From an uncultured Candidatus Saccharibacteria bacterium (GTDB lineage Bacteria; Patescibacteriota; Minisyncoccia; Phycocordibacterales; UBA12079): a stretch of DNA of 61,022 nucleotides. Position 1 is the first letter of the stretch, and the number at the start of each line of letters is the position of its first letter. Positions 1-61,022 of this stretch are shown one piece after another. Made by a program: the position numbers and the translations under genes. The notes under the pieces were generated by a model. The model worked only from the letters and a program-made list of their open reading frames with translations. It did no database searches and had not been told where the DNA came from. The stretch is taken from contig CAZAKQ010000003.1 in assembly GCA_964486155.1 (NCBI GenBank), forward strand, positions 1-61,022, given 5' to 3'.

Positions 1-150
1 ATTGTTTCATTAGATTTTTTGCCAGAAAAGTCTAATATGTATGTGAACTTATTCAATCCTATATTTTTATTAGAGGTGTTTGGTATTTTTACTAAACACC
101 TCTTTAAATTTTGTTTTATTATCAAAATAAGAAAAATTTTTTGAGCTGGA

Positions 151-170
151 CCTGTCTGCCGGCAAGTAGG
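151..170. repeat. G+C-rich hairpin, family 2 (degenerate copy), running into a T-loop-like GGTTCGATTCC
   Basis: The sequence is cctgtctgccggcaagtagg. It resembles the CCTGYCTRCCGAYAGGCAGG copies at 9353, 12938, 36325, 44414 and 49908. Confidence 0.5.
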
Positions 171-413
171 TTCGATTCCAAACCACTAAGTAAAATTTTT
201 TGTTCCTAATCTCAAGAATTTGGCCGGGCTGTTTGGTCACAGGTTTTTAAGTAAAGTTTTCGGAATATGCCGGACTGGATTCGGTTTCCAGTTCTAAGTT
301 CAAACTTCATCAAAACTTTTAAAAAAGTTTTGATTTGTTTTCACTAAGAACTCGCAACCCCGCTCACTCAAATTTTTCTTTTGCTATCGCTTCAGAAAAA
401 TATATTCGTTCGT

Positions 414-437
414 TTCGAATCCAGCCCCTGATACGCA
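414..437 (+). repeat. Inverted partial copy of the tRNA-Tyr T-arm and acceptor 3' half
   Basis: ttcgaatccagccc (414-427) is identical to the sense T-loop/T-stem/acceptor start of the minus-strand tRNA-Tyr. It is separated from the tRNA only by the 435-484 hairpin. Confidence 0.6.
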
Positions 438-481
438 CTAAATATAAAAAACAGAGGAAACCCTCTGTTTTTTATATTTAG

Positions 482-564
482 TGCGCCGGGCTGGATTCGA
501 ACCAGCGTAATCCGAAGATGCGAGTTTTACAGACTCGTGTATTTGACCGCTCTACCACCGACGC
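482..564 (-). tRNA. tRNA-Tyr(GTA), class II (long variable arm)
   Basis: The reverse complement reads GCGTCGG..CTGTAAA anticodon loop..variable-arm hairpin..GCTGG-TTCGAAT-CCAGC-CCGGCGC-A. The acceptor stem is 7 bp. No CCA is encoded. Confidence 0.9.
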
Positions 565-701
565 TCATAGATAATCTTAATAAATTTTGTTTTAAAAAAC
601 AAAATTTATTTTAGAGTATCTTGACCCCTCACCCAGAAAAAGTAATATTTTTTTGGGTGAGGGGGATTTATTTGATTTTCAATTTCTTTTGCAATTGTTA
701 A

Positions 702-791
702 GAAGTCCGACCTCAGTAATGAAAAAACAAAACAAATTACTAAAGATTACGGTTATTTTAGTTAATCCGCCAGCTGGCGGAGTCGGACTTC
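702..791 (-). ncRNA. ~90-nt 3'-flank structured element, copy 1 (downstream of clpB)
   Basis: The closing stem is gaagtccgac (702-711) with gtcggacttc (782-791). Inside are the conserved ctaaagattacggttattttag hairpin and the 16-nt palindrome tccgccagctggcgga (766-781). The element lies 4 nt beyond the clpB stop. Confidence 0.5.
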
Positions 792-795
792 GAAA

Positions 796-3471
796 TTACT
801 TTGTAATTTTTTCTGTTTTAATGTTTTTATGTTCTCGTGTTTTAATAATCCGTCTCTTCTTTATTACAAATGATAGTTTATCATTTTTTACACTAACTGC
901 AACTATTCCTCCTGCAATCATTCCTTCAGAAATCATCATTGAGGCTACTGGAGTCAATATCTCGCTTTGAATTAATCTTTTTAAAGGACGAGCTCCATAT
1001 TGTGAGTCGTAACCTTTTTTAGCTAAATATTCTAATACAGTTTTTGGAACATTTAGAGTAATTTCTTTTTCTTTTAATCTTTCTTTTACTATATTTATTT
1101 GGATATTTACTATTTTTAATATAGATTTCTTATTTAATGTATCAAAGATTATAATATCATCTAATCTATTTAGAAATTCTGGTTTGAAATGACTTTTCAA
1201 AGAGGTTGTTATATTTTCTTTAGCATTATTATACATATCTTCATCACTATCATTATTAAAACCTATAGATTCCATTTTATCTATAAATTTAGAGCCTATA
1301 TTAGAAGTCATTATTATAATAGTGTTTCTAAAATTAGCTACTTTTCCTTTAGCATCTGTTAAAATACCGTCATCTAAAACTTGTAATAATATATTGAATA
1401 CTTCTGGATGAGCTTTTTCTATTTCATCAAATAAAACTATAGAATAAGGTTTATGACGAATAGTTTCTGTTAAGGAACCTCCTTCTTCATGTCCTACATA
1501 TCCAGGAGGAGCTCCAATCAATTTAGAAACGCTGTGTTTTTCCATAAATTCTGACATATCTACTCTTACAAGAGATTTTTCATTATCAAACATAAATTCA
1601 GCTAATTTTTTAGTTAACTCAGTTTTCCCCACTCCTGTTGGTCCCAAAAATAAGAAAGAGCCAATTGGTCTATTGGGATCAGAAATTCCTACCCGAGATC
1701 GTTTAATTGCATCTGATATTTTTTTAATTACAGAACTCTGTCCTATTACTTTAGTTTTTAGTTCTTTTTCCATTCTGTTTAATTTAGCCGTTTCTTCTTC
1801 TAGCATTTGGGTAATGGGTATTCCCGTCCACCGGCTAACTATTTCGGCTATTTCATTGTCTGTAATTTCTTCATTCAAAAGTCGTCCACCTTTTTTTAAT
1901 CGTTTAAGGCGATTTATTTTTGATTTTAATTCTTTTTCTAATTGAGGAATTTTCCCATAACGAATTTCGGCTGTTTTGGATAAATCAGTATCTGTTTCGC
2001 TCTGATCAGCCTCTATCCTTGCAATTTCTAAATCTTTTTTAAGTTCTTTAATTTCAGATAAAATGGTTTTTTCATTATTCCATTTAATATCTAACTCAGA
2101 CGTTTTTTCTCTTAGATTAGCTATTTCTTTTTTTATCTCAGTTTTTCTTTTTTTATGTTTAGCACTTGTTTCATTTTTTAAAGCTTCTTTTTCTATTTCC
2201 AAACGAGTGACTGCTCTGTCTGTTTCTTCTAAAATAGGTGGTTTATTTTCTAAAGAAATCTTTAGAGATGCGGCTGATTCATCTATTAAATCTATTGCTT
2301 TATCAGGTAAATATCTATCGGTTATATAACGACTAGATAAAACTACCGCTGATTTAATTGCCTCATCAGTTATTTTAACCCCGTGATATAATTCATATTT
2401 TTCTTTTAATCCTCTTAGAATAGAAATAGTATCCTCAATAGAAGGTTCATTTATATGAACTGGTTGAAATCTTCTTGTTAAAGCGGGATCTTTTTCAATA
2501 TATTTTTGATATTCTTTTAATGTGGTTGCTCCTATAGCTTGTAATTCTCCCCTAGCTAAAGCTGGTTTTAGCATATTGGAAGCGTCCATTTGTCCTTCTG
2601 AAGCTCCTGTTCCTACCAAAGTATGAATTTCATCAATAAACAAAATTACTTTTCCTTTGGTTTTTTTGATATCTTTCATTATAGCTTTAAGTCTTTCTTC
2701 AAATTCTCCTCTATATTTAGTCCCTGCTACTAATAAACCTAAATCAAGGGAAACTAATTCTTTATCTCTTAAAGAAACAGGGATATCTCCTTGAGCTATT
2801 TTTAGAGCTAAGCCTTCAGCCACCGCAGTCTTTCCTACTCCTGCATCCCCTATTAAAATAGGATTATTTTTTGTTCTTCGCGAAAGAATTTGAACAATTC
2901 TACGAATTTCCTCGTCTCTTCCAATAACTGGATCCAATTTATTTTCATTAGCTAATTGGGTTAAGTTTCTAGTAAATTTAGCTAAAGCTCTATGTTTTGG
3001 TTTATTTTCTACATCTACTATTTTTCCTTCTTTTATTTCTTTTAAAATCTTAAGAACATCTTCTCTTTGAATTTTAAATTTATTTAATATTTCAGTTACA
3101 TCTCCTGGGATTTCTAATAACCCTAAAAATAAATGTTCGACTGAAATAAACGAATCATTTAATTCTTGAGCGATTTGTGTGGCTCTATTTAAAGATTGTG
3201 TTAATTCGGGAGTAAAAAATAATTGATAAGAAGGAGTAATTGTTCCTCCTTTTGTAGGAGTTTCTATTAAATCTAAAAGAGAATCCGCTAGTAAAATAAT
3301 ATCTACATCTAATTTTTCTAAAATAGAGATTACCATATTTTCCTCTTGCAACAGAATTGCTGTAAAAAGATGCATATGACTAACATGATTTTGACCTCGT
3401 TCAATAGCCAGTTCATGAGAACGACGAATAATTTCTTTTGCTTTAGTTGTGAATTTTTGAAATGGGGGCAT
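796..3471 (-). CDS. clpB: ATP-dependent chaperone ClpB (two AAA+ modules with a coiled-coil middle domain)
   Basis: The ORF is 891 aa. It has Walker A motifs GDAGVGKT and GPTGVGKT, an N-terminal Clp repeat and the long coiled-coil insert typical of ClpB. Confidence 0.95.
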
Positions 3472-3482
3472 GTTATTAGGTA

Positions 3483-3498
3483 TCCGCCAGCTGGCGGA
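3483..3498. repeat. 16-nt G+C palindrome TCCGCCAGCTGGCGGA (family 1)
   Basis: This is a perfect palindrome in the clpB leader, 12 nt upstream of the ATG. Confidence 0.8.
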
Positions 3499-3523
3499 AG
3501 GTTTTTAGAAATTAGGTATTTAG

Positions 3524-3548
3524 GAAAAATTTGCTTCGCAAATTTTTC
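3524..3548 (-). promoter_or_regulatory. Leader hairpin GAAAAATTTGC-ttc-GCAAATTTTTC upstream of clpB
   Basis: This is a perfect 11-bp stem. The same hairpin occurs at 9303-9330, with variants at 44191-44211 and 56639-56661. In each case a CTAAT-rich tract follows it before the start codon. Confidence 0.5.
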
Positions 3549-3633
3549 TTATTGTTTTTTGTTAAAATAGGGCGAGGCTTTGCCTCGCCCTATCTATAGT
3601 TTACTTGCAATTTAGACTTAGTCAATACTTTTT

Positions 3634-4485
3634 TTATTCAGAGTTAATTTGATTAAATTTTTCTAATATAGTATTTATAGGTGTAAATATTCCATTTTTA
3701 GATCTAATTCCTATAATTTCTCCATTTAAATTAATTAAAGCTATCATAGAGCGAGACGGATTTAAATTAGTTTCAATTTTTTTAGTTATAATTTTCTCTA
3801 CAGCTTCTTTGTTTTCAGTAGCTTCTTTTGTAACAATTTTATCTCTAATTAAATTAGAGATAATCCCAGTTAAAATCATATCCGTTTTTTCTCCACCTAG
3901 AACTATAATACTTTGACCTAATTGAAGAACATCTGAATCACCAAACTCCACTTTTTTGAATTTAAGTTTTGAGCTTTCGTTTAGTTTAAGAGTTAAAAAC
4001 ATAAAATCATTTTCTTTATTTTCTCCTACATTGACTTCTATTTCTTCATTATTATAGTTAATGTAATAATTTGTTTCTTCTGATTCTTCTGATGTTATGA
4101 AGTCATTTGTTTGAGCCAAAATAATACCATTTCTTGTAAAAAACAAACCAGTTCCTACGAAATACTTCTCTAGTTCTTTCTCATCATTTTCAAGATAGGA
4201 ATAAATTCTTACTAATGATTTTGAATTTTTATTAACGGCATCTATCACGAAATCTTCTTCGCTGACTATAATTGTTTTATTATTTTCTATAATTGTAGCT
4301 TTTTGATCTCCTGGGACTACTTTTTCTACTGTTTTTTCATAAACTTTATGAATTGTTTCAGTTACTACCGGAGGAGCTTGGTTGACCAAAGAAACAGTTA
4401 CAATTCCAGTAGCAATTGAAGTAACAAAACTTACTAGAAGAGTAAGTAAAATTATTTGAGTAGGATTTAGTTCGTTTAAATTCAT
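3634..4485 (-). CDS. Membrane-anchored trypsin-like (HtrA/S1C-like) domain protein, probably non-catalytic
   Basis: The ORF is 283 aa with an N-terminal TM helix. It has S1C-like blocks (GTGLFF..NGIIL, GDSDVLQLGQSIIVLGG, INLNGEIIGI). The His and GNSGG Ser motifs are not recognisable. Confidence 0.5.
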   Translation of the reverse strand: MNLNELNPTQIILLTLLVSFVTSIATGIVTVSLVNQAPPVVTETIHKVYEKTVEKVVPGDQKATIIENNKTIIVSEEDFVIDAVNKNSKSLVRIYSYLENDEKELEKYFVGTGLFFTRNGIILAQTNDFITSEESEETNYYINYNNEEIEVNVGENKENDFMFLTLKLNESSKLKFKKVEFGDSDVLQLGQSIIVLGGEKTDMILTGIISNLIRDKIVTKEATENKEAVEKIITKKIETNLNPSRSMIALINLNGEIIGIRSKNGIFTPINTILEKFNQINSE

Positions 4486-4761
4486 AAAATTAGTCGTAAG
4501 TCTATAAAGCTGAAAGTCTATAAAGTTTTAAATTTACTCTCTAAATTTTATAACTTTTGACCTTAAAGACTTTATGAGCTTTTTACTCTTACATTATATA
4601 GCATTACTTTAATTATACCAAATCTTGGATGTGAATAAAAATAAATAACCTCACATATTGTTTTAAATAATACACAAGGTTATTCTAAAAGTTTAACTTA
4701 ATTAAGTTTTTTATTTGTTGTTTTTTGTTTAATATCTTTTACTATATTTCCTTTGATTGAA

Positions 4762-4947
4762 TTAAATATTTACAATTTTATTAATAACTTTTCTTAATTC
4801 TTCGGATTGATCTTCTCTCATTGTTGCTTCTATGCGAAAAGCTTTAGGCCCTTTAAAAACAGCACATAATACAAGAATAATAGCTGCAAATATAAAACTT
4901 ATAGCTAGAATAAGACTGTTTCTTATTCCTTGAAAATATTTTTTCAT
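4762..4947 (-). CDS. Small membrane protein, hypothetical
   Basis: The ORF is 61 aa with one hydrophobic helix and is co-oriented with its neighbours. Confidence 0.4.
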   Translation of the reverse strand: MKKYFQGIRNSLILAISFIFAAIILVLCAVFKGPKAFRIEATMREDQSEELRKVINKIVNI

Positions 4948-5006
4948 TTGAAATTCCTTTCTTTTAAAATATAAAAAATAATACTTCTATTATAGAGGGT
5001 AAGCTT

Positions 5007-6188
5007 TTACTTCAGCAAAGTCAATTGTTTTACAACATAATCAATTTCTTTTTTAGTAGAAAATTTCCCCAAAGTAAATCTTAAAGAATTTTGAATTTGT
5101 TTTTTTGTTTTTCCTAAAGATTTAATAACATATGAATATTTTTCTGTAGAACAAGCGCTTTTTGTAGAACAAGCTATTCCTTTGAAATCTAATTGAATTA
5201 CAGAAAAATCATTATTGGTAGCAGGTATAGAGATATTAACGTTATTAGATAAACGATTTTCCAGCCCTCCATTTAAATCAGCTTTGGGGACTTCTTTTAA
5301 AACTTTTTTTATAAAATAATTTCTTAATTTTGTAAGTCTAGTAATTTCTTTGAGTTGTTCTTTTAAAGCTAATTTTAAGGCCTTAGCAAAGCCAACTACC
5401 AAAGGAGTATTAGGAGTTCCAGGACGCATTCCGTTTTCTTGACTTCCACCAACTATTAAAGGATTTATTTCTAACCCCTTTCTAATATACAAAGCTCCAA
5501 CCCCTTTAGGTCCATAAATCTTTTGAGCATCAAAACTCATTAGATCAATTCCTATTTTTTTAATATCTAAAGGGATATATAACAAAGCTTGAGCTGAATC
5601 TGAATGGAGAATAGGTGTAATAGATTGATTATTTTTTAATTTTTTCTTTTTAAAATTTCGAATAATTTTAACGATTTCTTTCATTGGTTGGATAGTTCCT
5701 ATTTCATTATTAACAAACATTATAGAAATTAAAATAGTATTTGGTTTTAATAATTTTTTAAATTGTTTTAAATCTATAAAACCCTCTTTAGTTATGTCGA
5801 TTAAATCTAAAGTTGCCCCTCTTTTTTCAAAATGTTTAAAATAATTTAAAACAGAAGGATGTTCCATTTTTGTAGTAATTAAATGCATATCTTTTATTTT
5901 CAATCCCTCTTCATTTAATTTGTCTAATACTCCAAAAATAGCTGAGTTATTAGATTCAGTTCCACCAGAATTAAAAATTATTTCTTTAGGTTGTATCTTT
6001 AAAGATTTAGCAATTAATTTTCTAGATTTTTCTATCGTTTGTTTGGCTATAACTCCTTCTGTATGAATAGCTCCAGCATTGCCAAAATCTTTATCCCAAT
6101 ATCTATCCATCATTGTTTTGACCTCTTTTCGTAATGGAGTAGCTGCAGCATAATCCATATAAATTCGTTTTCTTTTTTTCTTAAACAT
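5007..6188 (-). CDS. Cysteine desulfurase (class V aminotransferase, NifS/IscS family)
   Basis: The ORF is 393 aa. It has the IYMDYAAATP N-terminus, the PLP-lysine context SFDAQKIYGPKGVGALY and a C-terminal active-site Cys loop (STKSACS). Confidence 0.85.
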   Translation of the reverse strand: MFKKKRKRIYMDYAAATPLRKEVKTMMDRYWDKDFGNAGAIHTEGVIAKQTIEKSRKLIAKSLKIQPKEIIFNSGGTESNNSAIFGVLDKLNEEGLKIKDMHLITTKMEHPSVLNYFKHFEKRGATLDLIDITKEGFIDLKQFKKLLKPNTILISIMFVNNEIGTIQPMKEIVKIIRNFKKKKLKNNQSITPILHSDSAQALLYIPLDIKKIGIDLMSFDAQKIYGPKGVGALYIRKGLEINPLIVGGSQENGMRPGTPNTPLVVGFAKALKLALKEQLKEITRLTKLRNYFIKKVLKEVPKADLNGGLENRLSNNVNISIPATNNDFSVIQLDFKGIACSTKSACSTEKYSYVIKSLGKTKKQIQNSLRFTLGKFSTKKEIDYVVKQLTLLK

Positions 6189-6311
6189 TCTTTTATATTA
6201 ACATTATTTAATTAAAATGTTAAAAAATTAAAAATATAATGTTAAGTTATATTAAAATTAAAAGCCCAGTAATTTATAACTAAATAAATTACTGGGATCT
6301 TCCTTTGTGAA

Positions 6312-6857
6312 TTAATCATCTTTAGGAAGTGTTTTTAAAGAATGTAAAATCCAACCTTCCGTTTTTTTGAATTCCCCCTCTTTGTCAGGATTGGAATCCA
6401 AAAAAATATGTTTTTGAGTTATAAATTGTTTTGGAAAGGCTTCCTCTATTAGAGGGATTTCTCTATTAGGTTTTCTTAATTTACTATTTTCTATGGAAAA
6501 ATATCTTGAAAGTAAAGAACCATCTTCTAATATAACTTTAATATAATCTGACGAGGTATTAGGCCCCTCTACAAATTTAATTAATTTATAGGTTTTACCA
6601 TCTATTAAGTTTGTTATAGGCATTCCTTGATAATTTCTTTTAGTTTCAATCTGAGTATTTTTTCTTATTAAACTAAAATGATAAATATTTATAATTATCA
6701 TAAAAAAGTAAAATATAAGGAGGCATAAAAGATATCCGCCATGTGCAATATACGTACATTCTTTTGTTTGTTTCATTTGAAATTTACGATAAGACCAAAA
6801 TAGAAATATTGTTACCCCTAAAACAGTTATAACCGTTGAAAATATTACGGTTTCCAT
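6312..6857 (-). CDS. Hypothetical membrane protein
   Basis: The ORF is 181 aa with two N-terminal TM helices. I recognise no family. Confidence 0.45.
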   Translation of the reverse strand: METVIFSTVITVLGVTIFLFWSYRKFQMKQTKECTYIAHGGYLLCLLIFYFFMIIINIYHFSLIRKNTQIETKRNYQGMPITNLIDGKTYKLIKFVEGPNTSSDYIKVILEDGSLLSRYFSIENSKLRKPNREIPLIEEAFPKQFITQKHIFLDSNPDKEGEFKKTEGWILHSLKTLPKDD

Positions 6858-7024
6858 TTTTCACCTCCTTTAAAAATTAAAATTTCAATAAATACATTTC
6901 TACTGATTAAATAGTAATCTTTAAATAAGTTTTAGTCAATCAGATATCTTGAATTTTAAACAAAAAATTAAAGAATTTAAGTAATCAAATTGCAAAAAGT
7001 TATATCTAATGTATAATTTGGATT

Positions 7025-7489
7025 ATGTTATTTACAGAAAAATTTGTTATATATGCCCTTATGGGAGTCATTATTTTATTAATTTTATGGATTTTTAGTC
7101 TTGATAGAAGAACTCGTGATATTAAAGTTTTAAAAGATAAAGAATCTTTATTAAAAAAATTCAAAAATATTGAAAAGAGATTCAATGATTGTTGGGATTT
7201 TGAAAAACAAGCAGAAGATAATTTTGCTGTTATAGAAGAAAGATTAAATGAAAGTATTCAAAATATTGAAATTATTCGATTTAATCCTTTTAAAAATGAT
7301 GGTATGGGAGGAGATCAAAGTTTTGCTTTTACTTTGTTAAACAAAAAAGGAAATGGAGTAATTGTTTCCAGTCTTTATTCTAGAGAAAAGGTTTCTGTAT
7401 TTACTAAACCAATAGTAAATTGGCAATCTAAATATGAACTTTCTGAAGAAGAAGGAGGAGTATTGGAACAAGCAAGAAACAAAAATTAG
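7025..7489 (+). CDS. DUF4446-like protein
   Basis: The ORF is 154 aa with an N-terminal TM helix. The block RFNPFKNDGMGGDQSFAFTLLNKKGNGVIVSSLYSRE resembles DUF4446. Confidence 0.55.
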   Translation: MLFTEKFVIYALMGVIILLILWIFSLDRRTRDIKVLKDKESLLKKFKNIEKRFNDCWDFEKQAEDNFAVIEERLNESIQNIEIIRFNPFKNDGMGGDQSFAFTLLNKKGNGVIVSSLYSREKVSVFTKPIVNWQSKYELSEEEGGVLEQARNKN

Positions 7490-7658
7490 GTAAGTAGAAA
7501 ATTATATAATAAATAATAATTTCTTTTTTAAAATTTTCAATTATCAATTTGCAATTTTCAAGGAATTTTCAATGTTGAAATTTTCAATATTGACGAATTT
7601 TGACGAAGTCAAAATTCGTGTTTCAAAATTGATAATTAATTCATTGATAATTGATTGA

Positions 7659-7674
7659 TCCGTCAGTTGGCGGA
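7659..7674. repeat. Family 1 palindrome, degenerate copy (tccgtcagttggcgga)
   Basis: It differs from the consensus at two positions. It lies in the infB leader, inside the TTG-extended ORF, which argues against that upstream start. Confidence 0.6.
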
Positions 7675-7707
7675 TTGAGAATTGAAAATTCTATAACTTT
7701 GAATATT

Positions 7708-9249
7708 ATGACCATAAAAAATAAAACAAATTCTTATTCTGAAAAGGGACAAGAACACATAATAGAGCGTTCCCCTGTGATAGTAGTTATGGGTCATATT
7801 GATCATGGAAAATCAACTCTTTTAGATTATATTCGGAAATCTAATATTGTTGAAGGAGAAGCTGGTTCTATCACCCAGCATGTGTCAGCTTACGAGGTAG
7901 TTCATAAAGATTCCAAAGGGGTGGAGAAAAAAATAACTTTTATTGATACTCCTGGGCATGCAGCTTTTTCAGCGATGAGATCTCGTGGCGCTAATATAGC
8001 CGATATTGCAATTTTAATAGTTTCTGCTGAAGATGGGGTTAAACCTCAAACTTTAGAAGCTTATAAAAGTATCCAAGAAGCTAAAATTCCTTTTGTGGTT
8101 GCTATTAATAAAATTGATAAACCTAACGCAAATATAGAAAAAGTAAAATCAGAATTAATTGAAAATGGAATTTATTTAGAAGGTTCTGGAGGAGATATTC
8201 CTTTTGTTCCGATCTCTTCTAAGAATGGAGAAGGAATTCCTGAACTTTTAGATATGATGATTTTAATTACTGAAATGGAAGAATATAAAGGAGACATCTC
8301 TCTGTTAGCTGAAGGAATAATTTTAGAATCTAAAATGGATCCTAAAAAAGGAATTGATACTATGGTAATCATTAAAAATGGAACTTTAAAACAGGGAAAT
8401 TTTATCGTAGTTAATAATAAAATTAGCCCTATTAGAAGAATTGAGGATTTTCAAGGAAATCAAATTAGTGAAGCTATTTTTTCTAGTCCTGCTAGAATAA
8501 TTGGTTGTTGTGATCTTCCTGATGCAGGTTTATCTTTTAAAACCTATGCTACAAAAAAAGAAGCTCAAAATAATTTAGAAGAACATTGTGTTGCATCTGA
8601 TAATGATAAAATTATTTTAAATAATGCTAAAAATTGTAGTGAAGCAGTTGAAATATTTTTGATAATTAAGGCCGATGTTTTTGGCACTATTGAAGCTATA
8701 AAAAAAGAAATAGCTAAAATTAAAACTGATAGAATTATTATTAAAGTTATTTCAGAAGGAGTAGGAGATGTTACAGAAAATGATATAAAAATGGCTCGTC
8801 ATAATTCGAATTCTTTAATTGCAGGTTTTAACGTAAAAATTAATCAAGATATTCTTAATTTAGCTGATCAATCTAATATAAAAGTAGCTTCTTTTAACAT
8901 TATTTATAATCTTACTGAATGGCTGGAAGAAAATATAGAAATTATGATACCTAAAATAGAAGTGGAGAAACAAACAGGAAAAGCTAAGATCTTAGCTATG
9001 TTTAATAAAGATAAGGGAGAGCAGATTTTAGGAGGACAAGTTTTAGAAGGAATGATTAAGTTAAATTCTATTGTAAAAATAATGAGAAGAGATTTTGAAA
9101 TAGGAACAGGAATTATTTCTAATTTACAAAGTCAAAAAATACAAGTAAAAGAAGTTAAAGAAGGTGGAAAATTTGGTATAGGAATAAAATCTAAAATAGA
9201 TATTGCTATTGGAGATAATATTGAAGCTTTTGAAACAGTTACAAAATAA
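7708..9249 (+). CDS. infB: Translation initiation factor IF-2 (short form without the N-terminal extension)
   Basis: It has the G-domain motifs GHIDHGKST, DTPGH and NKID, and IF-2 domain order. I chose the ATG at 7708 over the TTG at 7651. Confidence 0.9.
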   Translation: MTIKNKTNSYSEKGQEHIIERSPVIVVMGHIDHGKSTLLDYIRKSNIVEGEAGSITQHVSAYEVVHKDSKGVEKKITFIDTPGHAAFSAMRSRGANIADIAILIVSAEDGVKPQTLEAYKSIQEAKIPFVVAINKIDKPNANIEKVKSELIENGIYLEGSGGDIPFVPISSKNGEGIPELLDMMILITEMEEYKGDISLLAEGIILESKMDPKKGIDTMVIIKNGTLKQGNFIVVNNKISPIRRIEDFQGNQISEAIFSSPARIIGCCDLPDAGLSFKTYATKKEAQNNLEEHCVASDNDKIILNNAKNCSEAVEIFLIIKADVFGTIEAIKKEIAKIKTDRIIIKVISEGVGDVTENDIKMARHNSNSLIAGFNVKINQDILNLADQSNIKVASFNIIYNLTEWLEENIEIMIPKIEVEKQTGKAKILAMFNKDKGEQILGGQVLEGMIKLNSIVKIMRRDFEIGTGIISNLQSQKIQVKEVKEGGKFGIGIKSKIDIAIGDNIEAFETVTK

Positions 9250-9302
9250 CTTTGAATTAAAGTTATTTCGAATTATAAATTTTAAATTTTAGATTTTAAA
9301 TT

Positions 9303-9330
9303 AGAAAAAATTTGCTTCGCAAATTTTTCT
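9303..9330 (+). promoter_or_regulatory. Leader hairpin AGAAAAAATTTGC-ttc-GCAAATTTTTCT upstream of rbfA
   Basis: It is the same hairpin as in the clpB leader. It is followed by cctaaaaacctaaatacctaat. Confidence 0.5.
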
Positions 9331-9352
9331 CCTAAAAACCTAAATACCTAAT

Positions 9353-9371
9353 CTACCTGCCGATAGGTAGG
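9353..9371. repeat. G+C-rich hairpin, family 2 (ctacctg-ccga-taggtag)
   Basis: It has a 7-bp stem including a G-U pair and a CCGA loop. It lies 20 nt upstream of the rbfA ATG. Confidence 0.7.
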
Positions 9372-9391
9372 TTATCTAATAACCTAATAAA

Positions 9392-9709
9392 ATGACTTTA
9401 AGACAAAATAAAGTAAAAGAAAATATTCGAAATATAATAGCTCAATTTTTGGAAACTGAATCTAATAGAACTTCTATGATCACAGCTACAGATGCTAATG
9501 TTTCTAAAGACTTAAAAAAAGCAACAATCTTTGTTTCTGTTTTGCCTGAATCAGAAGAAGAATCAGCTTTAAATTTTTTGAAAAGGAAACGAAGTGATGC
9601 TAGAAATTATCTTCGAAATAGATTAGATATGAGGACTATTCCCTTCTTAGATTTTGAATTAGATTATGGAGAAAAAAATCGCCAAAGAATTGACGAACTA
9701 TCCCAATAA
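9392..9709 (+). CDS. rbfA: Ribosome-binding factor A
   Basis: The ORF is 105 aa and sits directly after infB, the conserved infB-rbfA order. It has an RbfA-like KH-fold sequence (ATIFVSVL...). Confidence 0.85.
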   Translation: MTLRQNKVKENIRNIIAQFLETESNRTSMITATDANVSKDLKKATIFVSVLPESEEESALNFLKRKRSDARNYLRNRLDMRTIPFLDFELDYGEKNRQRIDELSQ

Positions 9710-9736
9710 TCGTAGAATATAAAAAACCATAACAAT

Positions 9737-9809
9737 GGCCATGTGGTGAAGTAGTTAACACGACGGTCTGCAAAACCGTTATGCGTGGGTGCAAATCCCA
9801 CCATGGCCT
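9737..9809 (+). tRNA. tRNA-Cys(GCA)
   Basis: The sequence reads GGCCATG..ACGGT-CTGCAAA-ACCGT..GTGGG-TGCAAAT-CCCAC-CATGGCC-T. The discriminator is U73. No CCA is encoded. Confidence 0.9.
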
Positions 9810-9834
9810 CAAGAATTTTCGCCAGAAAATATCT

Positions 9835-9973
9835 CTGGTAGGATTTGCACGGAACTTTTTCGCCGTAGGATTAAGAAAAAGTCTGAGGTTTTGGGGGAAG
9901 TTTGTGAGTATATCGTGAATACTTGGAACGATACGAACAAACTGGAGGAAAAAAATTCCCACCATGGCCTCAA
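9835..9973 (+). ncRNA. tRNA-Cys-linked shadow unit (inverted 3'-half copy ... direct copy of the tRNA 3' end)
   Basis: ctggtaggatttgcacgg (9835-9852) is a degenerate reverse complement of the tRNA-Cys T-arm and acceptor. tcccaccatggcctcaa (9957-9973) exactly repeats 9796-9812. The two ends can pair (TGGTAGGA with TCCCACCA). Confidence 0.4.
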
Positions 9974-10024
9974 AAAAGTTGAGTATTTTGAAAAATAGTA
10001 TAAAATAAGAAAAATGCCTGGGTG

Positions 10025-10106
10025 GTGGAATTGGTATACACGCAGCACTTAAAATGCTGTCTCTTCGGGGATGCGGGTTCGACTCCCGCCCCAGGCACAA
10101 AAAAGA
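10025..10106 (+). tRNA. tRNA-Leu(TAA), class II
   Basis: The sequence reads GCCTGGG..CAGCA-CTTAAAA-TGCTG..long variable arm..GCGGG-TTCGACT-CCCGC-CCCAGGC-A. Confidence 0.9.
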
Positions 10107-10154
10107 AAACATTAATTATTTAAATTAAGGTTTTTCTTTTTGTTTCCTGCAGGA

Positions 10155-10177
10155 CGGGAGTCGAACGGTGATAGAAA
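10155..10177 (+). repeat. Inverted partial copy of the tRNA-Leu T-arm and acceptor
   Basis: cctgcaggacgggagtcgaacgg contains cgggagtcgaac, the reverse complement of the tRNA-Leu T-arm. It is separated from the tRNA by the 10107-10151 hairpin. Confidence 0.55.
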
Positions 10178-10193
10178 AACTATAAAAAAGTCC

Positions 10194-10266
10194 TCCGTCC
10201 ATAGCTCAGACGGTAGAGCAGCAGCCTCTTAAGCTGACGGTCGCAGGTTCGATCCCTGCTGGGCGG
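10194..10266 (+). tRNA. tRNA-Lys(CTT)
   Basis: The sequence reads CCGTCCA-TA-GCTC..GAGC..CTCTTAA loop..GCAGG-TTCGATC-CCTGC-TGGGCGG-A. The C1-G72 pair is unusual. Confidence 0.8.
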
Positions 10267-10284
10267 ACAATTAAAAATAAAAAT

Positions 10285-10317
10285 AAAACGGGTCACTAGT
10301 GACCCGTTTTATTTTTT
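10285..10317 (+). terminator. Intrinsic terminator after the tRNA cluster
   Basis: aaaacgggtcactagtgacccgtttt is followed by a T-run. Confidence 0.8.
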
Positions 10318-10323
10318 TGTTAA

Positions 10324-10482
10324 TTATTTTTTACCTTCTTTGTGAATAGTGTGTTTTTTACACCATTTACAATATTTCTTGATTTCAATTTTATCAACTA
10401 TTAGTTTTTTATTTTTACTTGACCAATAATTTATTCTTTTACATTTTTGGCAAGCTAATTTGATTAATCTATCTTGTGACAT
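10324..10482 (-). CDS. rpmG: 50S ribosomal protein L33 (zinc-ribbon type)
   Basis: This 52-aa ORF is not in the ORF track. It reads MSQDRLIKLACQKCKRINYWSSKNKKLIVDKIEIKKYCKWCKKHTIHKEGKK, with CxxC...CxxC and the KNK/KKYC/KHT L33 pattern. Confidence 0.85.
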   Translation of the reverse strand: MSQDRLIKLACQKCKRINYWSSKNKKLIVDKIEIKKYCKWCKKHTIHKEGKK

Positions 10483-10691
10483 GACTGATTTTTAAGGAGT
10501 TAGCGACTTTAAAAATCGTTATCCAACTCTACTTTTATTTATTATTTATTAATACTTTATTTATTAACAGCTTATTTCTATCAAAGTCAAAATAAAATCT
10601 AAATGATAAAAGTAGGGCTGGGTATTTTTGTTTGATTAAGTATGCAGACTATTATATATAAAAATAGATAAAAATCAATGTTTTTTAATTG

Positions 10692-10763
10692 CGGGCCTAG
10701 CAGGACTCGAACCTGCAGTCCTGGTTTTGGAGACCAGTGGTTTACCAGTTAACCGATAGACCC
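10692..10763 (-). tRNA. tRNA-Trp(CCA)
   Basis: The reverse complement reads GGGTCTA..CTGGT-CTCCAAA-ACCAG..GCAGG-TTCGAGT-CCTGC-TAGGCCC-G. Confidence 0.9.
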
Positions 10764-10806
10764 AATTTACAACTAGCACTATCTTATCAAACTTTTACTG
10801 TTTTTT

Positions 10807-12426
10807 CTACAAAAACAACTTAACTAACTTAATATCTTCCCAAGATATATTATCAGGGAGAGCTTTTTTGATTGGGCTTAATTTATCTCCACCTACTTTT
10901 TTCCAAACTTTTAATATTTTATCAAAATTTTCTATATCATCTTTTATATATTCAAAATTTACTCGAGTGTCTTCTTTTTCTTCCGCTAATTTTTCTAAAT
11001 GATTTATTATAGTAGAAAGAGTTAAATTTCTTTCTCGGGCGATATCTTCTAGTATCATTTCTTTAATTATCATTTCTTTGGTAATATCATAGGTAGAAAT
11101 TTTGTTTTCAGTAAAATCTTTTACAGCTGAATTTTCTATAAAATTTTCTTGAATTTCTTTTGATTTAGACTCTGTTTCTAGTCTTAAAACAACTCTCTTA
11201 GATTCTTTTCTTAATTCAGTATCAAAATCTAAAATTTCAGAATCAACCTGGAGAGCAGTATTGTTAATACCCTTTAAATATAAGCCATCTAATGATTTAA
11301 CTCGAGATAATGCCACATAACCCATTCCTGCGACAAAAGACTTTGAAAGGTCAATTTCAGCTAAATCAAGACTCATTCCTTGGCTTTTATGGATTGTAAT
11401 AGCCCAAGCTAATCGTAAAGGTATTTGAGTAATTTTAGCTTTTATTTTTCCTTCTTCTTCAATGTGCCAAGTTTCATCTTCTACTAAAATTTCTTTACCA
11501 CTGTAAGTTTCTACTATTGGTTTTCCTCCACTAAAATCTATAATTGTTCCCAAAGTTCCATTTACAAAATCCTTTTCAAAATTATTTTTTATAAACATTA
11601 CGACTGCCCCTTTTTTAAGATGTAACTCTTCCTGTGCTAAACAAGATTTTTTTAAAGATTCTACCAACTTTTTATTTCCAGTGTTTTTCATTCTAAATAT
11701 AATAGGATATTCTTCAATTTTGTCTAATTCTTGCATATTTAAAAGATCTACATCTTGATTGTGAGTATATAATTTTGTGGGAGTAAATTTGTATTTGTCA
11801 TATTGTTGTCGTTCTTGTAATAATTTCCAAGTTTGTTCCCCTACTTCATTATCTCTAATTTCATTTAAAATCTTTAATAAAGAATCTCCATCATTTTGTC
11901 TGTATTGTTCTTCCAAATAACAAATATTTAAATCCATATTTTTCCAGATATTTGATTTATAAGCAAAATTAGTTTCTTCCCCAGTTTTGTTAATAGGTGG
12001 TAATTGAAAAAAATCTCCACATAAAATAATTTGCATTCCACCAAAAGGTTCTTCGTTATGTTTAAAGGCGCGACAAATAATATCAATAGCATCTAATTGA
12101 AAAGAATGAAGCATTGAAATTTCATCAATAATTAAAACTTGAGCATATTTAAATCTTCTTTTTAAATAAGCTTTTTCTAAAAGAGATTCTATATCTATGG
12201 CTGATAATTTATCTTTAATCCCTAAACCAGACCAAGAATGAATAGTTACTCCATTCATATGGGTTGCCGCAATTCCAGTAGAGGCAGTCACTCTGACTGG
12301 CACTTTTTTAGACTTTAAAAAATTTATATATTGATTTAAAAGATAAGTTTTTCCTGATCCAGCGGGACCAGTTAAAAATACATTTTTCCCCATTTTTAAG
12401 ATATCTAAAGCTTCTGATTGTTTCAT
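10807..12426 (-). CDS. PIF1/RecD-family (SF1B) DNA helicase with a C-terminal helical/HTH tail
   Basis: The ORF is 539 aa. It has Walker A GPAGSGKT, the LIIDEISM motif, and the ITIHKSQG and YVALSRV blocks typical of the AAA_30/UvrD_C_2 architecture. Confidence 0.85.
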   Translation of the reverse strand: MKQSEALDILKMGKNVFLTGPAGSGKTYLLNQYINFLKSKKVPVRVTASTGIAATHMNGVTIHSWSGLGIKDKLSAIDIESLLEKAYLKRRFKYAQVLIIDEISMLHSFQLDAIDIICRAFKHNEEPFGGMQIILCGDFFQLPPINKTGEETNFAYKSNIWKNMDLNICYLEEQYRQNDGDSLLKILNEIRDNEVGEQTWKLLQERQQYDKYKFTPTKLYTHNQDVDLLNMQELDKIEEYPIIFRMKNTGNKKLVESLKKSCLAQEELHLKKGAVVMFIKNNFEKDFVNGTLGTIIDFSGGKPIVETYSGKEILVEDETWHIEEEGKIKAKITQIPLRLAWAITIHKSQGMSLDLAEIDLSKSFVAGMGYVALSRVKSLDGLYLKGINNTALQVDSEILDFDTELRKESKRVVLRLETESKSKEIQENFIENSAVKDFTENKISTYDITKEMIIKEMILEDIARERNLTLSTIINHLEKLAEEKEDTRVNFEYIKDDIENFDKILKVWKKVGGDKLSPIKKALPDNISWEDIKLVKLFL

Positions 12427-12468
12427 AATTTAATAGTATATCACAAATTATGAACACCCCAACTGGCT

Positions 12469-12496
12469 AAACTATTCCAGTTAACTGGAATAGTTG
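12469..12496. repeat. 28-nt palindrome (a)aactattccagtt|aactggaatagttg
   Basis: It matches the perfect palindrome at 28657-28684 at 27 of 28 positions. Confidence 0.75.
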
Positions 12497-12563
12497 AACT
12501 TATCTTTATTATAATATTATATATAATATTATAATATTAATTTAGAAGATATTGGTATAAAAT

Positions 12564-12820
12564 AAAAAAAGCGCCCAGAAGACAGAAACCTTTATCTGTT
12601 CCGGGGCGCAATCCGCGAATAGCGGTTTTTTCGACAAATGATTTAAATGGAATTTCCGGTCAGAGGATTTCCCATTCTGACCTAAATCATCTGAAGTAAA
12701 AACCCTCACTGGACCGTCTTATTTTCCTGGTCCTTCTGCAAGTAAGGGTTGTTTTCAAGGGGAAAACTTTCTTTCTGCACTGATTTTTCCCCTAAGACCA
12801 ACCATCATGAGGCTGGATTT
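12564..12820 (-). ncRNA. Orphan structured RNA gene (~255 nt), class unknown
   Basis: On the minus strand there is a TTGACA -35 (12849-12854), a 16-nt spacer and a TAATAT -10 (12827-12832). The body is G+C-richer with several stems (GGGGAAAA/TTTTCCCC, GGTCAGA/TCTGACC, GATGATTTA/TAAATCATT). It ends in the terminator GCGCCC..GGGCGC followed by T7 (12564-12609). Confidence 0.55.
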
Positions 12821-12937
12821 CTATCTATATTACATTATAATAATTATTTGTCAAGCTTTATTGATAATAAATAACAAACAAAAATAAACAGCTCACCTAG
12901 GTGAGTCCTTTATTTCTATAATTTATAATTTTAAATT

Positions 12938-12957
12938 CCTGTCTGCCGACAGGCAGG
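12938..12957. repeat. G+C-rich hairpin, family 2 (cctgtctg-ccga-caggcagg)
   Basis: It has an 8-bp stem and a CCGA loop. It lies 33 nt beyond the argS stop. Confidence 0.7.
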
Positions 12958-12989
12958 TATCATTTATAATTCAAAATTTTTGATTTTGA

Positions 12990-14723
12990 CTACATTTCCT
13001 CAATAGTTTCAATTCCTAATAGTCCTAGACCATTTTTTAAAACTTGGGCACTGGCTTCTGATAAAGCTAAACGAATACCTTTTTCTTTTTCAGAAGCTTG
13101 AGTTACAGGACAATGAGCATAAAATGAATTAAATCTTTGAGCTAATTCATACAAATAATTACACATTGTGTGAGGAGAAATTTCTACTCCTGATTGATAA
13201 GCTTTTTGAGGATAACGATATAGCCATTTTAACAAACTAATTTCATATTCATTCATCCCTGAACCACTTGGGGGTGCTACCCCCAAGTGGTTTGATTTTC
13301 GGAGGATTGATTGTGCTCGGACATAAGCATACAAAATATAAGGTCCTGAATATCCTTCAAAATCTACAAATTTTTCAGGATCATAATTAACATCCTTATT
13401 AAAATCATGAGATAAAATTAAAAATTTTAAACCAGCTAGGGCCACCACTCTTGAAATTTCTATTCGTTTCTCTTCGCTGTAATCTTTCAATTCAGCGATT
13501 TTAGTTTTAGCTACTTTTAATGCTTCTTTAAGAATATCAGTTCCTTTCACATTTTTTCCTGAACGAGAACTTGTTTTCTTTCCATCCATTAACAACCAAC
13601 CAAAAGAAATATGAAAATATTTATTTTTAAATTTAGAATCTAAAGTTTCTAATATTTTAATTACAGCTTTGAAATGATCTCCCTGCTCTACTCCAGTTAA
13701 AGTTAAATTTAAAGTTAAATCAGGATAATCTTCAAATTTTTGATAACCAAGAGCTAAATCTTTAGCTAAATAAGTTGGATTTCCTTCACTGGTTTGCACT
13801 ACCCATGTATTTAAACCTTCTTTTTCTCCATCATAAATAATAGCCCCTTGGCTTTCTATAAAAATATTTTTAATATTTTTATTTACTATCGTTAAAGCAT
13901 TCTCATAAACCTGAGATTCTGGATATTGTTTGTCATAAATAACTCCTAAATCAGCAAAAACAGCTTCTTGATGTTCAAGACTCCAGTCTTTTAACTTTTC
14001 GTACATTTCAGTTGCTTCAGTTTTGTTTTTTCGATAAATGTCGGTATTAATTTTTCTTATAACTTCTTCATTTTCACTAAAATTTTGAGTAGCATAAACA
14101 TAAGCCTCGGCAATAAATTCCATTTTTTTATGTTTACCCCAAGTTTCAAAATCTTCAGGTAGTCCTTTTTCTAAAATTCCCCAAGTACTTTTAGCCGTAT
14201 GCATCCCTATATCACCGTAATAGTTTGTTTTTATTACTTTGTGACCTAAATTTTCAATTAATTTACAAATAGACAGTCCAGAAATAGTTCCTTTGATGTG
14301 TCCTACTGTAAAAGCTTTATGAGTATTTGGTTGACCAAACTCAACCATGATTTTTTTAGCTTCAGATAATTCAAATGACCCATAATTTTCTTTTTGATCT
14401 AAAATATTTTGCAATTCCGAAATATAATAATCTTTTTTAATTTTAAAGTTTATAAAACCAGGAGCAGCAATTTCTTTAATTTCTATTAAATCAGGTAAAT
14501 TAATTTTTTCAATAATTTCTTTAGCAACCTCTAAAGGATTTTTCTTTAAAGTTCCCGCCAAAACCATAGCGACATTAGTAGCATAATCTCCGTGAGATTC
14601 TTCTGCAGGATGTTCAACAACAAAATTAACACCTTTTTCTATAATTTTAGATATTTCTTGATGTAATAAATCTTTTATAGGATCAATTACTGTATTATTT
14701 TTTAAAATTTCTTGTATTTGCAT
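12990..14723 (-). CDS. argS: Arginine--tRNA ligase
   Basis: The ORF is 577 aa. It has the class I HIGH-like FTVGHIKG motif, ArgRS-specific N-terminal and anticodon-binding (DALR) domains, and a C-terminal ...IETIEEM. Confidence 0.93.
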   Translation of the reverse strand: MQIQEILKNNTVIDPIKDLLHQEISKIIEKGVNFVVEHPAEESHGDYATNVAMVLAGTLKKNPLEVAKEIIEKINLPDLIEIKEIAAPGFINFKIKKDYYISELQNILDQKENYGSFELSEAKKIMVEFGQPNTHKAFTVGHIKGTISGLSICKLIENLGHKVIKTNYYGDIGMHTAKSTWGILEKGLPEDFETWGKHKKMEFIAEAYVYATQNFSENEEVIRKINTDIYRKNKTEATEMYEKLKDWSLEHQEAVFADLGVIYDKQYPESQVYENALTIVNKNIKNIFIESQGAIIYDGEKEGLNTWVVQTSEGNPTYLAKDLALGYQKFEDYPDLTLNLTLTGVEQGDHFKAVIKILETLDSKFKNKYFHISFGWLLMDGKKTSSRSGKNVKGTDILKEALKVAKTKIAELKDYSEEKRIEISRVVALAGLKFLILSHDFNKDVNYDPEKFVDFEGYSGPYILYAYVRAQSILRKSNHLGVAPPSGSGMNEYEISLLKWLYRYPQKAYQSGVEISPHTMCNYLYELAQRFNSFYAHCPVTQASEKEKGIRLALSEASAQVLKNGLGLLGIETIEEM

Positions 14724-14756
14724 TTGTGTTATTATAACATAATAATATTAAAAAAT

Positions 14757-15050
14757 ATGAATAAGAGATTTCAGAGGAAAATAGAAGATTTTAGATGCAA
14801 AAATTGTGGAAATGAAGTAAAAGGAAATGGTTATACAAATCATTGCCCTATTTGTTTATGGAGTAGGCATGTTGATATAAATCCTGGAGACAGAGCTTCT
14901 GATTGTAAAGGATTAATGGAACCGATTAAAATTGATAAAAAAGGAGAAGAAATAATAATTACCCATAAATGTTTAAATTGCAAACATATGAAAAAAAATA
15001 AATCATCAGAGAGTGATAATTATGATGAAATTCTAAATCTTATAAATTAA
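14757..15050 (+). CDS. RNHCP zinc-ribbon domain protein
   Basis: It has FRCKNCGNEV...YTNHCPICLWSRHVD...GDRASDCKGLMEP, which matches the RNHCP pattern. I prefer the ATG at 14757 over the TTG at 14712, which overlaps the argS start. Confidence 0.65.
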   Translation: MNKRFQRKIEDFRCKNCGNEVKGNGYTNHCPICLWSRHVDINPGDRASDCKGLMEPIKIDKKGEEIIITHKCLNCKHMKKNKSSESDNYDEILNLIN

Positions 15051-15099
15051 AAAAATGGAGAAAAAATAATTTCCCCCATTTTTTGTCAGCGATTTAATT

Positions 15100-15489
15100 T
15101 TATCTATAAAACTGGCAAGAAACAAATAAATCTTTTTTAAAATTATATTTAAAAATTCTATCAGAAGGAATTGAAGAAAAAAGTAAATGGAAATGAAGTT
15201 TGTGTACAATTGCTTCGTTTACTGATAACTCTACTTCAGAATCTTTAAATATTGTTTTAACGGTAACCTCTTTTGAAAGAAAAACAGTAATCGGTTCATC
15301 TTCTTTAGAAAAAGCTATTATTAACTCTTTCTCATTTTTTAATATAAATCTCTCTTCAATCCAATGAGAAGGAACTACAAAAGCAGCCCCTTCAATTAAA
15401 AAAGTTTTTGATTCTTTATAAATTAAAGAATCACTTCTTTTTGTAGAAAAAAATTTACCAGTAGTTTTTGCTACTAATTTTTTTAACAT
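15100..15489 (-). CDS. Hypothetical protein
   Basis: The ORF is 129 aa. I recognise no motif. Confidence 0.4.
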   Translation of the reverse strand: MLKKLVAKTTGKFFSTKRSDSLIYKESKTFLIEGAAFVVPSHWIEERFILKNEKELIIAFSKEDEPITVFLSKEVTVKTIFKDSEVELSVNEAIVHKLHFHLLFSSIPSDRIFKYNFKKDLFVSCQFYR

Positions 15490-15726
15490 AAATCTTCTCC
15501 TTCAATAAAAAATTAAAGAATACAACTATACTGATATGAGAATATCTTAAAAAGTTTTTAAAGTCAATTTATATTTTTATTAAAACCTTCCCTAAAAAGT
15601 TATTGAGGAGTTGGATCTCTCAGTAACTTTGGAGGAAAAGGTTGATTTTTTTTTATTAAAATGATATTCTAAAAATAGAAAGTTAGATAATTAGATAATA
15701 AAATCTTTAAAAATAAGGAGGTTGTT

Positions 15727-15930
15727 ATGACCAAACAACAAGAAGAAATTGCAAAACAACTAATCTCAGAGTTAAAAGATACTATATCTAAAAAAAAGGA
15801 AGAAGCCAAAAAACATGTTATAGATACAGACTCTCACTTTAATACTTTTAATGAAGGGAACAAAAAATTAGAAGATTTTGTTCTTGCTTGTAATCGTGCT
15901 TTGGATTCCATGAATAGAACTTGTAAATAA
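15727..15930 (+). CDS. Hypothetical small helical protein
   Basis: The ORF is 67 aa. A strong SD (aaggagg) lies 5 nt upstream of the ATG. Confidence 0.5.
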   Translation: MTKQQEEIAKQLISELKDTISKKKEEAKKHVIDTDSHFNTFNEGNKKLEDFVLACNRALDSMNRTCK

Positions 15931-16062
15931 ATACTCAATGAATTTTCAGGATGAAGAGGTTTAAAAGATATTCTTTTAAAATTCGAAAAATAAAATGCTC
16001 ATAAAACCTTGGAAAGATTATCTTCCAAGGTTTTTGAATTTTGTAAATATTGAATATCTAAA

Positions 16063-16578
16063 TTATTCAAATAAAATAGGGATTTCTAAAGCATTATCTA
16101 AATTCTTATCATTAGAAACATTATCTTTTCTTAATATTAAAATTCCTCGTTCTCCATACTCAGGTTTTTCAAATTCTAAAGTTCCTTTAAAAGGAATAAA
16201 ATTTTCGGAATAGTCCGCCGGCTGGCGGAGAGCTGTAACATAACCTTCTACAATGATTTTCCCATCCCAATCAGTTAAAATAACAGGGAAATCTCCTTCA
16301 AAATACCAATTTCCTACAGCTTGCCCTTCTAGAACTAAAGGGCTTGATATTTTTTGATTAGGTCTAACTGAATTTAATTCAATTAAATCTTGAACTTCAA
16401 AAATATTTCCAATGTTTTCTGTATAAGTTTTATCAGTTTTTGGGTCTCGACATTTTTGGGGATAAGATTCCATTATTGGATTTCCTGCTTCAGCACAAGA
16501 AATAAAATCATTTATTTCATTATTATTTATTTTATTAAAACTACAAACCCCTACACATTGAAGTGTACAAGGAGCCAT
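16063..16578 (-). CDS. Gmad2 Ig-like domain protein; the annotated ORF is probably the 3' part of a frameshifted longer gene
   Basis: It has the Gmad2-like block SPLVLEGQAVGNWYFEGDFPVILTDWDGKIIVEGY...FIPFKGTLEF. The frame stays open upstream to 16857 with no ATG/GTG/TTG. An ATG at 16823 in another frame precedes an A6 run. Confidence 0.6.
   Translation of the reverse strand: MAPCTLQCVGVCSFNKINNNEINDFISCAEAGNPIMESYPQKCRDPKTDKTYTENIGNIFEVQDLIELNSVRPNQKISSPLVLEGQAVGNWYFEGDFPVILTDWDGKIIVEGYVTALRQPADYSENFIPFKGTLEFEKPEYGERGILILRKDNVSNDKNLDNALEIPILFE
16214..16229. repeat. Family 1 palindrome variant (tccgccggctggcgga) inside a CDS
   Basis: It lies in frame within the Gmad2 gene and encodes LRQPAD. 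Confidence 0.6.
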
Positions 16579-16910
16579 GGGGTCATTATTGTGACGGCAA
16601 GCAGATTCGCATTCAGAAAAATTACCTTTGTGTTCGTTACACCAAGTTTTGTTAGTATACTCACATTCTTTTTCTTCGTTTAACCAATTAGCTTCGGTGG
16701 CTTCACAGGCTCCTGCGATTGTGTTAATAACATTTAAATCATTTTCTTGTTTGGGTTTTAAACCATAATTATAAACAAAGAAAATAATTAAAATTATAAT
16801 TGCTATATATTCAGTTTTTTCATTATAAATTTTTTTAATTAATAAAATAATTATAGATTATAACATATTAAAGAGTTTTATTTTTATATTTTTAATATAT
16901 AATAATTTTA

Positions 16911-17084
16911 TATGAAGCGAGCATATAATTACATCGTTCGGATTATATAAAAACATATTATTACATAATCGTTTTTATAAATCCTCACTTGAAATTATAT
17001 GAAGCGAGCATATAATTACATCGTTCGGATTATATAAAAACATATTATTACATAATCGTTTTTATAAATCCTCACTTGAAATTA
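16911..17084. repeat. Perfect 2 x 87-bp tandem duplication ending at the start codon of the VanY-like gene
   Basis: The unit tatgaagcgagcatataattacatcgttcggattatataaaaacatattattacataatcgtttttataaatcctcacttgaaatta occurs at 16911-16997 and 16998-17084. A related copy lies at 47906-47968. Confidence 0.9.
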
Positions 17085-18025
17085 TGGAAAAAATCAAAAA
17101 CTTAGTAAAAAAAATTGAATTAATTTATTGGATAATTATAATTATTTTTATTATAATATTTATTATAATAGGATTTTTAGTTTGGGATGGAAAAAATCGG
17201 TTTAATCAAATAAATAAAAAAATAGATTTAATTACTAATAATTTAAATATTTTGGAAATTAAATCAGCTTCTAGTACTGCTCAATTACAAGAAAGTATCA
17301 GTAAAACACATTCAGATTTATCTTTAGCTCTTGATAAAGAGAAACAAAAAGCAGGAGAAATTAAAAATTTACTTGGAACAGTTAAAAAACAAAATGAAGA
17401 AATAACTGGAACAGTTACTACTTTACAAAAATTAAGTGATATTGACCCTGAAATATTACAAAAATATTCTCAGGTCTTCTTTCTGAATGAGCATTACTCT
17501 CCTGCTCGTTTATCTGAAATTCCAGATAAATATGAATATCATGAATCTAAATTTTCAAAATTAGATTCTCAAGTCTGGCCTTATTTAGAAAATATGTTGA
17601 AAGCTTCACTTGCTGATGACTTAGAAATTTATGTTTATTCAGCCTTTCGTTCTTACGAAGAACAAAATGCTCTTAAAAGTTATTATACTGTAACTTATGG
17701 AAAAGGAACCGCTAACCAATTTTCTGCCGATCAAGGATATTCTGAGCATCAATTAGGAACTACTGTAGATTTAATTACTACAGGAATTAATGGAACTTTA
17801 GATGGTTTTGATGAAACTAAAGCTTATTCTTGGCTTCTAAATAATGCTTACAAGTATGGTTTTGTACTTTCTTATCCTGAAAAAAATAAATCTTATATTT
17901 ATGAACCTTGGCATTGGCGTTTTGTGGGAGTTAAATTAGCTACTTATTTACATAGTAATAATAAGGGGTTTTATGATTTAGATCAACGAGAAATAGATGA
18001 ATATTTGATTAATTTATTTGAATAG
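17084..18025 (+). CDS. D-alanyl-D-alanine carboxypeptidase, M15B/VanY family, membrane-anchored
   Basis: The ORF is 313 aa with a TM helix and a coiled coil. It has SAFRSYEEQ, SEHQLGTTVDL and EPWHWRFVG, which supply the Zn ligands of the VanY fold. Confidence 0.85.
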   Translation: MEKIKNLVKKIELIYWIIIIIFIIIFIIIGFLVWDGKNRFNQINKKIDLITNNLNILEIKSASSTAQLQESISKTHSDLSLALDKEKQKAGEIKNLLGTVKKQNEEITGTVTTLQKLSDIDPEILQKYSQVFFLNEHYSPARLSEIPDKYEYHESKFSKLDSQVWPYLENMLKASLADDLEIYVYSAFRSYEEQNALKSYYTVTYGKGTANQFSADQGYSEHQLGTTVDLITTGINGTLDGFDETKAYSWLLNNAYKYGFVLSYPEKNKSYIYEPWHWRFVGVKLATYLHSNNKGFYDLDQREIDEYLINLFE

Positions 18026-18095
18026 AAAATGTAAGTAAGAAAGCCGGTTTACATTAAACCGGCTTTTTAGATTCTAATATTCAAAAGAAAAGAAA

Positions 18096-18512
18096 TCAAG
18101 CTTTGGTGCCTGCCTCGACCTTGCTAACATCTTTTTTCTGAATTTTTTTCTTAAAAGGTAAATCGCAAACATCATACTCACCACAATTTTCACAAATATG
18201 ATTGTCTTCTTCAAAAATCATTTCTGTCAAAAATGAATTCATAATCATATCCAAAAAGTTTTCCTCTGGAGAAAATTGAACAATATAGTATCCTTTACGA
18301 ATTCCTATACCTGGCATATCATAAGTTTTAAGACGATTTTTGATAGTCTTCCATAAAAGCTTCTTGATGAACAATTGATCGCTTTTAATTTTCTCAAGTA
18401 TTTGTTGTTTTTCTTTTGAGAATTCCTCTTTGCTAAACAAATCCAATTTTTCATTGAATTCATCAGTAAGAATACTTAATGTTGAAAAAATTGCTTTTTC
18501 AAAAACTGTCAT
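18096..18512 (-). CDS. Hypothetical protein with a C-terminal CxxC motif
   Basis: The ORF is 138 aa. A ggag SD lies upstream. It is translationally coupled to the 40-aa ORF upstream. Confidence 0.5.
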   Translation of the reverse strand: MTVFEKAIFSTLSILTDEFNEKLDLFSKEEFSKEKQQILEKIKSDQLFIKKLLWKTIKNRLKTYDMPGIGIRKGYYIVQFSPEENFLDMIMNSFLTEMIFEEDNHICENCGEYDVCDLPFKKKIQKKDVSKVEAGTKA

Positions 18513-18520
18513 TTCTCCAA

Positions 18521-18643
18521 TTACAGTTTCTTTCTGAGCAACTTTTTTTCAAGAACTGGTAAAAAATTTAAGCTGAGCATAAATTCAACCACTTTTTCCA
18601 TAATTGTTCCGGCGAATAAATTTGCATCAATTTTTTGTGACAT
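18521..18643 (-). CDS. Small ORF (40 aa), hypothetical, first gene of a two-gene unit
   Basis: It reads MSQKIDANLFAGTIMEKVVEFMLSLNFLPVLEKKLLRKKL. A strong SD (aaggaga) precedes it. Its stop lies 8 nt before the next ATG. Confidence 0.4.
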   Translation of the reverse strand: MSQKIDANLFAGTIMEKVVEFMLSLNFLPVLEKKLLRKKL

Positions 18644-18859
18644 TCTAATCTCCTTTTAAATGTTTATTTTCTCTGCTGAGAAAAAATTATATATGTACTA
18701 CTCTTCCAAACTTCATATACTTAATCAAATTAAACTTAATTTGTCAATACTTGTAGGTAATGTCTAAACACATATGGCACTTTTTGATAGATTATATAAA
18801 TCATAAAAAATCAGACATTCGATGTCTGATTTTTTTCATCTTTTATTTTTTATATATTT

Positions 18860-19168
18860 TTATTCTAATTTTATTCGGTTTAAGATTCCTCCTTCTAAAT
18901 TTGAAACATTAATGAATCCTAAATTTTCTAGAATTTGACAAGCAAAACTACTACGAGCTCCGCTTCTACAATAAACTATTATTTTTTGTGTTTTATCATT
19001 TATACCTATTTTATTTAAATTTTCTTCAGATAAATCTTGCATTGGTAAAAGAATTGCACTAGAAATTTTTCCTTCGTTAAATTCCTCAGGTGTTCTCACA
19101 TCTAGTAAAGTAAAATTTTCTTTATTTTTAATTTTCTCCTCTAATTGAGTAGTATTTATATTTTTCAT
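18860..19168 (-). CDS. Rhodanese-domain sulfurtransferase
   Basis: The ORF is 102 aa with the active-site loop CRSGARS. Confidence 0.85.
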   Translation of the reverse strand: MKNINTTQLEEKIKNKENFTLLDVRTPEEFNEGKISSAILLPMQDLSEENLNKIGINDKTQKIIVYCRSGARSSFACQILENLGFINVSNLEGGILNRIKLE

Positions 19169-19344
19169 TAATTTAATTTTACCACCTACCCACCAAAAAA
19201 CCAGTAGTTATTACAACTACACTAAACTCACGACCGTGAGTTTAGTGTAGTAAATATTGAGAGCGTAAGTACGGGCGTACGTACATCCGTATGTACGAAA
19301 TTTAAAAAGCTTGACATTTAAAATGCCAAGTCTTTTTAATTATG

Positions 19345-19415
19345 TTGCCAGATTAGGACTCGAACCTAAATTACTTGGACCAAAACCAAGCGTCCTACCA
19401 TTAGACGATCTGGCA
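19345..19415 (-). tRNA. tRNA-Gln(TTG)
   Basis: The reverse complement reads TGCCAGA..CTTGG-TTTTGGT-CCAAG..TTAGG-TTCGAGT-CCTAA-TCTGGCA-A. The U1-A72 pair is typical of tRNA-Gln. Confidence 0.9.
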
Positions 19416-19547
19416 ATACTTAACTTGTTGACATACATTTTACCTTTTTTTTATATTTTTTCAACTTAATCATTGACTTCATAAAGTTTTTTAGATAATC
19501 TTTTCTTAGAGTTAATTAATAATAAAAAATAGGAAGGGAGTATTAAA

Positions 19548-19880
19548 ATGGATGAAAAATTAGAAGTCCCTCTTTTTATTAAAAAGAGAGGGTGTATTAA
19601 TTGCGAGAAATCAAAAATGCATATGAAAAAACACAAGAAACCTTTCGGAGCTGACCATGAATTAATGGCGTCTTGTCTTTTATTAGGTTGTCAATCTTTT
19701 GGATTTTCTCTTTTAAATCCTTTCACTGATCCAGAAGAGTTAATTAAATTAGCTGAAAAAGAATATCCAGATAAAATCCAAAACGCAATAAAATATTGCA
19801 AACAAATTGATAAAGAATTAGGTAATTTTTATCAAAAAATAGGAGTCTCTCTTAAAAAATTGATAGCCGATTATGAATAG
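19548..19880 (+). CDS. Hypothetical protein
   Basis: The ORF is 110 aa with an SD (ggaaggga) upstream. A promoter-like TTGACA, a 17-nt spacer and TATATT lie at about 19427-19456. Confidence 0.5.
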   Translation: MDEKLEVPLFIKKRGCINCEKSKMHMKKHKKPFGADHELMASCLLLGCQSFGFSLLNPFTDPEELIKLAEKEYPDKIQNAIKYCKQIDKELGNFYQKIGVSLKKLIADYE

Positions 19881-19915
19881 AATAGATTGAGATGGTATAG
19901 TTATTTCTATACCAT

Positions 19916-20947
19916 CTATTTTTTTATCAATTTTATCAATACTAACTCCAGAGGTAATTGAGAAATATAAGATTGTTTTATTTGATCTGAACTATTTATT
20001 AATTCTATTAAAGTTTTAGCATTTAAGTTCGAATCTTTATTTTTAGCTAATTTTTCAATAAATTCAAAATCTTTTTCTGAAAAATCGTCTTGAACAATCT
20101 TAACCATATCTTTAGCAAATCTTACCAATAAAACAGCTCTAATTTTGTGTAAAATCAATTTTAAGAATAACTGAGCATCAATACTATCTTCTGTAGCCTC
20201 TTGAACAGCTTTTAATCCCTTATCTAAATTATTTTCAGAAATTGCCGATATATAATCATTCACTAAATCTCCTTTCGGTGCTCCTGTTATTTTTTCTACT
20301 TCTTTGATTGAAATTTTTTGGTCACCTGAAGCAGAAATAACTTTTTGTAAAATCCCTAAAGTATCTCTAAAAGATCCATCACCTAATAAAGCAATTAAGT
20401 CTTCAGCTCCGTTTTCTAATTGTAGTTTTTCTTTTTTACAAATATCTAATACTGATTTCTTAAGAATTTCTAAAGAAGGTTTTTTGAAAGTAAAGGATTG
20501 ACAACGAGATAAAATAGTATCTGGGATTTTTTCTATTTCAGTAGTGGCTAGAACAAAAATTACATGTTTAGGAGGTTCTTCTAAAGTTTTCAACAAAGCA
20601 TTAAAAGCTTCCTTAGTTAACATATGCACTTCATCTATAATATAGACTTTATAAGGTGATTCAAAAGGAAGCACTGTCACAGCCTCTCGTAATTCTCTAA
20701 TATCGTCAATTCCTCTATTAGAAGCAGCATCAATTTCATTTAAATCATTTAAAGAGGTTTTAATTTCTTGAGCCAAAAGCCGAGCAATAGTGGTTTTTCC
20801 AGTTCCTCGAGTGCCTGAAAACAAATAAGCGTGTGCTATATTCCCTAGTGAAATAGCTTTTTGTATAGTATCTACTATATGATCTTGACCTAAAACTTCT
20901 GAAAATTTTTGAGGTCTATATTTTCTATATAAAACTAAGTTATTCAT
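19916..20947 (-). CDS. dnaX: DNA polymerase III subunit gamma/tau (short form)
   Basis: The ORF is 343 aa. It has YRPQKFSEVLGQ, Walker A GTRGTGKTT, DEVHML and the SRC motif. Confidence 0.9.
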   Translation of the reverse strand: MNNLVLYRKYRPQKFSEVLGQDHIVDTIQKAISLGNIAHAYLFSGTRGTGKTTIARLLAQEIKTSLNDLNEIDAASNRGIDDIRELREAVTVLPFESPYKVYIIDEVHMLTKEAFNALLKTLEEPPKHVIFVLATTEIEKIPDTILSRCQSFTFKKPSLEILKKSVLDICKKEKLQLENGAEDLIALLGDGSFRDTLGILQKVISASGDQKISIKEVEKITGAPKGDLVNDYISAISENNLDKGLKAVQEATEDSIDAQLFLKLILHKIRAVLLVRFAKDMVKIVQDDFSEKDFEFIEKLAKNKDSNLNAKTLIELINSSDQIKQSYISQLPLELVLIKLIKK

Positions 20948-21150
20948 CCCGTTAGAAATAGTTTTTTATAAACTATCTTGATTTAATTAACAATAATTCT
21001 TTTTTCCGTTTATCTTTTTATATACAAAATCTTTAACTGGATTTGTATTTATATAATTATTATATCACAAAAAACTTTTAGAGTTAAAATAAACTTTTTA
21101 CCTTTTTCTTACGGTCGTTTGAAAAAGGTAAAGATAATTTAAAAAACTAT

Positions 21151-21201
21151 CCACTTGGACGTTCCATTTGGACGTTCCACTTGGACGTTTCACGTCCAAG
21201 T
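21151..21201. promoter_or_regulatory. Three tandem 13-nt repeats (ccayttggacgtt) plus an inverted half-site
   Basis: ccacttggacgtt, ccatttggacgtt and ccacttggacgtt are followed by tcacgtccaagt. The block lies ~200 nt upstream of dnaX. Confidence 0.5.
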
Positions 21202-21313
21202 CGTAATGTGAAAAAATAAACAATAAACAAAAAATAGCCGATGAATTTACATTCACCGGCTAAATCAGTTGCTCTAAACCTCTTATTTGTTTTCCATCTA
21301 CCTAAATAATTCT

Positions 21314-21823
21314 TTAAATCTTTTTTATTTTAGGATACAAATAATGAAAAAGGATAAAAGAACTGAAATAAAAAAATGAAAAATATAATAGAATCGGTAT
21401 ATTTTTGTCAAATAAAAAAAGAATTATAAATGCTGCAGCAAAGGAAGCTAAACTAAAGGAAAATAAATTTTCTTTGTTTGTTTCTTTAGATACAAAAGAA
21501 TGAAAAAACAAAAGAGCGATACAAACGGCAGTTATCAAAATCATTATAATAATATGACGACTATCTAATTCTGGCATTAAAAAAGTCGCTGTAGGGATAA
21601 TCGCAAAAGAAACAAAAGCCAGTAAAATTCTTAAAATCAAACGATTATCTTCTTTAATACTTGAAAAATATCCTGCCGTACTCCCTAAAATAATTACTAA
21701 CAAAACAATTATTAAAGGCAAGAAATTAATTTTGAAATTTGTTCTGACAACTTTTTTAAAGTTAGATTTAAAAACTCCTTCCTCCAAAATTATTTCTTTT
21801 TTTAAAATATCGGTTTTTTTCAT
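21314..21823 (-). CDS. Hypothetical polytopic membrane protein
   Basis: The ORF is 169 aa with 4-5 TM helices. Confidence 0.5.
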   Translation of the reverse strand: MKKTDILKKEIILEEGVFKSNFKKVVRTNFKINFLPLIIVLLVIILGSTAGYFSSIKEDNRLILRILLAFVSFAIIPTATFLMPELDSRHIIIMILITAVCIALLFFHSFVSKETNKENLFSFSLASFAAAFIILFLFDKNIPILLYFSFFYFSSFILFHYLYPKIKKI

Positions 21824-22187
21824 TGGAAATATATATTTCCATAAAACTATAATAAACTCCTTTGTAGAAATTTCTATTTTCTATTACCTTTTTCTCTCCT
21901 GATATAAGTTCTTTTTGCTCTTCCAAAGAAATATCCCAATCTTTAGGTGCTTCATCTATAACAATATCAGCTGGACTATCATGTTTGTAAAACTTTCCAT
22001 TTTGGAAATAAACAGATGGAATTTTAGTTTCTGCTTTTCCAATTTCTGTTTGAGCTTGAACACATATACAGAAAAAACAGAACAAAATATAAGCAACAAA
22101 ACCTATCAAAATGATTTTAACTAAAGTTTTTTTGTTATCCTTAACTTTTTTTACTAATCTGTCAAAATTACTAGTTGAGTTATTCAT
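21768..22187 (-). CDS. Hypothetical membrane-anchored protein
   Basis: The ORF is 139 aa with one TM helix. It overlaps the next ORF by 56 nt in another frame. Confidence 0.45.
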   Translation of the reverse strand: MNNSTSNFDRLVKKVKDNKKTLVKIILIGFVAYILFCFFCICVQAQTEIGKAETKIPSVYFQNGKFYKHDSPADIVIDEAPKDWDISLEEQKELISGEKKVIENRNFYKGVYYSFMEIYISNEKNRYFKKRNNFGGRSF

Positions 22188-22336
22188 CCTAGATCTCCTT
22201 TTTGTTATCTATTTTAAGTTATTTATTTATTTTGTAATTAAACATCTACTATTTTTATACCGTAAATTAAGAAAATTAGCAAGAAAAACTCAACTATGAG
22301 CTCTGTTAATCCTACAATTGATATTTTTCTTTATTA

Positions 22337-22427
22337 GAAGTCCAACCCCAATATTAATAGAACAACATTCAACAACTAAAGTTCACGGTTATTTTAGTTA
22401 ATCCGCCAGCTGGCGGAGTTGGACTTC
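22337..22427 (-). ncRNA. ~90-nt 3'-flank structured element, copy 2 (downstream of rnc)
   Basis: The closing stem is gaagtccaac (22337-22346) with gttggacttc (22418-22427). Relative to copy 1, both strands have changed so that pairing is kept. It has the same core cacggttattttagttaatccgccagctggcggag. Confidence 0.5.
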
Positions 22428-22455
22428 GTTCAATAACTTAAGAAAAATATGAAAA

Positions 22456-22487
22456 GGGCGAAGGACTAAAGTCCTTCGCCTTTTTTT
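22456..22487. terminator. Bidirectional intrinsic terminator downstream of rnc
   Basis: The stem gggcgaaggac-taaa-gtccttcgcc is flanked by a T7 run on the plus strand and a T-run on the minus strand. Confidence 0.75.
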
Positions 22488-22491
22488 CTAA

Positions 22492-22507
22492 TCCGCCAGC
22501 TGGCGGA
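22492..22507. repeat. 16-nt G+C palindrome TCCGCCAGCTGGCGGA (family 1)
   Basis: This is a perfect copy, 28 nt beyond the rnc stop. Confidence 0.8.
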
Positions 22508-22535
22508 TTAACTTCCTAAAATCCTAATAATCTAA

Positions 22536-23228
22536 CTACATCCATTGCTTTGCTTCTAAAGCATTTCTAGCTGCAAGTTGTTCAGCTTCTTGTTTGGAAA
22601 CTCCTTCTCCCTCAGCAATCATTTTATTCCTCAAGAAAACTCCCACTTTAAATTTTTTAGCATGGTCAGGCCCTTCTTCTTCAATAGTTTGATAAGAAGG
22701 AGTTACTCGTTCAAATTCCTGAGCCTTTTCTTGAAAATGACTTTTATTATCCTGCCATAAAGAATCAGCTACTACCGTATCGGTTATTTTCAAAAAATAA
22801 GTGTCAATAAATTCTGCTGCTTTATCATATCCTTGATCTAAATAAATAGCTCCGATAATTGCTTCAATAACATTAGCTACTATAAAATTTCTAGCTCTTC
22901 CGGTATCTTTAGCTTCTCCTTTTGATAATAACAAATAATCATTTACCTCTAATTCCCCTGCTACTCGTAACAAAGAAGTAGTATTCACTATAGCTGAACG
23001 ATAAGCAGTTAAAACTCCTTCTTTTTCTTCTGGAAATTTTTTAAATAAATGATGAGTTACAACCAATTCTAAAACAGCATCACCTAAGAATTCTAATCTT
23101 TCATTATGTTCTAAGTTTTCACCCTTATTTTCATTTAAATAAGAACGATGAGTAAAAGCTGTTTTTAATAAATTAATATCATTAAATTCTATATTTATTT
23201 TTTCAGAAAATTTTTTAAATTTTTCCAT
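22536..23228 (-). CDS. rnc: Ribonuclease III
   Basis: The ORF is 230 aa. It has the signature ERLEFLGDAVLE and a C-terminal dsRBD. Confidence 0.95.
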   Translation of the reverse strand: MEKFKKFSEKINIEFNDINLLKTAFTHRSYLNENKGENLEHNERLEFLGDAVLELVVTHHLFKKFPEEKEGVLTAYRSAIVNTTSLLRVAGELEVNDYLLLSKGEAKDTGRARNFIVANVIEAIIGAIYLDQGYDKAAEFIDTYFLKITDTVVADSLWQDNKSHFQEKAQEFERVTPSYQTIEEEGPDHAKKFKVGVFLRNKMIAEGEGVSKQEAEQLAARNALEAKQWM

Positions 23229-23232
23229 TTTA

Positions 23233-24144
23233 TTATTTTTTCTTTTTTAATATTTCAATTCCTTTTTTTATAATTGGACGCATATCATCATAAAATTCTA
23301 AATCTTTTAATTCTCCTAAGTGAAACCATCTTATGTCGTCAATTACTTTAGAACTTTTTTGATTTTTATCTAAATCTAAATCAGAAAATTTACTTTTAGC
23401 TAAATAAAATGTACTTTTTCTTCTAACATAACCATCTTCAGTATGATTAGTAACATATTCATGCTTTCCTAATTTATTTTCAATTTCTATATCTAAACCT
23501 AATTTATTTTTAGCTTTTCTTATCACACATTTTTCTATAGATTCATCTTCCTCTTTTTTTCCTTTTACTAGAGACCAATACCCAAAAATATTATGAGTTA
23601 AAGCTACTAAAATACTTTCGTTATGAATAGAATAAACCATTGCCCCTCCTAGTTCATGAATCACCATGTCTTTTTTATTTACTTCTTTTTTTCTAGATTC
23701 ACTCGTTTCGTGTTTTTGCGGTTCTCCTAATTCTTTATAAATAGTTCCCATTACTCCACTTATGAATCTACCACTGTTCTCACCTCCAAAAGCCTTAGAT
23801 AATTCAATGGCTTCGTTTATGGCTACTTTAGGAGGAACTTCCTTTCTGTCAGAATATAATAATTCACAAATCCCTATTCTTAAAATATTTCTATCAATTA
23901 CTGGGATTTTTTCAATAGGCCATTGAGGAGCAGCTTTTTGAATAATATTATCTAAATCTTTTTGCTTCTCAAAAACACAATTTATTACCTTTTGAGCAAA
24001 ACTAGGAATTTTGTCTGTTTGAGCAAAATCTTCAACATTCTTTAAAAGAATATTTTGAATATCTTCTTTATGATTGTCTTTTCTAACATCCCATTCAAAA
24101 AGAGATTGTAAAACTATTGATCTTAATAAATGTCTTTCTAACAT
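23233..24144 (-). CDS. nusB: NusB antitermination factor fused to a C-terminal degenerate Nudix-fold domain
   Basis: The N-terminal ~150 aa are NusB-like (LRSIVLQSLFEWD..., NEAIELSKAFGGENSGRFISGV). The C-terminus has a Nudix-box remnant, GKKEEDESIEKCVIRKAKNKLGL. I moved the start to the ATG at 24144 (MLERH) because the upstream ATG at 24189 lies inside a hairpin loop. Confidence 0.8.
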   Translation of the reverse strand: MLERHLLRSIVLQSLFEWDVRKDNHKEDIQNILLKNVEDFAQTDKIPSFAQKVINCVFEKQKDLDNIIQKAAPQWPIEKIPVIDRNILRIGICELLYSDRKEVPPKVAINEAIELSKAFGGENSGRFISGVMGTIYKELGEPQKHETSESRKKEVNKKDMVIHELGGAMVYSIHNESILVALTHNIFGYWSLVKGKKEEDESIEKCVIRKAKNKLGLDIEIENKLGKHEYVTNHTEDGYVRRKSTFYLAKSKFSDLDLDKNQKSSKVIDDIRWFHLGELKDLEFYDDMRPIIKKGIEILKKKK

Positions 24145-24243
24145 ATTTTTATAAATATAAATTAAAAACACCTCTGGGAAAGCAGTCATTCATTCGTAAA
24201 AGCTTTTCAGGAGGTGTTTGTAATTAAATTACAACTAACAAAT

Positions 24244-24546
24244 TTATTTAGTTTTTTTAGATAATTTTCTAGGATCTAAAGCTTTAACTTCTTCTTCCTT
24301 GTCTTTAGCATTAGGGTCTATTCCTAGAGACTTCATTTTAGCAATTTTTCTTTCATTCTTTTTAGCTATTTTAGCATTCATATCTATAACTTGTCTATCT
24401 TGATAAGTTCCACAAGTATCACACATTCTATGTCGTAAATGAAAAGCTTCGCATTTTTTACAACGCGATAATCTTGGAGATTTTATTCCGTGATGGGAAC
24501 GACGGCTCCTTGTTTTTCCACTTGTTATTCTCATTCTTGATGACAT
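24244..24546 (-). CDS. rpmF: 50S ribosomal protein L32 with a basic C-terminal extension
   Basis: It has the basic N-terminal segment SGKTRSRRSHHG and the CKKC...CDTCG zinc ribbon. Confidence 0.8.
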   Translation of the reverse strand: MSSRMRITSGKTRSRRSHHGIKSPRLSRCKKCEAFHLRHRMCDTCGTYQDRQVIDMNAKIAKKNERKIAKMKSLGIDPNAKDKEEEVKALDPRKLSKKTK

Positions 24547-24584
24547 ATAGTTTTGAATTATATACTATTTTATAAAAAAAGCAA

Positions 24585-25154
24585 TTAATTATTTTGTATA
24601 ATATCTTCTATATTTTTAATTATTTCATCATAATTTACCCTATTTAAGTTAGTAGTATTTACATTTATTATTTCTCCTTCTATATCTAAAGTTTCCATAT
24701 ACCCTCTTTTTAAAGAATCCTTAATTTCATCATACATATTTTCTTCACAATGTCCGGGATGTCTAAAATTTAAAGCTGTTCTTTTTTTAAATCTTTTTGC
24801 TAACCTATTTTTTTCAGCTGTTAAATTAATCTGGATCGGAATAAAATCAATATTTTTTTTAATTTTTTTAATTTTTTCTGCATCTAGTTGAGGTACAAAA
24901 TTTCCATCTATAACTAAAGGTTTATAATCTTTTAATATTATTTCAATAAAATAATATAAAATAGAATAAGCAATTCCTCCTATTTTTAAAGATTTTTGAC
25001 GATCTCCCCAACCTAATTCTTCAAATAATAATTCTTTTATGAAATCTTTACTGATAAACGGAATAGACATATTTTGAGAAATCTTTCTTCCAATAGTAGT
25101 TTTACCTGAACCCGCTGGTCCGATCATAATTATTAGAATAGGTTTTTTTTGCAT
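24585..25154 (-). CDS. P-loop NTPase/kinase (AAA_33-like)
   Basis: The ORF is 189 aa with Walker A GPAGSGKTT near the N-terminus. Confidence 0.6.
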   Translation of the reverse strand: MQKKPILIIMIGPAGSGKTTIGRKISQNMSIPFISKDFIKELLFEELGWGDRQKSLKIGGIAYSILYYFIEIILKDYKPLVIDGNFVPQLDAEKIKKIKKNIDFIPIQINLTAEKNRLAKRFKKRTALNFRHPGHCEENMYDEIKDSLKRGYMETLDIEGEIINVNTTNLNRVNYDEIIKNIEDIIQNN

Positions 25155-25279
25155 AATTATAAATTAACTAAATATTAAACATTTAATCATAATAAATAAA
25201 ATTTTCTTTTCAGATTTTTCTTTAATTATTTTATTAATATTTTATTTCATAATTTAAACTCTTATTATATAATAACATT

Positions 25280-28200
25280 ATGTCTAAGTTTTCACACCTT
25301 CATATTCATAGTCATTTTAGTCTTTTGAATGCTTTACCTAAAACAAAAGAATTGGTTTCTCGTGCTAAAGAATTAGAAATGTCTGCTCTAGCGATAACTG
25401 ATAATGGAAATATGTATGGCACAATTGAATTTTATCAAGAGTGTTTAAAACAAGAAATCAAACCTATCTTAGGAGTTGATTTTTATACTGCTTTAAAAAC
25501 TCGTCATGACAAAAGACCTGGGATAGATAATCGTAGTAATCGTTTAATTTTGTTAGCCAAAAATGAACAGGGTTATAAAAATTTAATTAAATTAGTAACT
25601 AAATCTTATTTAGAAGGTTTTTATTATCGTCCTAGAATTGATCGTGAATTAATCCAAAAATATAAAGAAGGCTTACTTTGCATAATGCCTCATTTTAGTG
25701 GAGAATCTTCTAAAGCTCTTCAATATGGAGATATTGAAAAAGCAAAAGAAGTTACAGATTGGTATCGAAAAATTTTTTCTGATTTCTATTTGGAAATCAC
25801 TCATCATCCAGAAATTGAAGGACAAGTTGAACTTAAAGAAAAAATTATAGATTTTGCTAAAAAAGAAAATTTAGATTTAGTGGCTTGCCAAGATGTTTAT
25901 TACATGAATCCTGATGACAAAAAAGCTCGAGATATTTTAATGTCAATTCAAAGTTCTAATACTAAATTTAGAAATGAAAAAGAAGATTTTTCTTTTATAG
26001 ATGAAATAACAGCTCAAAAATATTTTAAAGACACCCCAGAAGCAATTGAAAATATTCAAAAGATCGTAGATAAATGTAATATTGAATTAGATGTTGATAG
26101 TTGGTATTTCCCTGATATTGAAATTCCAAAAGGAGAAGATTATAATTCTCAACTTCGCAAAACTACTTATGCTGGAATAGAAAAAAGAGGTTTTACAAAA
26201 ACTAAAGAAATTGAAGAAAGGATTGAATATGAACTAAAAATTATTAAAGATAAAGGTTATTCATCATATTTTTTGATAATTGCTGATTTAATTCAATATG
26301 CTAGATCTGTAGGAATTTTGACTAATACTAGAGGTTCAGCAGCAGGATCTCTTGTTTCCTATTTAAATTTTATTACTAAAGTAGATCCTCTTAAATTAAA
26401 ACTTCCTTTTGAACGATTTATGAATCCTGGACGTCCCGGAATTCCTGATATTGATGTCGATATTGCTGATATTCGTCGAGATGATGTAATTGATTACATG
26501 AGAAAAAAATATGGGAATAAAGCTGTCGCTCAAATAGGAACTTTTGGAACTATGGCAGCTCGCGGATCTGTAAGAGATGTGACTAGAGCTTTAGGTTTTC
26601 CTTATGAACTAGGAGATAAAATTGCTAAATTAATTCCAATGGGCTCTCAAGGTTTCCCAATGACAATCGCCCGAGCTCTAGATATGGAAAAAGATTTGGA
26701 AAAATTACATAAAAATGATAAAGATGTTCAAGAAATAATTAAATACGCTCAAAAAATTGAAGGGTGTGCGAGACATATTTCTACTCATGCTGCTGGAGTT
26801 TTAATTTCTCCAACTCGAGTAGACGATTATACTCCTGTACAACAGGATAAAGACGGAAAAATTATTACTCAATATGATATGTATACTGGAGGTCGCGATG
26901 GAGTAGTTAATTTACCTAAATTTGATATTTTAGGAATTAAAAATTTATCTATTTTAGCTAATGCTATAAAATTAGCAAAAAAATTAAAAGGAGTAGAAGT
27001 TGATTTAGATAATATAGATTTAGAAGACAAAAAAACCTACGATATGTTAGCTCGAGGAGAAACCATGGGAACTTTCCAATTGAATGGACAAGGAATGACT
27101 CAGTATTTAAAAGAGTTGGAACCTCAAACTATTTGGGATATTATGGCAATGGTAGCTCTGTATCGTCCTGGACCAATAGCTTTTATCCCTGATTATATTA
27201 AAAGAAAAAATAATCCTAAATTAGTAACTTATTTACATCCTGAATTAAAAGATATTTTAGAACCAACTTACGGAATTATCATTTATCAAGATGATGTCAT
27301 GATGATTGCTGTAAATTTAGCCGGTTATACTTGGGCGGAAGCTGACAAATTCCGAAAAGCCATGGGAAAGAAAATTCCTGAAATGATGGCTGAACAACAT
27401 GATAAATTTTTCAAAGGTTGTTTAGAACATGGATTAGAGAAAAAAACTGTTAAAAAATTATGGGAGACTATTGAAACTTTTGCTGCTTATGGATTTAATA
27501 AAGCCCATTCTGCAAGTTATGGACGAATAGCTTATGAGACATCATATATGAAGGCTAACTTCCCTATTGAATATATGACTGCTTTGTTAATGGCTGATTC
27601 TGGTGACACAGATAAAGTTTCTGAAATAATCACAGAGTGTAAAAGATTAGGAATTGAAGTTCTTCCTCCTGATATAAATGAATCTTTTACAGATTTTACT
27701 ATTATTAAAAATGAAGAAACTGGTAATGAAGCTATTCGTTTTGGACTACAAACTATTAAAAATTTTGGAGAAGGAGTAGCTAATGAAGTAATTCAAGAAC
27801 GAAAGAAAAATGGAAAATTTAAATCGCTAGTAGATTTTTTGGAAAGAATTCAAGGAAGAAATATGAACAAAAAATCTCTAGAAGCTTTGACTATGTGTGG
27901 AGCTATGGATAAATTAGGCGAAAGAAAACAGATTATAGAAAATATGTATGAATTATTACAATACTCTAAAGATTTTGCCTCTAAACCAGAAGGTCAAGAT
28001 TCTTTATTTGGAGAGGATGTTAGTGTTTCTGAAATTACTCTTGAAAAAACTGAGCCAGCTACTATGGAACAAAAATTAATTTGGGAGAAAGAATTATTAG
28101 GTTTATATATTTCGGGACATCCTTTAGATAAATTTTCTAAACAATTATCAAAAAATCAAACTAATTTAATTAAAGTTAAAAAAGAATCTTTAGAAGGACT

Positions 28201-28444
28201 AACTACAGTAGTGGCTGGAATTGTAGAAGAATGCAAACCTATCTTAACCAAAAAAGGTGACAAAATGGCTTTTGTTCGGTTGTCTGATTTTAGCGGATCT
28301 TTAGAAGTGGTGGTTTTCCCAAAAGTTTACACAGAATTTGCTGACCTATTAGAAGAAGAAAAATGTATTATGATAAAAGGAAAAATTTCTAAAAGGAATG
28401 ACGAAACATCATTACTCGCTGAAAAAATAAAAGAACTTAAATAA
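25280..28444 (+). CDS. dnaE: DNA polymerase III alpha subunit
   Basis: The ORF is 1054 aa. It has an N-terminal PHP domain (HLHIHSHFSLL), the palm/fingers block FNKAHSASY and a C-terminal OB fold. Confidence 0.95.
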   Translation: MSKFSHLHIHSHFSLLNALPKTKELVSRAKELEMSALAITDNGNMYGTIEFYQECLKQEIKPILGVDFYTALKTRHDKRPGIDNRSNRLILLAKNEQGYKNLIKLVTKSYLEGFYYRPRIDRELIQKYKEGLLCIMPHFSGESSKALQYGDIEKAKEVTDWYRKIFSDFYLEITHHPEIEGQVELKEKIIDFAKKENLDLVACQDVYYMNPDDKKARDILMSIQSSNTKFRNEKEDFSFIDEITAQKYFKDTPEAIENIQKIVDKCNIELDVDSWYFPDIEIPKGEDYNSQLRKTTYAGIEKRGFTKTKEIEERIEYELKIIKDKGYSSYFLIIADLIQYARSVGILTNTRGSAAGSLVSYLNFITKVDPLKLKLPFERFMNPGRPGIPDIDVDIADIRRDDVIDYMRKKYGNKAVAQIGTFGTMAARGSVRDVTRALGFPYELGDKIAKLIPMGSQGFPMTIARALDMEKDLEKLHKNDKDVQEIIKYAQKIEGCARHISTHAAGVLISPTRVDDYTPVQQDKDGKIITQYDMYTGGRDGVVNLPKFDILGIKNLSILANAIKLAKKLKGVEVDLDNIDLEDKKTYDMLARGETMGTFQLNGQGMTQYLKELEPQTIWDIMAMVALYRPGPIAFIPDYIKRKNNPKLVTYLHPELKDILEPTYGIIIYQDDVMMIAVNLAGYTWAEADKFRKAMGKKIPEMMAEQHDKFFKGCLEHGLEKKTVKKLWETIETFAAYGFNKAHSASYGRIAYETSYMKANFPIEYMTALLMADSGDTDKVSEIITECKRLGIEVLPPDINESFTDFTIIKNEETGNEAIRFGLQTIKNFGEGVANEVIQERKKNGKFKSLVDFLERIQGRNMNKKSLEALTMCGAMDKLGERKQIIENMYELLQYSKDFASKPEGQDSLFGEDVSVSEITLEKTEPATMEQKLIWEKELLGLYISGHPLDKFSKQLSKNQTNLIKVKKESLEGLTTVVAGIVEECKPILTKKGDKMAFVRLSDFSGSLEVVVFPKVYTEFADLLEEEKCIMIKGKISKRNDETSLLAEKIKELK

Positions 28445-28496
28445 ATTCAAAACCAACGAACTTCATCGTCAGTCTTGGAAAAATGTTTGAACTTTT

Positions 28497-28586
28497 GAGG
28501 TCCGACTCCGCCAGCTGGCGGATTAACTAAAATAACCGTAATCTTTAGCTAATTGTTCTATCTTATCAATGCCGAAGTCGTACCTC
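28497..28586 (+). ncRNA. ~90-nt 3'-flank structured element, copy 3 (downstream of dnaE)
   Basis: The closing stem is gaggtccgac (28497-28506) with gtcgtacctc (28577-28586), followed by T7. It has the same core, including tccgccagctggcgga (28507-28522). It is co-oriented with dnaE. Confidence 0.5.
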
Positions 28587-28656
28587 TTTTTTTAAAACTC
28601 AAAATATTTCCCCTCACTTCCTCGAACTTCTTCTGATTTTATAGTTATTTAAAACT

Positions 28657-28684
28657 CAACTATTCCAGTTAACTGGAATAGTTG
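28657..28684. repeat. Perfect 28-nt palindrome caactattccagtt|aactggaatagttg
   Basis: It lies between the convergent dnaE and Nudix genes. A near-identical copy is at 12469-12496. Confidence 0.8.
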
Positions 28685-28689
28685 ATTTT

Positions 28690-29523
28690 CTATTTTTCTA
28701 AATATTTTTTAACTTCATTAAGTAAATTTTGAGATTCTTTAAAAGTAATAGTACTTAAAGCTTCAGAATAATTTAACCATTTTATTTGTTTTATTTCATG
28801 CTTAAATTCATTTGTTATTTTTTTATTAGTATCCGAAACAAATCCAATGAAATATTTTACTTGTTTATCATGTTTTTTACCATCTTTTTCAAAAGAATAA
28901 AATTCAAAAAACTCTTTCTCATTTTCTAATTTTATATTTTTAATTCCAGTTTCTTCGTAAAGTTCTCTTTTAGCAGTATCTAAATCATTTTCGTTTGTTT
29001 TTTTGTGACCTTTGGGAAAAGCCCAGTGACCTCCTTTGTGTAAAACTACTAGAAATAAATCTTCTTTTGTATCTTCTGAAAACACAGGTATTACTCCAAT
29101 TGATTTGTCTTTAATTTTTTTATTTATCGCTTTATCAATAAAAAGATAAATCAAATTAACAACCAATACTGCTATAAAAATTATTCCTGATTGTATTAAA
29201 AAAAAGAGAATTGCAAATCCTTCTGCTTCACCTTGAAAAACAATAAATACCCAAGGGAATAACAAAATGCTTCCAAATAGAACATATGATAAAGGAATAA
29301 GAAGACTTTTACCATAACTTACAAAATCACGATTTTTATGCTGATAGAGTAGACACGTTAAAATAATAAAAATAGGAAACACCCATGAATAAATAAAACC
29401 AATTATATCAAATAATGAAAAAGCAAATCCAGATTTAAAAAATCTTTCTGTAATCACCAACAAGGTAAATAATATTACGAAAACACCATTTACAATTAGT
29501 ATTTTATTAATTAATTCTTTCAT
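28690..29523 (-). CDS. Membrane-anchored Nudix hydrolase (polytopic N-terminal domain plus canonical Nudix box)
   Basis: The ORF is 277 aa with ~4-5 TM helices. It has GHKKTNENDLDTAKRELYEETGI, which fits GX5EX7REUXEEXGU, and an HWAFPKGH Ap4A-hydrolase-like context. Confidence 0.75.
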   Translation of the reverse strand: MKELINKILIVNGVFVILFTLLVITERFFKSGFAFSLFDIIGFIYSWVFPIFIILTCLLYQHKNRDFVSYGKSLLIPLSYVLFGSILLFPWVFIVFQGEAEGFAILFFLIQSGIIFIAVLVVNLIYLFIDKAINKKIKDKSIGVIPVFSEDTKEDLFLVVLHKGGHWAFPKGHKKTNENDLDTAKRELYEETGIKNIKLENEKEFFEFYSFEKDGKKHDKQVKYFIGFVSDTNKKITNEFKHEIKQIKWLNYSEALSTITFKESQNLLNEVKKYLEK

Positions 29524-29727
29524 ACACTTTTATTATTTATTTGTTAATATAATTTTCGTGTTTTTGATATTATTTGGAATGGATAATTCTAAAATAAATT
29601 TAATAGATAATAACCTTTTACATCCTCCAATTGTATCCATTCAGTATACTGTTTACTTATCTCACTATTAATTTTTTTTAAAATTTATCCTTTTCAAAAA
29701 TTTATGCTCATTTTCAAAAGTTTATGC

Positions 29728-30168
29728 TCATTCTTGTTTTGAATGCCTATAGCATTCATTTTTCCAGGATTCTGTTTTGATCATATCGCAAATGGAAGAA
29801 TCTTTAATAGTTATTGCAACATTAATCAAGCAAGAATCAATAAGCTTGTTTACATCATTAGAGATTAATCCGGAAACCATTACCATATTTTGACAAATAT
29901 TGGGATCTTTTTTCCCTGCTGCTGTGCCAATAATGCAGGCATTTTTTAATTCTTTGTTCTTAATATTTTGACAGATGTCCAAATCTTTTTTCTCGAAAGC
30001 AATCTTAGTATAACAGCTTGAAACACAAGAAGCGCAATCGGAAAAAATTCTTTCTTTAATGCTATTTTTGCAAGAGGCAAAGGGATCATTTAATATATGG
30101 AAACTAAATCCAATTATCGATATAACTACTATAATTACTAAAATAAATACTATTTTTTTATTTTTCAT
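29728..30168 (-). CDS. Secreted or membrane-anchored Cys-rich repeat protein, hypothetical
   Basis: The ORF is 146 aa with a signal/anchor helix and repeated C-x(n)-C units (DLDICQNI, DPNICQNM, DSSICDMI). Confidence 0.45.
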   Translation of the reverse strand: MKNKKIVFILVIIVVISIIGFSFHILNDPFASCKNSIKERIFSDCASCVSSCYTKIAFEKKDLDICQNIKNKELKNACIIGTAAGKKDPNICQNMVMVSGLISNDVNKLIDSCLINVAITIKDSSICDMIKTESWKNECYRHSKQE

Positions 30169-30197
30169 TTTTTCATTATACCATGTTCAAAAAATTT

Positions 30198-30226
30198 CAA
30201 CACCTCAAGTCGTTGAGGTGTTCAGC
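30198..30226. repeat. Hairpin caacacctcaag-tc-gttgaggtgtt(cagc), copy 1
   Basis: Its first 30 nt are identical to 31420-31449, and the homologous flank extends to about 48 nt. It lies just beyond the stop of the STAS-like gene. Confidence 0.8.
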
Positions 30227-30241
30227 TCCTTTATAGCTATG

Positions 30242-30544
30242 TTAAGCAAAAATATTATCTAACTTAATATTTGAAACTGGTTCTTTTTTAATTGCCATAG
30301 ACCGAGCTACAATTTCAAACATTTTTGAAATATCTTCGTTTGTGTTTTCAAATATTAAATATTTATTTTTCTTAACTTTATATTCTTCTTTTAATTTTAA
30401 AAATTCATGAGCAGCAGATCTAGAAATAAAGTCAACGTTAGAAAAATCTAAAACAACAGAATTGTCTTTTGCTTTTTCTATCTCTTTTTGATAATCTCTT
30501 ATCAAATCACGAGAACTTAAGATTTTTCTTTTTATTTTTATCAT
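30242..30544 (-). CDS. STAS-like (DUF4325-type) small protein
   Basis: The ORF is 100 aa. It has VVLDFSNVDFISRSAAHEFLKL, typical of STAS-like DUF4325. It is paired with the upstream GHKL ATPase. Confidence 0.55.
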   Translation of the reverse strand: MIKIKRKILSSRDLIRDYQKEIEKAKDNSVVLDFSNVDFISRSAAHEFLKLKEEYKVKKNKYLIFENTNEDISKMFEIVARSMAIKKEPVSNIKLDNIFA

Positions 30545-30568
30545 AATGTTTATGTTTATATAATAATA

Positions 30569-31387
30569 CTATTCTACAAAATTATAAAAGTCAATTTTTG
30601 ATTCAGGAAGAGGAATACGATAAGAAATAACAACTCCTTCCCAATTAATAGGAAATTGAGAAATTGTTTCCATTTTTGAATTAGCAAAATAAAATGCTTC
30701 TCCTGATATTAAAACAAATTCTCCCAACATCCCTTTAGTCACAAGTTCCTTTGAAGTTCTTAAACCATAACCTCTTTCTTCTCCTTTTGTACTATTCCCC
30801 TTAAATACTTCTTTTATAGAATCTATGTCTGATAAATCTATATTTTGATGATCTTTATAATTTTTAGAAAAACCTTTCCCTGTATCTACAATACAGATTT
30901 CTAATACTTTTTTATTAGGATAATATTGTAGTAAAGTATAACCAAAATCTTCTCCGCTATGTTCAAATATGTTTGTTATCAACTCACTCAAAGGTAATAA
31001 ATATGAATTTCTATTACCCTCTTGTTTTTTTGGTAAAAATTGAAATAGTTTTTGAAAAAATAAATTTTTGAAATCTTCTCTATCTTCTATATTATCATTT
31101 TTTAATTTAATTATAGGTGTATAAGTTTTATTTAGTAATCTAGAAATTCTTTTAAAAGAATTTTTATTATCGATTCCATTTGGGAATCTTACTGTTTTTA
31201 AATAATCTGAAATATTTGAAGATATATTTTTATAATCAGAATTATTTTTATCAATATAAGCAGAAATAGGTAATAATAGAATAGGTTCTATCCAATTAAT
31301 CTTAGAAAAATCAAAACAATCCGTTTCCTTAAAATTTTTAAAAATATCTATAAAAGAAATTAATTGTTTTTTTGTTAAAGGGTTCAT
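30569..31387 (-). CDS. GHKL-superfamily ATPase (anti-sigma-factor/Ser-kinase-like HATPase_c) with an unknown N-terminal domain
   Basis: It has the Bergerat-fold boxes ELITNIFEH (N box), DTGKGF (G1) and GYGL (G2). Confidence 0.65.
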   Translation of the reverse strand: MNPLTKKQLISFIDIFKNFKETDCFDFSKINWIEPILLLPISAYIDKNNSDYKNISSNISDYLKTVRFPNGIDNKNSFKRISRLLNKTYTPIIKLKNDNIEDREDFKNLFFQKLFQFLPKKQEGNRNSYLLPLSELITNIFEHSGEDFGYTLLQYYPNKKVLEICIVDTGKGFSKNYKDHQNIDLSDIDSIKEVFKGNSTKGEERGYGLRTSKELVTKGMLGEFVLISGEAFYFANSKMETISQFPINWEGVVISYRIPLPESKIDFYNFVE

Positions 31388-31419
31388 TAATAAAATTATA
31401 TCATATTTTAAAAAACTAC

Positions 31420-31448
31420 CAACACCTCAAGTCGTTGAGGTGTTCAGC
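31420..31448. repeat. Hairpin caacacctcaag-tc-gttgaggtgtt(cagc), copy 2
   Basis: It is a direct repeat of 30198-30226. It lies just beyond the stop of the wHTH gene. Confidence 0.8.
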
Positions 31449-31458
31449 TTTTTGATGG

Positions 31459-31764
31459 CTATATTACTTGATAATACACAGATTGACCAACTGTGCCGAT
31501 TTGTTTAATTTTTCCTTCTTTTTCTAACTGATCAAGATATCTTTCTGCAGTTGCGTTAGATACATTACATAGTTCTTCTATATCATTATTCGTTATCTTT
31601 TCGTTATCGTTTAAAAATTCTAGAATTTTAGATTTATTTTCAATTTTGGCTTCTGCTTGTTTTGAAAGAATATTTTTCTTTCCTCTTCCTCCTTTTTGCA
31701 TACTAAAATAACTTCCAATAATAATTCCTGCTATTCCTATTATAATTAAAATTGTGTAGTTCAT
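31459..31764 (-). CDS. Membrane-anchored winged-helix DNA-binding protein
   Basis: The ORF is 101 aa with an N-terminal TM helix. It has a wHTH segment ITNNDIEELCNVSNATAERYLDQLEKEGKI. Confidence 0.55.
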   Translation of the reverse strand: MNYTILIIIGIAGIIIGSYFSMQKGGRGKKNILSKQAEAKIENKSKILEFLNDNEKITNNDIEELCNVSNATAERYLDQLEKEGKIKQIGTVGQSVYYQVI

Positions 31765-31825
31765 ATAAATTATTGTAACATATCTGATTGAGTTTTTACT
31801 ATAAGTTGATATAATCCAAGTTATT

Positions 31826-31900
31826 GGCCCTATCGTCTAATGGTTAGGACGCAAGCTTCTCAAGCTTGTAATCCGGGTTCGACTCCCGGTAGGGTCACCA
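31826..31900 (+). tRNA. tRNA-Glu(CTC), CCA encoded
   Basis: The sequence reads GGCCCTA..CAAGC-TTCTCAA-GCTTG..CCGGG-TTCGACT-CCCGG-TAGGGTC-A-CCA. Confidence 0.92.
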
Positions 31901-31999
31901 AATCCTGTTTTTCTATATATTTATCCGTCTTGACACAAAAAACCAAAGCATGTTTCGGTTTTTTGTGTTTTTGGGGTAAAATTAAAGATATAAATAAAC

Positions 32000-32905
32000 A
32001 TGCAAAAATATAATTTTATAAAAAAAGATATTATTGATAATTTATCCCATCAAAAAAATCCACCTTTTAAACTTGTTGAAATATGTCATGATATCAATAC
32101 TAATTATTTAAAAAATAGATATCAAGTAGTGATAGTATTTATCAGAGCTGTATTAGATTACATCCCTCCAATTTTTGGATATAAAACAACTTCTCAAGTA
32201 TATAGTAATTTAAAAAAATATAAATCATTCAAAAAAGCTCTAGAAGGAGTAGATAAATCTACAAGAAATCTTGCTGATGATATATTACACAATCAAGCAA
32301 CTATTAATGAAATAATAAAAGTTGATAAACCCTCTTGTGATTTTGTTAGAGATAATTTAACTCTTATTCTTACCTCTGTTATAAATCAATTAGAAAAAAA
32401 AGATTTACGAACTACTTCTCTAAATCGATTAGAAAAAAAATATGAAAAACCTAAATCTCAAATCCAATTATTTGAAAAATATATAAAAAATATAAGAAAC
32501 TGGAAAAAAGAATTTATAAACAGCAAAGAAGTTTGGATTTATTCAAAAGATAATTTATACCAAATTCATCAACAAGATGATATTAAAGATTTTTCAGAGC
32601 CTTGGACTCAAGTTTGGTTCAATTCAAAAGGTTCTGGTAAATATTATATAGATTTAAAATATAATGGTAGCATCATAAAACAATTTCCAATGATTTATTT
32701 TGATGGGGGAAGAGAAAATATAATTATGCCAAAAATGGAAACTTCTTCAAAAACTAATTTCTGGGAAAATAAAGATATTTATGGAGGTCATTATAAAAAT
32801 GTTGCTTACTATATAATTAAAGATAGTATAGAGTACAACCTATCAAAACTTTTAGGTTCAAATATTGAAAAGATAATTAAAAAGTCTAATATTGAGATAA
32901 GATAA
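32000..32905 (+). CDS. Hypothetical protein (orphan, between tRNA-Glu and the tRNA-Glu-like repeats)
   Basis: The ORF is 301 aa and Lys/Asn-rich. I recognise no family. Confidence 0.5.
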   Translation: MQKYNFIKKDIIDNLSHQKNPPFKLVEICHDINTNYLKNRYQVVIVFIRAVLDYIPPIFGYKTTSQVYSNLKKYKSFKKALEGVDKSTRNLADDILHNQATINEIIKVDKPSCDFVRDNLTLILTSVINQLEKKDLRTTSLNRLEKKYEKPKSQIQLFEKYIKNIRNWKKEFINSKEVWIYSKDNLYQIHQQDDIKDFSEPWTQVWFNSKGSGKYYIDLKYNGSIIKQFPMIYFDGGRENIIMPKMETSSKTNFWENKDIYGGHYKNVAYYIIKDSIEYNLSKLLGSNIEKIIKKSNIEIR

Positions 32906-33156
32906 TTTATATAAATAAAACAAAAAACTACCGTCTAGTAACGGTTTCTATTTCTGATAAAATTAGCAAAAATAGGTAGAGGGGTTTGTTTTAGTATGAT
33001 AGATAAGCTATATACAAACTTTTTGCTAATTTTTTATAATTAATATTATTTGGAATTTTCTTTTTTAATTCAGTATAACAAGAATACTTGAGCCAAGGAT
33101 TTTTTTTCGAACAATAACGCTGAAATATTAGGTCTCTTTCATTCTGTGGTTCTAAA

Positions 33157-33185
33157 GTTCGAGAGTTGTCCCGATAGGGTTCACA
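33157..33185 (+). repeat. Degenerate tRNA-Glu 3'-end copy (unit U0) followed by a terminator hairpin
   Basis: gttcgagagttgtcccgatagggttcaca compares with the tRNA's gttcgactcccggtagggtcacca. It is followed by aaaaaactcagtcttttgactgggtttttt. Confidence 0.5.
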
Positions 33186-33224
33186 AATTTAAAAAACTCA
33201 GTCTTTTGACTGGGTTTTTTAAAT

Positions 33225-33367
33225 TCTAGTGAATCCCCTGTGTGGGATAGTCGAAAGTCAGAAGAAAATTCGAGATTTTCTGAGACGGGGTCGAGAACAC
33301 TTTGTAAAATTTGAGTTTACGAAAAATTTTACTTAGTGATTCGTGACCGACTCCCGGTAGGGTCACA
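33225..33367 (+). ncRNA. tRNA-Glu-like structured unit U1
   Basis: It ends in cgactcccggtagggtcac, a 19-nt exact match to tRNA-Glu 31880-31898. It contains two AT hairpins set in G+C-rich junction helices. A 21-bp perfect hairpin follows at 33364-33409. Confidence 0.4.
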
Positions 33368-33409
33368 AATCGCCAAAGAGCAAATAGTTTTGCTCTTTGG
33401 CGATTTGTG

Positions 33410-33525
33410 AAGGCGGAGGCCTATTTTTACGACCTATTAGAGAGTAAAAAAGCTGAGCCGAGGTCACGAACACTTAGATATTTTAAGTCCGTAAGGACGA
33501 AAAAAATATTTAGTGATTCGGGACA
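33410..33525 (+). ncRNA. tRNA-Glu-like structured unit U2 (lacks the acceptor-like 3' end)
   Basis: It has the same module order as U1 and U3: ...ggaggc, AT hairpin, ctgagccgaggtcacgaacac, AT hairpin, gtgattcgggac. Confidence 0.35.
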
Positions 33526-33606
33526 CAAGTAAACTCAGTATGCAAAGCACTCAATTAACTCAACTAAAGAATCAAAGCGAATGCTTTGATTTTTTATATT
33601 TTGGTA

Positions 33607-33770
33607 GACCCTACTGGGAGCCGAAAGACGGAGGCTGCGAAGCCATATTTTTCAGAAAGAAAAATATGCAGTCGAGTCCGGGCAGGAGCCACTTGATAAA
33701 ATATAAGTGAACTTGTGAACGAAATATTTTATCTTAGTGAGCTGACGCCGAATCTTCCGGTAGGGTCACA
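33607..33770 (+). ncRNA. tRNA-Glu-like structured unit U3 with a complete acceptor-type closing stem
   Basis: 5' GACCCTAC (33607-33614) pairs perfectly with 3' GTAGGGTC (33760-33767), followed by ACA. The interior holds two AT hairpins and G+C junction helices homologous to U1 and U2. Confidence 0.45.
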
Positions 33771-33869
33771 AAAACTCAAATATCTTTACTTTTTAAACTT
33801 TTTAGTTTATATTTTTTGTAGAAGAAGTAACAGTTAATTTAAACTTCAAACCCAAAAAGGAGCCCTTTT

Positions 33870-34298
33870 ATGAAAATCTTACTTATTTTTATACAAAGAA
33901 CTTCACCCTTAATACTTGAAGCATTGGAAAAAATGCAGGAAAAAGCATCTTCCATTGGTGTTAATACAGGTGAATCAACAATCACCGTCTCAAACAAAAA
34001 CTTAGGTAGTTATAAACTGACCCTATCATTAACAAACAACACCCAAGTTAGAGTTAATGTTCCTGGAAAAAGTGATGTAAATTTTGCTGGTGTTGCCGCT
34101 TTAAAATCAGTTCAAATGCAACGCACGAAAAAACCCAGTGGTAAAGATGATGGGTTTATTGGAGAAATACCGTATAAAGGAGGTTTATGTTTCAACAAAG
34201 ACGGATATTCTGTACAAGTGTCTTACAGCGGGGGAACTCAGAATGAAGATGTGGAAATTGCAAAAGTCGGAATTAGTGAAATGATGTTTTTAGTATAA
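33870..34298 (+). CDS. Hypothetical protein, weakly GlcG/DUF336-like
   Basis: The ORF is 142 aa. The C-terminal GGLCFNKDGYSVQVSYSGGTQNEDVEIAKVGI resembles the GlcG/HbpS motif. The SD is aaaggag. Confidence 0.4.
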   Translation: MKILLIFIQRTSPLILEALEKMQEKASSIGVNTGESTITVSNKNLGSYKLTLSLTNNTQVRVNVPGKSDVNFAGVAALKSVQMQRTKKPSGKDDGFIGEIPYKGGLCFNKDGYSVQVSYSGGTQNEDVEIAKVGISEMMFLV

Positions 34299-34494
34299 TT
34301 TATTATTTCAAAACATAGCCAATAAATCACTTAATGAAAAATCGCTCAGCGACTTTATCGTTAAGTGGTTTTTCTATTCCCTACCTAACAAACAAAAGAT
34401 AAAGATTTTATTACAAAACTTATATAAGTTTATATGTTTATAGTAGATAAAAACAAATGTATAAATTTTTACAATAAAAAATAAGGAGAGTAAA

Positions 34495-34527
34495 ATGTGT
34501 GAAGAACATCCATTTTCACATCATTAG
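34495..34527 (+). CDS. 10-codon mini-ORF MCEEHPFSHH with a strong SD, overlapped at its stop by a terminator
   Basis: The SD taaggagag lies 5 nt upstream. The stop TAG is the first 3 nt of the hairpin tagtagcaat-ccg-attgctacta, which is followed by a T-run (34525-34552). Confidence 0.3.
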   Translation: MCEEHPFSHH

Positions 34528-34598
34528 TAGCAATCCGATTGCTACTATTTTTCGGAATTAAGGTATAGACATTGGGTGTCTGTGCCTGTAATTTTACG

Positions 34599-36233
34599 TT
34601 ATTTTCTTAATTTTTGTTCTATTGAATATAAAATAGAATTTATTTCTTCATTCTTTAATAGTTTAAGAGTAATGAACCAAGCAATAATTCCCATTACTCC
34701 AGATAATAAACCTTGTAAGAAAATTCCTACTAAAGTATTTATGTTAAAAATGTCATCCCAAATTTTTAGTGAGAAATAAGCTATTATCCCCATTATTAAA
34801 GAAGCTACACAAATCTGAAAAAAAGATCTTGATAAATCTTTTAATAAATATTGAAAATCTTTTTGGATGAAGAAATAAAGTAAAAACATATTTAATATAA
34901 CAGCGATAGCAAAACTAAGGGGCAAAATAATTACTTGAATATCAGAAATATCTTCTATCTTTAATAAATAACCTAAACCTGTTAACAAAATAGGGGTAGT
35001 TGTAAAAATCCATTTAAACAAAAAAACTAAAATAACAGTAAAAATAGAAGAAAAAATATTTATCAATACAGGTCTTTTAGTTATCCCAGCTGCATAATAA
35101 CCTCGTATAAAAAACAAAACTAGAGATTGAGCTGGAATAGAAATAGCAAAAATTGCTAAACAAGCAGCAGTCAAACGAGTATCTATCCAAGTAAATTCCC
35201 CTGAACCTAAAACCGTTCTTACAATCTGAGCCCTCAAAACAAACAGCAATACCATAGCAAAAATAGTCCAAAATAAAATATGTCTAGCCGTTATTCCTAT
35301 TTGTCGCATAAATTCACTTTTTTTATTTATTGATATTTTAGACAATAAAGGAAAAGCTGCTGTAGTATAACTTACTCCAATTATGGTTAATGGAATAGAC
35401 TGTAAAGCAAAAGCAAAATTAAAAATGGCAATAGACCCTTCTTTTAAATAAGAAGCTATTGAAAATAATATTAAAACAGCTATACTACTTGAAGAAACAG
35501 CTAAGGTTCTAGGTAAAGATAATTTAACTATATCTTTTATTTTATTTATGTTTATCTTATGAGTAAATTGGGGGATAAAGTTTAATCTATAAATAGAAGG
35601 TAATTGTATTATTAAATGCAAGAAAGCTCCTGTAATAACCCCTACGGCTAGCCCAGAAATCCCCCACAAAGGATAATAAAACAATATTCCGATAATAATA
35701 CCTATATTATATAGAAGTGGACTTAAAGCATAAACATAAAATTTATTTTTAGTTTGAATAATACTAGTAAAGAAATTAGATAGTCCTAAAAGAATCGGAG
35801 ACAAGAGCATTATTCTAGAAAGATTTATAACTTGATTTGAAGTATCTGTTCCAAAACCACTAAAAATAATAGGGATTATTTTGGGTATAAGAAAAAAAGC
35901 TATAACTGAAACAAATAAAATTAAAACCAAAAAGACAGAAAAAATCTCACTCATTAAGTTTTTAGCCTCTTCGTCATTTTTTTCTTTTGATAAGATAGGA
36001 ATTAAAACAGAAACTGAAACAATTGAAGCTACTATAATAAAAATAAAATCAGGAATTCTGAAAGCAGAATAGTAAATATCTAAAGTTTCTCCGGCACCAA
36101 ATGTATGAGCCAAAATCCGATCTCTTAACAAAGCCAATAATTGAGATAAAAAAGCAGAAAAACCTAAAATATAAGCGGCCTTATGCAGACCGCTTATATC
36201 TTTGTCTAAGAAATTAAATACTCGTTTTATCAT
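34599..36233 (-). CDS. murJ: Lipid II flippase MurJ
   Basis: The ORF is a 544-aa polytopic MOP-superfamily protein. Its N-terminus AAYILGFSAFLSQLLALLRDRILAHTFGAG is typical of MurJ. Confidence 0.88.
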   Translation of the reverse strand: MIKRVFNFLDKDISGLHKAAYILGFSAFLSQLLALLRDRILAHTFGAGETLDIYYSAFRIPDFIFIIVASIVSVSVLIPILSKEKNDEEAKNLMSEIFSVFLVLILFVSVIAFFLIPKIIPIIFSGFGTDTSNQVINLSRIMLLSPILLGLSNFFTSIIQTKNKFYVYALSPLLYNIGIIIGILFYYPLWGISGLAVGVITGAFLHLIIQLPSIYRLNFIPQFTHKININKIKDIVKLSLPRTLAVSSSSIAVLILFSIASYLKEGSIAIFNFAFALQSIPLTIIGVSYTTAAFPLLSKISINKKSEFMRQIGITARHILFWTIFAMVLLFVLRAQIVRTVLGSGEFTWIDTRLTAACLAIFAISIPAQSLVLFFIRGYYAAGITKRPVLINIFSSIFTVILVFLFKWIFTTTPILLTGLGYLLKIEDISDIQVIILPLSFAIAVILNMFLLYFFIQKDFQYLLKDLSRSFFQICVASLIMGIIAYFSLKIWDDIFNINTLVGIFLQGLLSGVMGIIAWFITLKLLKNEEINSILYSIEQKLRK

Positions 36234-36324
36234 ATTTTAGAAATTAGAAATTAGATTTTAGGTAATTAGAAACAAATTTTGTAGAACAAAATTTATTTGT
36301 TTTAATATTCTAGTGTTCTTGTGC

Positions 36325-36342
36325 CTGCCTACCGATAGGCAG
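36325..36342. repeat. G+C-rich hairpin, family 2 (ctgccta-ccga-taggcag)
   Basis: It has a perfect 7-bp stem and a CCGA loop. It lies 5 nt beyond the stop of the O-antigen-ligase-like gene. Confidence 0.75.
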
Positions 36343-36346
36343 ATTT

Positions 36347-38761
36347 TTATGATTCTAGTTCTTCTTCAGTAGTTTCTTCTCCATCTTCAGCTTCTTCTTC
36401 GTTTTCACTTTCTTCTTCTACCTCTTCTTCTATTGGAGTAGGAAGAGTTTGTTGTTGGAATCCAGCAAAAGGATTTCTTCCTTCTTTTATATTTTCTAAA
36501 ATTTTATCTATATTTGTATCGTTAGGGTTTAAAATTTTTAAATCTTGGAATTGACCTATAGCTTTATCTCGTTGACCAATTTCATTATAAGTTAAAGCTA
36601 ATAAATATTTAGCATCTGAATAATAAGGACTTAATACAACTGCTCTCTCTAGAAAAGCTTGAGCTTTTTTATAATCTCGTTCTTCATAATTTAAAGCCCC
36701 TAACTGAAGGAACACCTGAGGATCATTTGGAGAAACTGAAGCTAGTGCTTCAATTATTTGTATTGCTTGTTCTTTATTACCAGCATTCAGTTCTAATTGG
36801 GATAACAAGTAATAAGCATTTGAATAATTTTGTTTCATTTGAATTGAAATTCCAATATACTCCTTAGCTTTTTCTAAATCTCCTTTAGTAATTTCTAAAT
36901 TAGCTAAATTCAGAACTAATAACGGACTCTTTGGATTTAAACGAATAGCTTGAGAATAAGCTTGGAAAGCCTTATCATAAGCTCCTTCTATTTGTAAAGG
37001 AGCTACAGCTCCGTAAACTTTAGCTAAAGAATTCCAATTTTGATAATTACTTTGATCTAACAAAATAGCTTGTTGAGCACTTCCTATAGTAGCCGAAAAA
37101 ATCGCTTGAAATTGTTCTTGTAACTGTTCTTGACTAACATCTTTTTGATTAAACACATTTTGCAATTGTATTAGATTTAAATCAGTCAAATTTCTAAAAT
37201 AAAGATCATTTGGATAAACAGTAGCAGCTTTAACTAATGAATTGTATCCTTTATTAAAATCCTGATCTATATTAATAGCTTTTGAAGCTTGATTAAATTG
37301 AATTGAAGCATAAACTTTTTTAGAAAATAAAAATGTTCCAAAAGCAGTAGTTCCTAAAATAACTACCATTAAAATAATAAATACTATTAATCTTGGTTTT
37401 GATTGATTAAAAGAAATCCTTCTCACTTTTATTAAGTTTTCTTTTTTTAAGAAAGCTATTAAAATTCCTAAAATTGAGAATGTTAGGCCTAAAATAACTA
37501 TCCCTGGAACATAAAAAATGAAAAATAAAATTAAATACAAACTCAGGCTAAATAAAGACAATATAACGAAATGATCAAGTTTGTTATAATAAGAGGATTT
37601 TATTAATTTAAATCCAAGATAAAGAATTGATCCAATAAACAACAACCATGCTAAGAAACCTACTGAACCTACTGTTGCTAGCGAAGACAATATAAAACCT
37701 GCTCCTGAATTAAAATCAGTATTCCAAAATTGAGTAAGAGCTATTTCTTGAGGTTTATGTAAAATCCATTGATTAATAAATTTACTTGGTCCTGCTCCTA
37801 GAATTAAATCTGTGCCTAAAGTAGATTTACCTATATCTAATGTACTTGAAATTGTAGGGCGTACTTCTATATTAGAAATACCAAAAGTTTGGGGTAAAAA
37901 TCCTGTTATTTGCCCTGGTAACAATATAAATAATAAAGTTATTATAAAAACATAGGAAGAAGGATTTTTATATAATTTTTTGAAGTTAAATCCATTTTCA
38001 GTTTTATTTAAGAAAAAATTATAAATAACTAAAAACAAAGAAATTAACATTAAAAATATCCAAACTAAATTAAAATTAATTAATGAAATAAATAATAAAG
38101 ATATTATTAATAATACCAAGCTAGTAATTTTAATAATTTTATTTTTATTTAAATATTCATTAGCTATTAATGTAATAATTACAATCAATCCCAAAAAAAC
38201 TCCTAATTCATTCCAAGTTCCAACCAAATTAGAAATATTAGAGTTTAAAAGCCCTAAAGATAAAAAATTTGGCCCTAAAAATAATCTTAACAAATGCACC
38301 AACATCATCAGGAAGGCTGATAAAATTAAACTTATATAAAAGAAAAATACCTTTCTCCTAGAGTTAAAAGATTTAGCCGTAAAAAACAACAACATAAACA
38401 AGGCTAGGATCATAGCAAAAGAACTTGTTTCAAATCCATAACCAATTAATCCCGCCATTTTAGACCCTGAAAAAAAAGCTGATAGTAAATAAGTCAAAGG
38501 AATTAAATAAGCGGATATTACTAAAAGATTTTTAGAAACAAAAAAATCTCTATTTTTAATTCTATCAATTATCCACATTAAAAATAATAAAATTACTCCT
38601 AAGAACAAAATTATATTTTTACTTGCCACGAAGGAAATTAAATTTACAGGAATAATAAAAATAGGCAAAAGAAAAGCCATGGCTATTCCAATTATAAGTG
38701 AAATTTTATTCATAAAAAATCCTTGCTTATCTATATCTATAGTTGTGTTTGATGTATCCAT
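36347..38761 (-). CDS. O-antigen ligase (Wzy_C)-like polytopic membrane protein with C-terminal TPR repeats and an acidic tail
   Basis: The ORF is 804 aa. It has ~12 TM helices, then TPR-like repeats (AYYLLSQLELNAGNKEQA...), and ends EEEVEEESENEEEAEDGEETTEEELES. Confidence 0.75.
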   Translation of the reverse strand: MDTSNTTIDIDKQGFFMNKISLIIGIAMAFLLPIFIIPVNLISFVASKNIILFLGVILLFLMWIIDRIKNRDFFVSKNLLVISAYLIPLTYLLSAFFSGSKMAGLIGYGFETSSFAMILALFMLLFFTAKSFNSRRKVFFFYISLILSAFLMMLVHLLRLFLGPNFLSLGLLNSNISNLVGTWNELGVFLGLIVIITLIANEYLNKNKIIKITSLVLLIISLLFISLINFNLVWIFLMLISLFLVIYNFFLNKTENGFNFKKLYKNPSSYVFIITLLFILLPGQITGFLPQTFGISNIEVRPTISSTLDIGKSTLGTDLILGAGPSKFINQWILHKPQEIALTQFWNTDFNSGAGFILSSLATVGSVGFLAWLLFIGSILYLGFKLIKSSYYNKLDHFVILSLFSLSLYLILFFIFYVPGIVILGLTFSILGILIAFLKKENLIKVRRISFNQSKPRLIVFIILMVVILGTTAFGTFLFSKKVYASIQFNQASKAINIDQDFNKGYNSLVKAATVYPNDLYFRNLTDLNLIQLQNVFNQKDVSQEQLQEQFQAIFSATIGSAQQAILLDQSNYQNWNSLAKVYGAVAPLQIEGAYDKAFQAYSQAIRLNPKSPLLVLNLANLEITKGDLEKAKEYIGISIQMKQNYSNAYYLLSQLELNAGNKEQAIQIIEALASVSPNDPQVFLQLGALNYEERDYKKAQAFLERAVVLSPYYSDAKYLLALTYNEIGQRDKAIGQFQDLKILNPNDTNIDKILENIKEGRNPFAGFQQQTLPTPIEEEVEEESENEEEAEDGEETTEEELES

Positions 38762-39005
38762 AATTATATTTAGTCAAAAGTTTATAAAAAAATAAAAAAA
38801 ATTTACTCTATATTTTTTAAATCATACCTATTAAACTTTCAACTTATCGTTATTAATGTTAATAATAATTTATTATATATATTATACACTTTTTTATATA
38901 CAAGTAACAATAAACAACCTGTGAATAAGTTAATATTTTTTAAATAAACTAAAAATAGCTTACTAAAAATAATCTTCAGTAAATAATTTTAACTTTTTAT
39001 GAATA

Positions 39006-40079
39006 TTAAATTATTTCTTCTTTAATCACTCCCTCCAACTCTTTAAGTAAGGAATTAACCATTTCTTGCAAATCATTAATTTGTTGTTCTATTGAAGTAA
39101 TTAGTTTTTGTTTATCTATTGAAAAGGATTGATTTACTTCTTCATTCTGTACTGAATTAAGTTGATTAAGTTGTTCTCTTGTCTTAGGCCCTACTATTCC
39201 ATAACCTGTAGTAGTTGGTGTTCCTTCACATACAATATTGTATTTACATTGGAAAGCTTTAACTGCGGTTTCTGTTACTGTTCCATAATAACCTGTATCC
39301 CATGGATGTTTAAATAGATTTAAAGTTCTTAATAATTTTTGTAATTTTAAAGTTTCGTTGTTGGTTTGTCCTTTGTTTAGATTATTTGTGAAAGTGTAAA
39401 TTAATTGTTGATTAACTAGATCACTTTGCTCTTCACGAAGACTAGAAGAAACCGGCAAAATTTTACTTTGTTCATCTTCATCATGATAAACTACTGTTCC
39501 ATCTGCATAGATTGTTTGCATTCTTGATATTAGATGTTTTGGAGTTGGGATAGTTCCTGTAAATATTCCTCCTTGATCTATTAATACACAAATAGCGTCA
39601 GCCCCTGAACCAGAAACTAAATATCCAGAGCTACAAGTAGCCGAACCACAAGTAGGAAATGAATTATATGTACTAGTATGATCAATCAATGTGCAAAGAT
39701 CCGTGCAATCTGTAGTAGCAGAAGGTCTAATAGTATATATTCCTGAATCAGCAGGTAAAGTAGCATAACTTGTACCTGCTGTAATATTTTCTGAACAAGC
39801 CACTACAGATCCATCTTTAGAAATTTGCATTGATTTAACTGTGCTGTCTGAGGAACCGACTTTAAAATCTGAAGCTGGATTAGTTACTGTAAATACACCA
39901 ACATCAAATGAAATTTCTTCTGATGTAGACCCATTAAAGATAATCATATCAGCTATAGTTTGACCAAAAGTTACATCTGCAATAGTCATGTCTGAACCAG
40001 CCACAAAATCATTTGTGGCAGACATGACAAACAAAGGAAATAAAAATATTGTTAAAATTGTTGATTTAAAAAATTTCAT
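39006..40079 (-). CDS. Secreted protein with a peptidoglycan-binding (PG_binding_1-like) domain and a C-terminal coiled coil
   Basis: It has a signal peptide. The segment LKLQKLLRTLNLF...GYYGTVTETAVKAFQ...GIVGPKTREQL matches the PGBD pattern. Confidence 0.6.
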   Translation of the reverse strand: MKFFKSTILTIFLFPLFVMSATNDFVAGSDMTIADVTFGQTIADMIIFNGSTSEEISFDVGVFTVTNPASDFKVGSSDSTVKSMQISKDGSVVACSENITAGTSYATLPADSGIYTIRPSATTDCTDLCTLIDHTSTYNSFPTCGSATCSSGYLVSGSGADAICVLIDQGGIFTGTIPTPKHLISRMQTIYADGTVVYHDEDEQSKILPVSSSLREEQSDLVNQQLIYTFTNNLNKGQTNNETLKLQKLLRTLNLFKHPWDTGYYGTVTETAVKAFQCKYNIVCEGTPTTTGYGIVGPKTREQLNQLNSVQNEEVNQSFSIDKQKLITSIEQQINDLQEMVNSLLKELEGVIKEEII

Positions 40080-40130
40080 ATTTTATTTTTAATTTAATTT
40101 TTTAACAAAAAATTAAACTTTTAGTTATTT

Positions 40131-41543
40131 CTAAAAACAAGCCGTTGTAGGTGCATGTAATTGCATATCCACTCCAGCTCCATTACAAAAACAATAATAA
40201 TCAGAAGTGTCATTATAAAAAAGAACACCTTCAGGAAAATCTGAACCACAAGGATCTGCAGTGACTTGGTCTGCTCGAATTCCTCCATCAACATCTAGTT
40301 TAGTCGCTGGAGAAGTTGTTCCTATTCCTATGTTTCCTTTAAAATAATTATCTCCACTTCCTGATGAATAGATACTCCCTGATGTTTTTATTTGAGTAAC
40401 ATTTGAATTTCCTAACATAACTTGATTAGAAATATCAGGTTCAGCATCGTATCCTATAGCTGTTGAGTTTGAATAAACAAATTGAGGAGTTAATGTAAAA
40501 ATTCCTGTTCCTTCATCTGTTATTTGTTCTTTTATATATTGGAGAGTATTAACGTCAATTATTTTCCAATATTCAGTATTAGAATTTAATCCTGACGGTA
40601 AAGAACCAGTCGAAGTTGGTTTTAAATTTATATAAGTATTATTAGCTCCAAATCCATGATCAGTGATAGTTACTTGATTTAAAACAGGAGTTACTGTTTC
40701 TACATCTTTTGCGTTAACTGTATCTTCTACAAAAGAAGTAAAAGCCAAACTTCCAATAGCAGTATTATAATTGCCATCATTATTTTGTCCTGCATAATGC
40801 CCTACTACAGTTTGATAAAGTCCTGTATTGAAATAACCGGAGTAAACTCCCAAAGCAACTTGAGAACCTCCAGCATTTGAACGACCTGCAAAATAACCTA
40901 CAGCAACTTGATTTTCTTCCAAATTATATGAACCAGCATTAACTCCAATAGTTGTTTGTTTATCCCCTATATTTTTATAAGCAGCATGATGGCCTATTGC
41001 AGTTTGATTATTTCCTATATTTTCTTGTCCTGCATTAAGACCAACAACAGTTTGAAAAGTTCCTATATTTTGATAACCTGCGTAAGAACCTATAGCTGTT
41101 TGATAATCCTGCGTATTTTGATATCCAGCAGATTCTCCGATTGATGTTGAATAATCTGTATCTGTTCCTGCATTTTTACCTAATTTTGTAGAATAACTAG
41201 AAGTCCATAATTTTATAAAATCCTCTCCTCCAAATTTAATCACTTGATCATTAGGAATATTTATAGAACCATTTATGTCTAATTTATAATTTGGTGTTGT
41301 AGTTCCAACCCCAATCCTCCCATTAACAGAATCAACATAAAAAGTATCAGTGTCTACAGTTAAATCAGTTGATATTGTAGTAGTAGCTAAAGTTGAAGCT
41401 CCTGTCACAGTCAATGTTCCTTCAGTATTAATATTTTCATTAATTGTTGTGGCTGCTGTTACTAACGTAAATACAAACAGAAATGTAATAGTTATTGAGA
41501 GTAAAATAGACAGAGGACCTTTATTGTGATTGATTTTTTTCAT
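40131..41543 (-). CDS. Secreted fibre/adhesin-like repeat protein, paralog A
   Basis: The ORF is 470 aa. It has an N-terminal anchor, repeated Q(T/V)A(I/V)G..AG..N(I/T)G units and the GNIGIGTTSPATKLDVDG motif common in tail-fibre-domain proteins. Confidence 0.7.
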   Translation of the reverse strand: MKKINHNKGPLSILLSITITFLFVFTLVTAATTINENINTEGTLTVTGASTLATTTISTDLTVDTDTFYVDSVNGRIGVGTTTPNYKLDINGSINIPNDQVIKFGGEDFIKLWTSSYSTKLGKNAGTDTDYSTSIGESAGYQNTQDYQTAIGSYAGYQNIGTFQTVVGLNAGQENIGNNQTAIGHHAAYKNIGDKQTTIGVNAGSYNLEENQVAVGYFAGRSNAGGSQVALGVYSGYFNTGLYQTVVGHYAGQNNDGNYNTAIGSLAFTSFVEDTVNAKDVETVTPVLNQVTITDHGFGANNTYINLKPTSTGSLPSGLNSNTEYWKIIDVNTLQYIKEQITDEGTGIFTLTPQFVYSNSTAIGYDAEPDISNQVMLGNSNVTQIKTSGSIYSSGSGDNYFKGNIGIGTTSPATKLDVDGGIRADQVTADPCGSDFPEGVLFYNDTSDYYCFCNGAGVDMQLHAPTTACF

Positions 41544-41581
41544 TTTTTTAATGTTTATATTTTTAAAGATAATTTATTGAT

Positions 41582-42805
41582 TTAATTATCTAATCTTACC
41601 CAACCACTACTTTTACATCCCCAAAAACTATCATTATCTTCATTGTAAAACATTGAGCCTCTTAACAATGATGAACAGGTTGTAGAAGCTGTTTGATGAA
41701 CCTTAACTAATCCATCAACATCTAGTTTAGTCGCTGGAGAAGTTGTTCCTATTCCTATGTTTCCACTACTAATAGTTGTTCCTGTACCATCAACTGCTGT
41801 TCCAAAAATTAGATTACCAATAGTCATCGTTTCAGAATTAATTGCTGTAGGAGAATCGATATCATATCCTATAACTATATTCGCGCTTCCTGTAGTTAAA
41901 TTATCACCGGCTTGATAGCCAAATAATATATTGTTATCTGCCCCAGTTAGAATTCCATAACCCGCCTTATATCCCATTATTAAATTATTCGATACATCTG
42001 ATGCGCCAACCATTCCATAACCTGCTTGAAATCCAAAAATAGTATTATTATGACCATACCTATTGTAATATAAAGTATGATCTCCAAGAGCAGTGTTATA
42101 ATTACCTGTCACATTTCTTCCTAATGCATAATGTGGTCCTATTGCAGTATTATAAGTACCAGTAGTATTAAAACGTAAGGCATATGATCCTAAAGCCAAA
42201 TTATAACTACTTGTAGTACTATCACGCAAAGCGTTATAACCTAAAACAGTATTATATGAGCCTTCTATATTACTACGTAAAGCACTAACACCAACAGCTG
42301 TATTTAACCCACCAGTAGTATTTGCACTCATAGCTCCTTGTCCAATAGCAGCATTAGCAACACCAGTAGTATTAGCAACTAAAACACCTGATCCGATTGC
42401 AGTGTTATAAGCACCTGTAGTTAAACCAGCTAAAGTATTTTCACCCAAAGCTACATTATAACTAGAATTATCACCACTGGAATGTGTCATTAAAAAGTTC
42501 CCAGAATTTTTTCCTATAAATACATTAGCTCCTGTTCCTTCAAAAGGAAGATAATCGTGAATAAATTTATTTCCATTTTTATAAATTACACCTATTGATG
42601 AACCTGTTGTTGTCTCTAATTCTAAACTTGTTGATATTGTAGTAGTAGCTAAAGTAGAAGTTCCTGTCACAGTCAATGTTCCTTCAGTATTAATATTTTC
42701 ATTAATTGTTGTGGCTGCTGTTACTAACGTAAATACAAACAGAAATGTAATAGTTATTGAGAGTAAAATAGACAGAGGACCTTTATTGTGATTGATTTTT
42801 TTCAT
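41582..42805 (-). CDS. Secreted fibre/adhesin-like repeat protein, paralog B
   Basis: The ORF is 407 aa. It has YadA-head-like repeats (NTAIG..AL..NTTG). Its N-terminal region and the GNIGIGTTSPATKLDVDG block match paralog A. Confidence 0.7.
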   Translation of the reverse strand: MKKINHNKGPLSILLSITITFLFVFTLVTAATTINENINTEGTLTVTGTSTLATTTISTSLELETTTGSSIGVIYKNGNKFIHDYLPFEGTGANVFIGKNSGNFLMTHSSGDNSSYNVALGENTLAGLTTGAYNTAIGSGVLVANTTGVANAAIGQGAMSANTTGGLNTAVGVSALRSNIEGSYNTVLGYNALRDSTTSSYNLALGSYALRFNTTGTYNTAIGPHYALGRNVTGNYNTALGDHTLYYNRYGHNNTIFGFQAGYGMVGASDVSNNLIMGYKAGYGILTGADNNILFGYQAGDNLTTGSANIVIGYDIDSPTAINSETMTIGNLIFGTAVDGTGTTISSGNIGIGTTSPATKLDVDGLVKVHQTASTTCSSLLRGSMFYNEDNDSFWGCKSSGWVRLDN

Positions 42806-42820
42806 TTTTTTAATGTTTAA

Positions 42821-42905
42821 AGTTATTAATTTTTTATGTTCTTTGTTTTTTAAACTTAATCCTAGGTCTGACCTCGGCTAAGTAGAGTTATTAATTTTTT
42901 ATGTT
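42821..42905. repeat. 20-bp perfect direct repeat flanking a 45-bp G+C-richer insert
   Basis: agttattaattttttatgtt occurs at 42821-42840 and 42886-42905. The insert contains cctaggtctgacctcggcta. Confidence 0.8.
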
Positions 42906-43092
42906 TTTTTAAATTAATTATGAACTGCTTCATCAAGATTTTTTATTTAAAAAAATAAAAAATCTTTCTTTCTCGCGAAGATTATATTTTTTCTCTTTTC
43001 TTAGATTATACTATTATACCATATCTCAGCTATAATATATTATTTTATTTGATAACTTTTTTAATCATTTCGTAGAGTGAATTTTTTAATTT

Positions 43093-44148
43093 CTATCCAA
43101 TTAAAGCAACTACCATTCCTAAAATGGCAAAAATAATACTAATGACCCAATAACGCATTACTACTTTATAACTTGGCCAACCTAAAGCTTCAAAATGATG
43201 ATGAATAGGAGCCACTAAAAATATTTTTTTACCTCTAATTTTTTTTGAAGCTACTTGAATTATATTTCCTAAAACAGTTGCAAAAAGAGGAAAAGCTATA
43301 ATAGGTAAAACTAAAACTTGTCCTGTTAAAAAAGCCACAACCGTTAAAGTTACAGTTAATCCTAAAATACCTGTTTCCGACATATAAAAACGAGCAGGTG
43401 GAATATTAAACCATAGGAAAGCTAAAATACCTCCAACAATAACTGCACAGAAAGCAGCCAAATCTATTTGATTCTGAAAAAAAGCAATACCAGTATAAGC
43501 TGAAAAAATAGTAGCCATTACACCCCCGGATAAACCATCAATTCCATCAATTACTCCGCTAGCAAAGAGCGAAAGCATCACTAGCATAAAAATTGGAATA
43601 AAGAACAATCCTAGATGCCATTCTCCAACAAACGGAATCAAAATAGAAAATACTTCTAACTTAAAATAAAACCAGATAGCTCCAACAAAAGCAATCCATA
43701 ATATTATTAAGATTCTTGTTCTTAAAGATAAACCTCCTGCTATATATTTACCTTTTTTAGAAACTACCAAAATATCATCAAATAAACCTACTAAAGACCC
43801 TGCAACTAATGTAAATAAAGGAAGCCAAGTCTGACCCCTACTCATAAAATCCATTTTTTGAGTAAAATCAGTTGGGAAAAGCCAAGATACAAACCAAAAA
43901 ATAAAAATTGTTATTAAAACACTTCCCCAAATTACAATGCCTCCCATCCTAGGAGTTCCTATTTCTTTCTTTTTATGTAATTTGTTGAAAATTGGAGTTC
44001 CTCCTCCCCCTAAACCAACAGGATTTCCATTAGTTTTTTTCCACATCTTATACTTATATAGATAATGAGTTATAAGAGGAGCAATAGCTAAACCAACAAA
44101 AAAAGAAATTGTCCAAGGTATAAATATTTTTACTATATCTAAAGTCAT
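43093..44148 (-). CDS. mraY: Phospho-N-acetylmuramoyl-pentapeptide transferase
   Basis: The ORF is a 351-aa polytopic protein. It has GTPRMGG, DDxxxV and PIHHHFE motifs. Confidence 0.9.
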   Translation of the reverse strand: MTLDIVKIFIPWTISFFVGLAIAPLITHYLYKYKMWKKTNGNPVGLGGGGTPIFNKLHKKKEIGTPRMGGIVIWGSVLITIFIFWFVSWLFPTDFTQKMDFMSRGQTWLPLFTLVAGSLVGLFDDILVVSKKGKYIAGGLSLRTRILIILWIAFVGAIWFYFKLEVFSILIPFVGEWHLGLFFIPIFMLVMLSLFASGVIDGIDGLSGGVMATIFSAYTGIAFFQNQIDLAAFCAVIVGGILAFLWFNIPPARFYMSETGILGLTVTLTVVAFLTGQVLVLPIIAFPLFATVLGNIIQVASKKIRGKKIFLVAPIHHHFEALGWPSYKVVMRYWVISIIFAILGMVVALIG

Positions 44149-44190
44149 ATTTTAATTAATTAGTGAATTAGTAAATTAGGTTGTTAGGAT

Positions 44191-44211
44191 AAAAATCGCT
44201 TTGCGATTTTT
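44191..44211 (-). promoter_or_regulatory. Leader hairpin AAAAATCGC-ttt-GCGATTTTT upstream of mraY
   Basis: It is a variant of the clpB/rbfA leader hairpin. In gene sense it is followed by atcctaacaacctaatttactaattcactaatt before the ATG. Confidence 0.45.
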
Positions 44212-44413
44212 CTCGACTCATTTTTAATTTTGTAATTTTTAAATAATTTCTAATGTTTCAATGATTCAATTTTCTAAATTTTAATTTCTGGGTCTCTTCG
44301 TTAGAGAATTTTTTAAATTTTAAAAAATTTAAAAAATTCTATGCCTCGCGAAAGCGAAAAGCAGCAGCTTTTCGTTAATAAATTTTACTTTAGTAAAATT
44401 CATTTGTTTTAAT

Positions 44414-44436
44414 GCCTGTTTGTCTGATAGGCAGAC
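44414..44436. repeat. G+C-rich hairpin, family 2 variant
   Basis: The sequence is gcctgtttgtctgataggcagac. It lies 18 nt beyond the DD-carboxypeptidase stop. Confidence 0.55.
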
Positions 44437-44453
44437 TTTTTCGTTTTGATGTT

Positions 44454-45398
44454 TTAATGAACTCCAACACTTGCCCAATATAATTTTTCCATATCTTCAA
44501 AGCGAGCTTCTTTTGTAGATCCCATTACTGAAATTATTACATTATGCCCTAACCCAATATCAAAAGCCATAACTAAATTACCTCCAGCTAAATCTGTAAA
44601 TCCTGTTTTTGAGGCCAACACTCCGGGCAATTTATCTACTATTATATTTGTATTTTTAGTCTGATGAACAACAGAATCTGAATCAATCTGAATTTCCTTT
44701 AATACACTAGCTTTTAATAAGCTAGGATTTTCTTCTAAAATATGCTCCATTAGAATCACAACATCCCTGACAGAGCCATAAGCTCCACTAATTTTTTCAT
44801 TTATATCTAAACCAGATTCATTAAGGAAAAAAGATTGGGTCATCCCCAAATCTTTTGCTGTATTATTCATTTTTCTTATAAAAGTTTCTTGATTTGTTTC
44901 AGTATTCAATGAAGATATCACCGAACCTAAAGCACTAGCACCGTCATTTGATGAAGTTATCAACACAAAATCAATTAAATCTTTTAAATTCCATTTTTCG
45001 TTTAAAACTAAACCACTTTCACCCTCAGTGTTTAAATTTTCTTCTTGGATAGTCAAAACAGAATTACTTTTTGCATGATTAGAAGCTACTAAAACTGTCA
45101 TTAATTTAGTTAAAGAAGCCATAGGAAACTGAATTTCTTCATTAAGAGAAGAAATTTTTCGTTGATGTTTTACATCCCAAACTAAATAAGAATTAGCTGA
45201 AAGAACAAGATCCTCAAAACGATTATCTTTTTTCACTCCTAAAACTTCAACCAGATTTTCTCTTTGTATTAAATCTTTTTCATATTGATGATTAAAATAT
45301 AATGTAGCTTGAACAGATAAATAAAAAACTCCTGCTAGCAAAGCAATCCCAAAAATTGAGATAAATTGTTTTTTAGTAATCTTTAATTCAATTTGCAT
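44454..45398 (-). CDS. D-alanyl-D-alanine carboxypeptidase (S11, PBP5/6-like)
   Basis: It has the SxxK (ASLTK), SxN (SSND) and KTG (SKTGFT) motifs and an N-terminal anchor. Confidence 0.85.
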   Translation of the reverse strand: MQIELKITKKQFISIFGIALLAGVFYLSVQATLYFNHQYEKDLIQRENLVEVLGVKKDNRFEDLVLSANSYLVWDVKHQRKISSLNEEIQFPMASLTKLMTVLVASNHAKSNSVLTIQEENLNTEGESGLVLNEKWNLKDLIDFVLITSSNDGASALGSVISSLNTETNQETFIRKMNNTAKDLGMTQSFFLNESGLDINEKISGAYGSVRDVVILMEHILEENPSLLKASVLKEIQIDSDSVVHQTKNTNIIVDKLPGVLASKTGFTDLAGGNLVMAFDIGLGHNVIISVMGSTKEARFEDMEKLYWASVGVH

Positions 45399-45409
45399 AT
45401 TAATAATCT

Positions 45410-45964
45410 TTAATTTTTTTCTTCTTCCTTTGGTAAATTAGATTCTAATGTTTGTTCTATCTCTTTTTTTATTTCTTTATATTCTGGTAAATCATCAATT
45501 TTTGATATTCCTAAAAACGATAATAAATTTATAGATGCTTTATATAAATAACTTCGGGAATCATTAGGATTTTCTATTTTTTCTATTAATCCTCTGACGT
45601 GCAGGTTTCTTAAAATAAAATTAGAATTAACTCCTCTAATATAATCAATTTTAGCTCTAGTAATTGGACCTCTATATAAAATAATAGAAAGGGTTTCTAG
45701 AGACGCTTTACTTAAATCTTTATTTATTTCTTCTTTTTTTATTGATTCTATTATATCAGAAACTTCTGGAGATGTACCTAAAGAAATTTTATTTTCATCA
45801 ATTATTAAAATAATTCCCCTTTCTTCTAATTTAGATTTTAATATCTCTAAAGCTTCTTGAATTTCATCTAAATCTTTCTGAAAAATTTTAGATAATTTAT
45901 TTATTGTAATTGCTTCTCCGTTAAAAAATAAAACCGCTTCTATTTGTGCATCTAATGTTAACAT
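45410..45964 (-). CDS. scpB: Segregation and condensation protein B
   Basis: The ORF is 184 aa with tandem wHTH domains (IEAVLFFNGEAITI...; LETLSIILYRGPITRAKIDYIRGV). It follows scpA. Confidence 0.85.
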   Translation of the reverse strand: MLTLDAQIEAVLFFNGEAITINKLSKIFQKDLDEIQEALEILKSKLEERGIILIIDENKISLGTSPEVSDIIESIKKEEINKDLSKASLETLSIILYRGPITRAKIDYIRGVNSNFILRNLHVRGLIEKIENPNDSRSYLYKASINLLSFLGISKIDDLPEYKEIKKEIEQTLESNLPKEEEKN

Positions 45965-46051
45965 ATTTAATTTTATTTTAAATTTATTTATTTTAAAAAA
46001 TTAAAATTTATATAAACTTTAATTTTATATTTATAATCTTAAAAAATGTAA

Positions 46052-46816
46052 TTATATTCTTTCCATATAATTAGGAATACTCACTTCTTGAGTATCCATA
46101 TCTATATCTCCAAATTGACTATCTTGCTTTACACTTATAGCTCCTTGTTTAACCAATTCAAGCATAGCCAAAAAACTTATAACTACATTTACTTTTTTTT
46201 CTTTTGAAGAATTATTTAAAGTATTTAATCCTGAATATTCATTAAAACTCATTTTTAATACTGAATTAATTCTATTACTTAAATCATCTATAACATCTTC
46301 CAAAGCGATTATTTTATCAACAATTGCTTTTGGTGACAAGACTTTCTTAGGAATTCGTCGGATAAGATTTTTAATCAAAAATAATGATTCTCCAACTTTA
46401 AAGTTTTTATCAGGAGAAAAAATTATTTCTCTTTTTTTAGAATATTGACGAAAAAAGATGATCTTCTTAGCAAATAATCTTTCTACATTTAGACTTAATT
46501 GTTTTATCTTCTGATATTCTTTTAATCTATTTTCTAAATCTTCTATACTTCGTCTTTCTTCTTGATTTAAATCCAATTCAGGTAATAAAGACTTGGATTT
46601 TATTAGCATTAAAATGGAAGCTGTTAAAATAAAATCTGCTGAAGATTTTAAGGAAAACTTTTCCATTTTTTCTAAATAAGCTATATAGTCATCAGCTATT
46701 TGAGACAAAGAAACATCACTTATATGCATCTTTCTCTTTTCAATTAAATGCAGAAGTAAATCTAAAGGACCTTGAAAGGCCTCTGTTACCACATTATATT
46801 TTTCTTTGTCCGACAT
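46052..46816 (-). CDS. scpA: Segregation and condensation protein A
   Basis: The ORF is 254 aa. It has FQGPLDLLLHLIEKRKM and a C-terminal FLAMLELVKQG kleisin motif. Confidence 0.85.
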   Translation of the reverse strand: MSDKEKYNVVTEAFQGPLDLLLHLIEKRKMHISDVSLSQIADDYIAYLEKMEKFSLKSSADFILTASILMLIKSKSLLPELDLNQEERRSIEDLENRLKEYQKIKQLSLNVERLFAKKIIFFRQYSKKREIIFSPDKNFKVGESLFLIKNLIRRIPKKVLSPKAIVDKIIALEDVIDDLSNRINSVLKMSFNEYSGLNTLNNSSKEKKVNVVISFLAMLELVKQGAISVKQDSQFGDIDMDTQEVSIPNYMERI

Positions 46817-46965
46817 TTGTTAATTATATAATATAATTTTAATTTTAGATAATTAAAACTGTGCAAAACAAAAAAAATAATTACCTTGCTAATTTTTCTT
46901 AACTATGTTATTTATTTAGTTTAGAGAAAGTTCATTAACTTAAATTAAACTGAAAGGAATTGAAA

Positions 46966-47460
46966 ATGTTTAAAGAAAAAAGAAATACTGCAAAATCTAT
47001 AAAGATTTTATTGGCTGTAATTTTATTCTTTGTAGGAATCTATATGTTATCTCTTATTATAGATGCTATAAACAAATGGACTAAAGAAATACATAATCAA
47101 GAAATTATTTATAATACTGTCCAGCAAAAAGAAAGCAGTATACCACCCAGAGATTCTACACAATTGATTGGAAACATTATAGTAGTTGAAATTGCTCAAT
47201 ATCATGAAAACTTAAAAAATAAGAAGGAGCTTAGAAGCTTCCTGATTGATAATGTAACTGAATATTTAAATTCCGAAAAAAGAATTTTGAAAATTTATGC
47301 AAAATTAGGAAATTTCAAAAACGACAATGTTCAAATAGAATACTCCAGAAGTAAAGAAACAAAACAAGCTTCTTGGGAAATACGAGTAGGGAGTCAGCCA
47401 ACAAAAAAACCCGTAAAAGTTTTACTTTTTGATAAAGATTTTAATCAGTTATACAGATAG
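46966..47460 (+). CDS. Hypothetical membrane-anchored protein
   Basis: It has an N-terminal TM helix. I prefer the ATG at 46966, with aaagga upstream, over the TTG at 46960. Confidence 0.45.
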   Translation: MFKEKRNTAKSIKILLAVILFFVGIYMLSLIIDAINKWTKEIHNQEIIYNTVQQKESSIPPRDSTQLIGNIIVVEIAQYHENLKNKKELRSFLIDNVTEYLNSEKRILKIYAKLGNFKNDNVQIEYSRSKETKQASWEIRVGSQPTKKPVKVLLFDKDFNQLYR

Positions 47461-47495
47461 ATAAGTTCTTAATTTATAAAAGATAAGGAGAAGAA

Positions 47496-47765
47496 ATGAC
47501 TGGAATCAGGGAAATCAAAGATTTTTTTATGGATAAGGAATTTGGAACTCCTTTTTCCATTCAAAATAACGAAATATTAATTTTTTTAGGATTTTATCAG
47601 AATGATGCAGGAAAAGATGAAGGAGTTTTAACTTGTAATCCCCATACTAAAAATCCCAAATTAATTAAACATCGATTTGAAAAAATTAAACCTCAGACTA
47701 CTTCCTTTACTCCTAAATTTCCACCTTGGGAGTATAGTATGTTTTTTCCTTTTTTAATTAAATAA
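47496..47765 (+). CDS. Hypothetical protein
   Basis: The ORF is 89 aa with the SD aaggagaag. A terminator hairpin lies at 47780-47819. Confidence 0.5.
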   Translation: MTGIREIKDFFMDKEFGTPFSIQNNEILIFLGFYQNDAGKDEGVLTCNPHTKNPKLIKHRFEKIKPQTTSFTPKFPPWEYSMFFPFLIK

Positions 47766-47815
47766 ACAAAGGTTTGAAGAACAAGTGAATAAGATTATAA
47801 TTCTGATTCACTTGT

Positions 47816-48039
47816 TTTTATTATCGACGTAGTGCGAGAGTAATAGAAAAATGTAGCAAAGCGAAATTTTTCTATTGCCGAGCCGAGGAGTTAATATAAG
47901 GAAACCATATAATTCCTACGTTCGGATTATATGAAAATAAATTTTCACAAATCCTCACTTGAAATTATAAGACGAAGTGCTTTTATTATCGACGTAGTGC
48001 GAGAGTAATAGAAAAATGTAGCAAAGCGAAATTTTTCTA
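47816..48039. repeat. Nested repeat block: two 59-bp direct repeats flanking a copy of the 87-bp-family element
   Basis: ttttattatcgacgtagtgcgagagtaatagaaaaatgtagcaaagcgaaatttttcta occurs at 47816-47874 and 47981-48039. Between them, 47906-47968 is related to the 16911 unit (catataatt..cgttcggattatat...aaatcctcacttgaaattat). Confidence 0.85.
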
Positions 48040-48088
48040 CAATGCTTCGTCAGCTTGTTGTGAGGAATTTTTATTTTAGTATTTTAAA

Positions 48089-49159
48089 TTATTCTTTTTC
48101 AGGTTTATCTAATAAAACAGGTTCTATTTCAGCAGAATCTCCAGTAATTCTATAAACATCTTTGTCTACTTTCTTTAATTCTTTTCTAGACCTATTAAAA
48201 TGATTAACTGTAGTAGAAAGAGAATTTCCTAATTTAGTATGATAAGTATCATAGGCTTTAATATGCCCTTTTAATTTTTCTACATTTTTGTATATTTCTT
48301 GAGCATTTTTTTCTATCTTAAAAGCATTAAATCCTTGCAATATAGTATTTAAATAAGCCACAAAAGTAGTCGGAGAAACTATTATTACTTTTCTATCACG
48401 ATAAGCATATTCAATTAAAGATTTTGTGTTTACTTTTATAGAACCTACTTCGTTTACTAACAAATCATAATAAATAGCTTCAGCAGGAATATACATAAGA
48501 GCAAAAGGGAGAGTACCTTCTTTAGGTTTTATATATTTTGCAGTTTCATCAATTCTTTTCTTTAAATCATTTTTGAATTCCTTTTCTAAAATTATTTTTT
48601 TGTCTTCATCATCTTCATTTACAATTCTATTATAATTATCTAAAGAAAATTTAGCATCTACAGGAATAATTCCATCTTTAGAATGAATTACTGCATCTAC
48701 AATATCTCCATCCTTAAATGAATATTGCATTTGATAAGCTGTCGGAGGAAGAATATTATTTAAAATTAAATCTAAACCTCTTTCACCTAAATTTCCTCTT
48801 TGTTTTTGGTTTTTTAAAACTTTTTCAAGATTTTGTAATTGTTCAGTCATTCCAAATACTTGTTTGTTGGTTTCTTTTATTTCAGTCATTTTTTCAGTAA
48901 TATCTTTAATTAATTTCTGAGATTCACCAAATTGATTTTTTACTGACTCACTCATTAACTTTGAAGACTCCCCTATTTTTAAATCAAGAGTTTTATTCAA
49001 TTCATTCATTTGATTTTGTAAAAGTAAAAAAGATTTATCGTCTTCTTTATTTTCTGATTTTTGTTGACCTTGTTTTATTATTTTATAAACAAACCAAAAA
49101 AAAGCTCCATTTAAAACAAAAGCTAAAAGAATTAATAAATAAATAGTTGTTGAACTCAT
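48089..49159 (-). CDS. rmuC: DNA recombination protein RmuC
   Basis: The ORF is 356 aa with an N-terminal TM helix and coiled coil. The C-terminal nuclease-like domain has the block VDAKFSL...MYIPAEAIY. Confidence 0.85.
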   Translation of the reverse strand: MSSTTIYLLILLAFVLNGAFFWFVYKIIKQGQQKSENKEDDKSFLLLQNQMNELNKTLDLKIGESSKLMSESVKNQFGESQKLIKDITEKMTEIKETNKQVFGMTEQLQNLEKVLKNQKQRGNLGERGLDLILNNILPPTAYQMQYSFKDGDIVDAVIHSKDGIIPVDAKFSLDNYNRIVNEDDEDKKIILEKEFKNDLKKRIDETAKYIKPKEGTLPFALMYIPAEAIYYDLLVNEVGSIKVNTKSLIEYAYRDRKVIIVSPTTFVAYLNTILQGFNAFKIEKNAQEIYKNVEKLKGHIKAYDTYHTKLGNSLSTTVNHFNRSRKELKKVDKDVYRITGDSAEIEPVLLDKPEKE

Positions 49160-49233
49160 ATAATAAATTATATCAAAAATACCAAAATATTTAAACTATG
49201 AATTATTATAAATATTTAGAATTTTAAACTTTT

Positions 49234-49267
49234 AACATTCTAACATTCTATAGAATGTTAGAATGTT
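49234..49267. promoter_or_regulatory. Perfect 34-nt palindrome (aacattctaacattcta|tagaatgttagaatgtt)
   Basis: It lies between the rmuC start (49159) and the promoter of the orphan RNA at 49332. Each arm is a direct duplication of aacattct. Confidence 0.5.
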
Positions 49268-49365
49268 GACTCGTTAAATTTCTTAATTTATCGATTATTG
49301 TCGGTTATAGTGTAGCCGATAAATAGTTTTCTTGACTTTTTTTAATATTTTGATAATATTAAAAG

Positions 49366-49657
49366 ACCGTTACTGTCAGAGAGCACTTCGGAGAACTAGG
49401 GGAAATAATATTTCAAGTAATAATGAGATCGTTTTGTAGAAATGGATCCAATTGATGTCAGTAAAGTACGATATTGAGAGAGAAGGGATTCTCTATATCC
49501 ACTCAATTTCTGAAAAACACTGAATATCTTGTTGTCTCAAGAGAAAACTTTCTATTTCATAGACAAACAAAACTTACCCTAGTTTCTCTGACAGTTGTTA
49601 TAGATGTTCTTTTTAAAGAGATACCACTTGATTAAATGTAACATCAAGTGGTTTTTT
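49366..49657 (+). ncRNA. Orphan structured RNA gene (~290 nt) with a long closing helix; 6S-like architecture is a hypothesis only
   Basis: It has a TTGACT -35 (49332-49337), a 16-nt spacer and a TAATAT -10 (49354-49359). 5' ctgtcagaga..aactaggg (49373-) pairs with ccctagtttctctgacag (49577-49594). It has internal stems and a terminator accacttgat..atcaagtggt followed by T6 (49623-49657). Confidence 0.55.
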
Positions 49658-49679
49658 GTTGTCAAATTTTAATTATTTA

Positions 49680-49786
49680 GAAATCCGACCTCAGTATTAA
49701 TACTAAAAGAAATCCGACTTCGTATTCTATAAAACAAAATTAATTATCTAAAGATTATTGGTATCTTAATTAAGAAGTCGAATTTC
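49680..49786 (-). repeat. Degenerate copy 4 of the ~90-nt 3'-flank element, lacking the 16-nt G+C palindrome
   Basis: The sequence is gaaatccgacctcagta...ctaaagattattggtatcttaattaa|gaagtcgaatttc. It aligns with copy 1 except that TCCGCCAGCTGGCGG is absent. It lies downstream of the P-type ATPase gene. Confidence 0.45.
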
Positions 49787-49907
49787 GTACTAAAATTTAT
49801 GAACATCTTGATTAAAAAATCAAACTTTAATTTTGGGTTGTTTCACTATCGTTCACAAAGACGAATTTTACGAGGCAAAATTCGTTAACAAAAAACTTTA
49901 GTTTTTT

Positions 49908-49932
49908 GTCCCTATCGGACAGGTAGGCAGAG
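49908..49932. repeat. G+C-rich hairpin, family 2 variant
   Basis: The sequence is gtccctatcggacaggtaggcagag. It lies ~32 nt beyond the ATPase stop. Confidence 0.5.
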
Positions 49933-49963
49933 CTGACGACAAAATATGTTAAATTTGAGTTTA

Positions 49964-52570
49964 TTATTTTTTTAGGAAAAATAAATATTTAGCTACTTCT
50001 ATTAAAATTAAATTAAAAATTCCTAGAAGTATTATTACCCACACGTCAAAAATATTTAATGAAACTGTATGTAAAATTAATTGTAAAAAAGGAACATATA
50101 TAGCAGCTAAAATCATTCCCATACTTAAAATCCAAGAAATTATTAAAAATTTGTTTGAAAAAATATTTATTTTCCATATAGGTTTATGCAAAGATTTTAG
50201 CGAAATAGCAAAAAATAAAGAATCAATAGAAAGAGCTACAAACATAATAGTTCTTATTTCTTCTAACGGAAGATTTAATTTTGTCAAAACAAAATAAAAA
50301 GCTATCAAAAATGAACCTGTAATCAAAGCTATCATCGTTATCATATTTCGTAAACGAGGAGTTAGAATCTCTGAATTATAAATTTTATCATTTTTAGTTT
50401 TAGAGTATCTTTCTTTTGGCTCAAAAACAAAAGCAAAATTCATAAAACCCTCTTCTACAATATTTATCCATAGAATTTGTGAAGCCAATACCGGCAAAGG
50501 TAACCCAAATAATAAAGCTCCAGCTACTACAAACACTTCGGAGAAAGAAGTTGAAAGTAGATAAGCCGTTATTTTTTTTAAATTATCAATAATCCTTCTT
50601 CCTTCTTCTACAGCAAAAACAATAACTGAAAAAGAATTATCTAATAAAACTAAATCAGCAGATTCTTTTGCTACTTCGGTCCCACTTTCTACTGCCATTC
50701 CTACATCAGCATTTCTTAAAGCAGGAGCATCATTTATACCGTCACCTGTCATAGCAATTATTTCTCCCATTCTTTTTAATTCTCTAGAAACTCTTAATTT
50801 TTGATTAGGATTCATTCGAGCAAAGACATTGATTTTTCTTAGAGCTTTTTCTAATTCATCGTCATTCATTTTCTCAACTTCAGACCCTGTCAATACAGGA
50901 TCTCCTTTTTTACAAATACCCACTTCTTCAGCTATTTTTCGAGCAGTTCCTTGATTATCTCCTGTTACCATTATAGTTCTAACTCCCAATCTTTTTGTAA
51001 TTAAAAGAGATTCTTTTACATCTTTTCTAATAGGATCCTCAAAAACAATTAAGCCAACAAATACTAAGTCTTTTGTTATTTCTTTATTTATTTTGTCCCA
51101 AGAAACTTTTTTATAAGCTTGTCCTGTCAATCTCAATCCTAAATTAGTTTTTTCAGTTAATATCTTTTTAAAATGGGTTTTTTCTTTTTTTGTAATTTTT
51201 CGCTTTTTTCCATTTTCAAAAATATAAGTAGATTTTTCTAGCAAAATATCTGGACGTCCATTTATATATAAAATATTTTCTTTTTCTGAAGATTTATTTA
51301 AAGAAGCTGAATAACCGTTTTTTGATGAAAACAAAAGTAAATCTAAACGAGCATTTTCTGTTTCTAATTCTTCTTGACTAATCCCTTTTTCTAATCCTTT
51401 GGTAATAATAGCTTTTTCTATAGGTCTTCCTTGAACAACCAATTTTTCGTTTTCATCTTTTTCTACAAAAGCATCAGAACCTATTACGGCCATTTTTAAG
51501 GCTTCATTTTTATCATTTTTATTTATAGTTATTAAATCTGCTAATTTCATTTTAGCCTCAGTAATTGTTCCTGTTTTATCAGTCAAAATAATAGAAACAT
51601 TTCCTAAAGTTTCTGAAGCTAAAAGATTTTTTACTAAACCACCTTTCTTTAAAATTTGTTTCATTCCAACTGCCAAAACAGCAGTAGTAGCTATAGGTAA
51701 CCCTTCTGGAATTACTGCTATAGCAACAGCAATAGCCACTAAAAACATATCTACATAAGACTCTCCTTTAAAAATTCCTAAAAAGAAAATTAAAACAGTT
51801 GCAAATAATACAGTTATGGTTAGAAAACGAATCAACCTATCCATTTTTCTTTTCATTGGAGTAACTCTTTCATAATTAGTTAAATTTTGAGAAATTTTAC
51901 CTAATTCTGTCTCATTTCCTATAGCTGTCACTAAACCTAACCCATAACCAGCTGACACAGAAGTCCCCATCCAAAGCATATTTTTTTGATCAGAGATACT
52001 TAAGTTTTCTTTTTTTATTATTTTAGAATTCTTTTCTACATCTATCCATTCTCCTGTTAAAATAGCTTCATTTACTTGTAAATTTTTTGACTGAATAAGA
52101 CGTATATCAGCTGGAACATAAACTCCTGCATTTAAAACTACTAAATCTCCTTTAGTTAAATTCTGAATAGGAATTATTTTTTGCAACCCTTCTCTTATCA
52201 CTGTGGCGGTTTTTTCTTGTGCTTTATTTAATTTCTCAAAAGCTTTATCTGCTTTATCTTCTTGGAAAATACCAACTGTTAAATTTATAAAAACAGCTAA
52301 AAATACTACGGTAGCATCTAAAAATGAACTCAGCACTAAAGCAACAATTCCTGCAATTATCAAAATAAGATTCAAAGGGCTTTTGATATGTGAAAAAACC
52401 TTACTTATAAAAGTAATTTTCTTTTTTTTATTAATTATATTAAAACCGTATTTTTTAGAATTATTAGAAACTTTTCTTAAAGTAAGACCTTTTTCTAAAT
52501 TAGATTTAAACCTTTTTTCTAATTCTTCTTTTTTAAGACTATACCAAATCTCTAGAGAATTTGTTATCAT
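49964..52570 (-). CDS. Cation-transporting P-type ATPase (P2/Ca2+-type architecture)
   Basis: The ORF is 868 aa. It has the DKTGTIT phosphorylation motif, TGE, MVTGDN and GDGINDAPAL, with 10 TM helices. Confidence 0.9.
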   Translation of the reverse strand: MITNSLEIWYSLKKEELEKRFKSNLEKGLTLRKVSNNSKKYGFNIINKKKKITFISKVFSHIKSPLNLILIIAGIVALVLSSFLDATVVFLAVFINLTVGIFQEDKADKAFEKLNKAQEKTATVIREGLQKIIPIQNLTKGDLVVLNAGVYVPADIRLIQSKNLQVNEAILTGEWIDVEKNSKIIKKENLSISDQKNMLWMGTSVSAGYGLGLVTAIGNETELGKISQNLTNYERVTPMKRKMDRLIRFLTITVLFATVLIFFLGIFKGESYVDMFLVAIAVAIAVIPEGLPIATTAVLAVGMKQILKKGGLVKNLLASETLGNVSIILTDKTGTITEAKMKLADLITINKNDKNEALKMAVIGSDAFVEKDENEKLVVQGRPIEKAIITKGLEKGISQEELETENARLDLLLFSSKNGYSASLNKSSEKENILYINGRPDILLEKSTYIFENGKKRKITKKEKTHFKKILTEKTNLGLRLTGQAYKKVSWDKINKEITKDLVFVGLIVFEDPIRKDVKESLLITKRLGVRTIMVTGDNQGTARKIAEEVGICKKGDPVLTGSEVEKMNDDELEKALRKINVFARMNPNQKLRVSRELKRMGEIIAMTGDGINDAPALRNADVGMAVESGTEVAKESADLVLLDNSFSVIVFAVEEGRRIIDNLKKITAYLLSTSFSEVFVVAGALLFGLPLPVLASQILWINIVEEGFMNFAFVFEPKERYSKTKNDKIYNSEILTPRLRNMITMIALITGSFLIAFYFVLTKLNLPLEEIRTIMFVALSIDSLFFAISLKSLHKPIWKINIFSNKFLIISWILSMGMILAAIYVPFLQLILHTVSLNIFDVWVIILLGIFNLILIEVAKYLFFLKK

Positions 52571-52678
52571 AATATTTAAGATATATTAAAAATTTTCAAT
52601 TTGTTTTTTAATTTTAACATATATTTAAAAAAGTTTCTGTTTAAAATATTTTTATAAAAAACTTTACCATACTATACT

Positions 52679-52720
52679 ATATCTATTATATTATTATATA
52701 TAATAATATAATAGATATAT
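52679..52720. promoter_or_regulatory. Perfect 42-nt AT-only palindrome in the divergent ATPase/arsR intergenic region (candidate operator)
   Basis: The two arms are atatctattatattattatat and atataataatataatagatat. It lies 30 nt upstream of the ArsR-family gene. Confidence 0.5.
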
Positions 52721-52750
52721 TAAGACTATAAATTAATTTTTAAAATTAAA

Positions 52751-53044
52751 ATGAAGTTCACAGGAAAACAAACTAAATTATTAGAACTTTTTTCTAAAGC
52801 TCTGGCTAATAGAAATAGAATTAAAATTCTGAATCTTATAGATGAAAAACCTAAATTAAATGTAGAAGAAATTTCAGATATTTTAAAAATGAACTATCAA
52901 TCAGGAGCTGTTCATACTCAAAGATTAGAAAAAGTCGGTTTTGTATATAAAAGATACAAAGGTTTATCTGTAGAACATATAATTACAAAGAGAGGTAAAC
53001 ATTTTTTAATTTCTCTCAAAAAAGCATTAACTTTAGAGCTTTAA
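52751..53044 (+). CDS. ArsR/SmtB-family winged-helix transcriptional regulator
   Basis: The ORF is 97 aa. It has LFSKALANRNRIKILNLI...LNVEEISDILKMNYQSGAVHTQRLEKVG, an HTH_20-like segment. Confidence 0.75.
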   Translation: MKFTGKQTKLLELFSKALANRNRIKILNLIDEKPKLNVEEISDILKMNYQSGAVHTQRLEKVGFVYKRYKGLSVEHIITKRGKHFLISLKKALTLEL

Positions 53045-53141
53045 TACTAAAAAAGTATTATAATATTATTATTATAATATTATATATAATAATATAATAA
53101 TAATTACTAACTTATTTACTTAATATTAATAAATAAAAAAT

Positions 53142-53606
53142 ATGAATATTCAAAAACAAATTAAAGAAGAAATGATGGAAGCAATGAAGAATCGTGAAGA
53201 AGTTCGTTTATTAGTTTTACGAAGTTTATTATCTGGGTTTACTAATGAACTAGTGGCTTCTGGTAAAAAACCCCAAGACGAACTTGAAGACTCTGGGGCT
53301 TTAACAGTAATTAAACGAGCAGTTAAACAAAGAAAAGATTCTATTGAACAATTTGAAAAAGGAGGACGGTTAGAATTGGCTCAAAATGAAAAAGCTGAAT
53401 TGGCAGTTTTGGAAAGATATTTACCCGAAATGATGAGTGAGGATAAAATTAAAGAAATAGCTTCAGTCAAAAAAGAAGAATTAGGAATTGAAGATAAAAC
53501 CAAAATGGGAATTTTAATTGGAGCTGTATTAGGGCAAATTAAAAGCATTGGCGAAGAAGCGGACGGTGGATTAGTGAAAAAAGTTGTTGAAGAGTTGTTT
53601 GATTAA
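53142..53606 (+). CDS. GatB/YqeY domain protein
   Basis: The ORF is 154 aa. It has IKEEMMEAMKNREEVRLLVLRSL...KRAVKQRKDSIEQFEKGGR..LA..E..E..VLERYLP. Confidence 0.85.
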   Translation: MNIQKQIKEEMMEAMKNREEVRLLVLRSLLSGFTNELVASGKKPQDELEDSGALTVIKRAVKQRKDSIEQFEKGGRLELAQNEKAELAVLERYLPEMMSEDKIKEIASVKKEELGIEDKTKMGILIGAVLGQIKSIGEEADGGLVKKVVEELFD

Positions 53607-53619
53607 ATATTTTTAAATT

Positions 53620-54087
53620 TTAATGACATCTATTAAAAGGAGGTGTAAGCATTGGTTGTCCTTCATACCATTCAGATGTTTTTTGATAATATTTTTCACA
53701 TTCTTTTATTTCAAACAACTCTTGTTCTTTTTTAGTTTGTTCCATCATATTTTGGAAGTCTTTATAAGTAATAGATTGATCGCTAAAAAATAATAGTATA
53801 TATGGCGCAACAAAGATAAATATTCCTATCAAAATTATTATTAATTTTACTAAAATATAAACATCTTTTTTATATAATTTTGAAAATATTAAAGTAAATA
53901 TAGACATTCCTAATAAAATAAAAGCGGGAATACCTAAAACAATAAACAATCCTCCCATTTGAAATACATCACAATAAAAAGGAGAACCTGTTTCATTACA
54001 TTTTAATAACCAATACCAATATACAATCCCATCAATTAAACTGAAAACAAATAATATTCCAGCTAATTTTAAAAAAAATTTATTCAT
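53620..54087 (-). CDS. Hypothetical membrane protein
   Basis: The ORF is 155 aa with 4 TM helices. Confidence 0.45.
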   Translation of the reverse strand: MNKFFLKLAGILFVFSLIDGIVYWYWLLKCNETGSPFYCDVFQMGGLFIVLGIPAFILLGMSIFTLIFSKLYKKDVYILVKLIIILIGIFIFVAPYILLFFSDQSITYKDFQNMMEQTKKEQELFEIKECEKYYQKTSEWYEGQPMLTPPFNRCH

Positions 54088-54260
54088 AAAAAAATTAAAT
54101 TAATAATAATTAATATTATTATATAATAATATCACAAAATAACGTATAAAATAGTATTTTTACTGGAAGGATAATCTGATTATTTGGAGATACAGGAAAA
54201 TAAAGAAATTCATTCCATTTCTCAGCACAAATTAAACACCCCAACATGTTGAGGTGTTTA

Positions 54261-54480
54261 ATTTGTGCTGAGGGGCACTCGTCCTGACGATCTCTAAATA
54301 AAATTCTTCGCTATCGCTTAAATTTTATTAAGAGTCGCGGGACACGGCTCACTATCGTTCCGTTTCCTTCGCTTCGCTACGGAATACTCACGATATGCTC
54401 CGCCGTTCGAGCCCGCACGAAAGCCAAACAATTGGCTTTCTCTCTCAACAAAAATTAAAATTCCCGATTTGGGAATTTAA
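54261..54480 (-). ncRNA. tRNA-Phe-linked shadow unit
   Basis: In minus sense it starts just after the tRNA-Phe trailer hairpins. It contains gtgcgggctcgaacggcgg, an inverted T-arm copy whose plus-strand form gttcgagcccgc lies at 54405-54416. It ends in gtgcccctcagcacaaat, which repeats the tRNA 3' end (16-nt identity between 54261-54276 and 54481-54496). Confidence 0.4.
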
Positions 54481-54485
54481 ATTTG

Positions 54486-54558
54486 TGCTGAGGGGCGGGC
54501 TCGAACCGCCGACCCTTCGCTCTTCAGGCGAATGCTCTACCAACTGAGCTACCTCAGC
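54486..54558 (-). tRNA. tRNA-Phe(GAA)
   Basis: The reverse complement reads GCTGAGG-TA-GCTCAGTTGGTAGAGC..TTCGC-CTGAAGA-GCGAA..GGCGG-TTCGAGC-CCGCC-CCTCAGC-A. Confidence 0.92.
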
Positions 54559-54707
54559 ATATTTTATTTTCGATTATACTACCTTATTAATATATATCAA
54601 TATTTTCCGCATTCTGCGAATGCTTTTTCCTATCACCTCGTAAACATCGGTGATTTTCTCACTATCGTTCGAAATCGGATAAAAAACAAAGCAGTTTGTT
54701 TTTTCTT

Positions 54708-54730
54708 CAACTGAGCTACCTCAGCATATT
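54708..54730 (-). repeat. Duplicate of the tRNA-Phe 5' end plus 5 nt of leader (23-nt identity)
   Basis: caactgagctacctcagcatatt at 54708-54730 equals 54541-54563. Confidence 0.85.
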
Positions 54731-54771
54731 TAACTATTCAATTATTATATAATTCTAAAAATATTTTGCAA

Positions 54772-55107
54772 TTAAAATCCCAATAAATTATTTCCCAAAT
54801 CAAAAATAGATTCAATTACTCCTGTTGTTACTTCAGTAGTAGTTGTCACTCCATCCGAAACAACATCTACTCCAGATTGAATTTGGTTAAAAGTTTCTTT
54901 AGCTTGATCCAAAGTTTGCATAGCGCTATCTAAATAAGGTTGAAGATAATAATAAGCTCCCAAAGAAGCTCCTATTATAACAACCCAATAAACTAAACGA
55001 ATTGCACTCCCCCAAAACATCTTCCGGCGAATTTTACTAAGCATTCTCTTATTCTCTTTAGCAATTTCTAAAGTTTCTTTTATTATTTTTTTATCTTCTG
55101 GATCCAT
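54772..55107 (-). CDS. Hypothetical membrane protein
   Basis: The ORF is 111 aa with one TM helix. Confidence 0.45.
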   Translation of the reverse strand: MDPEDKKIIKETLEIAKENKRMLSKIRRKMFWGSAIRLVYWVVIIGASLGAYYYLQPYLDSAMQTLDQAKETFNQIQSGVDVVSDGVTTTTEVTTGVIESIFDLGNNLLGF

Positions 55108-55126
55108 ATTTATATTATATCATAAA

Positions 55127-55687
55127 TTAAACTTGTTTATGCCTAAAACATCTAACTTCATGATCATTTACCATTCCAATGGCTTGCATATAAGCATATA
55201 TAATCGTCGGGCCAACAAAGTTCATTCCTCTCTTTTTTAGATCTTTAGAAATTTTTTCTGAATCTTTAGTTTGAGTTGGAATTTCTGAAATTTTAGTAAA
55301 TTTATTATTTATCGGTTTTCCGTTCACGAAACCCCAAATATATTTATCAAAGCTTTCAAATTCTTTTTGAATTTCTAAAAATATTTTTGCATTTTGAACA
55401 ATTGAATTTATTTTTAAATTATTTCTGATAATTCCTTCATTTTTTAATAATTTTTCTATTTTGGTTTTTGTATATTGAGATATTTTTTTAGGATTAAAAT
55501 TATCAAAAACTTTTCTGTAATTACTTCTTTTATTTAAAATAATTTCCCACGAAAGTCCTGCCTGAGCTCCTTCTAAAATAAGCATTTCAAAGAGTTTTCT
55601 GTCATTATGAAGAGGCACACCCCATTCTTCATCGTGATATTTTTTATATATTTTGTTTTTAGGATTTACCCAAGCACATCTTTTCAT
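55127..55687 (-). CDS. tag: DNA-3-methyladenine glycosylase I
   Basis: The ORF is 186 aa. It has CAW....YHDEEWGVP, LEGAQAGLSW and a C-terminal ...NDH...C zinc-snap motif. Confidence 0.9.
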   Translation of the reverse strand: MKRCAWVNPKNKIYKKYHDEEWGVPLHNDRKLFEMLILEGAQAGLSWEIILNKRSNYRKVFDNFNPKKISQYTKTKIEKLLKNEGIIRNNLKINSIVQNAKIFLEIQKEFESFDKYIWGFVNGKPINNKFTKISEIPTQTKDSEKISKDLKKRGMNFVGPTIIYAYMQAIGMVNDHEVRCFRHKQV

Positions 55688-55689
55688 AG

Positions 55690-55761
55690 TGTCCTTGATA
55701 GGAATCGAACCTATATCTGATCCTTAGGAGGGATCTGTTCTATCCATTAAACTACAAGGAC
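55690..55761 (-). tRNA. tRNA-Arg(CCT)
   Basis: The reverse complement reads GTCCTTG..GATCC-CTCCTAA-GGATC..ATAGG-TTCGATT-CCTAT-CAAGGAC-A. It ends 3 nt from the tag start codon. Confidence 0.9.
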
Positions 55762-55791
55762 AAAAAATTGGCCCCTCAAGGGACCAATTTT

Positions 55792-56022
55792 TTAAAGGCT
55801 TAAAAGATTAGAAATTTTAGCTTGATCAAAACCAACAACTATTTCATCTCCTATCTCTATAACAGGAACTCCCATCTGTCCACTTTTATCTACTAATTCT
55901 TGTCTTTTTTTCTCGTCTACTGAAACATCAAAGACTTCTACTTCTATCCCTTTTTCATCAAAGAAATCTTTTGCTAAGTTACAATATCCACAAGAAGGAG
56001 TTGAATACATTTTTACTTTCAT
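55792..56022 (-). CDS. Glutaredoxin/NrdH-like redoxin
   Basis: It reads MKVKMYSTPSCGYCNLAKDFF..., with a CGYC active site and GVPVIEIG. I moved the start to the ATG at 56022, because the upstream extension covers palindromic spacer. Confidence 0.8.
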   Translation of the reverse strand: MKVKMYSTPSCGYCNLAKDFFDEKGIEVEVFDVSVDEKKRQELVDKSGQMGVPVIEIGDEIVVGFDQAKISNLLSL

Positions 56023-56197
56023 ATTTTTCTTAACGAGCAAAGCGAGTTCAGAAAAATATGACCCGATGAAATTTGTTCTATAAATAGAACAAATTTTTTG
56101 ATTTTTTGTTAAAAAATCAAAAAACATTTTATTCGGATAATTCCTTAACACACTCTAACTCAAATTATCTAATAAGTTTCTCTATTTTACTATTTTT

Positions 56198-56584
56198 TTA
56201 AAAAAAATCAAAAAAATCTATTATTCTCTCTAAAATATTTTCTTTTTTATTTTTATAAAAATCATTCTTTTCATCTTGAGAATTTAAAATTATCGCCATT
56301 TGCTCTCCTTCTTTTACTACTCTAAACTTATTTCTTAATTCAGCTTCTATTCCTTTTTTAGTTTGCAAATATTCTATATCTAATAACACATTCTTTTGAG
56401 CATCTTTTAATTCCTTCAAAATTAATTCAGTTTTAATCCGATTGGAATATGATTTTCTTTCTCCTTGATATGCTATCAAAACACTTTTTATCAAGAAAAA
56501 AAGTAAAATAAATAACCCTATAAGAAATATCCAAGAAAAAATATTTTTACTTATTCTTTTTCTTTTTTTGCTTGAGTAAGACAT
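56198..56584 (-). CDS. Septum-formation-initiator (FtsB/DivIC-like) protein
   Basis: The ORF is 128 aa with an N-terminal TM helix followed by a coiled coil. Confidence 0.55.
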   Translation of the reverse strand: MSYSSKKRKRISKNIFSWIFLIGLFILLFFLIKSVLIAYQGERKSYSNRIKTELILKELKDAQKNVLLDIEYLQTKKGIEAELRNKFRVVKEGEQMAIILNSQDEKNDFYKNKKENILERIIDFFDFF

Positions 56585-56638
56585 TTATTTAGAGAATTAG
56601 CAAATTAGATAGTTAGTTCACCAGCTAGCAGATTAGAA

Positions 56639-56661
56639 GAAAAATCGCTCTGCGATTTTTC
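56639..56661 (-). promoter_or_regulatory. Leader hairpin GAAAAATCGC-tct-GCGATTTTTC upstream of the FtsB-like gene
   Basis: It is a variant of the clpB/rbfA/mraY leader hairpin. In gene sense a ctaat-rich tract follows it. Confidence 0.45.
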
Positions 56662-56713
56662 CACCTTTATTAACTTTATAAACTTTTGACTAATTTTAGT
56701 TTTCAGTATAAAA

Positions 56714-56812
56714 CTAAAATGGAATATAAACAAGAACCATGCTGACAGCTACTAAAATTCCTATTACAGCCCAAATCATTTTTATTACTTTTTGATTTTT
56801 TTTATCAAACAT
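56714..56812 (-). CDS. Small membrane protein (32 aa), hypothetical
   Basis: It reads MFDKKNQKVIKMIWAVIGILVAVSMVLVYIPF. It is not in the ORF track. It has a single TM helix. Confidence 0.3.
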   Translation of the reverse strand: MFDKKNQKVIKMIWAVIGILVAVSMVLVYIPF

Positions 56813-56961
56813 AAATGTGTATTAAGTATACTGTATTATGTATTAAGCATAAAGGGTAGCAGACTTTACCTGCCACCCTTTATTTTTATTAATTTTATGA
56901 TACTATATTTTTAGTTGCAAGTAAATAACCAAAAACCGAAAAATACAAAAGGAGAGAAAAG

Positions 56962-57333
56962 ATGAATCTTATAGACGTTTTTAAAATGGCGATGTTTCCA
57001 AAAGAAGGAGGTGTCAACAAAAGAAGTCCTGAAATAATAGGTCTCGCTGAAGAATTTATCAAAAAAGGATCTCTATCTAAAGAAGAAATTAATTTATTAA
57101 GTAAAGATTTTTTTGAAAAAACAATCCAGAACAAACCAGATGAAGCATCTTATGCACACATTATAAAATCCGCTAAAAATGAATATTTAGCAAAATTGAT
57201 TTTAAACAAAACAGACTGGAGAGGATCTTCAACAAAAACCCTTCAAGACTTCCAAAAAAATAGCGGTAACCATTCTGTTGTAATGAAAAAAATGCAAAAA
57301 TTAATCGAACTAGCAGAATTAGATCTGCTTTAA
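56962..57333 (+). CDS. Hypothetical protein
   Basis: The ORF is 123 aa. The SD aaggagag lies upstream. Confidence 0.5.
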   Translation: MNLIDVFKMAMFPKEGGVNKRSPEIIGLAEEFIKKGSLSKEEINLLSKDFFEKTIQNKPDEASYAHIIKSAKNEYLAKLILNKTDWRGSSTKTLQDFQKNSGNHSVVMKKMQKLIELAELDLL

Positions 57334-57497
57334 CAACTATTACAAACTCGTTTAACAAAGGAAACTCGTTTAACGGGTTTTCTTTATACTTAGATAAAGT
57401 AAGGACACTTGCTTCACAGCTGCCCTTTCAAAAAATTAAAAGATTAATTTATTAGAAATTATTTAAAAATTAAAAATTATAAAATTAAAAATTTATT

Positions 57498-59276
57498 TTA
57501 ATCATTCTTCATCATCTTCAAAAACACATCTTGTGAAATATTCACTTTACCTTGAGACAACATTTTCTTTTTTCCTTTCTTTTGTTTTTCTCTTAATTTC
57601 ATTTTTCTAGTAATATCACCTCCATATAAATGACCCGTTACATCTTTCTTCAATGCGGATAATCTTTTAGAAGAAATAATTCTTCCACAAACCTTGGCTT
57701 GAATTTTAGTAACAAACATTTGTCTCGGTAGAATTTTATATAATTTATCAACAGACTTTTCAGCCTCCTCTTGCATTCTTCGTCTAGAAACAATTCTTGA
57801 AAAAGCTGGTACAATTTCTTCTGCTACTAAAATATCCATTCTAACTACATCAGCCAAACGATAATCCAACATTTCATAAGCCAAAGAAGCATATCCCGAT
57901 GAAGCGCTTTTTAAATTATCAAAGAAACCTCTCATCAATTCACGCAAAGGCATTTCAGCTGAAATAGATAAACGTCCATCTCCAAAATCTTCAGATCCTC
58001 CCATCTCTACTTCATGTTCATAAAATAATTGCATTATTTCTCCTAAATATTTAGAAGGTAACATTATTTTTAAAGAAATCCACGGCTCTAATATTTTTTC
58101 TTCTTCTCCATGTTCAGGAAAAAATACAGGTGAATAAATCATTTTTTTCCCTAATCCTTTGAAATAAACCTCGTACGAAATACTGGGATGTGTAACAATT
58201 AATTCAATTCCAAACTCCCTCTTTAATCTTTCTGTAATTATTTCTAAATGCAACATACCTAAAAAACCGCAACGAAATCCTCGTCCCAAAGCACCTGAGG
58301 TTTCTTCATCATGAGAAAAAGAAGCATCTGATAATTGCAATTTTCCTAAAGCTAATCGCAAAGAATTAAAATCATCTGAATTTTCAGGATAAATTGAAGC
58401 CCATACAACTGATTTAGGTTGTTTATAACCTCCTAACACAGGCAAAGAACTTTTAGATAAAGTAATTGTATCTCCAACCGATGCCACTCCAGGTTTTTTA
58501 ATTCCAGTTACTATATATCCAATTTCACCCATTTTTAAAGAATCTTTTGGAGTTTCATCAGGGGAAAAAGTCCCTACTTCTAGTGAATTAAATTTCTCCT
58601 TAGCTCCTCTAAAAATTAAAGGATTATTTTTAGAAATTTCTCCATCCATTACCCGAACATAAACAATAATTCCTCTATGAGTAGAATATTTAAAATCAAA
58701 AACCAAAGCTCTAAAATCGTCCTTAACTTCAACCTTAGGTTCAGATATTTTCTCTATAATCCCATCCAACAATTCAACTACTCCTTGCCCTGTTTTTCCA
58801 GAAGTCTCATAAATATCATTAATATCACAGTCTAATAATTTAGATACTTCTTCTTTTACATCACTTACCATAGCTAAAGGAGAATCAACTTTTGATAAGA
58901 CAGGAATAATAGGAATTTTTAAATCTTTAGCCATATTCAAAGTAGTTAAAGTCTGAGCTTGTACACCTTGAGTTGCATCAACCAACAAAACAGAACCTTC
59001 TACAGCTCTTAAAGCCCGAGAAACTTCATATGAAAAATCAATATGTCCAGGAGTATCAATCAAATTTAAAATATGTCCTTTATATTCCATTCGAACTGGT
59101 TGCATTTTTATAGTAATTCCTCGTTCTCGTTCTAATTCCATTGTATCCAACAATTGCTCTTTCATCTTTCTTTTTTCTATTGTATTAGTAATTTCAAGCA
59201 TACGATCAGCTAAGGTAGATTTACCATGATCTATATGAGCAATTATAGAAAAATTTCTTATATTTTTAATTTCCAT
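57498..59276 (-). CDS. lepA: Elongation factor 4 (LepA)
   Basis: The ORF is 592 aa. It has AHIDHGKST, DTPGH and the LepA-specific C-terminal domain. Confidence 0.95.
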   Translation of the reverse strand: MEIKNIRNFSIIAHIDHGKSTLADRMLEITNTIEKRKMKEQLLDTMELERERGITIKMQPVRMEYKGHILNLIDTPGHIDFSYEVSRALRAVEGSVLLVDATQGVQAQTLTTLNMAKDLKIPIIPVLSKVDSPLAMVSDVKEEVSKLLDCDINDIYETSGKTGQGVVELLDGIIEKISEPKVEVKDDFRALVFDFKYSTHRGIIVYVRVMDGEISKNNPLIFRGAKEKFNSLEVGTFSPDETPKDSLKMGEIGYIVTGIKKPGVASVGDTITLSKSSLPVLGGYKQPKSVVWASIYPENSDDFNSLRLALGKLQLSDASFSHDEETSGALGRGFRCGFLGMLHLEIITERLKREFGIELIVTHPSISYEVYFKGLGKKMIYSPVFFPEHGEEEKILEPWISLKIMLPSKYLGEIMQLFYEHEVEMGGSEDFGDGRLSISAEMPLRELMRGFFDNLKSASSGYASLAYEMLDYRLADVVRMDILVAEEIVPAFSRIVSRRRMQEEAEKSVDKLYKILPRQMFVTKIQAKVCGRIISSKRLSALKKDVTGHLYGGDITRKMKLREKQKKGKKKMLSQGKVNISQDVFLKMMKND

Positions 59277-59332
59277 GAGTCGTAGTTTAGCATATTCTTT
59301 AAAGTAATAACACCAATTTACCTATGTTAAAC

Positions 59333-60964
59333 CTAGGCAACTAGACTTAAAGGGTTGCTCTTTTGGAAAAAATAAATATACAAAATCAAGAATAATCCCG
59401 AAAACCATAAAATCCAATCTCCCAAATAAGTATAAAAACTATTTTTTTCAACCAACTCAACTGGATAAGTTAAATAACCATTATCCAAATCTTCTGTCTT
59501 AGCAACTATAGAACCCTTATTATCTATAACTAACGAATGTCCATAATTACTAGATTGAATAAAATAACGATTAGTTTCTACTGCTCGGACTTTAGCAACT
59601 TTTTCCAATTGAGATAATAATAATTGAGATCCTCTAAAGGTAGCATAGGAGGCTGACAAACCCACCAATTCAGCTTTTTGAAATACTAAATCTTGAAATA
59701 AAATAGGAGAAAAAATTTCCGAACAAAATACAACTCCTATATTTGAATTATTATATAAACCTAGTCCGATTTCTTCTTGATTAGATTTTGTATATGATTT
59801 ATTTTTTTTAAAATAATCTATCCATTCTGACAACCCAAATACTTTCATCAACACCTTAATTAACTCAGGCATAGTTTCTCCGTTTTGAGCCAATAATTGT
59901 TTTTCATAAATATTATAATCTTGATTTTTAGTATTATAAAAATACATTTTTGATTTTGCTTTACCATAAGAATCTCGTACAAAAGCAGAGTCTATAATTA
60001 AAATCTCTTTTCCTGAAAAAAGATTATTATAAAAACTCTCGTCCTGTTCCTTTTTCATTAAATCTAAAACAAAATCAGTTCCTTCTGGAAAAAGAATGAT
60101 ATCTGTTTGGGGCTCTTTATTTTTTATAGCAAATAAAATATCTTTATAAATTTCATTTCTTTCTAATTTATTTTTATCATTATTTTCACTGGAAAAACTT
60201 AAAAATTTAGTTTGTAAAAGAGATACATTCAAAATTTTAGATTCCTCTAACTTTGAATTTAAAAAATTTGCATAAATTAAAATTATAAATATAAAAATAA
60301 TCAAAAAAATTAAGCTTTTATTTATTTTTAAAATATTTTTAATATTAAAATAATTTAAAGAGAAAATATTATTCCTATTTTTAAAAATAAAAAATAAAAT
60401 AGCATTTACAAAAACAACAATAAAAGATAATAAATAAACACCTCCCACTCCTGCTAATTGAATTAAAAAATTAGAATTAGCTAAATTGTACCCTAACAAA
60501 GCAAAAGTATAATGGGATCCTAAAAGAGATTCTGGAGAATAAGACCCTAAAGAGTAAATCCATATTCTTATAAATTCAAAAACAATCCATAAGGTTGAAA
60601 TTAAATAAACATCTTGAATCTTATTTGATTTCAATTTACAAAAAATTATAGCAAAAAATCCAAATACAAAACTTAAAACAAAAGGAATTAAAAACCAAGT
60701 TACCAAAACTATCAAAAAATTAAAAAACTCATTTTCTAATTTTATCCAAACTATAGGATAAGTACTCAATAACCAAAAAAATGCTCCGAAAAGATATACA
60801 AATCCTGACAAATAAGCATAGCCAAAAACTTTCTTTAAATTTTCGGTATTATAAATTAAATATAATAAAGGAATTAGAGCAAAAAAACTTACCCACCAAA
60901 AAAAATCTAAATTATAAGAAAGAATTAACAGACCCCCTGATAAAATAGATAAAAATAAATTCAT
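59333..60964 (-). CDS. lnt: Apolipoprotein N-acyltransferase
   Basis: The ORF is 543 aa. It has N-terminal polytopic TM helices and a C-terminal CN-hydrolase domain (FPEG..., VVFCSEIF). Confidence 0.8.
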   Translation of the reverse strand: MNLFLSILSGGLLILSYNLDFFWWVSFFALIPLLYLIYNTENLKKVFGYAYLSGFVYLFGAFFWLLSTYPIVWIKLENEFFNFLIVLVTWFLIPFVLSFVFGFFAIIFCKLKSNKIQDVYLISTLWIVFEFIRIWIYSLGSYSPESLLGSHYTFALLGYNLANSNFLIQLAGVGGVYLLSFIVVFVNAILFFIFKNRNNIFSLNYFNIKNILKINKSLIFLIIFIFIILIYANFLNSKLEESKILNVSLLQTKFLSFSSENNDKNKLERNEIYKDILFAIKNKEPQTDIILFPEGTDFVLDLMKKEQDESFYNNLFSGKEILIIDSAFVRDSYGKAKSKMYFYNTKNQDYNIYEKQLLAQNGETMPELIKVLMKVFGLSEWIDYFKKNKSYTKSNQEEIGLGLYNNSNIGVVFCSEIFSPILFQDLVFQKAELVGLSASYATFRGSQLLLSQLEKVAKVRAVETNRYFIQSSNYGHSLVIDNKGSIVAKTEDLDNGYLTYPVELVEKNSFYTYLGDWILWFSGLFLILYIYFFQKSNPLSLVA

Positions 60965-61022
60965 AAACTAAATCTCCTGATACCTAGGAACTAAATTAAT
61001 ATAAAAGGAAGATTGTGCTGTA

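Follow-up and report, generated by a model that had tools for sequence, protein, structure and literature searches.

In the window, by which we mean the whole stretch of DNA that was analysed (61,022 nucleotides), the tRNA-Phe gene is followed on the minus strand by a G+C-rich unit of about 190 nt (54260-54451). Its four parts are an antisense copy of the tRNA 3' third, a three-way-junction core, a sense copy and a second hairpin. Judged by its sequence, it belongs to a new and uncatalogued family that resides in the tRNA 3' trailers of Paceibacteria-like (candidate phyla radiation) bacteria; homologous units follow genes for tRNA-Phe, Gly, Lys, Asp and Cys on other Paceibacteria-like contigs, at least nine in number. 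The structure of the unit is maintained by compensatory change. The units are probably RNAs made on the tRNA strand, and the explanation that we prefer, with a probability of roughly 0.45, is a tRNA-trailer RNA that would be closed and processed through its tRNA-derived arms.

The tRNA-Phe locus and its unit

The elements that precede the unit, read along the minus strand, are the following.

54744..54771, minus: promoter-like site P1, TTGCAA-16-TATAAT (10 of 12 matches), preceding the 5' stump; its role is putative
54708..54731, minus: stump left of an older tRNA-Phe, leader (5-6 nt) and tRNA nt 1-18 (24 nt exact)
54601..54707, minus: insert that broke the older tRNA-Phe copy (repeat analysis; same insert in L138)
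54681-54704, minus: terminator-like hairpin T, inside the insert
about 54652-54676, minus: hairpin with GAACGAUAGUGA loop cap, inside the insert
54609-54623, minus: decayed anticodon-arm remnant GCATTCGC..GAATGC, inside the insert
54573..54600, minus: promoter-like site P2, TTGATA-16-TATAAT (11 of 12 matches), directly 5' of the intact tRNA
54485/6-54558, minus: intact tRNA-Phe (GAA) (ARAGORN; Rfam covariance model, 72.2 bits)
54444..54492, minus: hairpin A, acceptor 3' strand and trailer against a downstream antisense copy (inverted repeat, 22 nt, 86%)
54458-54478, minus: terminator-like inner stem of hairpin A, 8 pairs, then the T-run TAATTTTTGT

The sequence-only reading had described this tRNA as flanked on both sides by copies of its own ends, and every repeat that it listed was found at the position given or a few bases away, far above chance. 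The tRNA gene, which it placed at 54486-54558, has no encoded CCA. The duplication of the 5' leader and tRNA nucleotides 1-18, at a spacing of 167 nt, is exact over 24 nt (54541-54564 and 54708-54731). This upstream copy had been counted as part of the shadow arrangement; it is separate from the unit and is the stump of an older tandem tRNA-Phe, its D-loop broken by the hairpin insert of about 100 nt. The stump breaks off in the D-loop at G18 in the window, and at G19 in the homologous loci L011 and L138. The insert contains one further hairpin besides those listed, and its counterpart in L138 leads directly into nucleotides 22-73 of tRNA-Phe. L138 was considered as a permuted or split tRNA and is better read as tandem damaged copies. 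The intact tRNA-Phe would now be served by its own promoter, the predicted P2, which is the best-scoring promoter match of the region. Downstream, hairpin A has the G+C-containing stem and T-run of a predicted intrinsic terminator, and a similar layout recurs at most homologous loci. The repeated word CTCACTATCGTTC is exact at 54348 and 54658 and recurs at 49842 with one mismatch (shuffle expectation 0.00).

The unit itself, with the hairpin that ends it, comprises these elements.

54419..54440, minus: hairpin H1, 9 bp with a 4-nt loop, splitting the antisense arm (compensatory changes in 9 of 9 pairs across units)
54405..54416, minus: antisense copy of T-loop and T-stem 3' strand, GCGGGCUCGAAC in tRNA sense (12 nt; 0 of 300 shuffles)
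54280..54404, minus: conserved three-way-junction core (alignment, fold and covariation analyses)
54260..54279, minus: sense copy of the tRNA 3' end (direct repeat and shuffle test)
54221..54272, minus: hairpin B, sense copy against another antisense copy of the acceptor (arms of 26 nt, 96% complementary)

The discrete shadow unit of about 220 nt that had been proposed, bounded by copies of the tRNA's own ends, is supported by these data. Both of the trailer hairpins ascribed to it exist, one being the terminator-like stem (54458-54478) and the other H1. The reported inverted T-arm copy matches 54399-54416 with 54495-54512 (18 nt, 89%); it belongs to an inverted repeat that is longer and takes in the entire tRNA 3' third, spanning T-loop, acceptor and trailer, with H1 interrupting it. 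The antisense copy is usually split by a hairpin in the units, and in L011 its T-arm part follows that tRNA's own T-stem variant. The 16-nt exact copy of the 3' end extends to 20 nt at 95% (54257-54276 and 54477-54496), and the sense copy covers the acceptor 3' strand and the discriminator, together with 5 nt of trailer and some of the T-stem 3' strand. Hairpin B was first described as a 20-bp hairpin; it is present, and its arms are longer than that.

In the core, P2 (ACGGC/GCCGU) carries a GGA/GA internal loop and the variable hairpin H2, while P3 (GUCC/GGAC and GCGA/UCGU with a nearly invariant G-U pair) bears the variable hairpin H3, capped by AGCGAUAGCGAA. P2 and P3 hardly vary among the units compared. 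Both the internal and the terminal loops of the core are rich in G and A. The minimum-free-energy fold of the window unit closes by UGUUGAG/CUCAGCA, followed by H1 and a T-like helix, and it contains both the ttccgt/acggaa stem and the AT hairpin noted earlier. The fold energy is -73.9 kcal/mol for the tRNA-sense strand (z -5.8), compared to -62.7 for the opposite strand. The unit forms 38 of the 39 consensus pairs and scores 140.9 bits with the covariance model R1, the window sequence being among those used to build R1. It has the marks of the new family, namely a core with P2 and P3 (GUCC/GGAC, GCGR/YCGU), antisense and sense arms, and a position on the tRNA strand.

Related units in the window and in other genomes

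Such units make up about 1.5 kb of the 61-kb window and lie behind five of its nine tRNA genes. Three further sites are listed here.

33249..33774, plus: three diverged members of the family in an array, with tRNA-Glu ends (covariance model from Phe-type units)
9811..9985, plus: unit after tRNA-Cys, antisense T-arm and sense 15-nt 3' end (repeats and shuffles)
270..480, minus: unit after tRNA-Tyr (repeats and shuffles; core homology by eye only)

The sequence-only reading had grouped the Phe, Cys, Tyr and Glu units together. The grouping holds for the Glu-end array, which was found by the Phe-built model, but not for the core of the Cys unit, which differs and is not significant with that model; the Cys unit has a Phe-like architecture and has the UAUCGU..ACGAUA hairpin in common with the Phe unit. 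In the Tyr unit, a 14-nt antisense copy and the sense copy GAATCCAGTCCGGCA accompany a GA-loop hairpin and a P3/H3-like part. In the Glu-end array, sense copies match the 3' end of tRNA-Glu exactly over 19 nt and start 1447 nt downstream of that gene (31826-31900), and a 301-aa ORF lies between the gene and the array. This ORF has no match in Pfam or PADLOC, and its PHROGs matches are weak and to families of unknown function. Copy lengths were compared with mononucleotide shuffles of the 2 kb downstream of each tRNA (n=300). None of the 300 shuffles matched the observed Phe copies, direct or inverted, the direct copies of Cys and Glu, or the inverted copies of Tyr, Cys and Leu; the weaker cases are the Tyr direct copy (9 nt), reached in 1/300, and the Glu inverted copy (8 nt), reached in 22/300.

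At the orthologous tRNA-Phe loci of four other genomes (L011, L018, L248 and L138) we found a homologous unit and not the unrelated spacers expected of neutral debris. Other units follow tRNA-Lys (L082), tRNA-Asp (L243), both tRNA-Cys and tRNA-Lys (L262) and a degenerate tRNA-like sequence (L194); three stand in tandem after tRNA-Gly (L192). The units are 160-200 nt long, with arms that copy about the last 25 nt of the tRNA beside them; they stand singly or in tandem arrays, and the L192 and Glu arrays have differing core subtypes with one local tRNA end throughout. Their orientation is constant, with 14 of 14 on the tRNA strand, and in L011 the tRNA and its unit are inverted together. Ten same-species contigs from different samples carry an identical unit, while the orthologous Cys-Leu-Lys loci of the window and L262 bear different ones. 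At L015 the tRNA-Phe is without a unit and the counterpart of hairpin B is the sole hairpin; this is a different genus-level lineage, for which loss and non-gain are alike possible. Exact 30-mers that include the fast-evolving H2/H3 arms recur elsewhere in the same metagenomes, on further contigs in which they run into different flanks that we read as other tRNA-type ends, and a close but inexact 41-nt match likewise continues into a differing flank. This sharing suggests recent spread or homogenisation, which would not be required of a purely vertical host RNA gene. Two pattern scans of sequence collections gave seven real loci, the patterns being unspecific in G+C-rich genomes.

No Rfam 15 family was found over the unit at E up to 10, where only hairpin-type chance matches far below the gathering scores appeared; in that search the real tRNA alone scores, and ARAGORN gave no tmRNA. 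Full-text literature searching turned up no account of units of this kind. In the window and at five other loci the flanking genes encode housekeeping or small unknown proteins, and none of the arrays has an integrase, transposase or reverse transcriptase gene beside it. The viral contigs of IMG/VR yielded no unit.

RNAalifold on a MAFFT alignment that was not model-fitted gave 39 pairs, 21 of them with compensatory changes. The five tRNA-Phe-linked units are only 52-81% identical, yet each keeps 36-38 of the 39 pairs (18 compensated). Across 14 units, 93.5% of the cells are standard pairs, 32 of 39 pairs are compensated and G-U pairs outnumber A-C pairs (31 vs 11), statistics which are drawn partly from a model-fitted alignment and which a folded single DNA strand would fit equally. 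None of 500 shuffles attained the pairing values of the 14 units, and slid controls were at most 42% paired. The core segments are invariant from the 28% G+C window to genomes of 42-52% G+C, and the G+C island is kept inside the 28% G+C genome. On this pattern of conservation we consider that the G+C-rich unit is not debris.

An acceptor-like closure of the unit had also been proposed. GUUGAG/CUCAGC does pair in the window fold, but at each of the nine loci tested the antisense arm finds a better partner in the real tRNA 3' end than in the distal copy, so that the unit's own acceptor stem competes with a second pairing. At L262, where the sequence was read directly, the antisense arm joins a diverged distal copy through G-U pairs at positions that would be mismatches with the tRNA. 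In the equilibrium fold of the full read-through transcript the tRNA is unfolded, P3 is broken and hairpin B is formed. L011 and L248 show decay in the acceptor-like portion of the closing stem.

Possible readings of the units

As a tRNA-trailer RNA, the unit would be transcribed by read-through of the terminator-like hairpin after the tRNA. The two tRNA-derived arms would then pair into a closing stem with tRNA topology, in which a side hairpin sits between an acceptor-like and a T-like helix, the latter carrying the core where a T-loop would be. Enzymes of tRNA end processing, or the RNase III encoded in the window (22536-23228), could cut at this stem and yield a stable RNA of about 190 nt, whose GA-rich core may be a protein-binding platform. 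Local copy-correction, by template switching in hairpins or by short-tract gene conversion, would keep the arms matched to the adjacent tRNA. A terminator-like hairpin and T-run stand between tRNA and unit in most loci, and no separate promoter for the unit was seen in most loci; both count against this reading, as do the preference of the antisense arm for the real tRNA, the fold of the full transcript and the decayed stems of L011 and L248. The RNA runs are without the organism at usable depth: same-study metatranscriptomes had no reads from the locus, and other runs covered tRNA parts only.

It is possible, if on the doubtful side, that the units are miniature non-autonomous integrative cassettes with the T-loop-to-3'-end segment of the tRNA as attachment site. 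The unit would be, or descend from, a small circular element; site-specific recombination would leave the direct repeat, repeated insertion would build tandem arrays, a recombinase encoded elsewhere would act in trans, and the folded core, as RNA or single-stranded DNA, would be required for mobility. The direct repeats indeed span T-loop to 3' end plus a few trailer bases, which is reportedly what T-loop-class integrases leave. Fragments of tRNA genes are generally integration scars (PMC9897764). The mixed core subtypes under one local tRNA end (L192 and the Glu array), the differing units at the Cys-Leu-Lys loci and the joining of H2/H3-arm 30-mers to other tRNA-type ends all speak for mobility, as do the L015 locus, which looks exactly like one that lacks the segment between the direct repeats, and the 1.3-kb segment with an orphan ORF that separates tRNA-Glu from its old array. 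Against cassettes stand the missing recombinase genes and the unit-free viral contigs, and skipped or circular junctions are absent from populations covered eight-fold to fourteen-fold, in a comparison of contigs only. The identical unit in ten same-species contigs and the retention, with compensatory evolution, of a unit behind tRNA-Phe in five diverged genomes also weigh against cassettes, and simple site-specific integration leaves the antisense arm unexplained. We think it very improbable that the units are RNA-specified tRNA-gene-homing cassettes, with arms complementary to each strand of the T-loop-to-3'-end segment, into which a trans-encoded enzyme would insert or copy-correct the cassette. 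Homing through such a double-strand address would explain how a core acquires the ends of whichever tRNA precedes it, and it would add to bridge RNAs and tigRNAs a third kind of dual-strand RNA guide, one that lacks a linked effector gene.

The competing pairings also allow for a cis-acting RNA switch in the tRNA trailer, which we judge unlikely. The antisense arm would alternate between the tRNA 3' third, unfolding the tRNA, and the distal sense copy, closing the core; a ligand of the core would thereby decide on maturation of read-through pre-tRNA and formation of hairpin B. Four successive segments (tRNA end, antisense, sense, antisense) do permit two exclusive pairings, and the lone unit folds closed, whereas in the full transcript the tRNA is sequestered and hairpin B formed. 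The near-perfect complementarity of the antisense arm to the tRNA is kept in 9/9 loci (template-switch correction could by itself yield such a palindrome), and the conserved junction core is of aptamer-like size. A switch would, however, act on read-through transcripts only, the second and third units of an array have no tRNA to regulate, the downstream genes are unrelated between loci, and there is no known ligand or protein. Functionless debris from neutral duplication in tRNA gene rearrangements, already disfavoured, is hardly tenable. Genuine debris does occur at the locus, in the 5' stump and the decayed anticodon-arm remnant, and L138 has tandem partial tRNA-Phe copies; the unit itself shows compensatory evolution in 32 of 39 pairs, a core invariant across widely differing G+C contents, a constant orientation and a G+C island kept in a 28% G+C genome.

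The host bacteria have very small, densely packed genomes, yet the window spends space on these units. If the units are RNAs, they constitute a new class, apparently a widespread one, in a bacterial radiation that is among the largest and least understood. They would then have an unusual design that combines a conserved core with antisense and sense arms of the neighbouring tRNA's end, and they would open questions on the control of tRNA maturation or on a new RNA-protein complex. As cassettes, they would represent a new mode of tRNA gene colonisation without a linked recombinase. Such G+C islands and tRNA fragments are now unannotated or at risk of being miscalled as tRNA pseudogenes, and the covariance model R1 is a direct handle for their genome-wide census and annotation.

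Comparison with known systems

Several identities were considered and rejected. Within the coverage of Rfam, tmRNA, group I introns, RNase P, SRP, 6S, Y-like RNAs and known ribozymes gave no match. The window copy has CUGACGA, as in a hammerhead core, on its opposite strand; GAAA is missing, however, and by eye the motif is not conserved in L018. For a tRNA-like gene on the opposite strand, the would-be T-stem is unpaired in the window, L011 and L082, and the balance of G-U and A-C pairs favours the tRNA strand. The units are without the D and anticodon arms of a split, permuted or intron-containing tRNA. The terminal inverted repeats vary by copy and equal the end of the local tRNA, which is at odds with a miniature inverted-repeat transposable element. 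Scans of IMG/VR for a phage origin gave chance matches only, none of which scored with the covariance model.

IS110 bridge RNAs and the tigRNAs of TIGR-Tas resemble the units in that one element holds segments complementary to both strands of a target site. Bridge RNAs adjoin their recombinase. TIGR systems do occur in candidate-phyla-radiation bacteria, with tigRNAs of 36 nt, 9-nt spacers, 8-12-nt repeats and an adjacent gene for a Nop-domain Tas protein as the mark of an array (PMC12045711). The segments of our units are 12-25 nt long and fully complementary to one another, with no effector gene nearby, and units of 160-200 nt without TIGR periodicity are not a TIGR array. With integron cassette arrays and pdif modules the units share short modules between imperfect palindromes (tRNA end, loop, antisense copy) and an alternating site orientation along the array. 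Their content is structured and non-coding rather than ORFs, and their sites are tRNA-specific, without attC R boxes or a dif consensus. The R''/R' boxes of attC are RYYYAAC and GTTRRRY, whereas the unit palindromes are tRNA ends with GTTCGA, and the loci hold no integron integrase; an integron cassette was rejected on these grounds.

The units also resemble the attL/attR scars left at tRNA genes by integrating elements (T-loop class of tyrosine integrases; tRNA gene fragments, PMC9897764), in which a direct repeat from the T-loop to the 3' end of the tRNA bounds the insert, the tRNA gene is left intact and inserts accumulate in tandem downstream. The bounding repeat of the tRNA 3' segment is present here (16 nt exact, 20 nt at 95%), and a recombinase gene in or beside the insert is absent in the window and five other loci. 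The insert of about 200 nt differs further in that it always comes with an inverted copy of the site and that its interior is conserved and covarying, in contrast to decaying phage DNA. Finally, the tRNA-linked non-coding RNAs (tmRNA, the bacterial Y-RNA-like YrlA, mascRNA and 3' external-spacer sRNAs such as 3'ETS-leuZ) resemble the unit in its place within a tRNA transcription unit, in the predicted acceptor-like helix continuous with a T-like helix, and in predicted ends at tRNA-type processing sites. The unit has no match to Rfam, tmRNA or tRNA models. It is set apart by a three-way-junction core in the place of the T-loop, a built-in antisense copy of the tRNA end, the formation of arrays, and arms that are copied from the very tRNA beside them and not from a tRNA shape in general.

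The tRNA-Phe locus in its genomic setting

The window has a G+C content of 28% and carries ordinary chromosomal genes (ClpB, IF-2, ArgRS, DnaE, DnaX, RNase III, NusB, MurJ, LepA, a P-type ATPase and RmuC). Homologues of the small protein adjoining the tRNA-Phe locus are labelled Candidatus Pacebacteria or Patescibacteria by their sources, and the neighbouring Tag glycosylase has identical copies on marine metagenome contigs; this places the host among the marine members of the candidate phyla radiation. The nine tRNA genes account for most of the G+C islands, of which the window has few; the largest (54233-54569) reaches well past tRNA-Phe.

A repeat search bore out the copies that the sequence-only reading had described here. 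The leader with tRNA nucleotides 1-18 recurs 167 nt upstream (24 nt, exact), the 3' end with its trailer recurs 220 nt downstream (20 nt, 95%), the hairpin containing this 3'-end copy has arms of 26 nt, and an inverted T-arm copy spans 18 nt (89%). The T-arm copy and GTTGAGA, listed by that reading as separate features, are both present as pieces of one inverted repeat, which comprises the whole 3' third of tRNA-Phe and is split by the hairpin H1. The recurring word stood as 13 nt found twice at the locus, its third site carrying one mismatch (expected matches 0.00). In 300 shuffles of the 2 kb downstream of tRNA-Phe, neither direct nor inverted copies ever became as long as those observed. 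By the same test, copies of the tRNA's own 3' end lie downstream of Tyr, Cys, Leu, Glu and Phe, and none downstream of Lys, Trp, Gln and Arg; upstream of the window tRNAs nothing comparable was seen, the Phe 5' stump excepted. This shows own-end copying to be general among the window tRNAs and one-sided.

Elements of the tRNA-Phe locus, read along the minus strand, 5' to 3' in the tRNA sense
1, minus: promoter-like P1, ahead of the 5' stump
2, minus: 5' stump (leader and nucleotides 1-18)
3, minus: terminator-like hairpin T
4, minus: two hairpins, one with a GAACGAUAGUGA cap
5, minus: decayed element GCAUUCGC..GAAUGC
6, minus: promoter-like P2 (11/12 matches, top site of the region)
7, minus: intact tRNA-Phe
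8, minus: hairpin A; inner part a terminator-like stem and U-run, outer part the acceptor 3' strand of the tRNA paired with the antisense copy GUUGAGAG
9, minus: hairpin H1
10, minus: antisense copy of the T-stem 3' strand and T-loop, GCGGGCUCGAA
11, minus: core
12, minus: sense copy GCCCCUCAGCACAAAU
13, minus: hairpin B, its 3' arm again antisense to the acceptor

On the opposite strand, a promoter-like site (54432-54461, plus; TTGGCT-18-TAAAAT, 9/12 matches) sits within H1, directed antisense into tRNA-Phe; it is probably due to chance.

Orthologous loci, the upstream copy and a shared loop motif

Homologues of the adjacent 111-aa protein (~60% identical) lie on contigs of conserved synteny (glutaredoxin, tRNA-Arg, small protein, tRNA-Phe, YqeY, P-type ATPase). 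One such locus, L018, has a homologous unit after tRNA-Phe plus an extra hairpin, with the sequences of H1 and of the core hairpins H2 and H3 changed and their pairing retained. At L015 only a long hairpin follows tRNA-Phe; its trailer matches hairpin B of L018, and therefore the segment bounded by the two direct repeats is missing. At L011 (6330-6870) the entire ~500-nt block of stump, insert, tRNA, unit and hairpin B is inverted with respect to the conserved genes on either side. The L011 tRNA-Phe T-stem deviates (GACGG/CCGTC); the antisense arm (GTACGGGC) has changed to match, as has the sense copy (..GTC). Read directly, the acceptor part of that sense copy is still of CCTCAGC type, while the tRNA itself has TCTCGGC.

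The upstream 5' copy does not belong to the downstream unit. When the window, L011 and L138 were aligned, one order proved conserved: first the stump, which ends at G18/G19, then hairpin T, then hairpins whose loops are GA-rich. In L138 tRNA-Phe nucleotides 22-73 directly follow the insert, and the whole arrangement occurs twice in tandem (2500-3402); in each copy the end of the hairpin insert stands in for the 5' part of tRNA-Phe. ARAGORN annotates both as tRNA-Phe; Rfam gives 27.6 bits, below its 29-bit threshold. At the corresponding position, L011 and the window have GCATTCGC..GAATGC, the decayed form of an anticodon arm; a promoter and the intact tRNA come next. The 24-nt copy is therefore what is left of an earlier tandem tRNA-Phe copy that was broken within its D-loop.

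The upstream insert and the downstream unit have a hairpin-loop motif in common. RCGATAGYRA matches the window seven times against 0.31 expected, and five of the seven lie in intergenic hairpin loops (the Tyr unit, 49843, Phe H3, the Phe H2 region and the upstream insert).

Hairpin-loop motif in intergenic structured elements
381, 49843, 54308, 54349 and 54659, all minus: (G)ARCGAUAGYGA(A)

Written as RNA, it becomes GA-(2 bp)-GAUA-(2 bp)-GA, a mini-hairpin between potential tandem G-A pairs, a form that would be typical of protein-binding or tertiary-contact modules. The 800-nt intergenic region at 49160-49963 holds several hairpins and palindromes. Its word pair (CGAAGTCGGATTTCT, CTGAGGTCGGATTTCT) recurs in diverged form upstream of tRNA-Tyr (570-800; CGAAGTCCGACTCC, CTGAGGTCGGACTTCT) and may be another small repeat family.

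The core, its arms and their pairings

Pattern scans of genome and metagenome collections for the core, GAGCCGTGTCCCGCGGC...GACCGTCAGGACGA, returned mostly chance matches in G+C-rich DNA and seven real loci.

Loci with the core
L082 (Paceibacteria genome): after tRNA-Lys(UUU), second of two tandem units
L192: after tRNA-Gly(CCC)
L243: after tRNA-Asp
L248 and L138: after tRNA-Phe
L262: after tRNA-Cys, in Cys-Leu-Lys order as in the window
L194: after a degenerate tRNA-like sequence

Directly 5' of the core, every locus carries the reverse complement of the local tRNA's T-loop end and T-stem 3' strand; directly 3' lies a sense copy from T-loop C56 to the discriminator with a few trailer bases. 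Since the flanks copy each locus's own tRNA, the core is a constant module and the arms local. We found no published description of such units in full-text literature searches. A covariance model of the units recovered all input units and added one in L138, one after tRNA-Lys in L262 and two in L192; in the window it gave three weak, ordered matches at 33249-33774. L192 (5892-6548) thereby has three tandem units of three different core subtypes behind one tRNA-Gly, each with a tRNA-Gly end, and the tRNA-end hairpins ahead of units 1 and 3 are near-identical (aatataagc[a/g]aagcgcatattgtgcgggatg). The orthologous Cys loci of the window (9811-10194) and L262 differ in their cores, that of L262 being Phe-type. 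Between tRNA-Leu and tRNA-Lys, the window has a short unit of a hairpin, an antisense T-arm ACGGGAGTCGAAC and a small hairpin.

Nine distinct units were aligned with MAFFT and folded by RNAalifold. The consensus contains H1 and a 'T-like' helix joining the antisense arm and the sense copy. Helix P2 is ACGGC/GCCGU and leads into an asymmetric internal loop (GGA/GA) and the variable hairpin H2; helix P3 consists of GUCC/GGAC, a bulged C and GCGR/YCGU, the last of which has a G-U pair, and beyond it lies the variable hairpin H3. P3 adjoins both P2 and the T-like helix without an unpaired base in between, which makes the core of this consensus a compact three-way junction. Two units follow the tandem copies of L138, and P3 of the first has diverged (GAGCCGCGTCCAGCG...CGCGGGAC).

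In a 14-unit alignment, whose fitting to the model inflates pairing, standard pairs occupied 93.5% of cells and 32 of 39 pairs changed on both sides; none of 500 shuffles attained any measure, and sliding the partners reduced pairing to 28-42%. The unfitted nine-unit alignment pointed in the same direction (21/39 pairs compensated). The five tRNA-Phe-linked units alone, 52-81% identical, keep 36-38 of the 39 pairs with 18 compensated, so a single type of locus has preserved the structure through long divergence. G-U/U-G cells outnumber A-C/C-A cells 31 to 11 (21 to 11 without the nearly invariant P3 G-U), the tRNA-sense strand adopts the consensus structure at -73.9 kcal/mol (z -5.8), compared to -62.7 for the other strand, and all units lie on the tRNA strand. 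These observations favour an RNA produced in the tRNA sense, although a folded single DNA strand of the same polarity may be involved instead.

Folded alone, the unit is closed by UGUUGAG/CUCAGCA, followed by H1 and the T-like helix, a predicted fold of tRNA topology with the core replacing the T-loop. The antisense arm pairs with the real tRNA 3' third at -19 to -51 kcal/mol versus -14 to -35 with the distal copy, the former being lower in 9/9 loci. In the equilibrium fold of the full sequence from tRNA to hairpin B, the T-loop-to-trailer segment of the tRNA pairs with the antisense arm, which leaves the tRNA unfolded and the distal copy within hairpin B. The L262 distal copy has drifted from the tRNA; read directly, 11 of its positions nevertheless remain paired with the antisense arm, two of them as G-U, which suggests selection on the closed form. 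Given the better tRNA complement at all nine loci and the L262 pairing, both partners of the arm seem to matter. Template-switch correction of quasi-palindromes is a known mutational process, and alternatively the near-perfect palindrome with the tRNA could be kept mechanically in this way.

Turnover and readings of the unit

Hairpin A resembles an intrinsic terminator in most loci and no separate unit promoter was visible at the loci; transcription would thus get to the unit by reading through. The same-study metatranscriptomes had no reads on the tRNA-Phe locus, the organism being below usable depth in the RNA runs; further searches yielded no RNA run, or coverage of the tRNA only, from other organisms. 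The window encodes RNase III (22536-23228), relevant in that the tRNA-end/antisense hairpins are 22-30 bp long.

Metagenomes holding the window genome contain contigs of similar depth with exact 30-mers of the unit. The shared 30-mers take in an H2 arm (54381-54410) and an H3 arm (54278-54307), both of which vary between genomes, and 54278-54318 is matched by one more contig at four mismatches. The contigs run on into other tRNA-type ends, and hence the same core version also lies behind other tRNAs of this or a very close genome. In the region 31826-33780, tRNA-Glu is the only window tRNA with an encoded CCA, and its array lies at a distance of 1.3 kb.

Features between tRNA-Glu and its array
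32000-32905: orphan ORF of 301 aa, after tRNA-Glu
about 33150-33185: decayed tRNA-Glu 3' fragment, then a three-unit array

The ORF had no Pfam or PADLOC match, and its PHROGs matches were weak, to families of unknown function. The region looks like an insertion between the tRNA and its old array.

We tentatively favour, at a probability of about 0.45, a tRNA-trailer RNA that would be closed and released through its tRNA-derived arms. A miniature integrative cassette is a possible but doubtful alternative: against active mobility, the contigs of metagenomes holding the genome showed no skipped or circular joints, ten contigs of differing sample origin carry the unit in identical form, none of the arrays examined has a recombinase nearby and the viral contigs scanned yielded no unit. 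The readings considered here overlap in part: an RNA retained by the host may have spread in cassette form. We consider a cis switch acting on tRNA maturation unlikely, and a dual-strand RNA address for tRNA-gene homing quite improbable. Duplication debris is contradicted by the covariation of the unit's pairs and retains hardly any probability.

Among known systems, integrases fall into sublocation classes at tRNA genes, and this general background is one basis for comparing the units with integration scars. The other basis of that comparison is PMC9897764, and the comparison with TIGR draws on PMC12045711.
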